Source of the DNA: Podarcis melisellensis | Taxonomy: Eukaryota | Strand: one strand, 5' to 3' | Length of the DNA: 42,376 nt | Assembly: GCA_964234715.1 (NCBI GenBank) | Contig: OZ174284.1 | Shown: positions 1 to 42,376 of the stretch, in pieces | Layout: each line of letters begins with the position of its first letter | How positions within the stretch are numbered: position 1 is the first letter of the stretch | The notes under the pieces: model-generated | What the model was told of the DNA's origin: nothing | Database searches by the model: none | Seen by the model: only the letters and a program-made list of their open reading frames with translations | Program-made: the position numbers and the translations under genes

Positions 1-124
1 CAATCTCTCACACAGTGCAGAGCCACCCTGCACCTCAGCTGATCCACACACATCACGAGAGGAGCAGGAAGGGCATTTTCCTCTCTATCATAGCATTGGA
101 CAGGGCACCTGACCTCAGAGGAAG

Positions 125-827
125 CCAATGAAACTGAATGTTGGAAGATTCAGAACAGACAACAGAAAAACTTCACACAGACCCTTCAAGTGTCCCTATT
201 TTCCAGGGGCAGCCCTGGATTTACAAAAGCCCTCCCGGTTTCTGATTTGATCCCGAAATGTCCCGCTTTTCCTTAGCACCTTCCTATTTTCATCAGAGAA
301 ATATTGGAGGGTAGGGAGTTATGTGACACCCCGAGCCAAGGAGATAAGTAACTATACAACCTTTGGAAGACATCTGAAGGCAGCCCGGATAGGGAAGTTT
401 TTTAAAATATATATATATTATGTCTTCATATATGTTGGAAGCTGCCCAGAATGGCTGGGGCAACCCAGTCAGATGGACAAGGTATTATTATTATTGACAT
501 CCCTATTTCCATCGGTGAAATGTTGGAGGGTGTGAAGTTATGGAATTCACTCCCACAAGAGGCAGTGATTGCCACCATATTGGATGGCTTTAAAGGAGGA
601 TTAGACAAATTCATGGAGGAGAGGGCTATCAGTGGCTACTAACTCTGACGACGATGCTGTGCCTCCCCTGTCAGAGGCAACATGCTTCTGAATGCCAGTT
701 GCCAGGATGCTACAGGAGAGGAGAGAGCTGTTGCATTCAGGTCCTGCTTGTGGGCTTGACCCATAAGCTACGGCTTGGATGCTGTGAGAACAGGATGCTG
801 GACTAGATGGGCCACTGGCCTGATCCA
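125..827 (+). mobile_element. CR1 LINE 3' end fragment, interrupted at 181-531 by a MITE
   Basis: Remnant ORF2 C-terminus (KLWNSLPQEAVIATILDGFKGGLDKFMEERAISGY*) followed by a 3' UTR ending ...gatgctggactagatgggccactggcctgatcca. The same sequence recurs at ~31076, ~32648 and ~41478. Confidence 0.8.
181..531. mobile_element. Non-autonomous DNA-transposon-like element (MITE) with a duplicated right end and an internal L2 3' tail
   Basis: Termini acccttcaa (181) / ttggagggt (523-531) are inverted. A 30-nt right-end block occurs twice (283-312 and 502-531, 4 mismatches). ~355-495 matches the 3' end of the L2 at 5821-6020. Confidence 0.65.
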
Positions 828-1834
828 TATTGATCTGGGGGTGGGGGTGTTGCCATTTACTGTTCCACCTCTGTGAAATGTCTTGGGTCATCCTCAACAC
901 AAGGGGTGTTTTAGCGATGGCCTACTTTATTATCTCAACCTTGGTCATCAAGCCAGTCACATGGATTCTTTCTACTTTTTTCTTTCTTCCACCAGCAGCC
1001 CTTCCATTTGCTTATTATACAAACAGCATTGTTCATTTGTACCCTGAACTTGCCTGATAAGCTATTTTAAGGAGCCCAATCTGTTAGGATATCTGCTGGC
1101 CTCCATATGTGAATAGCTGAATGGATTATATCCAAGATAAGCGGGAGAAATACACAAAGCTGCAATCACGACATAATTATATTTAATCAGCTTAAACAGC
1201 AGGCTAGAGGGGATTCTCGGAGTAGGAAACCATTGCTTATTGGCACAGAAGGTGCCTGGCCAAGAAAGTGTTTGAAGGGCAGTGAATCTTTGTGATCACA
1301 GTGTCTGTGCTTTGAAGCTGTTGCCATGGTACATCCTACCTACGTGGGAAAGCATCAGTCCTCAAGATAGTCAGTCACAAATGATGCTGCTGTGTCCTGT
1401 GCTTCACCTGGAAATTAGATAAAGCAACTGAAGGAAACATTTCCAGATAAAGCATAGTTTCATATAGTGCTTCTGGCAAGCTGCCTAGTTCAACCACAAA
1501 ACCTCTCCACTGCCATTTTTGCCAGTATTCTGGGCAAGGGAGGCTGGAGAGGCAGCAATAGGCGCTTCCCAACACTATCTGACCACCCTCAAGCCTCACA
1601 TCACACATGAATGTCTCAAAGGTGAGTAAAAGAAAAAAAGTGCACAAACGTTTTCAGAAGATGGGATACCGCTTTCCTTTTAAGGGTAAGATTTAGTGAC
1701 CGAAATCACTTTATTGACCCACACTCACCCCAAAATAGGCTCCAGTGGTTTAAAGTGTCAGCTGAGAAGCTCCTCCTTCAGACCACACCTAGTTAGGAAT
1801 GTTATGCCTGTATTTATTTATTTTCATATGATAC

Positions 1835-1934
1835 ATTTAGTTCTTCCATTGTGGAACTCAAGGAGGCATGCACAGGGTACTCGTGGGGTCTCCCATCCCA
1901 TACCCAGACTGACCATACCCAGACTTGCTTAGCT
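1835..1934 (-). mobile_element. 5S rRNA-derived SINE-like fragment
   Basis: Minus strand agctaagcaagtctgggtatggtcagt...ggatgggagacc resembles the 5S internal control region (AGCTAAGCAGGGTCGGGCCTGGTTAGTACTTGGATGGGAGACC), with a small internal duplication (catacccagact twice). Confidence 0.5.
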
Positions 1935-2344
1935 AGGTGACCAGCCTCATCTGTCTTCAAAGGCCATGGCCTGCAACCTTTTTTCATGCAGTGCGGTTTG
2001 GGACTGATTTTTCAACAGTGCAACAATAAGGCTTGGGTCTGGAATACTTCTTACCACTTAATAGCATTCTGCCTTAGGTTAGATCTAAGTGGGCAAATCT
2101 GAAGCATGAGAACTGGCCTTGATTTGCAGTTAAAAGTATAAGCTCTGAGCTGGGAAGTTACTGATTTAAATTTCCTAACAGATCAGGCTTTAAAAATCAT
2201 GTTCTAAGGGAAGAGGCACTGCTTGGCAGGAACATCTCACTCCCAAGCTGTTGTAAAAACAGCCTATTTTGCTGAACTACCCATGACCTGGCAGAGGAGA
2301 AGCCTTTCCTCTGTGTAACTAATATCCCAAGGAAGAAGATTACT

Positions 2345-2460
2345 ACTGTAGGTCCTTGCCTCCATATATGGATGGACTGCAACTGCCATCATTCATGACT
2401 ATCAGCCATGCTGGCTGGGGCTGATAGGAGCTGGAATCCAACATCATCTGGAAGGCCTCT
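2345..2460. mobile_element. Degenerate palindromic hAT-type MITE
   Basis: ggactgcaactgccatca...tgataggagctggaatcc inverted core, same type as the cleaner copy at 14180-14315. Confidence 0.55.
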
Positions 2461-3440
2461 GAGGCCTCTGGCTCTCTATATCCCAGCAGATGAAACCCGT
2501 CATGTAAGTTTCCTCTGGGCTATCTCCTCTACCTCTAGCCTAGCCTCCCCACACCATGATAAAGGGGCTCTTCTTCCCTTCATCCAGAGTAGATAGGGGT
2601 CAAATGAAGGACTTCTAAGATGCATGTATTCTTGACAATCTGCTTGTCTGAAAAAGAGCTCACCTACTTAAGCCAATTCAGGAGTAAATGAGGTAGCCAT
2701 GCTACCTAACCTGAGAAGGGGTTAGTGGACCACTTAACAGAATCTCATAGGTGCCAACTACATGCCTGTTTGCCTATTCTTCACCCTTAAAAAAGAGAGA
2801 TCCCTTTCAGAGTTTGCTCTCCTTGCAGATGTAAGTAGCAGCTTCAAGAGAGCAATTTTCATCAGGACAAAATTAGAGTGAAAAGGTGTAAACTGCCCCT
2901 TTCAAGATGCTGTGATTCTGATAGTTATCAGCCAGCATCCATAGTGGCTACTAACCTGCTTTTAAAATGTACATTAAATGCAAAGATGCATTTAACATCC
3001 CGCCTTGTTTGGCCCTTTGACTATAGGTCAGGCATTTTGTAACATTGAAAGTTGCCTGGTAGTTTCCAGTTCCAACAACCACATCCCTTGGACCTAAATG
3101 CAAATGGCTACATGTGATGCCTGGACCAATTCCAAGGATCCATTCCAATTCATCTCCATCTCCACTTAATTATCTGAGTTGCTTTAACAATCATTTCTCT
3201 TTGCCAGGAGAACAGAAGAGGAATTGAAAACCAGAGTTTTGATGCTTCTCAGAAAATATTGTAAGACCTTGGGAATTGCAGCTACTGCAGAAGACCCCTT
3301 ACCAGGTAAATGGGGGGGGGACCAGCACAATTCTTCAAAAATAAAGGGGGTGCTGGTGGAGCTGAGAAGAAAGTATTCAACTCCCCAAGCCCCATTTTCA
3401 ATTGGCAAAAGGAATGTCCAGGTACCAGTTGAAGATTTTA

Positions 3441-3663
3441 CAGTGGTACCTCGGGTTACAGATGCTTCAGGTTAACTCTGTTAACCCAGAAATAGTACCT
3501 CAGGTTAAGAACTTTACTTCAGGATGAGAACAGAAATCGTGCTCTGGGAGTGTGGCAGCAGCGGGAGGCCCCATTAGCTAAAGTGGTGCTTCAGGTTAAG
3601 AACTGTTTCAGGTTAAGAACGGACCTCCAGAATGAATTAAGTACTTGCCCCAAGGTACCACTG
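3441..3663. mobile_element. Tc1/mariner-superfamily (Tigger/pogo-like) MITE
   Basis: TIRs cagtggtacct / aggtaccactg, TA on both sides, internal (a/g)ggttaag repeats. Copies at 20919 and 32184 lie in the opposite orientation. Confidence 0.9.
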
Positions 3664-5820
3664 TATATGTAAAGACTTAGCAGTGGAGCTGGTGTTTGCT
3701 GAACAGAAACTTCCCTCAGGACGAGGGCAGTCAGCTATAGATAATAAAATTAAGAAAACCAAACAATTAAATGATGCAGTCCTTAGGTATCTCCATAGTT
3801 GCTTTTCTGAGGAAGAAAAAGGCAGTGGACACTCCAAAGACTGAACTTCCACATCACATCCACTTTGACCCTCAGAAAGAAGAGGCTTGAACATGCAAAG
3901 GAGAGCTATGTATGCTTGAGAGTGTTTGTAGGCAAAAATGAGCAACAAGGCATCCAGCTAGGCCAGCCAAGTTAAAGGGATGGCCACACTGGTTGGGAAT
4001 GATGGGAGCTGGAGTCCAGGACTGCACTCCTACTGCAGCATGTGAATGATAGTGGAATTGCCTTCACGACAGCTTTAACCCTGAAACGTGTTGCTTCAGG
4101 AAAAATTGACTAATGGATACATTGTGACCTGCTCAGTTTTTTTTTTCCTCCTTCACTGACAAACCAGGAATCAAAAAACAAATCTGGCAGAGTGACCAAA
4201 TGCAGGAGAGGTCCAAGCTTTCATCTTTACCAGCTGTATAGAAGACATTTAGATGATCTTCTTCCTCTGGTACTAAAACACAGTAAACAGCATTTACTGC
4301 AATTGCAGGATACACAGACCCCTAATGTGCCGTGGTGACATCTAGCATCAACAGCTGAGGTCAGTGGAGGAGCAATGGCTTTTCCTTGAAAAGAGTGGCC
4401 TCTGATTGTGCTCTATAAAGGAACAATACCCTTAAAATGTTCTACCATTCCAAAAATAGCAATGCTTTTATCCCAGAGTCGCTATCTAATATACACTGAA
4501 AGCTCACTGCTCCTTCTTGAATCAGGCAGACAATGCCCTATGTTCCCCAGTGAGATCATGCTTTCTCACATCCAGTAAGGGCCTGACCATTTTTCTTTCT
4601 TCACGCACTGTGCCCTTCTGATTATTATTTTTCTGGAAACTGATTGCCAGCCATTCTCTGAGTATGGATGAGTGAGGGCTGTTCCAGACTTTTGGGGAAA
4701 GTATCTGTACTTTCTGTTCACATGAATCCACCCACATACCATTTAAAAGCAGGAATTCCTGTTGGGTGGGGGATATGAATATGCTTGCATTTGACATTCT
4801 TTCAAGGAGAACAACAGCAAGAAAACCCTGCTATTACATCAGTGACACACACACACACCTGCCCCAAATCTCAATGATCCACTTTGTGACTTGGGCAATG
4901 ATGGCAATAAACAATGTTACAAAGAAGCAATCTCAGGTTTTTCCCCCCTTTGTGTTTTCACTTTACATTTAGTGTAAGGGAGAGAGTCCACGAGCCATTA
5001 CTTAAATTATTCAGAAACTACTGATATGAATTCTAAGTACAATTAAAATCCAGTCCCTTGCTTTTCATAGAGCAGCTGTTGCCACCCACCAAGGAGAGAG
5101 GGAGGATGAGGAAGGTGGGAAAGCACCGCCAGAGCCATGTGCATTGTCCAGAGTGCCTCACTGCAAGGACCGGAGGGCAAGGTGACACAGCAGAGTTTCC
5201 AAAGGGAAGGTGGCCGCAATGTTGGTAATTACGGTAATGGCAGCGGGACCACCTCCCATTCATGAAAAACTGTGGTTGAAATCTCACAAATGTGCAAATG
5301 TCAAAATGGCTTTGCTGGGAGATTATCTTCTCTTGCTTGTCTTTCCCAGAAATCATGTCCTCCATCATGGAGGGCACGTGTTGCGGTGAGATCACCATAA
5401 ACTGCCTCCCTGTGGTGGGGCAGGACTGTTTGGATGGCCACAACACCCCACTGGTTGCCCCTCGGTTGCTAGGGCAGAGATTGGGCTAATTGGGATGGCT
5501 ATTGGCTGCTGAAGGTCTATATGTTGCTGGAGAGTTTCACTTTCTTGTGACGTGCAGTGGATCACCTGCCCTCCCCTCTCTTTAGTTAGGTTTCTTCTTT
5601 GGACCTTGCTATGCCTGTCTAGGGGTCGTCTATTTTTGGAGCAGTGGCCCGGTAGGAATTTTGCCATTTGGCCGATTGGCTGGTGCCACTTGGTTTTGGC
5701 CATGTAGCAAATCATCACAACTTTGTAAGGTTGGTGGTTAGGCATTGGTTCAATGTTGTTCGGAGGGGACGCGGTTGGCTATGCCTGCCCCTCCATTGCT
5801 GCTGCTAGGGAATTCTGTTA

Positions 5821-5862
<42 letters not shown>

Positions 5863-7360
5863 TAATAATAATTATTGTTATTTATTATTTATACCCCGCC
5901 CATCTGGCTGGGCCTCCCCAGCCACTCTGGGCGGCTTCCATAAAAACCAAAAATACAGTAAAATACCATACGTTAAAAACTTCCCTGAACAGGGCTGCCT
6001 TAAGATGTCTTCTGAATGTCAGGTAGTTGTTTATCGCTTTGACATCTGCTGGAAGGGCATTCCACAGGGTGGGCGCCACTACCGAGAAGGCCCTCTGCCT
6101 GGTTCCCTGTAGCTTTGCTTCTCGCAATGAGGGAACCGCCAGAAGGCCCTCGGCGCTGGACCTCAGCGTCCGGGCAGAATGATGGGGGTGGAGACGCTCC
6201 TTCAGGTATACTGGACCGAGGCCGTTTAGGGCTTTAAAGGTCAACACCAACACTTTGAATTGTGCTCGGAAACATACTGGGAGCCAATGTAGATCTTTCA
6301 AGACCGGTGTTATATGGTCTCAGCGGCCGCTCCCAGTCACCAGTCTAGCTGCCGCATTCTGGATTAGTTGTAGTTTCCGAGGGTAGCCCCACGTAGAGTG
6401 CATTGCAGTAGTCCAAGCGGGAGATAACCAGAGCATGCACCACTCTGGCGAGACAGTCTGCAGGCAGATAAGGTCTCAGCCTACGTACCAGATGGAGCTG
6501 GTAAACAGCTGCCCTGGACACAGATTTGACCTGTGCCTCCATGGACAGCTGTGAGTCCAAAATAACTCCCAGGCTGCGCACCTGGTCCTTCAGGGGCACA
6601 GTTACCCCATTCAGGAGCAGGGAATCCTCCACACCTGCCCGCCTCCTGTCCCCCAGAAACAGTACTTCTGTCTTGTCAGGATTCAACCTCAATCTGTTAG
6701 CCGCCATCCATCCTCCAACCGCCTCCAGACACTCACACAGGACCTTCACTGCCCTCACTGGTTCTGATTTAAAAGAGAGGTAGAGCTGGGTATCATCTGC
6801 ATACTGATGAACACCCAGCCCAAACCTCCTGATGATCTCTCCCAGCGGCTGCATGTAAATGTTGAAAAGCATGGGGGAGAGGACAGAACCCTGAGGCACC
6901 CCACAAGTGAGAGCCCAGGGGTCTGAACACTCATCCCCCACCACCACTTTCTGAACACGGCCCAGGAGGAAGGAGCGGAACCACTGTAGGACAGTGCCCC
7001 CAGCTCCCAGCCCCTCAAGACGGTCCAGAAGGATGTTATGGTCGATGGTATCAAACGCCGCTGAGAGATCCAGCAGAACTAGGAAACAGCTCTCACTTTT
7101 GTCCCTAGCCCGCCGGAGATCATCAACCAGTGCGACCAAGGCAGTTTCAGTCCCATGATGAGGCCTGAATCCCGACTGGAAGGGATCCAAATGGTCCGCT
7201 TCTTCCAGGCGTGCCTGGAGTTGTTCGGCAACCGCTCGCTCTATCACCTTGCCCAAGAATGGAAGATTTGAGACTGGGCGATAGTTGGCCATTGTGGCCG
7301 CATCTAAAGATGGTTTTTTAAGAAGTGGTTTAATAACCGCCTCTTTCAGTGGGTCTGGGA
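5821..7360 (-). mobile_element. L2-clade LINE, 5'-truncated, with (TTA/TAA)n tail
   Basis: RT motifs NYRPVSNLPFLGKVIE, QSGFR, LLDLSAAFDTIDH, GVPQGSVLSP, YADDTQLY; L2-type C-terminus LHWLPV...KVLVLTFKALNG; simple-repeat tail at 5821-5890. Confidence 0.95.
5885..7360 (-). pseudogene. L2 ORF2 reverse transcriptase remnant (frameshift near 6380, in-frame TGA at 6320-6322)
   Basis: ORFs 6345-7403 and 5885-6301 are one disrupted frame: ...YVGLP / RKLQLIQNAAARLVTGSGR*DHITPVLKDLHWLP. The endonuclease domain is absent. Confidence 0.9.
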
Positions 7361-10300
7361 AGGAATCCAGGGGCTTGCCTTGCTTTTGTCTGCACCCTGT
7401 CAAAGGGCTAGGGCCACACCAGAGCCCCTGGGAACATGTGGGGTGAGCTGTGAGATCGAAGGAGTTCTCACTCCCCCAGGATGCTTTCCCTTACTGACAT
7501 ATTGTGGTGCCCAGTGTCAGTCCTGTTCCTGCCACTGTGCAGATTCAAGTAGTCTGGAACCAATGCCTAAGCAACCACTCACATGCTGTAATCAATAAAG
7601 CTGTGGCCTAAATTAATGCCAAGAACCTTAAAACTAAATTCTGTGTCTATTGTCTTTAGTGGGGGGTTGGGGGTCTTCACACACAACAATTTCTTTCTGT
7701 GCAAAGCCTGGACAGTTCCTTGCAAACAGCCCCTGCAGCTTCAATTCCTTCCAGGCTCAATTTGTTCCTTCCTTCCTTCCTTCCTTCCTCCCCTCCCCCT
7801 GCCTTGAACACCCTTTCCCATTCTCTGCCTTATCTCTGCTCCCAGGTTTGGGCTAGTTTGCAAGGAGGGATTCCCTTGATTAGATGCTGACTGGCGAAGG
7901 GACTGACCACTGCCCAGTCTACCAGGGCAGCATAACACTTGCCTCACTGGGCATCAGCAACCCATGCTACGCCCCGGCTTAGTAGTATTGCATTCTAAAT
8001 CTGTCCAAATTCTTGTTATCAAATTATATCTTAATGAAGTTTTTATATAAATTAAGAACCCATAAATAGATAGATACTAAACAGTCCCTGAACTAGAGCA
8101 CCTGTAAGTAATATAAATGTCACTGTTCGGTTGTTTTGTACTTTTGAACTACCCCTTACATACTTGTAGCAACTCCCAACTAGTTTGACTCTAAATTGCC
8201 TGGGATAGAGGCAGCCAATGGGAATATGCAGCCACATTTGCCACAGACAGTGCTTTATAGACTGCCAGAAAAGATACATGGTCATCTCTCGGCACATAGT
8301 AAGTGTTCTCCTTCATCACTGTCACCATGGTATTTTCAAGCCATGGACAAAACAATGTAAGAGGCAGAAACAACACCGTTCATTTTGAAGGCACCAGTTT
8401 TAAGTACTGCATTCCAAATCCAGTGCTTATAACATATGCAGGAAGGTTACAATGCACTCACAGATCCTCATAAAAGCAAAGGTTGCCCCCTGACATCAAT
8501 GACAATGCTAAGCTTTTCCTTGTTTCATGCTTCCTGGGTAAAAATTGCAAAGCAGATCACACATTTCCCTCCTAGAGCAATGGATAAGTTTCACACAAAT
8601 ATGATATGTTCCCATCTCTCTGCAAGGCCGATGCATGAGCCTCCATTTTGTATGTTGCGCAAGGAGTGCTTGTTGCCTACATTTTCTAAGCCACTGTTTT
8701 TGTGTACTCTATGAAGCAGCCCTGCAGAAATTCCCCCAAACACCGTATATATTCTCTAGTCAAGAACAACTCAGCCCTGAGAGCAGGATATTCACAGTAT
8801 AGGATGTCACCTACAACTGAGTTGAAATCTTAACCTCAGTGTAGTTTTGTATAAACCAAATAAATGGCATGGGAATTTTACCACTCCAACCGAGGACAAA
8901 GCATAGTCCTTGAATTGCAGCTTATGTAAAACTGAAAGCAGGGGGCATGCTGATAGAAAACGTTGAGTCTAAAATGCTGCCAATTTTTTTTAAAAAAAGA
9001 GCAGCTCAAGAAGCCCAGGGCTAGATTTGATTTCTACCAACAGGAAAAAACAACTATATTTTATTCTGGTTCATACTACTTAACTTTCCTTTTGGAGGAA
9101 GCAGGTGAGGTCCAAGGGAAAACCAACCCGGATTTCATTTTCATTTCATCTTTACATTTTGCCAGCATGTGCTGAATAGTTTCTAAGCTCTTGAGAGCAA
9201 AGGGAAAACATCACCACAGATCACTGATATATTTTTGCATGAATGATTTATCAACCCTGAAATTAAAACAACCTTTAATTCAAAGGAACACGTCAGGCAG
9301 CAGAATGGGCCGTGTGGTTCGTGTAAAGTTATATTTATTGTGAGAAGCCATAAATGAATTCAAAGCTTGGTGCCCTACTTATTTTCTGAGAGATATGGTA
9401 TGCAGGAGCCCAGAATGGTTATTATTCAGCAACTTACATTGGTAAGCTATGGGTATTGATTGCACTGTGTTCTGTATTGATCCTAACCATTACAGAGGGT
9501 TGCTTTAGATGACCCTCAGGGTCCCTACGATTCTACAATTTACTTTTGGTCTGAGCTGAAACTGAAAGTCTGAAAACAGTGGCCATTTGTTTCGCGTAGC
9601 TGTTAAATATGTGTGTTTTTATGATGGCACTGTTAGGATTGTCCTACTTGTGTGTAGGACCCTGGCAGAGACACATGCCCGACTGGCATGTTCTCTCCCT
9701 CCTGGTTGATCATTCAGGAGCTTCAAAAGCTTTCTCCAACCCAAACATCACAGCGACTGATACAAAGTGGCATTAGCACACTTAGGATCCTGCAGAGTGT
9801 TAGCAGTTTGCGTAACAGAACTCAGTAGCGCAACATTTTGGCTAATCTACTTTATTTACATATAATACACTCGGAGCATTCTGAATTAGCTCCTTCCTTT
9901 TTCTCATCAGACAGCAAAGAGAAAGGACAAAGGACAATAGTCCCACAGCACGGAGCAAGAATCCTAGGAGGCACCAGTCCAATCCTATCCATGCTTACTT
10001 GACATTAGGTCCAGCTGAGTTCAAGGCAGACTTGCGTCCATCTGCTTCAAATTGTAAGGCTCAGCCACTTAAAGTTACATAGCCTCAAATCATATATTCA
10101 GGGAGGGAGGGGTGCTGAAATGCTTGGGAAGTCGTTCAGAAAAGAAACCAACAAACTCCTGTAACTCATATGTTGGTCAGAGTTCGGGAGCAGAAATCAT
10201 GCAAGCAGTATTTTCTACCATTTTTCCCCCTCTTTAGTTTGAAGAAGCTGTGTAAATGACTACATTGCTTTCTGCACTTGACACTTGAATTCCGTTAAAA

Positions 10301-10624
10301 TGTATTGAAATTAATTATAGAAATCATATTGGCTTCAGCCAAAGCAGATAGCAAGACAAACAGCTTGGGTCTTAGTGGGAGCTGAAATGTAGTGTAAAGG
10401 AAACAGTGTTGATTGTGATAAAAACAGGATGGGAGAGATATTTCTGTTTCTTTACATCCCTAGCAAAAACAGAGATCTAAACCATCCAGCAAGTATATTA
10501 GTGACCTCAGATTTCCAGCTAGGAACAAATTAGTTGCCATGTGTCTAAGTTAAGTCAGTAAGAATGCAATCCTTATGTAAATAATAATATTGTGGGGATT
10601 ATTGTTTCTGTTTGCTACTATATT

Positions 10625-10701
10625 CTGTGTTTTTGTGTTTTTATATTGTAAACTGCCCTGTGATCTTTGGATTATGGGTAGTGGTAATAATAATAATAAT
10701 A
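10625..10701 (+). mobile_element. L2-type 3' tail fragment with (TAA)n
   Basis: tgtaaactgccctgtgatct is shared with the L2 end at ~40978 and is followed by (taa)n. Confidence 0.6.
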
Positions 10702-11090
10702 CTTGTTTACCTGGGAGTAAGCTCCACTGAACCCAGCGGGGCTAACTTCTCAGTAGACATGTATACAGCTCAAGGGGGATGAATTGTGAAAGCACACACC
10801 ATTCTTCCAGTAAGCACAGAGTTTCTCCCTCAAACCACATGGTTCTCTTTGATCCTCCTCAGTGATTTCTCACTGCAAGAGCAAAACAGTCTGCAGTGGA
10901 GGACAGTCTTTCAGATTTCAGTAGGGTGTAATTATTTTCGAAGCCATGGACAGCATTATGTTCTGCAGGGCTGAGATTATATGAGTAGCAATTCTGTTTC
11001 TCTTTCTGCTGCTAAAGACTAACGTGGCTATTCTTCTGGAAACACATGATTATTCATCTGGAAAGAATTCAATAAACTGTGAATTCAGTG

Positions 11091-11092
<2 letters not shown>

Positions 11093-11138
<46 letters not shown>
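11093..11138. repeat. (TA)n microsatellite
   Basis: Perfect TA run seen directly. Confidence 0.98.
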
Positions 11139-11141
<3 letters not shown>

Positions 11142-11700
11142 GAAGCATCTCCTAAGTAGCTTTGAGAGGTGACAGAATCTATTTTCCCCCAGCACCTCCC
11201 AATATATTGAATCTTATGACCATGTGCTGTAAAATATGTACACTGGTGTTATAAAATGAGAGGTAGCCTCTGAACATTGGGTTCTTTCAACTTACGCAAT
11301 TGAATAGCATCAGACACACAAGCAATCTGTATATAGCCCAATATCTAAAAAAAGAAAAATGAAAAAGGACCATGTTTCCATCTGAATGATTGATTTGCTC
11401 ACCAAGAGGTGAGGCCAGCGTAATGTCAGACCTTAACATCTATAGGGAAATATGCTACAGTGATTTGCTTCTCTCTTTTTTATCATGGAGAATTTAAGAA
11501 GGCTAGATCTGATGACGGTATCACAAAAAATGCTAGCTGTGTAAGAAGCTGTAATTCTCCCTTCTCATTCTCTGTTGGCTTCAATGAATTCATTTCAGAT
11601 GATTGCAAAGGAAGCATTTTGCAGTATAATCCTATACATGTCTATTTAGAAGTTAGTCCCACTGCTAATTTTTAAAGTCTTCATAATTCAATATAAGAAT

Positions 11701-12049
11701 AAAGGTAAAGGGACCCCTGACCATTAGATCCAGTCGTAACCGACTCTGGGGTTGCGGCGCTCATCTCACTTTATTGGCCGAGGGAGCCGGTGTACAGCTT
11801 CCGGGTCATGTGGCCAGAATGACTAAGCCACTTCTGGCGAACCAGAGCAGTGTACGAAAACGCCATTTACCTTCTGCTGGAGCAGTACCTATTTACCTAC
11901 TTGCACTTGACGTGCTTTTGAACTGCTAGGTTGGCAAGAGCGGGGACCGAGCAATGGGAGCTCACCCCGTTGCGAGGATTCGAACCACCGACCTTCTGAT
12001 CGCAAGTCCTAGGCTCAGTGGTTTAGACCACAGTGCCATCCACGTCACT
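11701..12049 (-). mobile_element. Sauria SINE
   Basis: (ACCTTT) tail, tRNA-like head with B box (ggttcgaatcc on minus), TSD atataagaat at 11691-11700 and 12050-12059. Confidence 0.93.
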
Positions 12050-13916
12050 ATATAAGAATACTGTACACATAAAAAAAACCAAAACCAAAACCTGACCTAT
12101 GACTCAAGTGAGTTTTCTGCATGTGAGCGGAATCTGACCATTAATTAGCACAATGTCCTGTAAATTCCAATTTCAAGAGATAGTGAACATCCACTCATTT
12201 GATGATGTGAGCACAGTTCACTCTGTATCTTCTGCCTTATTTAGAATTGTTTGCTTTTGTTTGTATGTAAACAGAGCTTCAAGGTGCCAGAATCCATTTC
12301 GCTGTTCATCATATCAGTACGATACTAAGAGTGGGATGTACAGAGAAGAACTTCAGAAATCGAAAGTGGAGATGCCACCAAGACCTCCATGTTCAAGCTC
12401 AAATCAAGTATGAGATGAGCATTACAGCTCCCAAATCCCTCTCTTCAGATGCTGGAATTCTAGAACAGCACTGGGAAGCCTCCATTCCATGGGCCTTATG
12501 GGGCCCACTAGGCCTCCAAGTTTGGCACATGAGGCTGTTTTGGCAAATCCACAGCTCCCTTTGTGTGGCAGGTAAAGATGGGGCTTGAACCAAAGATGAG
12601 GCTTTCAGGTACCAACAACTAGGTGGCTGTCAGTAGAGTTCCTTTGCCAGCACAGTATGAAATTCCTTTGCCAGCACAGTATGATAGCAAAGGAAAATGC
12701 TCGCCTGTCAAACTTGATCCATGAGATCAGGCCCACTGGAGTGATCCAGTTCCCCACCATTGTGCTAAAAGATAACTAATGTTTGCCTAGTGATATTGTT
12801 GCTGCTGTTAATAGTCAAAAAAATTCAAGAATTATATCCATCTCTAACTTGACCACCTAATATATCCAGATATATTCGACTTATAAGAGAGCCCCCTTTT
12901 TATTTTATATTGTATATCAAAATGCTTTTAATAATGGGCACTTCCACCAGCTATGGAGGAAAGAAACAGAAGTTAATTTAAGATAATCCATCCCAGCTTT
13001 TAACTGCATGCTGGGGTGGAGAAATAAGCACAGGGGACAATGCTATGCAACTCAAAATATAAAGCTATTTGAGATTTGCTATTGTCTATCTAAAGCCACT
13101 CATTTATTTTACATTAAAATTTAAAATTGTAATTAAGCCAGTTCCTTCTTGGCCATTGCTGCCAAACCTGCAGGGTACATTTCTTATCTCACCTACAGAA
13201 TATGGAATTCGCTTTTTCAATATAATTAAGTCTTTGGAACTGGCTTTTGGAGTGCAGGCTGATGCCGTTTCACATGGGCTTGAAAAGATCTCCTCAAATT
13301 ATACATGACAGCCCAGTTGCATTCCCATCAAAATGTTCCAATCTTATGGATTAATTCAAAGAGAGGCACTGCTCAATCTTTCAACTGTTGGCTCCGGGCA
13401 GGTGTTTCTGTTCCTTCCAGCTGAAGCACAGATGAATGGAGTTTGACAGGGTTTCCCCTTCAGTGACATTCTAAGGAAAATGAGTTAGACTTGTCTTTTG
13501 GCTAAGGCAGAGGTGAGTGACAAACAACTGTCAGTCAACGGCTTCCCTCCAACTGCAACTCTATGGCACTTTCTTAGACAAGCCAGGTGATGAAGAAATA
13601 AGCTCTTCTTGGAGCATTATGATTTTTAAAATCTGAATTTTTAATCTTAATTCTTTTATAACTAGTTGGAAAAGTTTTCAGCACTATTGGTACCCAAGGA
13701 GGTTGTAATAATGGGAACTTCACAGGATCTTTCCCGAAGATATTTTTTTATATACTTTTTCAATGCTCATACTGGACATTGGGGGGGGGGCGGGAATCAG
13801 TTGCAGTTGCATTAGTGACATTTTCACAAGGCTATAGCATTATGATGAACTGGAGTTACTAGTAAAAGCTCTTGGCATTCCTATGAAGCTTGCCAGAGTT
13901 AGGCCTAGAAATGAGT

Positions 13917-14048
13917 NNNNNNNNNNNNNNNNNNNNNNNNNNNNNNNNNNNNNNNNNNNNNNNNNNNNNNNNNNNNNNNNNNNNNNNNNNNNNNNNNNNN
14001 NNNNNNNNNNNNNNNNNNNNNNNNNNNNNNNNNNNNNNNNNNNNNNNN
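13917..14048. other. Assembly gap (132 N)
   Basis: Run of N. Confidence 1.
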
Positions 14049-14108
14049 CTGGGTTTCCCCAGCCACTCTGGGCAGCTTCCAACCGAATATTAAAAACAAT
14101 ACAGCGCC
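14049..14108 (-). mobile_element. L2 3' end fragment abutting the gap
   Basis: ccccagccactctgggcagcttcca matches 5916-5940 of the L2; its simple-repeat tail probably lies in the gap. Confidence 0.75.
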
Positions 14109-14179
14109 AGGCAAAGAACAGGCAGGTATAATTCCTTCATGTCACATCTTATATTGCCTAATAAGTTTATAATCTGTGG

Positions 14180-14315
14180 CAGGGTTTCCCAAGCTTGGGT
14201 CTCCAGCTGTTTTTGGACTACAACTCCCATCATCCCTAGCTAGCAGGACCAGTGGTCAGAGATGATGGGAACTGAAGTCCAAAAACAGGTGGAGACCCAA
14301 ACTTGGGAAACACTG
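14180..14315. mobile_element. Palindromic hAT-type MITE (136 bp)
   Basis: TIR cagggtttcccaa / ttgggaaacactg and a near whole-length inverted repeat; degenerate 8-bp TSD atctgtgg / atctaggg. Confidence 0.85.
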
Positions 14316-14414
14316 ATCTAGGGTTACCTAACTACTGAGAGGATGAAACTCTCCTAAGAAGGGCAGAAACATGGCAAAATCTTCACTATTTTATGCCGTT
14401 TTATTTGGTTCTAA

Positions 14415-14598
14415 TTGTTGGGAAAGATGGAGGGCAGAAGGAGAAGGGGACAGAGGACGAGATGGTGGGACAGTGTTCTCGAAGCTACCAGCATGAGTTT
14501 GATCAAACTGCAGGAGGCAGTGGAAGACAGGAGTGCCTGGTGTGCTCTGGTCCATGGGGTCACGAAGAGTCAGACACAACTAAACCACTAAACAACAA
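14415..14598 (+). mobile_element. RTE-BovB LINE 3' end fragment
   Basis: LGKMEG.R..G remnant, gtccatggggtcacgaagagtc and (aac)n tail; homologous to 18201-18419. Confidence 0.9.
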
Positions 14599-14789
14599 AA
14601 AGGGCTACAACATTTAATTGATCATTCAGTTACAATCATCAAATTAAAAATATTTTATTGACTAAAAAGGACTTATTGATTCATCAGGCAACAGTTTAAT
14701 GAATGAGTATATGAACACTGTTTTTAACTTTGGGCGGGGGGAATGCAGGTGGCATGCACAAACTTAGAAAAGGCATTCTCTCCTGTGAG

Positions 14790-15203
14790 CAGGGATAAGG
14801 TGCAAGGGTGAACCTACCTTATTCACGCTTTCCAATACAATATGCAAACTAAAGCACGGCTATCTGTTGAAATTTGCACCCATCCCACTTTTGCAATGCA
14901 ATTCTCCAGTCAAGTAATGGGTACAAAATGCATATGCTGTGGTTAAGTCTGCACAAAAATAAATACACCAAAGTGCATTATATTAGGGAAACTTGCTTTG
15001 CAAAAAAATAATAATAGTTTTTAAGGCAGAATTCAATACAGCAATGTGTGTATTTAGAGAAATTTGCACTTAACTGCTGGTGAATTTTCATAAGGACTTT
15101 CTTTTTTAAATGCAACTTGATATGGAAATCTGGAGAAGTGAACTTAAGATTGGAAAAATGGGAAACAGAGACAAACCAACATTTACAGATCCACCCATCC
15201 CTA
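14790..15203. mobile_element. Old non-autonomous hAT (Ac-like termini) element
   Basis: Ends cagggat... / ...catcccta; 8-bp TSD cctgtgag (14782-14789) / cctgtaag (15204-15211). Confidence 0.7.
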
Positions 15204-15931
15204 CCTGTAAGAGAGGGAGATGGGGACTGACTCTTTTAATCTTAGGCCAGATGCAAGACACATGCATCAATTAAAAGGAATCAAATAAAAAGTATGCTAT
15301 TTGCTTTGGAACTATTGCTTTTGCTCATGCGCAAACTAATAAATTAATTAATAAGCTAAAATTAAATAGACAAATCAACTGAAAAAATTAATTGACTATA
15401 AACCTTTATTCTAAATAAAGGTATTGTGCTACTTTCTCCTGTGGGCTTTCTTTTTTAGTCTGACCAACACAGAGCTGCCTGCTATTTTTGTCTATATTCC
15501 AAATGTGAATTTACTGCAAGAATGACTATCTTTCGCAGCACATGAAGGCCCAGGAATGCCTCAGGAATATTTCCTCCTACACTGATTCATCTGCCAAGAA
15601 AAAAAATATCCTTCAGTAGAAAAGTATATTTTGCAGAAAATACTAAACTGAAATCAAATGCCAACCAGATCGAAAGCTGACCAGGTAAGAATATATTTTT
15701 TCTATTAGCAATAGCATGCTCTGTGGTTAAATGCATAGAACCATGAGACAGTTTTCCAAAGCCACATTAATTTGCCATAGTAACTTCCATTAGAAGTACT
15801 GTCTTAGAAACCGGCATGTGCCTCTTTACATATAATGCCAATGAGAAAAGACATGAGAATCTTTCCCCTCAGTGCACTGAGCTGGAGTTTGTCATTGATG
15901 TCAATGGGTCCAAAACTGGCTTACGTTCAAC

Positions 15932-16300
15932 TAAAAAGGTAAAGGACTCCTGACAGTTAAGTCCAGTCGCAGACAACTCTGGGGTTGCGGTGCTCATCTC
16001 GCTTTACAGGCTGAGGGACCCGGTGTTTGTCCACAGACAGTTTTTCCAGGTCATGTGGCAAGCATGACTAAGCCGCTTCTGGTGAAACCAGAGTACCACA
16101 CAGAAATGCTGTTTACCTTCCCGCCGGAGCGGTACCTATTTATCTACTTGCACTTTTTTGGCGTGCTTTCAAACTGCTAGGTTGACAGGAGCAGGGACTG
16201 AGCAACGGGAGCTCACCCCCTCATGTGGATTCAAACCGCCGACCTTCTGATCGGAAAGCCCAAGGCTCAGTGGTTTAGACCACAGTGCCACCCACGTCCC
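15932..16300 (-). mobile_element. Sauria SINE
   Basis: Homologous to 11701-12049; TSD tacgttcaac (15922-15931) / tacattcaac (16301-16310). Confidence 0.93.
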
Positions 16301-16833
16301 TACATTCAACACTTCTAACTAATTTTGTATTCAGAGCAGGGCCAGCTCCAGTTTTTAGGAGGTCCTTGGGCAAGATGCTCTCTATGCCCCTCCTCTGAGT
16401 GTCAGATTTCACTTACACTCTCCTTCTGGGCCCATTCTGCACAACTACTCAGGGGGGCAAGATAAGGCAAGTGGACAGGCCTGCTGCACCTTCTCACTCT
16501 GAGCTTGTCTGCTCCAAGAGCACAAGTGGATATGCAGCAACATCAAAGAGAAAGACGAGGAGCCTCCTCCACTCACATCACTATCTCTCTCCAGAGATAG
16601 ATGGTTCTGGAGATCAGTAGTGGTCCCAATGCAGTGGGAGAGCCCCGGCAAATGGCCAGCAATCCCAACCTCTGATACCAAACCTTCCTAGGTGGGTACC
16701 GAAATTAAGTTCACTGGAATAAGCAGTTAAAAACTGCTGAAATAGATAGAGATCTGGATAACCTGGTTTTCTAGGCAGGAAGATACAGTCAACCAACACA
16801 GCATTCCTGGCATCTCCAGAATAGGTAGACATT

Positions 16834-16960
16834 ACATAGAATCATAGAGTTGGAAGAAACCCCAAGGGCAACCCCCTGCAGTGCAGGAATCCTGCCCACA
16901 ACCGTCCCTGGATGGGCTCAAACCGCCAATCTTCTGGTTAACAGCCAGACACACTGACTA
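16834..16960 (-). mobile_element. tRNA-Asn-derived SINE with CR1-type 3' tail
   Basis: Minus strand ggctgttaaccagaagattggcggtttgagcccatccagggacg resembles the anticodon (GTT) and T arms of tRNA-Asn; it ends in the CR1-type ttccaactctatgattctatg. Confidence 0.75.
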
Positions 16961-18019
16961 ATGGTGCAGTTCAGCCAGGCGTCTTCACAGTAGGTGGGGT
17001 TAGGGTTGCAGCCTTAATCATGCTTTGGATTGGAAAGCAGTCTGGAAGTTTGGGCAGCTTGTAAATTAAGATGGTTTCTTTCATTAGTCTGGTTCTTGAC
17101 CACAGAAGCAGTTGCCAAATGCCCTAAGATGTGAGACACAATAAAAGAAGCATAATTTATTTACATGTTTGATCTGCAACACCCTTAGCTACTCAACTGA
17201 CACATCGCTCTACTTCAGCACAGGTAGGCTTGCTGCCCAGATAATAGCAAATACCCATACTTTTCTGCCACCCACTATGTTAGGACAACCCCACCCTACC
17301 CCCATACATTGGATCAGTAACATAATTGTCTTTCCCTTCAGCACCTTACAGAGCATTGAAAGGCACTGGAAGTGACATTGGCCTCCCACTCATTGATCCT
17401 CTCTGTGGTTTGTTGCAAACAATGGTATTACCCTGCGTTCCAAACTGCTGGATGCTTTTATTCTGTTCAAAGAGCCGATTGTTACTGAAAGCGAAATGAG
17501 TCTTAGGGGTAGGTAAGTTCAAAATACGTTGTCATAGCTTGCAAAAACTGTCCTAGAGTGGGAGCCCAGATGCTGACGACATGATGTATCAGAGCTGACA
17601 TTTGCCAGGGCCGCCCTTGCTGGGAAATTCCAGACTCTGCCCACACATTGTTCACACTTTTCTCCATAGCCATAAGGGATAAAAAATCAGGCTGTCACAT
17701 TTTGTAAGGAAGGCTGAAATTCAGAGGACTCTTTCAGTGCCAGGTGCTGTGCCTATATAGGAAGCTCGCAGCCACGTGCAATACACAGTGGTGTCTGGCG
17801 AAGGTGATCGTGGGCTTGGAGACACCATCCAAGCACTCACCACTGTTCTGCTTTCATTAAGATACGACCACACAGCAGTTTTCCAACGCAGCAGCAGTTT
17901 AGGAATGCTTCTTAGGAAATAGGAAGCTGCCTTGTAACAAGTCAACTTAGCATTGTGGGTGCTGAATGACAGGCATGAGTTTTCTCCAGCCCAACTTGGA
18001 AATGCCAGGGATTGAACCT

Positions 18020-18709
18020 TGTTGGGAAACTGTGTACATGCAGCTACTCACACAGAGTCAATTAAGGTTTGGCAGACAGCCAGAAGGCAATCTGAAGGAG
18101 TAAGTCTGCCTGGTGATAACAGAGACATGGAGACTGCTCCCTGATTGGTCAAGCTCTCTCAAGGGAGTGATAATTAATGGCCTACTAACTGGAATATGTT
18201 GAGAAGAGAAGACTCCCTGGAAAAGACCCTGATGCTGGGAAAGATGGAAGGCACAAGGAGAAGGGGACGACAGAGGACGAGATGGTTGGACAGTGTTCTC
18301 GAAGCTACAAACATGAGTCTGACCAAACTGCGGGAGGTAGTGGAACATAGGAGTGCCTGGCGTGCTCTGGTCCATGGGGTCACGAAGAGTCGGACATGAC
18401 TAAACGATAAAACAACAACAACTGGAATGTGTTAGTTCAGAGTTTTGGAAGTTCAGAGTTCTGTGTCAGTGTAGGAGTTGTGAGTTGTATATGAGAGAGC
18501 TAGCTAAAGATCCATGTTCTGTTCCTGTAAATAGTCTACTCTATATGTAATAAACACCTAACTACAAGTTCCTGGTTCCTGCTTCGTCTATCCTGTCTGC
18601 AGCCAAGTTGCCAATTGCTTCCGCGGATTCTGCGTGTACTCTGCTAGGTCTGGCTAAGGTCCTGCAACTAGTCAGAAAGTTGTGAAACACCAAATAGGTT
18701 TTACCAATA
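18020..18709 (+). mobile_element. Solo LTR (~457 bp after removing the BovB insert and one TSD copy)
   Basis: Starts tgttgg and ends ccaata (ccaaca with one change); perfect 5-bp TSD aacct (18015-18019, 18710-18714); inverted CCAAT box (ctgattgg ~18141), AT-rich box ~18170, aataaa ~18549. Confidence 0.85.
18201..18419 (+). mobile_element. RTE-BovB LINE 3' fragment nested in the solo LTR
   Basis: RREDSLEKTLMLGKMEGTRRRGRQRTRWLD, (aac)n tail; TSD aactggaatatgtt (18187-18200) / aactggaatgtgtt (18420-18433). Confidence 0.93.
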
Positions 18710-19344
18710 AACCTGGGACATTTTGCAGGCAAACCATGTGTTCTGCAACAGAGTTACAGTCCTTTCCCAAACTTCCAGGTCTATTTCAGTGCAGTAAATT
18801 CCAGTACATAAATAATACTGGCGGAGATTACCAGAGGCAACAGCATTTACTTTGAGGCTTCTATACCGCTGAAAGTTGGGTTGCGACCCAGAGACCACAT
18901 TCAGGGATCTCACTGGTTGGTGGTGTCTTGTTGTTAGCAGATCCTTGGCTTTATTTCAGAATTCTGCTCCCGCAGAGGCACCTGACTTTTATGCTATATA
19001 AATTATTTATTGTTATTTGCTCTTCAGCCCTTGTTTCACATCCATCTCTTCTCCTCTCCTCTCCCGGTTCCCAGGATTTAACTGATCTTTAAAATCATGT
19101 CTCTGTGAAAAGGTATTAGGAAGACCTTTGAAATCAGCCAGGAAGCTTTGTGGTGTTCACAAAAAGACAGATGGAAAGGTAGGCAACATCCTTCACTTCG
19201 CAGTTTTTGATGTTTGTGTCTTAGCAGAAGCACAAAGCTAATGTAGTCATTGTCAATCTGCAGGACGTGGCGGGGGGGGGCACTCTTCTGTTCTAAACAT
19301 AATAATAAATAAAAATACTTGGGTTCTCTTCTGTGGGACTTATT

Positions 19345-20115
19345 AAAACAAAAATATTCAACTTTAAATGATTATTTAAATGTATTGGGCGTTTATCCCT
19401 CCCAGTCCCCCACCGAGGATCTGGGGAACATCAGGGTTTTCCAGAGTGGTGGGGTGGGGATGGGCTGGCTCTGGAGAACCTATGTTCAAGCAGAGAGCCC
19501 GCCCCTGTTACGCCGCCGTCACAGGGGAGAGCAATGACAACCTCTTGGCGTACGGCCAAAGCCTCCCCTCAAAACAACCCCTTTAACGGGGAACCCTGGT
19601 ATCACCGCTGCAAAGAGAAGGGGGGCATCACCACTACACGCCCTCCCCCAATTTAGGGAAGATAGACTAAAGGATTCTGCCCAAGGCCTGATACCACCAA
19701 AGCTGTGACATTTTGCTACAGGGAAGGCAAACCTGCCAATGCAGGAGAATTCCTTTCCGGCCCTTCAACAGCAACCTTGACATAGCAGCACCCGCGTACC
19801 TGTGAAGAAAAGGTTAGCCTGCAAAAGAAGTCTTAACTGAGAGTGGGTAGGGTGGGAGAAACTCTGGAGTCAACTGACGATTCCCAGGTAAGATCCTCCC
19901 CCTATGGTGTGGGCAGGGTGGTCCCTTCCCCTACCTGTCCTGATCACCTTGGCAACGCCTCCCCAGGTGGGATTGGCTGAGGTAGGCAGAGACCTCCAGG
20001 TATCCCACCTGGGGAAGGCGAAGCCAAGCCTGTGCTAATGGTGCTGCATAGGGTCCAGGGGGCTGCATGCAACCACATAAAGGGCCATCCCCCATTTCAT
20101 GTGGGGAGCAGTCAT
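19345..20115 (-). mobile_element. Distant relative (copy C) of the ~800-bp LTR-like/YR-type element; boundaries approximate
   Basis: On minus it has the same ordered blocks as copy B: gctatg, aagggcc..aggaatt..attggc..tttgcct..tagcaaa..gtcaca..tcaggc, ccgttaaagg, ggtggggg..ccaat, ttttaataa. Confidence 0.65.
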
Positions 20116-20918
20116 TGCGTGTGGGGAAGATAGAACAGTGTTGGTTTCTTCACAGTGCTTCCATAAAGCTTGATGTTATACAGAACAGGGTTGGTATTGT
20201 TGCTTCTTCAAATTTAGACATTCAGAGTAAAGCCCCCCCACCTAAGCCTACATTGCAATGGCCCGCTTTTACGTTTACCTAACCAAATGCTCTGTTGCAA
20301 TATTTCTGGAAGTGACTCCAAAAATACAATCTTATCTTGCATTCTAGGCAAACAGCTGTGCTGTAAGTTTTAAAAAAGCACACACCTAAACTGAAGAGGG
20401 AATATCAGATTATTCCATCATCATCTTTTTGACATAAACAATGGATCCATCTGTAAAAGTTCCCTTCCGGCTGTATCCCCTTTAGTATTTTCTGCATGAT
20501 ATGATTAGCTGGCACAGGAGACCAAGGAGATACCTTATGCTCTTTCCCTCCTTTGAAGTAATATGGAAAGAAGGTTTAATCTAGGTTTAATTAACTACCA
20601 TGAACAATGGGTACATTTCGTTTCAACCTACTGTAACTAGCTTTGAAGAAAAGTCCCTTTTTTAAAGAGCACTTTTTATTTGCACTCCCTCAAATTTCCA
20701 CTAAAAAAAAATATGGCTATTTTTACCTGTCCTGTCTCGACCTTCCGTAGGAGCTCATTGGCACACCAGGTCACCTGAGGGCAATATACACAAGCAGGTA
20801 AGCTTGCTTGGCATGTTGTACACGGCTCTCCTCATTTGCTGCCACACAATATGCCAGTTGTGGTTTGTCCCCCACAGTAGCTCTGTGTGATGTGTCGCTT
20901 CCAGTTGTAAGAACACTA

Positions 20919-21160
20919 CAGTGGTACCTCAGGTTAAGAACTTAATTCGTTCTGGAGGTCCGTTCTTAACCTGAAACTGTTCTTAACCTGAGGTACCACT
21001 TTAGGTAATGGGGTCTCCCGCTGTGGTGCCACCACCGCCACGTGATTTCTGTTCTCATCCTGAAGCAAAGTTCTTAACCCGAGGTACTATTTCTGGGTTA
21101 GCGGAGTCTGTAACCTGAAGTATCTGTAACCTGAAGCGTCTGTAACCCAAGGTACCACTG
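20919..21160. mobile_element. Tc1/mariner-superfamily MITE
   Basis: TIRs cagtggtacct / aggtaccactg with flanking TA. Confidence 0.92.
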
Positions 21161-21386
21161 TACCTAACTCTGTTGCTTGGTATCACAGAGTGCTTCCTAA
21201 CCCTAGCTAAAGACATATTACTGGATCAGCGCTGGACATGTAAATGCTGGTGTAGCAGTTCACAGAATCAATCTGTAAGTCACATCAGCTGTACATACCC
21301 TCACCATTTTGTCCTCAGAATAAAGGAGGCTAGGGGAGAAATTTACTGGCCTAACACTTCGCGTTGAACTGCATGGCTAGTAGAAA

Positions 21387-21756
21387 AAGGTAAAAAGGTA
21401 AAGGTACCCCTGCCCGTACGGGCCAGTCTTGACAGACTCTGGGGTTGTGCGCCCATCTCACTTAAGAGGCCAGGGGCCAGCGCTGTCCGGAGACACTTCC
21501 GGGTCACGTGGCCAGCGTGACATCGCTGCTCTGGCGAGCCAGAGCCGCACACGGAAACACCGTTTACCTTCCCGCTGGTAAGTGGTCCCTATTTATCTAC
21601 TTGCACCCAGAGGTGCTTTCGAACTGCTAGGTTGGCAGGCGCTGGGACCGAGCAGCGGGAGCGCACCCCGCCGCAGGGATTCGAACCACCGACCTTTTGA
21701 TCGGCAAGTCCTAGGCGCTGAGGCTTTAACCCACAGCGCCACCTGCGTCCCCCAGG
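21387..21756 (-). mobile_element. Sauria SINE, distinct young subfamily
   Basis: CpG-rich, different 3' region (ggtacccctgcccgtacgggccagtc); perfect 22-bp TSD tgaactgcatggctagtagaaa (21365-21386, 21757-21778). Confidence 0.95.
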
Positions 21757-21996
21757 TGAACTGCATGGCTAGTAGAAAGGGGAGATTAAAAAGTATGAAA
21801 TTAAAGAAATATGTAATGCCTGATTGTGCTTAGATATGCATTTTTAACATGATAGACACTTTTTTTGCTATTTGCATCTAATTTTATAATTCCTTTTTTG
21901 TTTTGTTTTAGTGACCTTTCTGCCTCTGTTTTGACAATGATCCTCATAGGACTTTTCCCTTCTTCAGAGGACAAGGTATGAAGTAGACATTTTGGG

Positions 21997-22132
21997 GGGA
22001 GCCCGTGGCCCTCCAGATATTGCTGAGCTCCATTTCCCACCAGCCCCTGCCAGCATGGCCCATTGATATAAGAAGGTATAATCAGAATTGTGTTCCAACA
22101 ACATCCAGAGGGCACCAGGCTTTCTGTCCCTG
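21997..22132. mobile_element. Degenerate palindromic hAT-type MITE
   Basis: gccctccagatattg...caacatccagagggc inverted arms; similar remnants at ~26035-26100 and ~33695-33823. Confidence 0.55.
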
Positions 22133-22829
22133 ATCTGTATGTTCTGACATGCACACAGAGCTTTGGACAAGTTGGGACAGTTCTGTGTTGAATAGTACCA
22201 GGGAATGCTCTGCATGCACAAGTGATTCAGATTTCCATGCACACTGAAGCCACCAGATCAAATGAGATATGCTTCATGTAGCCAACTAGCTCCCTGTTTA
22301 ATTGGGTAATGGGTTCTTCCTAGCTCAGGTAGCTCAACTATGAATTATTTAGAAACAAAAAGCTCCCTTGTGCTCTTGTTTTTCTTACTTTACGAAGCGG
22401 TCTGCCGAATAAGTACCTCAGTAACTGAACTGCTTCTTCCCTTCCCTTCACATAATCCTAAACCCAACAGGCTCATGTGATTAAAATTAAATGGAGCAAG
22501 AGACTCCTAAAATAGCAGCAGGAACAAGAAGCAATAATCTTAACAGTTTGCAGTGATCACTCAAATTCATTGTAGTGGCTAATGTGGCTGATTCTTCTGT
22601 AAAATAAAAGCCATGGAATTTGCTCACTTGAACTGATAAGACACCCCAAATACTATATCTGTTTTGCTCACCTAAAGCAAGTGCCTTTCATTTAAAATCT
22701 GGCCAGTAATGTGGATCAGTTTCAAAACAAAGGAGGAACACAGTAACTAATGCTGATGAAGAAAATAGGAGGCAAAGAAAGAACCACTTTCTCAGAGCTT
22801 AATTTCTAAAAATAGCCAACAAAATGCAG

Positions 22830-23005
22830 ACAGTGTAGCATAGTGTAGTGGTTAGGGAGTTGGACTAAGAACAAAAGGGTTCAAGTCCTCACTCAGCCAT
22901 GAAGCTCAATGGGTGACCTTCGGCCAGTCACTGTCTCTCAAACTTACCTACTTTACAGGGTTGTTGTGAGGATAAAATGGAGGAAGGGAGAATGATGTAC
23001 ACTCC
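22830..23005 (+). mobile_element. MIR/CORE-type tRNA-derived SINE
   Basis: A box gtgtagtggttag, B box ggttcaagtcc, CORE-like gtgaccttcggccagtcac and acctactttacagggttgttgtgaggataaa. Confidence 0.85.
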
Positions 23006-23591
23006 CTCCATTCAACTTTAGGGGTTCCAGTAACATACCTTGATGTTCACTAATCTGAATCTGACTTCTGAGATAGATTTCACAGATCACAGAATGAGGG
23101 ACTGAAATCCAGCTTTCTTTTCCCTCTCTGTCTCTCTCTTGGCCTGAGGCTGGAGGATGAGATGCAATCCAAAGAGCCGTATTTTCAAGGCTGAGATGTG
23201 CTGGGCCTATTTCAAAGCCACCTCCCCCCCCCCCAGATGTGTGGGATTTACCAGTTACTCAGCAGGAGGGAAATGTCACTCTGATACATGCTTCAAAACC
23301 TTTTGATTTTTTTATTGGCTAAATGTTCTGGTAAGCCAGATTCTGACAGCAAATAATGCTATATCCTGCCTTAAATTAATTTCAAGTATGTAAGATTTAC
23401 TGGTTAGTAAGCAGTGGGGCAGGGAATACTCTGCATATGCCTGAAAGGTCTTTTTTTTACCCTTTATTATTGCTCTGAATTTTCTAGTAAACATGTGCCA
23501 TTGAAACCAGGTTCTTATAGTAAATTAAGCTCTTTCTCACACCAACAAGGATTCTAATGAGAGGCTAGTCTGGTACATAATGGGTGGAGAG

Positions 23592-24402
23592 AAAGCGTGT
23601 TCTCCTTCATGGAGAGCACGTGTTGCGGTGGGGGCCGCCAGGACACTCCAAAGTTGGGGGCGGGCTAACTGATCATTGGCCACTGATGCGATTGGGGCTT
23701 CCCTTGTTGTTGGGAAGAAATTAATGTTGCCATTTATTGATTGACAGCCAGAAATGCTAAAACTCCTTGCGCGAGGCTAGGGCTTCCTCTTTTCGCCCGT
23801 GCAGCGGATTGCCCGTCCCTCCCTCCCTAGAATAAGGTTGTTCGCTTTGACCTTGCTATGCCTGTCATGGGGTCGTCTGCCGTTGGGGCAAGGGCCTGGT
23901 AGGAATTTTGTCCATCTGGCTGATTGGCTGGGGCCATTTGGTTTTTGCCTACTGCATAGCAAATCGTCACAACTTGTAAGGTTCGCGGTCAGGCATTGGT
24001 TTATGGTTTGGTTGGTTGAGGGGCATGGATTGGCTGTGCCTGCCCTCTAATGCTGCTGCTGCAAGGGATTCCGTTAAAGGAATTGGGGGCTAACTATTGC
24101 TTGTCCACTCTGTCAAGGGGGCTCGGGCCATAGCAATGAGCTCCTGGTTGCATTTGGGGTGAGGGCAGGTTCCCTGCTCCGCGTAACCTCCACGTGTATT
24201 CCCCCATTTTGACTTTCGCATCATGCGGAATGTCAGTCTGTCCCCCATGGTGGGGGCAGATAGTCGCAACCAATGCCTAAGCAACCACTCACAAATTTGT
24301 ATTTTAATAAAGTTGTGGCCAAAATTATGCCAAAAACCTTAAACAAAAATTCTGTGTGATGTGTGAGTTATTGGGGTGGACCTGGGGACCTCGACACGCA
24401 AA
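23592..24402 (+). mobile_element. ~800-bp LTR-like / putative YR (DIRS/Ngaro-type) solo element, copy B (uninterrupted)
   Basis: Homologous end to end with copy A. Bounded by aaa|gcgtgt ... acacgc|aaa; 5' hairpin at 23595-23621; aataaa at 24306; no coding capacity; no TG...CA ends. Confidence 0.8.
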
Positions 24403-27400
24403 GGGAGTTCAATTTCTCCCAACCTTTCTTCCTCGGACTCAAGCAATGGATTGAGCACTGCCTAAAGATGGCGTTATATTGCAGGAAGAGGTTTCAGATT
24501 TGGAACTCAAGTATGGAGACAGCTCTTCAAACAAGATTGCAAGGGAATGTCAGTTCTTTCTTTGATCTCAACTTTAACAAGCAATCTAAACAGACACCAC
24601 TTTTTTTTCTTACAAGAAAGCTTTCAAAAGTTTACATTCTCAAGAATATCAGTAAGTTGAAGACATACTTTTCCTTCTTTCTTGTTTCTGAAATACACGT
24701 GCTCCTTTTTCTATAATGAACATGGCTACACTTCTAAACACATCTGGGAATTAGTCCCATGGAACTAAATGAGGTTAACTTCCAAGTAGACATGTAGTGA
24801 ACCACACTGTAAATGTTCTATACTTGAAAATGCAAGCCTTACCATTCCATAAAAAAGCTATTCTCATCACAACAGGAAGAAGAGGGTTTCCAGATTCATA
24901 TCTATATTCATATGCTGTGCACTGGAACACTACAGCATTTCTCAAATGCCTCTAACAATCCATCTGTTTGCTCAGGGCTTCTGATCTGAGAGGCAATACA
25001 GAGATACAGAGCACTTAAAGAGATAGAAACCCCAGATTGAGCCTCTTGTCCTCATTCTGTCCATGCACTTCAAAGAGAGTGAATTCTGAGGTGTCGAATT
25101 TAAACAGACTTTCATGTGAATTAGAGGTCATCAAAAGTTCTCCTTTGAGCCTCCCAAGTTTGCACATATTGTTTTATTGCTAGATTAAAAAATCCTGAAG
25201 CTGCGACCAGGACTCATTCTGAACTGCTTCACTTCATGACTGGTTTTTCATTCCCCCCCCCCAAAAAAATAATAATAATAATAATTAGGCCTATAAAATG
25301 ATGCCAGCAAAGGGGAACGTGTGATCAGCCCCAGCCAGCATAATGAGGAGCTGGCCTAATGTGAGTTGTAGGCCAGCAAAATCTGGACAGTCACACCTTC
25401 CTCACCTCTTCTCCAAGCCTTCTTAGCTCCACAGAGAGCTATGTTGAATAAAGTTAGGAGAGCAGCCCAGAAGGAAAGTTTCTCAGTAGGAAAGCAGCCA
25501 AAAGTCTGGGATAAGGACCACAAAGAATTCAAAACATTGACAAGCCAAAGTGATGGCCTCAAGAGATTGCTGTGCCGTGGAGATGGGAGTGCGGTTAAGA
25601 ATTTATGAAGCCTGAATGCTCAATAGATGGGAAACTAAAGATCTAAACTATGGTTTGCCTATTGTATGTTTGGCAATTTCAAAAGCGTTGTGCTAGAGTT
25701 TTCACTATGCTTAGCACAGATCATGTTTTGGTATGATGTTCTGTGAGGTTCAATGTTCTGCATTGAGATCATAAATTGTTACCTGTGTATAATGTACAAT
25801 GCTCTCAAGTTAATAATAGAGAGAAAGAGATGGGTCCTTTAAGAATTGAGTTTTTCTATTCAGCACTAGAACAAAGGTTATAGGTACTGCAGCAAATGCT
25901 GCTTCAGAGGCTCAGGTTGAAGAGAGCTACCAGGTCCTGGTGTTCACTGTTCCCTCAGGTTTAGCCAAGGATGGTGATGTAGATGATGATATAAATTTGT
26001 ATGCCGCCCTTCATCTGAAGATCATCCATGAAGTTATGCTGGCTGGGGCTAATGAGAGTCGAAGTCCACAACATCTGGAGATCAGTATTAGCTACCCTTG
26101 AAACAGACTATGAGGACCTGTTCACTGAGACTCTGCAAGGGATAGGTTTCTTGATTCTATACCACACCTGATTTCCACAAGAGAGGGGACAACTTAAAAA
26201 CATGCCTTCTACTGGAAGCCCTTGACCTCTGTCCTCAGATGTGTAGCTTGAATTGTTGTTGATCACATGATCTGAGGCACTCTCTGCGTTATTCTTCCAC
26301 AGCTCCATCAAGGAATAAGCCATCGGGTCATATATTAGGCTGTGATTGAGTTTACTGTCTCCAACAACCTATGTATAACAAGGCATGCTTAACTCGCATT
26401 GAAATCAGTGCTATTAGGGCCTGTCAGGATTGTGTACATATGGCACCCAAGTCTATGGCAGCACTGTTGTTTATCAATTTCAAATGTCTTGTTCATGCAA
26501 AACATGAACAAGCAAAACATGAACAAAACATGTTCATGCAAAACAGTTTCTTCCAGTTCTATTAGCAAATTCCCTGTTCTAAAACTGATTTGAGATGGCA
26601 TGCCTAGGCCAGAAAAGAGCTAGATAAAAATGTCACCTTTCACGCTTTAAACTATTAAGAAGGAAATGTAGCTATTGTGTTGATTAAGGTTTTATCTGTC
26701 ACCATAATGTTTCTTTTCTATGAAAGAGAAATGTTTTTATGCTCCATCGGAGCATGTCAATGGAGCCTTCAACCACTAGCAAATGCCACAATGCAGAATG
26801 TAACGTTCCTGCCCAGTCTGTTCAGAATGCAGCAATAGGAGAGAGAACACAAGCCTAGCCTCTAGCCACGGAAAAGGCAAAGTTCATGATGAAGCAGTTT
26901 CCAGAGGGGAGGCCATGTTTGATGTTTTTGTGGCAAGTCTAAGAGTCCAGTGGCCCCTTAGACTAAAGGAGTTGAAATGAAAAGTGCCACAATATTCTTG
27001 GTTGTTTTCCATTAAAAAGGTTAGGCTAGACTCCTGCAGCAGATGTACTTGCTATCAGTAAATTGACATGTGGTGAGGATTCATTAATTACTGACATCAT
27101 TATTATTATTAGTAGAAGTAATTCAATTTCTTACCTATCCTTCAGCATAAGGTCCAATAGTGGGTTACAGAAATTTAAAAATACAATATTAAAAACAGTT
27201 CAGTACAAATCAGTCACATGGTTATAGTTGTTGGGATACTGCCAGGGAGATATGGCCCATCATGGCCCCCACGTCACCTCCGGACGTCCATTGATCTCCC
27301 GTAGATACAGTATCAGCAATTAGCGACACGAGCTCCAGAAAATTGCTTGCCACATTCCAGAACTGATGCACGCTCTATCAGCAGAATTTGCACAGCGAAA

Positions 27401-28761
27401 GTTGCACGCAGGAGAGTATCATTTAGAAGTTTATTCAGCGTTGGACAGAACAAAGAAAGACATGACTGCCTGCTTCGGTATGCTCAGGCACAGAGAGAGA
27501 GAAACAAAAGCAATAGAAAACATAAACATCCTGTGAACAGGAACTACGCAGACTCTGTGACTCACAAAGCCTGCTCCCTTTTAAGGTGGAACGGAAATAT
27601 CCTAACAATAGTGTGGCTTAAAAATATACATCTCAAGAGGTGTGTCTTCAGCATATAATGAAAACTATATAATGAAGGTTTCCATCTTATCAAAGCATGA
27701 GCCATGCCTTTGCCCATGCAAACAATGTTATATTATTTTCAAGTATTTTCTTAGTTGTGCATCACAATTATGTGGTCACTGACCATAATGAGTGACTGGG
27801 CATTTCTAAACCTCATTTCTATGCTGTACATGCTAAGAATGGAATAGACATGTTGCAATCCTTATTGCATTCGAACAGTTTAAAAGAAATCCTGAAAATG
27901 ACATGAAATTTTAAATTTTTCCCACCTACTAAGATATTAAGGGAAAGACAGCTAATGTATTACTGAAACATAATGAAGAAAATCAAGCCATCACTGCTCA
28001 TTTAATCTGAGTGATCAATAGACTTGCACCTTGACTTCAGTCTAATCAGTCCTCCTTGATTCCAGTTATTTTAAAACACTATTTACAAAAATAGCACCAT
28101 AATTGAGTCTAATCATGGTTTTTAAGAATCTAGGCTTAGGATGATGTTCCCAAAGCTCTTTAGGTTTAGTCTCGTTTGCCTTTTTTATTTCCTTCCCAAA
28201 CTTCTAGAGTTAGCATGGGGTAACTGGAAAACTCATCTGATTCTTTTCACAGTATTTGTTTCTACACAAGGCAATAGACTGACTATTTAGCACTGCAGAT
28301 AAGATGATCCCAGAGAACTGAAAGTGTAGACAGGGCAATCTCAGAGAAGTGGACAAAGTGAAAAGGCAAGTACCAGGCAATTGAGAAATGGCAGTTTAAG
28401 CATCAGCAGACTAGGGAGATGAGACCTGAAAAGGCCTTTGCAATAGGTATGGAACATCACAAGCAAATTCCAGAAAGTGGTATGAAAGGTCGGAAATGTG
28501 ATGGGAGAAGCATGTTTCCTGCTTCTGTGCTGTTGCCAAAGAAAAATCCAAGGGTCATAGCCAGTGTTGGTGCTACTCAAAATAAACCCATTGAAATTAA
28601 TGGACATGACTAACTCAGGTCCACTAATTACAATGAGTGTACTTTGAGTTGTTGACAACAACCCCAAATTCATCAGAAGAAGTTATGGTCATATATATAT
28701 ATATATATATATATGCAGGTTTTGGTGTCCTCGGGTGTCTTCCCGTGTAAAAGTTGGGGTG

Positions 28762-28807
28762 TCTAGGCGACGTTTCGACGAGGTCTCACTCGTCATCTTC
28801 AGGCTGG
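28762..28807 (-). ncRNA. Minimal type I hammerhead ribozyme (GUC cleavage triplet)
   Basis: ccagc-CTGAAGA-t-GACGAG-tgagac-CTCGTC-GAAA-CG-TC-gcctag: full catalytic core, 6-bp stem II, palindromic ACGT stem III; stem I is short. Confidence 0.85.
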
Positions 28808-29837
28808 TGCTTTCGGCTTCTTGTTACTGGAACAGAGCAGGATCTCAGTGTTTGAGTTCCTATAAATACTGTTGAGGGGGTGTGGTGTATAGCCTCCAAT
28901 GTTCTGGGCAGAGAGGAAGTTCTCAGGCTAGTGTGCCTTTTCTTCTTTTGTTCCTTAATTACTTGAGGGATATCTTGAGTGATTTCTTGAGTGATATCCT
29001 GAGTACCACTTAGGTGGGTCATTAGGTGTGGATTAGTTGCTAAAGTCTTTGTGTCTTGACCTCTTGAACTTTGTGAAGAGTTTTTCTGAGAAGATGGCTG
29101 TACTGCACTTAGTTGTGCTCTGGCTTGGCTTCGTGTATAGGGGCGAGTTGTGGTTTTGTGGCCTGTGTCAGCCAGATCTGTGTAGGGATTGCAGGGGGGT
29201 GCAGCATCCGGAGGTGCCACCATGGTTTGGCTACTGGATGGTGTCTGTAATTTATCTGTGGAGAGGGTCTGGGTTTGGGTCTGGTGTGGTTGATTGGTGA
29301 TGGCGTTCTGTGTGCCTCTGGATCTGGTGTCAGTTTTTGTGGGGAGGGCTAATTTCCAGATGTCTGGCAAGCGGGATGTGTCGTCACGCTTGTTCATGTT
29401 GTGAGGGTGTTTCTCTATCTCGATGGCTTCCATGATTATTCTCTTGTGGTGATGTTCCATGTTAAAGAGCAATTTGGAATCTGCAAAATTAATTTCGTGT
29501 CCTGTTTCTTTCATGTGTTGGAAAAGAGAGGAAGTTTTTTCTTCTTTTTTGACGGCATTCTTGTGTTCTGCGATACGTGCATTTATTCGTCTGTTTGTTT
29601 GTCCAATGTACGTGGCTGGGCAGACTTTGCAGGGTATTTCATAGACCCCTTGGTTTTCCAACTGGATTTTATCCTTGGGGTTTCTGAGGATATTGGCTAT
29701 TTTTTGGTTGGTGCAAAAGGCTGTTTTGATATTGTGTTTATGGAGGATTTTGCTAATTTTATCTGTAGTGCCCTTGATATAAGGAAGGAGGGCCATGCCA
29801 TTGTTTTCTTCTGTGTCTTGGTTTTTGGGGGGTGTTT
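28786..29837 (-). CDS. Penelope-like polyprotein C-terminal part: RT thumb end, GIY-YIG endonuclease and long T/Q/S-rich tail (open frame, N-terminally truncated)
   Basis: LPYIKGTTDKISKILHKHNIK; GVYEIPCKVCPATYIGQT...RIAEH...HMKETGH...EAIEI...N..D...IW. The first ~9 codons of the listed ORF come from the inverted arm. Confidence 0.9.
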
Positions 29838-30170
29838 CTATACACGAAGCCAAGCCAGAGCACAACTAAGTGCAGTACAGCCATCTTCTCAGAAAAACTC
29901 TTCACAAAGTTCAAGAGGTCAAGACACAAAGACTTTAGCAACTAATCCACACCTAATGACCCACCTAAGTGGTACTCAGGATACCACTCAAGAAATCACT
30001 CAAGATATCCCTCAAGTAATTAAGGAACAAAAGAAGAAAAGGCACACTAGCCTGAGAACTTCCTCTCTGCCCAGAACATTGGAGGCTATACACCACACCC
30101 CCTCAACAGTATTTATAGGAACTCAAACACTGAGATCCTGCTCTGTTCCAGTAACAAGAAGCCGAAAGCA

Positions 30171-30216
30171 CCAGCCTGAAGATGACGAGTGAGACCTCGT
30201 CGAAACGTTGCCTAGA
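30171..30216 (+). ncRNA. Minimal type I hammerhead ribozyme, second copy (GUU triplet)
   Basis: ccagcCTGAAGAtGACGAGtgagacCTCGTCGAAACGTTgcctag; one C>T change at the cleavage-site base (30209). Confidence 0.8.
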
Positions 30217-30260
30217 CACCCCAACTTTTACACGGGAAGACACCCGAGGACACCAAAACC

Positions 30261-30315
<55 letters not shown>

Positions 30316-30317
<2 letters not shown>

Positions 30318-31064
30318 TTCAAAATTACAATATAACATATGTCAAAATTCACCAAACCCAATTATCCCTTCCTCCCTCCCCCAACTTCCCTCAACCTCAT
30401 TTTCTGGTTTATTTTAACACAATGTCAATTCCTGCTTATTTCCTTTCCATTCATTTTTTCTATTTAATCTTATAACTTATATAAATTTTATTATTTGTAA
30501 ATGTTTACTCAAAACCTGCTAATGAGTCCAATTCCTTGCGTTGTTTCTGTAAATAAGCCATAAATGGTTCCCAGTCTTCTTTAAAGGATTTTTTGTCCTT
30601 ATTTCGTAATCTGTCAGTTAGTTTGCCATTTCAGCATATTCTGTAAGTTTTTCTTGCCATTCTTATTTCGTTGGTATTTTATTGCTTTTCCATCTTTGTG
30701 CCAACAACATCCTTGCCGCCGTTGTAGCATACATAAAAAGTCTGTGTTTTCCCCTTAGTAAATCTTGACCTAATATTCCTAACAAAAAAGGCTTCTGGGT
30801 TTTTTTTACAAAAGTTATCTTAAACATTGTTTTCATTTGATTATATATATTTTCCCAATAATTTTAACTACTTTACAATTCCACCATAAATGATAAAAAG
30901 TGCCTTCCTTCTCTTTACATTTCCAACACTTATTGGAGCTTGATCTGCACATTTTTGCTATTTTCACTGGTGTGATATACCACCAGTACATCATTTACAT
31001 ATAATTATCTTCTAATAGTATACAGTCGGTAAATTTCAAATTTACCCTCCATAATTTCATCCAT
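30316..31064 (-). mobile_element. L1-clade LINE 3' fragment (ORF2 C-terminal CCHC region and 3' UTR), degraded
   Basis: Minus translation ...[41 protein letters not shown]..., the L1-type CX2CX7HX4C knuckle (~30875-30930), with stops nearby. Confidence 0.85.
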
Positions 31065-31075
31065 AAGGTGTGGTC

Positions 31076-31320
31076 TTCATCAGCTTGGATAGCTTTAAAA
31101 GATAATAGGACAAATTCATGGAGGATCAGGATGCCAGTGGCTACTGGCCAAAATGGGTATGTTCAACTTCCACTGTGAGAGGCAAGTGAATCACCAGTTG
31201 GCAGGAATTGCAGATGGAGAGATCATGAGGTCTTGCTTGTGGGTTTTCCATAAGCATCTGACTGGCAACTATGGTAACTGGATTAAATGGGGCTTTAGGC
31301 TGACCCAGCAAGACTCTTTC
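31076..31320 (+). mobile_element. CR1 3' end fragment
   Basis: ttggatagctttaaaa...gacaaattcatggagga...cagtggctact is homologous to 580-640. Confidence 0.7.
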
Positions 31321-31352
31321 AAAGGACTATTTCCAAGACTAATGGATGAGAT

Positions 31353-31686
31353 TGTTGTTGTTGTTCAGTCATGTCTGACTCTTTGTGACCCCATGGACCA
31401 GAGCACGCCAGGCACTCCTGTCTTCCACTGCCTCCTACAACTTGATCAAACTCATGCTGGTAGCTTTGAGAACACTATCCAACCATCTCGTCCTCTGTCG
31501 TCCCCTTCTCCTTGTGCCCTCCATCTTTCCCAACATCAGGGTCTTTTCCAGGGAGTCTTCTCTTCTCATGAGGTGGCCAAAGTATTGGAGCCTCAGCTTC
31601 AGGATCTGTGAGCACTCAGGGCTGATTTCCTTAAGAATGGATAGATTTGATGTGCTTGCCGTCCCTAGGACTCTCAAGAGTCTCTT
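31353..31686 (-). mobile_element. RTE-BovB LINE 3' fragment
   Basis: SNLSILKEISPECS..ILKLRLQYFGHLMRREDSLEKTLMLGKMEG; (ttg)n tail on plus; TSD atggatgagat (31342-31352) / atgcatgagat (31687-31697). Confidence 0.93.
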
Positions 31687-32183
31687 ATGCATGAGATAAG
31701 TGACCCCAAATCTAGAGAGGACCCCCAATACATCGTTGTTGTGCTGCGAAACGTTTCCACTAACACCTGCACAATAGTTAATGGAATAGCCTTAATGTGT
31801 TTTCTTCTCCCAGTCACAATTCTTTGGCTCTGAGCCAAAGTTTTGATTGTCTGCACCAAAGAATGATAGGGGGTGGTATATTCTTTAATTTTCACCACTT
31901 CAAACCAATTTTAATTGCATGGCTCTTATCTAATACCTGAGAGTCCTATAATCAAATTTTACAGAGTTATCTTTAGAACATATTTTTGCAACTTGGGCAT
32001 TTGGACAAGTTTTCAAGTGCATAGATTCAGTACTAGAGGGACACACCATCTTGATTACTGACACGTCGGTATAAGCTTATCACCAAAAGGCTTTATTAAT
32101 AATATGCAGCATTTCTACAACATTTTGGAGTGTTTATTCTCTCAGTAGTTGTGACAACAAACCTGTAGGGTGGGGCAGCACTA

Positions 32184-32414
32184 CAGTGGTACCTCTGGTT
32201 ACGTACTTAATTCATTCTGGAGGTCCATTCTTAACCTGAAACTGCTCTTAACCTGAAGCACCACTTTAGCTAATGTGGCCTCCCGCTGCTGCCGCACGAT
32301 TTCTGTTCTCATCCTGAAGCAAAGTTCTTAACCCGAGGTACTATTTCTGGGTTATCAGAGTCTGTAACCTGAAGCGTATGTAACCTGAAGCGTATGTAAC
32401 CCAAGCTACCACTG
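32184..32414. mobile_element. Tc1/mariner-superfamily MITE
   Basis: TIRs cagtggtacct / agctaccactg with flanking TA; same family as 20919-21160. Confidence 0.9.
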
Positions 32415-32647
32415 TATCATATCCAGATTGCAAATAGGGAGAGAGCTGAGAGAACAGTGACTTGCTTGATGATGAGACTGAACCCAGATTTTGGTTTCCA
32501 GAGCATTCCTACCCATTAGAGAGTTCTAAGAGGTTTGTTGGGTTATTATGTTATGAGTAGACATAATTACTTACAATAAGAAAGACAGTCAAATGAAAAA
32601 TGTGAGCTTGAACACCACCATTTGTGGCGGTGGAGGAATCTCAGTCA

Positions 32648-32930
32648 TCCAATGAAGCCAAATGGTGGGAGATTCAGGACAGACGAAAAGAAGTTCTTCT
32701 TCACTTAGCACATGCTTCAACTATGGAACTCACTTCCATGGCTACTAGTCATGATATGTATATACTGCTTCCAGGATCAGAGGCAACATATTATTGGGGA
32801 ACAACAGCAGAATATTATAGCCCTCAAGTTCTGCTTGAGGACTTATCATAGGCATCTGACTGACCACTGTGGAAAAGAGGATGCTCGACTAGATAAGCCT
32901 TTGATCCAGCAGGGCTCTTGTTATGTTCTT
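32648..32930 (+). mobile_element. CR1 3' end fragment (internally deleted)
   Basis: ccaatgaagccaaatggtgggagattcaggacagac...ctatggaactcact...ggatgctcgactagat, tail cttgttatgttctta. Confidence 0.7.
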
Positions 32931-33017
32931 ACCGCCATCTCATTTATGCGCTGGTTGCCCATGACCCTTGCCCTCCTCCACTCCCACACAGACGCTAACT
33001 CATATTCATTCCTTCTC

Positions 33018-33031
33018 TTTGCCATGGCAAC
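33018..33031. promoter_or_regulatory. RFX X-box-like palindrome
   Basis: tTTGCCATGGCAAC matches GTTGCCATGGCAAC at 13 of 14 positions, in repeat-free CpG-retaining sequence. Confidence 0.4.
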
Positions 33032-36000
33032 CATCTTCTTTCTGCAGGCTGTCATACACTCCGGTGATAGCTCGAAACAGCCCAAACTTTCCTTTCATGT
33101 CACCAAATATCATTTTGCCCATGCTGCACTCTTGCTTTAATCATGTTATCTCTCTTCTAGTCTGCTCGGCGTGATGTCGTTTCAAACGATTCTGCTCCTT
33201 TTCTCCTGTTTTGATGTGTGTGTGTTTTTTTCTGGTACAACCTTTAAAGCTATAAATAGGCCAACGTACCTCTTTCTTGGGGACTGATATTGGTCTTACT
33301 TGATGGGCGTTTTATATAGAAGGCAAAATATTCTTATGAACATTTTACCTGGGGAAACCTTTTCATTTAGTGGTAATAAAGCATTGCCAGGTTCTTTAGG
33401 GCACCATTCCTGCTATTGGCCTGAATAATGTGCTGGTCTATTAGGATACATGTAGAAGAAGAAAAAGAGATCCCACTTCAACAGAGCTGAAATTTGGGAG
33501 GTAGCTATCCATCACAGACAACACTGATTATTTAATTTTTCTAAAGACACTTTAGGGAAACTACTGAAGGGAAATACTTGAGCTCTCATTAAGAATGACA
33601 AAGATCAGATTCACACAAGGGGTAGCACAGGTGGCTGGTTGCAATTGTAGCCACCTCGCCGTGTATGGAACAGTGTAATAATTCCCCAACCTTATGCCCT
33701 CCGTATTGTGCTGGACCCCCACCCACCCACCCACCCAATCATTCCTTATCTTGGGCCTTGGTGGATGCAGCTGCGGGGAGTTGGAGTCCAACAACATCTG
33801 GAAGGCATCAGGCTGGGAAGGCTGTCATAAAACTTCTTTTTTTAAAAAAAAACAGAGTTGACATATTTGACAAGAACTTCCCATGTAATGCAGACCCCCT
33901 CATGGGTGTGCTAGAAGCAGCCATGCATATGGGTCACTGTTGTTGTGACTCAGGCCACACAGCACACATGAGGATGCCTATAGAATGAGGATTTCTGGAG
34001 TATCAGATTTGTTGTTGTAATAAATGCATACATATTTAATGAATAGTCATTGTTATGGGCAATGTATGTAATCCTGGAAATCATAGAATTGTAGAGTTGC
34101 AAGGGACCTCAAGAGTCATTAAAAAAACTTTATCGAATAAAACAATATATATACAATTACAAAGTTTCTTTAAGAAAATCTGCAGAGGGATCAGTCCTTT
34201 CCCTCTGTCACAATAAGAGAAGAGAAGAAACTACCCCAGGTTAGCTTACTTCACAACCCACAGCTATTATTCTGGCATTTGTGGAAATTTTCAAATCTAA
34301 ATGAGTTGTTTGTGTTAGTTTTTAGGCCAGGGCTGACTAACCACTGGTCTAGAAGACTGGAATAGGCCCCAAGCGATTTCTGCACCCTCCTGTAACCCCA
34401 GGCAGGGTGGCAAAAGTAGATTGAATGGCTGCAGGAGAAGCAACAGTCTTTCCCAATGTGAAATGACATATTTTGACAGCACACCAGTTCAGATCATCCA
34501 ATGAAACATTTTTAAATTATAGTAGGTTTCTCTGGGGCACGTTCTTTTAAGACTCCACTTACATAAGCTACTGTGCTCAATCAAAAATGATTTCTTTATT
34601 CCTAAACTTCAAGGCAAAGAGGATTTCTATACGTGCTGTCTCTGACCTGATTTTAGCTCTTCGTCTCCAGTTCCTTGCTCTTTCTTCCTCTGTCTCCTCC
34701 TGCATTATTCTGTCTGATTTTCCTCTGTGTCGCTTCCTAATTGTAAGACGCTTCGGGGTTTGCGATAGCACTTTTGTTTAGCACATGGAAGGCACTGACC
34801 TTTCTGCCTAGTTTTTTTTTTGTGGGAAATCTCCACATGAATTTGCCACAAAAGCTTTAAAAGGGCAGAGACTCATTCACACGTTCAGTTTTCGTTTGTT
34901 GAAAAGCTGCTATCCACGACTTACATTTATCCAATACAGAGACCCATATAATATGAAAAGTTCTTATTCGTTAAGAATTTTCAGGGGTTAAGGGTTTGTC
35001 AAGGGGGTAGCAGACTTATTGAGGTGGGTTTAGCATTCCTTTCTAGAGAACTGGCAGAGAGGAGCTATGGAGGATGAAGAAAGTCCTGCTTGTCAATGCC
35101 TTCCTCTCACTTTCACAATGAGCCTATGAAGCTGCTCTATACTGAGTCAAATTATGGATCCATCTAGCGGAGCATTGTCTACAGAGCTGACTCGATCATG
35201 ATTCACACTGAGCCAGGTGGCTGAGGTGGTGGATTAGAGCTGGGGTGGACTTTTGGAGACACAAAATCTGTACAACAAACTTCTTTGCAAATGAATTCAA
35301 GATATTGTGATTAATAGTTCTCCCCTCCACCCCAAAAACCCCCTATTTTCATTACACAATGTGTACTTAGCTCAATGTGTTAAAATACACTTGGATTTCT
35401 TTCCTATATATTGCCTGTGTCGTGTTTTATTAGGCAACAGCTGCAAAGAGAAGGAAAGGTCTGTGGAAAGAGCCTTCCAGCTCCCTGTCAATCTTTCCTC
35501 CCTGGAATGGAAAGAACCAACCACAGCTTGCTGATGAGCCAAATAACTGCTACATTAGAGACTGCCTTGCATCCTTGCAATTAGATTGATTGTGCGAAGT
35601 AGCAAGCATCTGAGAGCAAGCCCAGGAAGGGAGATGAAACTGAAATCCGTTAATGTGAAGTTTTCTGATGTTGAAAACAGCAGCAGCTGCAAGAGTCTGG
35701 AGATAGTCGTGTCTGTATGAACCTTTATTCTCCCCCTCCCAACATTTGAAAGGAAGTCTAATGATGAATCATACACTGCTCTATAAATAAAACATGACGA
35801 TGGATTGCCAGACTCAGAAACATTCTCATTAAAGCCTGTTGTTTTTAAATCCAAAGAGCCTCATTTATTATTTTAATCTCTGAATCATTTGGGGACAATT
35901 GCACCATAATGTCAAATACACTTCAGTTGTGCAGTGAAATTTAACTATGCTACATGCAATAGAAATTCATGTCCAGTTTAGAATTCTGAATAAGTAGCTG

Positions 36001-38234
36001 CCACTGTAGGATGACTCACTGATATGATATATATCCACAAATTTCCGTCTACAGTCAGGAGCAAGAACAAGGACCTGCCAGATTTCCATCTTCACTCCAA
36101 AAAAGCACTTGCTAAGTGGCTATTGAGTTTCTGATACTACTCTTAAAAGAGATCGCATTGCTCATTTTCTTCTTGAATTAAAAACAAAAACTAGCACATG
36201 GTGACGAGTGGGAAGCTCACAGTTAAGAAAATATTCTCTTCACTGTTAATGAGTTAGAATAGTCCACAGTGTCTCTCTAGATACATAAATAATAGAAAGC
36301 TGCATAAATTGTTAAGAGACTCTTGGCCCCAATAGTGATCATTCTTCTTCTTCTAAATAGGACCTGATTAATACTACGTATAAGCACCTGTGATTACCAC
36401 TGAAGCAGTTCAGCAGATTGCAGTTGTTACATCATTGCTTCCAGAGCAGCTCTTCAGAACTCAGAGAGGATTATTCCAGCATCAGAAGAGCAGAGCCTAA
36501 AAGGAAGATCCACAAATAATTTAAATGAGAGTGCTTCTTTGTATGTACAGACAACCCACAAAGAAGCCAATTCAGTCTTGAGTGTAAGCCTGAGGGTCCA
36601 TGACGCATTGTCTCAATATTCATAATTTTTTTTCAGTTTTGACAATATTTTTGTCAAGCAATATCTTGGCAAAAAAATAAAATAAAAAACCCAACAACAC
36701 ATAGGTGTAAAGGTCAATTCCCTTTTCTCTCATGAATATGGAGGCTAGAAGGAAATGCTATATCTCTTATCATACTGGAGAAGAATTTTAGATAGGGCAA
36801 TCTGCTGTGTGCAAAACCTTACATTTGCCCTTACTTTGTCCCTTTGGGCACTTTATTACCACCTTCAGCTAATGGCCTGTCAGTGGGATTGTTCCAACAT
36901 GGGTATTAAATAGGTCTCTGTTTTATTCTATATTACAAGTTTGCAGTAGTTATTTTGGCATTAATTCCCTTGTTTTATTCATCTTGTTCAACTTATTCTG
37001 CATTGGTTGTTTTGCCCATCATCCTTTCTCCTAAGCACAAAGTAACTCGAGCTGTTATTTCTTTATTAGCTTATTCATTTGTTGCCTTCTTTTTATACTA
37101 TCTTGCCTTCATTTTATGTAATGGGTCTGGTGCCAGAATAAAGCCTTAAATTCATTTCGGTTACATAACTGGTTCTGTGGTCACTTTTGTTGCTTAAGCT
37201 TTGTCCATGGGAGAGTGATTATAGTTCACCCCCCTGTGGAAATATGTGAGTTGCAATATGGCCACAACATTTATCCTTAGCTCCATTTATCACTGGGATC
37301 AAACCAGCCCAAGTGCATGTCTGCCAATAAGAATATGTTCCCAGGCACTGATATATCTATTCCCACCAGAAATTTCCACCAGCATGTATAATGTGTGGAC
37401 CTCTACCTTCCACCTAATTGCAGTCAATGTTCCTTGTAAGTATGAAGTATCTCTTCTCTCTCTCTTTCTTCATTCAAGCAGCTTTATATATTTGTGTTTC
37501 ATTACTTCTCTTCATTATGCTTTTTGAGTCGTCTTTTTGCTCAGTATTTGTTTCAAATACTTATACCATTACCTCAAAGGACAAATACCTTTTGAACTAT
37601 GTGTTTGCAGTATGAGTTAAATTCTTCTGGTTTTCCTTTACTGGGAGCTCATATAGCATCCAGAAGTTTACCTAGTTGCTTGCCATATGGGTAACCCTGC
37701 TTAAATATAGGCCATCTGCCTTGCAGTTCCCTAACATGTGTTCCTATTTTCTATTTTGAGCAGTGTCTCCGGTTTAGGAATGTTGTGTCTGTTTAGCTCT
37801 TTGGCTGGTCACCTGACATTACTATATTTATGAATTAGTCTCTCTCGCTCTCACATACACACACTAACAATTTTTCTGGTTTCGGATAATGGTGGAAATT
37901 TAGTCTTTATGGCATTGACCCTCTCTTTACAAGTCTTCATGAACATTCCAATTCTTCTATGCTATGTGCGTCCATGTGAAATCCTGGCAACTTTCTGCTT
38001 AAAAAAAGAATACTGTTGCTGAGTTTGCTGAGCGGTTGCAACTCCAAGTCACAATTATCTCCATTAAGATTTGACATCTTTTAGGCAACAACCAGTGCTA
38101 TTGTTCTCTTATAATGGCAATAGTGTCTACCTTGGAGGTGCTGGAACTGAGTTCTGGTGACTTCTGGCTGAATAAAAGCCCTGGAAATAATACTCAGTCG
38201 CTCGACTGATTGAAATTATCAGCAGTCCTCCTAT

Positions 38235-38880
38235 TAATGTATTTATTAAATGCATATTCTGCCATTCATTTGAGGATCATAGGGTAGTTTACAGTACAGT
38301 AATACTTCCATGAATATCCCCCTTGTCTACCATCCATTCCGGCGAACGTCCGTGGCAAACCTGGAAGTACCAGAATGGGTTACTTCCAGGTTTGCTGCTC
38401 ACGCATGCACAGAAGTGCAAACTGCTCCATGCGCATGTGCAGATGTGGCACTTCGCGCTACGTCCTTTTCAGCTAGCGGCCGGGGCTCCGGAACGGATCC
38501 CGGCTGCAACACAAGGTACGACTGTATAAAAACACAAACATGCAAAACAATGCCACACCCAGCTTAGAAGGGCAAAGATTGTTTAATTAAATGAAGGCCT
38601 AGGAAAAGAAGAATGCTTTAGCATGGCACCTAAAGATCTATTTCTAAAGGCACCAGATGAGCCTCCCTAGGAAGAATATTCCGCAAGTACCACTGCAGAA
38701 AAGGTCCATTCTCATGAGCTTTCATGGAGGGGGTACATGAAGAAGGTCCTCGGATTATGATTTCAGGGTCCGGGGTCCTTGAAGTACTGTGGACCTGAGC
38801 CATTTAAGGCTTTATAGGTCAAAACTAGCACTTTGAATTGGGCCCAGAAACTAATTGGCAGCCAGTGTAGTTGGACCGGG
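38235..38880 (-). mobile_element. Old L2 3' fragment containing a MITE
   Basis: LHWLPISFWAQFKVLVLTYKALNGSGPQY on minus (38780-38870), with a degraded 3' end toward 38235. Confidence 0.75.
38297..38524. mobile_element. Tc1/mariner-superfamily MITE, different subfamily
   Basis: cagtaatactt / aaggtacgactg termini with TA on both sides; CpG-rich interior. Confidence 0.7.
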
Positions 38881-40679
38881 ATCAGTGGGGGGGTGCCCCA
38901 CACCCCAAGGTCATGCGTGCAGGCAGACTGTGGCTGCCTGCTGGTGGGGAGTGAGCTCCCTCCGGACCCCACTCCCCACTCCGCGATCATCCCTACAGGT
39001 ACACAAAAATATTCTGGAAGTTACTTTGTCTCATCTCTGAGGCCTTTATATAATAAAGATTTAAAATAGGGTTAGGGTTCTCATTGCAATATTACCCCAA
39101 ATCATAGCCCCTCAAACCAAACAAGCAGTTCCAAGATGTATGTGCATTACTGCTTCGCCTGCTTGAGTTCTTTGCCATTTCCATAGCAGTTTGGATTTCA
39201 CGCATCAGTGATAACAATTCTCTTTAAAAACAACAGCATACCATCCCCTTATCCTGGCTGAAGCAGAGGTAAATCAAGGCCTGATGTTCTGTCCCAGAGG
39301 TTATTCCCTGCCTTCCTGTCTGTGATTCAACCCTGAAACTAACTCAGGGAAGATAATGAATCGAGGCGGATGTTATTCTGGAAGAACTGTGTGTAATTTA
39401 TCCTGCTGGAAGATAGACACGTGTCCTCTTCTCCATATTACATTTAATGCGGCTTAAGTTATGGGCATGATTTCCAAGAGCACATCAGGGCCTTCTTACA
39501 ATGACACAAATATGACTCTCTTTTTCTAATCCACTTGGTAGTCTTTGCCTTGCATTAATACCCAGCATTGATTCCAGCAGCTGCGTAAGAAGAGATTGCA
39601 ACAACAGAATCCAGTATGTGCTTCATCTTTCTGGAGCAGCATGTAAAGTGCCCAAGTTCCTGATGAATGTATTACACAACTTCTTTGATATATGAATCAG
39701 CTAGATGTTATGCTCTCAAAATTCATTAAAAGTCCTCAGGCAGTTAAGCTTCACGCTTATTATAAATTATTCTGCCCAGCTGGGCTAATCATAACTTTTT
39801 GCCCAGCCAAGTCATAATGTAATCAGTTACCTTCCTGAAATGTAACCGGCAGCACACAGTCTTCCGGATGTTCAGAATCTCCAGGTTAGCTAGGTGATAA
39901 TCTTTCCTGGTATGTTCAAAAATGATACAGAAGGGCACTCCTAATAAATTATAAGCTTAAATGCAAACAATAAGTTGACAATAACAGCACAAATCATATG
40001 CCTTACATCAAGCCTAACCTAATTCTCACCAATTCAGTTCTGTCCTAATCTGTCCCGTTATCACTTTTCTAAAGGCAGGGAATTCTTTCTCCAAACTGCA
40101 ATACCTACACATACATACACAAAGCTGTTTCCATTTTCACAGATTAAACTTCATTGTGGGACTCAGTATCAAAACAAGGGACTTGATAATATAAGTAACA
40201 TATATTGTCATATTGTAAAAAGAAAGGGACTTTTTGTTTTTCCACAATTAAAGTCAATATTGATTTAGTTTTTAAAGTGAGCTTAACGTTTGTGTATCCC
40301 GATATAATTTTAATCTTCATCAGGCTATTGTTTTAAAGAAAAACACTTTAAAATGATTAAATCAGATTTTTAAAAATCTAGTTGATAAAAAATCTGCTAT
40401 ATTAAATGCCATATTAAAACCAATACTCACAACCATATATGAATGCAATGCTGTACATTAATATGCGTTGATTCATGCATGTCCCAGCCACTTGTCAACA
40501 TACAATATGTGTACATCTGCAATGGCTGTGAAGTATACATCTTGTTGGACCCTAATCAGAGTGTAGAATGAAAGTGAAATGTATTTCTGGAGCTGAATTG
40601 GTCAGCTACAGTACTGATACACTTTGGCTTGAAGTACACATATAATTATTACATGTGTACATCAAGATGTCAGATCTAC

Positions 40680-41030
40680 TGCAATACCTCAAGGACCTTC
40701 TTTATCGCATATGAACCAACCTGGACCCTGTGATCATCACCTGAGGCCCTTCTTGTGCCTCCTCAAGAGGTCTGGAGGGTGGCAACACAAGAACAGACCT
40801 TTTCTCTTTGGGCTTCTCCCTTGTGGAATGTTCTCCCCAATGAGCCTCATTTGGCATCTTCATTACATACCTTTAGGCACCAGGCAGAACATTCCTCTTC
40901 TCCCAGACATTTATGACCTGTTGGGGGTGCATTGGTTTTATTTGTTATTATGGTGTGTATTTTGGTGTTTTTATACTGTAAACTGCCCTGTGATCTTCAG
41001 ATGAGGACGGTATAGAAGTTTTCATCATCA
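40680..41030 (+). mobile_element. Old L2 3' fragment
   Basis: caatacctcaaggacc...ggagggtggcaacacaagaacagaccttttct...tgtggaatg...tgtaaactgccctgtgatcttcagatgaggacggtataga. Confidence 0.7.
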
Positions 41031-41477
41031 TACATTCAACAGATTGAACAGTTGTGAACTTACCAGAATTTCACACCAAGAGCATCTATTTCTGTGGGTC
41101 TTGTCTGCTGAGAAGTCAAGACTGCTTAGACTTATTAGAATATGAGCTCTAAATGATTCGCATTGATTCGAAGATTGATATTCTAATGACAGAGATAATC
41201 TCCTATCGTGAAGGAGATGGAGATTAAGAAAGGGTTGACAGAGGCAATATTCTCTCTCTTAGCTCCCTTGCATAGGATCCTATAAGCTTCTTTGGCCTTT
41301 TACTCTGTGGGTGGCAGTACAATTTGGCACATTCTCAATCAGAAACCAAGACATATACAGAACGAATGTTCTATCACTTCCTGGATGTCTGAATGAGAAA
41401 AGTTTCCAGTTATCCTCAGCCAATCTGCACCATTGCTGCCGAAAGTAGCTGAGTATGAGGGACGCACTCGGACAGGA

Positions 41478-41780
41478 ACTATAGAATTTGCTGCCATGAG
41501 AAGATGTGGCGGCCACTGGCTCAGATGACTTTAAAAGGGGACAAGACAGATTTCTGGAGAATAAAGTTGTCAATGGCTACTAATTGTGGTGGCTATATAT
41601 CTCCAGGGTCAGAGGCAGCAAGTCTCTGAATACTTGTTGCTGAGGAACAATAGCAGGCGTGTCCTCTGGCACTCATGGCACTCTATCTATCTTGTGAGCT
41701 TCTCATAGGCATCTGGTTGGAAAAAAAGGATGCTGGACTAGACAGGTGTTTTTTTATCTGAGCCAGTAGGACTCTCCTTG
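41478..41780 (+). mobile_element. CR1 3' end fragment
   Basis: Homologous to 535-827 (ctatagaattt...gatgactttaaaagggga...aatggctacta...ggatgctggactaga). Confidence 0.7.
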
Positions 41781-41784
41781 TGTT

Positions 41785-41812
41785 TAGATAGATAGATGAT
41801 AGATAGATAGAT

Positions 41813-41851
<39 letters not shown>

Positions 41852-41886
41852 GATAGATGATAGATGATAGATGATATAGATGATAG
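41785..41886. repeat. (GATA)n microsatellite at a CR1 tail
   Basis: Imperfect GATA/GAT array seen directly. Confidence 0.97.
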
Positions 41887-42376
41887 CAATTGAAACTGTA
41901 AGTGCAGAATGTTTATAGGTGGTGGTGGTGGCAGCAACCATGGAAGCAACCCAAACTGGATATGTTCATAAATTTGGTGGAAAAGTTCCCCTTTAATAAA
42001 GCTAAGGAAGTTAGCTCTGCCACCCCAAAACTTTACCTACTGTTATGCATAAATATATACATTACGGTTACATCATTTTTTGAACAAAACCCATGATAGG
42101 ATACTTCACCCCTTGGCATACTGGAGAAACTCGTGTCATGTAGCATCGGAATCCCTGTCACAAACAGTCATGCTTCAGGGCTTTGTCAGGCTTATTTGGT
42201 AGAATAGGCACCTTCTAAGTGACAGCTCTTAAAAAGACAGAACTTTGCTGATGCTTTTTGCATTAAAACATCTGTAATAAATTGCAACGTGTCTGCTTGT
42301 CAACAGGCTGGCTCCATTTTTTGTGATAGCCAGGAGACTCCTATAACAAACATGCTGAATTTATCCAACTTGGGCA

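Follow-up and report, generated by a model that had tools for sequence, protein, structure and literature searches.

As far as the accessible text of PMC9210276 goes, Ngaro retrotransposons, members of the DIRS order, are organized around split direct repeats that follow one another in the order A1-ORFs-B1-A2-B2, and solo AB units are already known for these elements (accessible part of PMC8547959). Another kind of system has to be kept in mind here, the ENE, which the available portions of PMC7583470 and PMC13541005 present as a U-rich internal loop beside G-C pairs, located near the 3′ end; according to the accessible text of PMC12501189, an ENE promotes the retrotransposition of Evade.

The window analyzed here is a stretch of 42,376 nucleotides from Podarcis melisellensis (contig OZ174284.1, assembly GCA_964234715.1). 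An initial annotation had singled out three diverged copies of a short non-coding motif, described as a conserved, covarying RNA structure that may be common to unrelated retroelements. The three quoted sequences are indeed present in the window at the positions claimed, and the quoted motif is one arm of a larger module of 90-125 nt. Its carriers are ordinary Ngaro remnants: copies A, B, and C of the window are solo A-X-B end units of Ngaro (tyrosine-recombinase) retrotransposon subfamilies, X being a spacer between the two repeats. The features are as follows:

5350..7681, + strand: copy A, an older solo unit of a related Ngaro subfamily, interrupted by a LINE insertion, with AATAAA at 7594-7599.
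5600..5721, + strand: module in copy A, decayed, from the covariance model.
5823..7359, − strand: LINE fragment with a reverse-transcriptase frame (RVT_1, E 3e-38), inserted in copy A, which we take to be L2.
19384..20116, − strand: copy C, solo A-X-B end unit of a Ngaro subfamily, 76-77% identical to the A2-X-B2 ends of ORF-bearing elements of the C clade.
19702..19794, − strand: module in copy C, decayed three-way form, from the covariance model.
23592..24401, + strand: copy B, a complete solo A-X-B unit of 810 bp.
23592..23811, + strand: A repeat of copy B; A1 is unit 1-220 in the full-length locus L083.
23812..23984, + strand: spacer X of copy B, single per full element, between A2 and B2.
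23847..23973, + strand: module in copy B, four-way form, from the covariance model and predicted fold.
23985..24401, + strand: B repeat of copy B, terminating in ...GACACGCAA.

These three module copies are exactly those returned within the window by the covariance model, which was built from 26 sequences, window copy B included and copies A and C excluded. Copy C is truncated at its 3′ end just ahead of the poly(A) signal, the family unit being about 880 bp, and copy B has neither a target-site duplication nor TG..CA ends. In copy A, the decay noted earlier in the 3′ strand is confirmed by a three-way alignment, in which 4 nt are lost from the 3′ strand of helix P2. All three belong to dispersed high-copy families, with 3,630 candidates for B, 1,847 for C, and 3,367 for A at first look (40 of each were scored); the families end in CACGCAA, and their flanks, inspected by eye for 30 B and 30 C copies, show neither duplication nor TG..CA. 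The surroundings of B and C, said at first to barely align, are instead homologous: both have TGCTAYG..RTAGCA, GTCACAAC, and a long-range helix; the C family also has AATAAAGTTGTGG and the CACGCAA end, so that the homology extends beyond the quoted core. Solo LTRs of ERV or Gypsy type were discarded as candidates, as TG..CA ends and duplications are missing and the full elements encode a YR. Full elements also begin with the A repeat, which is likely their promoter. Elsewhere in the window, we observed a Penelope-like fragment (28691-30287), the GIY-YIG frame of which (E 7e-4, below the cut-off) is flanked by 450-bp inverted repeats 99.6% identical to each other, and three copies (11701-12053, 15932-16305, and 21391-21751) of a 350-bp SINE-like repeat, presumably the Sauria SINE.

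The end-to-start junction of the B unit was found at two loci, L083 and L084, where a partial unit is followed by YR-like and SGNH-like frames, then by B1 and A2, with a complete B2 in addition at L084; this split-direct-repeat layout leads to the Ngaro assignment (accessible text of PMC9210276). Elements were sampled independently of the motif through a YR-like peptide search of the genome, from which 60 loci, picked for score diversity, were fetched out of 150 listed matches. Most of them have four long frames, corresponding to gag zinc finger, RT, integrase-family, and GDSL models; RVT_1 is above its curated cut-off in the three elements concerned (3/3), whereas the Phage_integrase/SAM, zf-CCCH, and GDSL matches are below theirs (best E ~3e-5), and no methyltransferase family was reported in the profile search of the element frames. 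B1 equals B2 in 34 of the 60 loci, and A1 also equals A2 in 31. The full elements are laid out as A1-gag/RT/YR/SGNH-B1-A2-X-B2, with A of about 215 bp and B of about 430 bp. A second clade, that of copy C, yielded 24 junctions (1 in the control), its RT and YR being, respectively, 54% and 49% identical in protein to those of the B clade, while a search of the genome for the end-to-start junction of family A found none. The idea of unrelated host elements is not supported within this genome: B and C link to ORF-bearing Ngaro elements, and A and B have about 73% identity across some 580 aligned bp.

Several observations were made along the way on the organization of these elements. At the B1|A2 junction, CACGC-AAA-GCGTG, two short inverted arms flank a spacer of A (e.g., L205 near 7044; 24393-24401 and 23592-23600 in the window), which makes it the likely recombinase crossover site; in the B clade, AA is kept at both integrated ends. 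Among the 60 YR-selected elements, 23 end exactly at the end of B1, without A2-X-B2, many of them with intact frames; a split of the element at the B1|A2 junction would be expected to leave two such halves, these elements on one side and the solo A-X-B units on the other. C-clade elements retain A1 and B1-A2-X-B2 and lose a variable part of the 5′ internal region, some of them all of it, a pattern that looks like reverse transcription started at the 3′ end and halted early.

The module fills the spacer X, a unique sequence of 154-176 nt (about 190 nt in the C clade). In all 34 YR-selected elements with B1 = B2, it is found in X, as a single copy and never at the 5′ end, and it ends 338-404 nt ahead of the AATAAA of B2; in the C clade, it is likewise single and in X in 16 of the 20 junction loci fetched. 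A pattern made of its outer anchors has 5,418 exact matches in the genome and 0 in the control. As B1 is identical to B2, X is the only sequence that sets an RNA ending in B2 apart from an RNA ending in B1. The module would be missing from transcripts ending in B1 and confined to the read-through RNA ending in B2, presumably the template for reverse transcription; going by the layout, it is this B2-ended RNA that would be required to rebuild the element.

Taken alone, the short stretches quoted initially as structures fold no better than shuffled sequences (z of −0.28, +0.34, and −0.67), and the picture changes with the whole module across intact elements. Averaged across 31 elements, identity reaches 90% in the module, against 78% in B, 73% in the RT DNA, and 66% in A, so that the module surpasses the other parts of the element in conservation. 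RNAalifold, run on 30 modules (the 34 elements minus 2 duplicates and 2 members of another clade), predicts a four-way junction made of P1, a small hairpin, a bulged-G hairpin (P4), and P2, which bears a U-rich loop and P3; family C retains a three-way form. Over the 32 predicted pairs, 959/959 cells are paired, a figure to be read as referring to pairs chosen by RNAalifold itself, and 3 pairs changed on both sides; in the test that gives these counts, related sequences can outscore shuffles without any structure. On an RT tree of 29 tips (L227 excluded), all 35 change events in these 32 pairs preserve pairing; for comparison, dead C copies evolving at the neutral rate give 39 events that keep and 37 that break pairing (24 of 29 copies), the same comparison in family B having just 3 of 29 usable copies. 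Six neighboring added positions alternate between pairs and pyrimidine mismatches, with 14 break events. In 26 hand-picked diverse copies, 90.5% of the cells are paired and 9 of 19 pairs changed on both sides, a score reached by 0 of 500 shuffles; no single pair reaches E < 0.05 in a tree-aware test (best 0.06 and 1.9 under two nulls). The change in the outer helix on which the proposed covariation was first based (AAGG/CCTT versus TAGG/CCTA) is valid across families, which have U-A, A-U, or C-G at this pair, i.e., three Watson-Crick states: we counted 114 U-A, 27 A-U, 8 C-G, and 17 other combinations in 166 copies parsed from 188 unique matches, some of which are mis-anchored by the regular expression. 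As a side observation, the highest covariation score is that of columns 69 and 90, where A-U and U-A are swapped in 27 of 29 elements.

The strand of the fold is indicated by its wobble pairs, as G-U accounts for 95 of the 959 paired cells on the sense strand and A-C for none, which points to the sense strand. Over the whole module, four intact copies folded both ways have z between −2.1 and −3.7 in sense and between −0.5 and −2.3 in antisense orientation; the window copies, for their part, have z of −0.04 (A), +0.20 (C), and −1.76 (B), an intact relative of C reaching −3.65. One could argue that the pattern stems from common descent and nothing more, or that it is an element of the DNA, such as a CCAAT box in reverse orientation or a structure formed by the minus-strand cDNA. 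Indeed, ATTGG occurs in 141 of the 166 parsed copies, all carriers in this genome are homologous, and the tree-aware test singles out no pair. We nevertheless hold this explanation to be very improbable: G-U pairs are found only on the sense strand, the sense z is below the antisense z in each of the four copies, and conservation exceeds that of coding DNA. Moreover, the apical hairpin with ATTGG, presented initially as kept, is common and not invariant, most of the 30 elements selected by protein having GATTAG as apical loop and ATTGG being missing from the loop of several families. The module is, on the strength of these alignments and predicted folds, a real one, under structure-preserving selection and predicted to fold in the sense strand.

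What is fixed in the module is the core GG-AA-UUU / UUU-(C)G-CC, the apical arm varying in length and sequence. The top two pairs of P2 are G-C in 30/30 elements, and in 26 and 24, respectively, of the 26 hand-picked copies; AA separates them from the U tract. A U-rich internal loop between two helices is predicted in 34/34 elements. On its 5′ side, the U runs are 3-5 long (2 for family C, where a C interrupts them); on its 3′ side, most measure 3-6. Of the 29 elements placed on the tree, 18 have three U followed by A, and family C has UUCU / UUU. In copy B, the predicted P2 associates 23897-23903 with 23948-23954, the U-rich loop corresponds to 23904-23911 / 23942-23947, P3 stands above it, and P1 and the side hairpins below. 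In copy C, the predicted parts are P1, the bulged-G hairpin P4, P2 (19758-19752 with 19727-19721), a loop AAUUCU / UUUG, and P3 (CCUGC-AUUG-GCAGG). The B clade has a second, 2x2 pyrimidine loop above the main one, which family C does not have; we noticed that this U/U loop in P3 shifts between two positions across subfamilies (columns 68-71 and 90-93).

As G-C pairs adjacent to a U-rich loop are the mark of an ENE, and as an ENE aids Evade, we favor a reading in which the module would be an ENE-like clamp, its U-rich loop gripping the poly(A) tail and protecting the full-length RNA from decay. This reading is put forward tentatively, and we would stop just short of calling it probable. Several points speak against it: the U tracts are short in some lineages, the near-invariant AA of the 5′ side could pair with two U of the 3′ side and shrink the loop, and the ENE features reviewed in the accessible text of PMC7583470 and PMC13541005 include neither a junction nor a bulged-G hairpin, both of which are conserved here. 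The outcome of the tree-aware test also counts against it, as do the RNA reads, in which no pile-up of ends marks the B2 poly(A) site, and the outside contigs described below, three of four of which have no AATAAA close downstream. The same loop could alternatively serve as a nuclear-export element, or bind some other host protein, on behalf of the unspliced RNA. The constitutive transport element is the model for such a role, with which the conserved internal loop and bulge, the 3′ non-coding position, and the presence of the module in a second type of repeat (see below) would agree; we find this improbable, as no Rfam family is matched and U-rich sequence on both strands of the loop is better explained by the binding of an A tract.

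Other candidates were discarded. Hairpin and hammerhead ribozymes have well-known core sequences, which are not kept across families here; the G after the U tract that an Sm site calls for is not conserved; an A tract encoded downstream, as a third strand, shows no covariation with the loop and is missing in family C. A scan of the window with Rfam gave no match at the gathering score, and only sub-threshold chance matches were obtained for an intact element end and for the outside contigs described below; in viral contigs, the pattern has 2 matches, neither of which folds as the module.

Setting the module in its transcript brings two long-range helices into play. In the first one (PB), the start of B pairs with a stretch located before AATAAA; this helix, some 250-350 nt in span, is predicted in 34/34 elements and was retrieved for 16 of 20 family representatives, with covariation from one family to another. 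In the second one (PA), the end of X can pair with AAGUUGUGGC, covering the last part of the hexamer and the bases that follow. In copy B, PB corresponds to 23991-24001 with 24268-24278, AATAAA is at 24306-24311, and 24310-24319 is able to pair with the end of X (23966-23975). According to the predicted fold, the long-range pairing would put away some 250-350 nt of B, such that the 3′ end would adjoin the module; some three to five U-A-U triples, together with A-minor contacts, could thereby join the tail to the U-rich loop, and the RNA so clamped would persist long enough to be copied.

The pairing of X with the hexamer region suggests another role, in which X would influence whether the 3′ end is formed at the poly(A) signal of B1 or at the identical one of B2. 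At B1, it is the end of the SGNH frame that is predicted to pair upstream of the hexamer, unlike the end of X at B2; PA is predicted in 25 of 34 elements, the 8 nt past the hexamer are predicted to be 31% open in B1 versus 2% in B2, and reads run through the signal in one solo unit. The strands of PA are, however, invariant, so that nothing covaries; at the hexamer itself, the two repeats are nearly alike (0.51 versus 0.45 open, B1 being the more open in 23/34), and the last 10 nt of X would be accounted for, not its U-rich arm. All in all, we give this role little credence. We noted besides that, in the 34 full elements, the bases immediately upstream of B1, roughly where the SGNH frame ends, show complementarity to those that precede AATAAA; this predicted pairing, with its apparent compensatory changes, would give B1 a fold unlike that of B2. 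As to transcripts, four raw-read RNA runs (59-240 reads each), which may come from a related species and the strandedness of which is unconfirmed, show no pile-up of read starts or ends. In one run, about 30 reads span a solo unit from end to end, with its module and AATAAA, and continue into one and the same flank; they look like the product of one host transcript.

The initial annotation proposed that a similar ATTGG-containing motif occurs in the CR1 3′ UTRs of some reptiles, which we treat as an assumption. In this genome, the CR1-type core pattern has 2 matches, both Ngaro-like, and the module was not found downstream of CR1 ORF2. The same core pattern is found in four contigs of a metagenome collection, which have a repeat of about 1 kb in common. 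They present the same P1, bulged-G hairpin, and P2, with a longer U-rich loop, in decaying tandem copies (the second copy has U7/U5-6 tracts), and, across about 80 nt, their module has 73-76% identity with L262, an old lizard copy. In the available contig DNA, tblastn gave no match to Ngaro RT, YR, or SGNH; the frame beside the module matches no family, and there is no AATAAA close downstream in 3 of the 4 contigs. We infer that these contigs are bird-like. One of them (L257) has an ORF2 end, which we take to be CR1-like, about 800 bp upstream of the module, and it appears to be a separate insertion. At the sequence level, the four contigs would support the portability of the module, as a homologous module exists there without matches to Ngaro proteins; they do not show the CR1 host that had been put forward.

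The longer U tracts of these contigs would suit a host-facing function better than a role tied to a protein of a single element. A role of the latter kind is easily conceived: X could be the mark that distinguishes full-length from B1-terminated RNA, a Gag zinc finger or the RT binding the junction for packaging or for the start of cDNA synthesis, much as the epsilon element of hepadnaviruses is an RNA element for packaging and cDNA start. The exclusivity of X to B2-ended RNA goes in this direction, as do the conserved junction topology and bulged G and the retention of A2-X-B2 in internally deleted C-clade copies; in addition, the primer of DIRS-1 reverse transcription is given as unknown in the accessible text of PMC7192593. 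We remain rather doubtful of this role, the foremost of the alternatives to the clamp, given a homologous module in DNA without detectable Ngaro proteins and a core kept between clades whose Gag proteins are about 37-45% identical over their aligned part.

Returning to the clamp, a broader version can be imagined, in which the module would belong to a new branched class of poly(A)-clamping elements that spread among vertebrate retroelements of separate origin (Ngaro, plus CR1-type repeats or others), marking and protecting only the replication-competent RNA and perhaps also holding the tail to start reverse transcription; we regard this version as unlikely. We found no description of the module in Rfam or in the full-text literature searched, and the supplements of the primary ENE survey may bear on its novelty. 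A highly conserved, single-copy structured spacer in young elements with intact frames makes a compact target for experiments, and it bears on how DIRS-order elements distinguish genomic RNA from mRNA, protect it, and prime its reverse transcription. If the module is an ENE, the protection of poly(A) by triple helices would extend to vertebrate tyrosine-recombinase retrotransposons, on a new scaffold, and thousands of solo copies could alter the stability of the host transcripts containing them.

Compared with Ngaro as described, our elements have the same split direct repeats, the same gag-like, RT, YR, and SGNH frames, and the same scattered isolated end units; they differ in having a unique X between A2 and B2, and the accessible text of PMC9210276 and PMC8547959 mentions neither X nor an RNA structure. 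The blunt triple helix of MALAT1 and MEN-beta has a likeness in the C-interrupted U-rich loop of family C, the module differing in having neither a tRNA-like element nor an Rfam match. Among the ENEs and double ENEs of transposons (Evade/Copia93 and rice TWIFB1; accessible text of PMC12501189, PMC7583470, and PMC13541005), we find the same location in the 3′ region of a retrotransposon, a counterpart to the second small U/U loop of the B clade, and an interrupted lower stem; the hosts reported in the available part of PMC7583470 are plants, fungi, slime mould, and stickleback retroviruses, and the primary survey may list more. With the single-domain ENE of KSHV PAN (accessible text of PMC7583470 and PMC13541005), the module shares the succession of stem, U-rich loop, and stem, G-C pairs right beside the loop, a 3′ strand with a bulge, and a position upstream of the poly(A) signal; it differs from it by U tracts of 3-5 (UUCU in family C) instead of five triples, by the AA of its 5′ side, and by its insertion in a three- or four-way junction located 338-404 nt from a signal that a helix is predicted to bring close.
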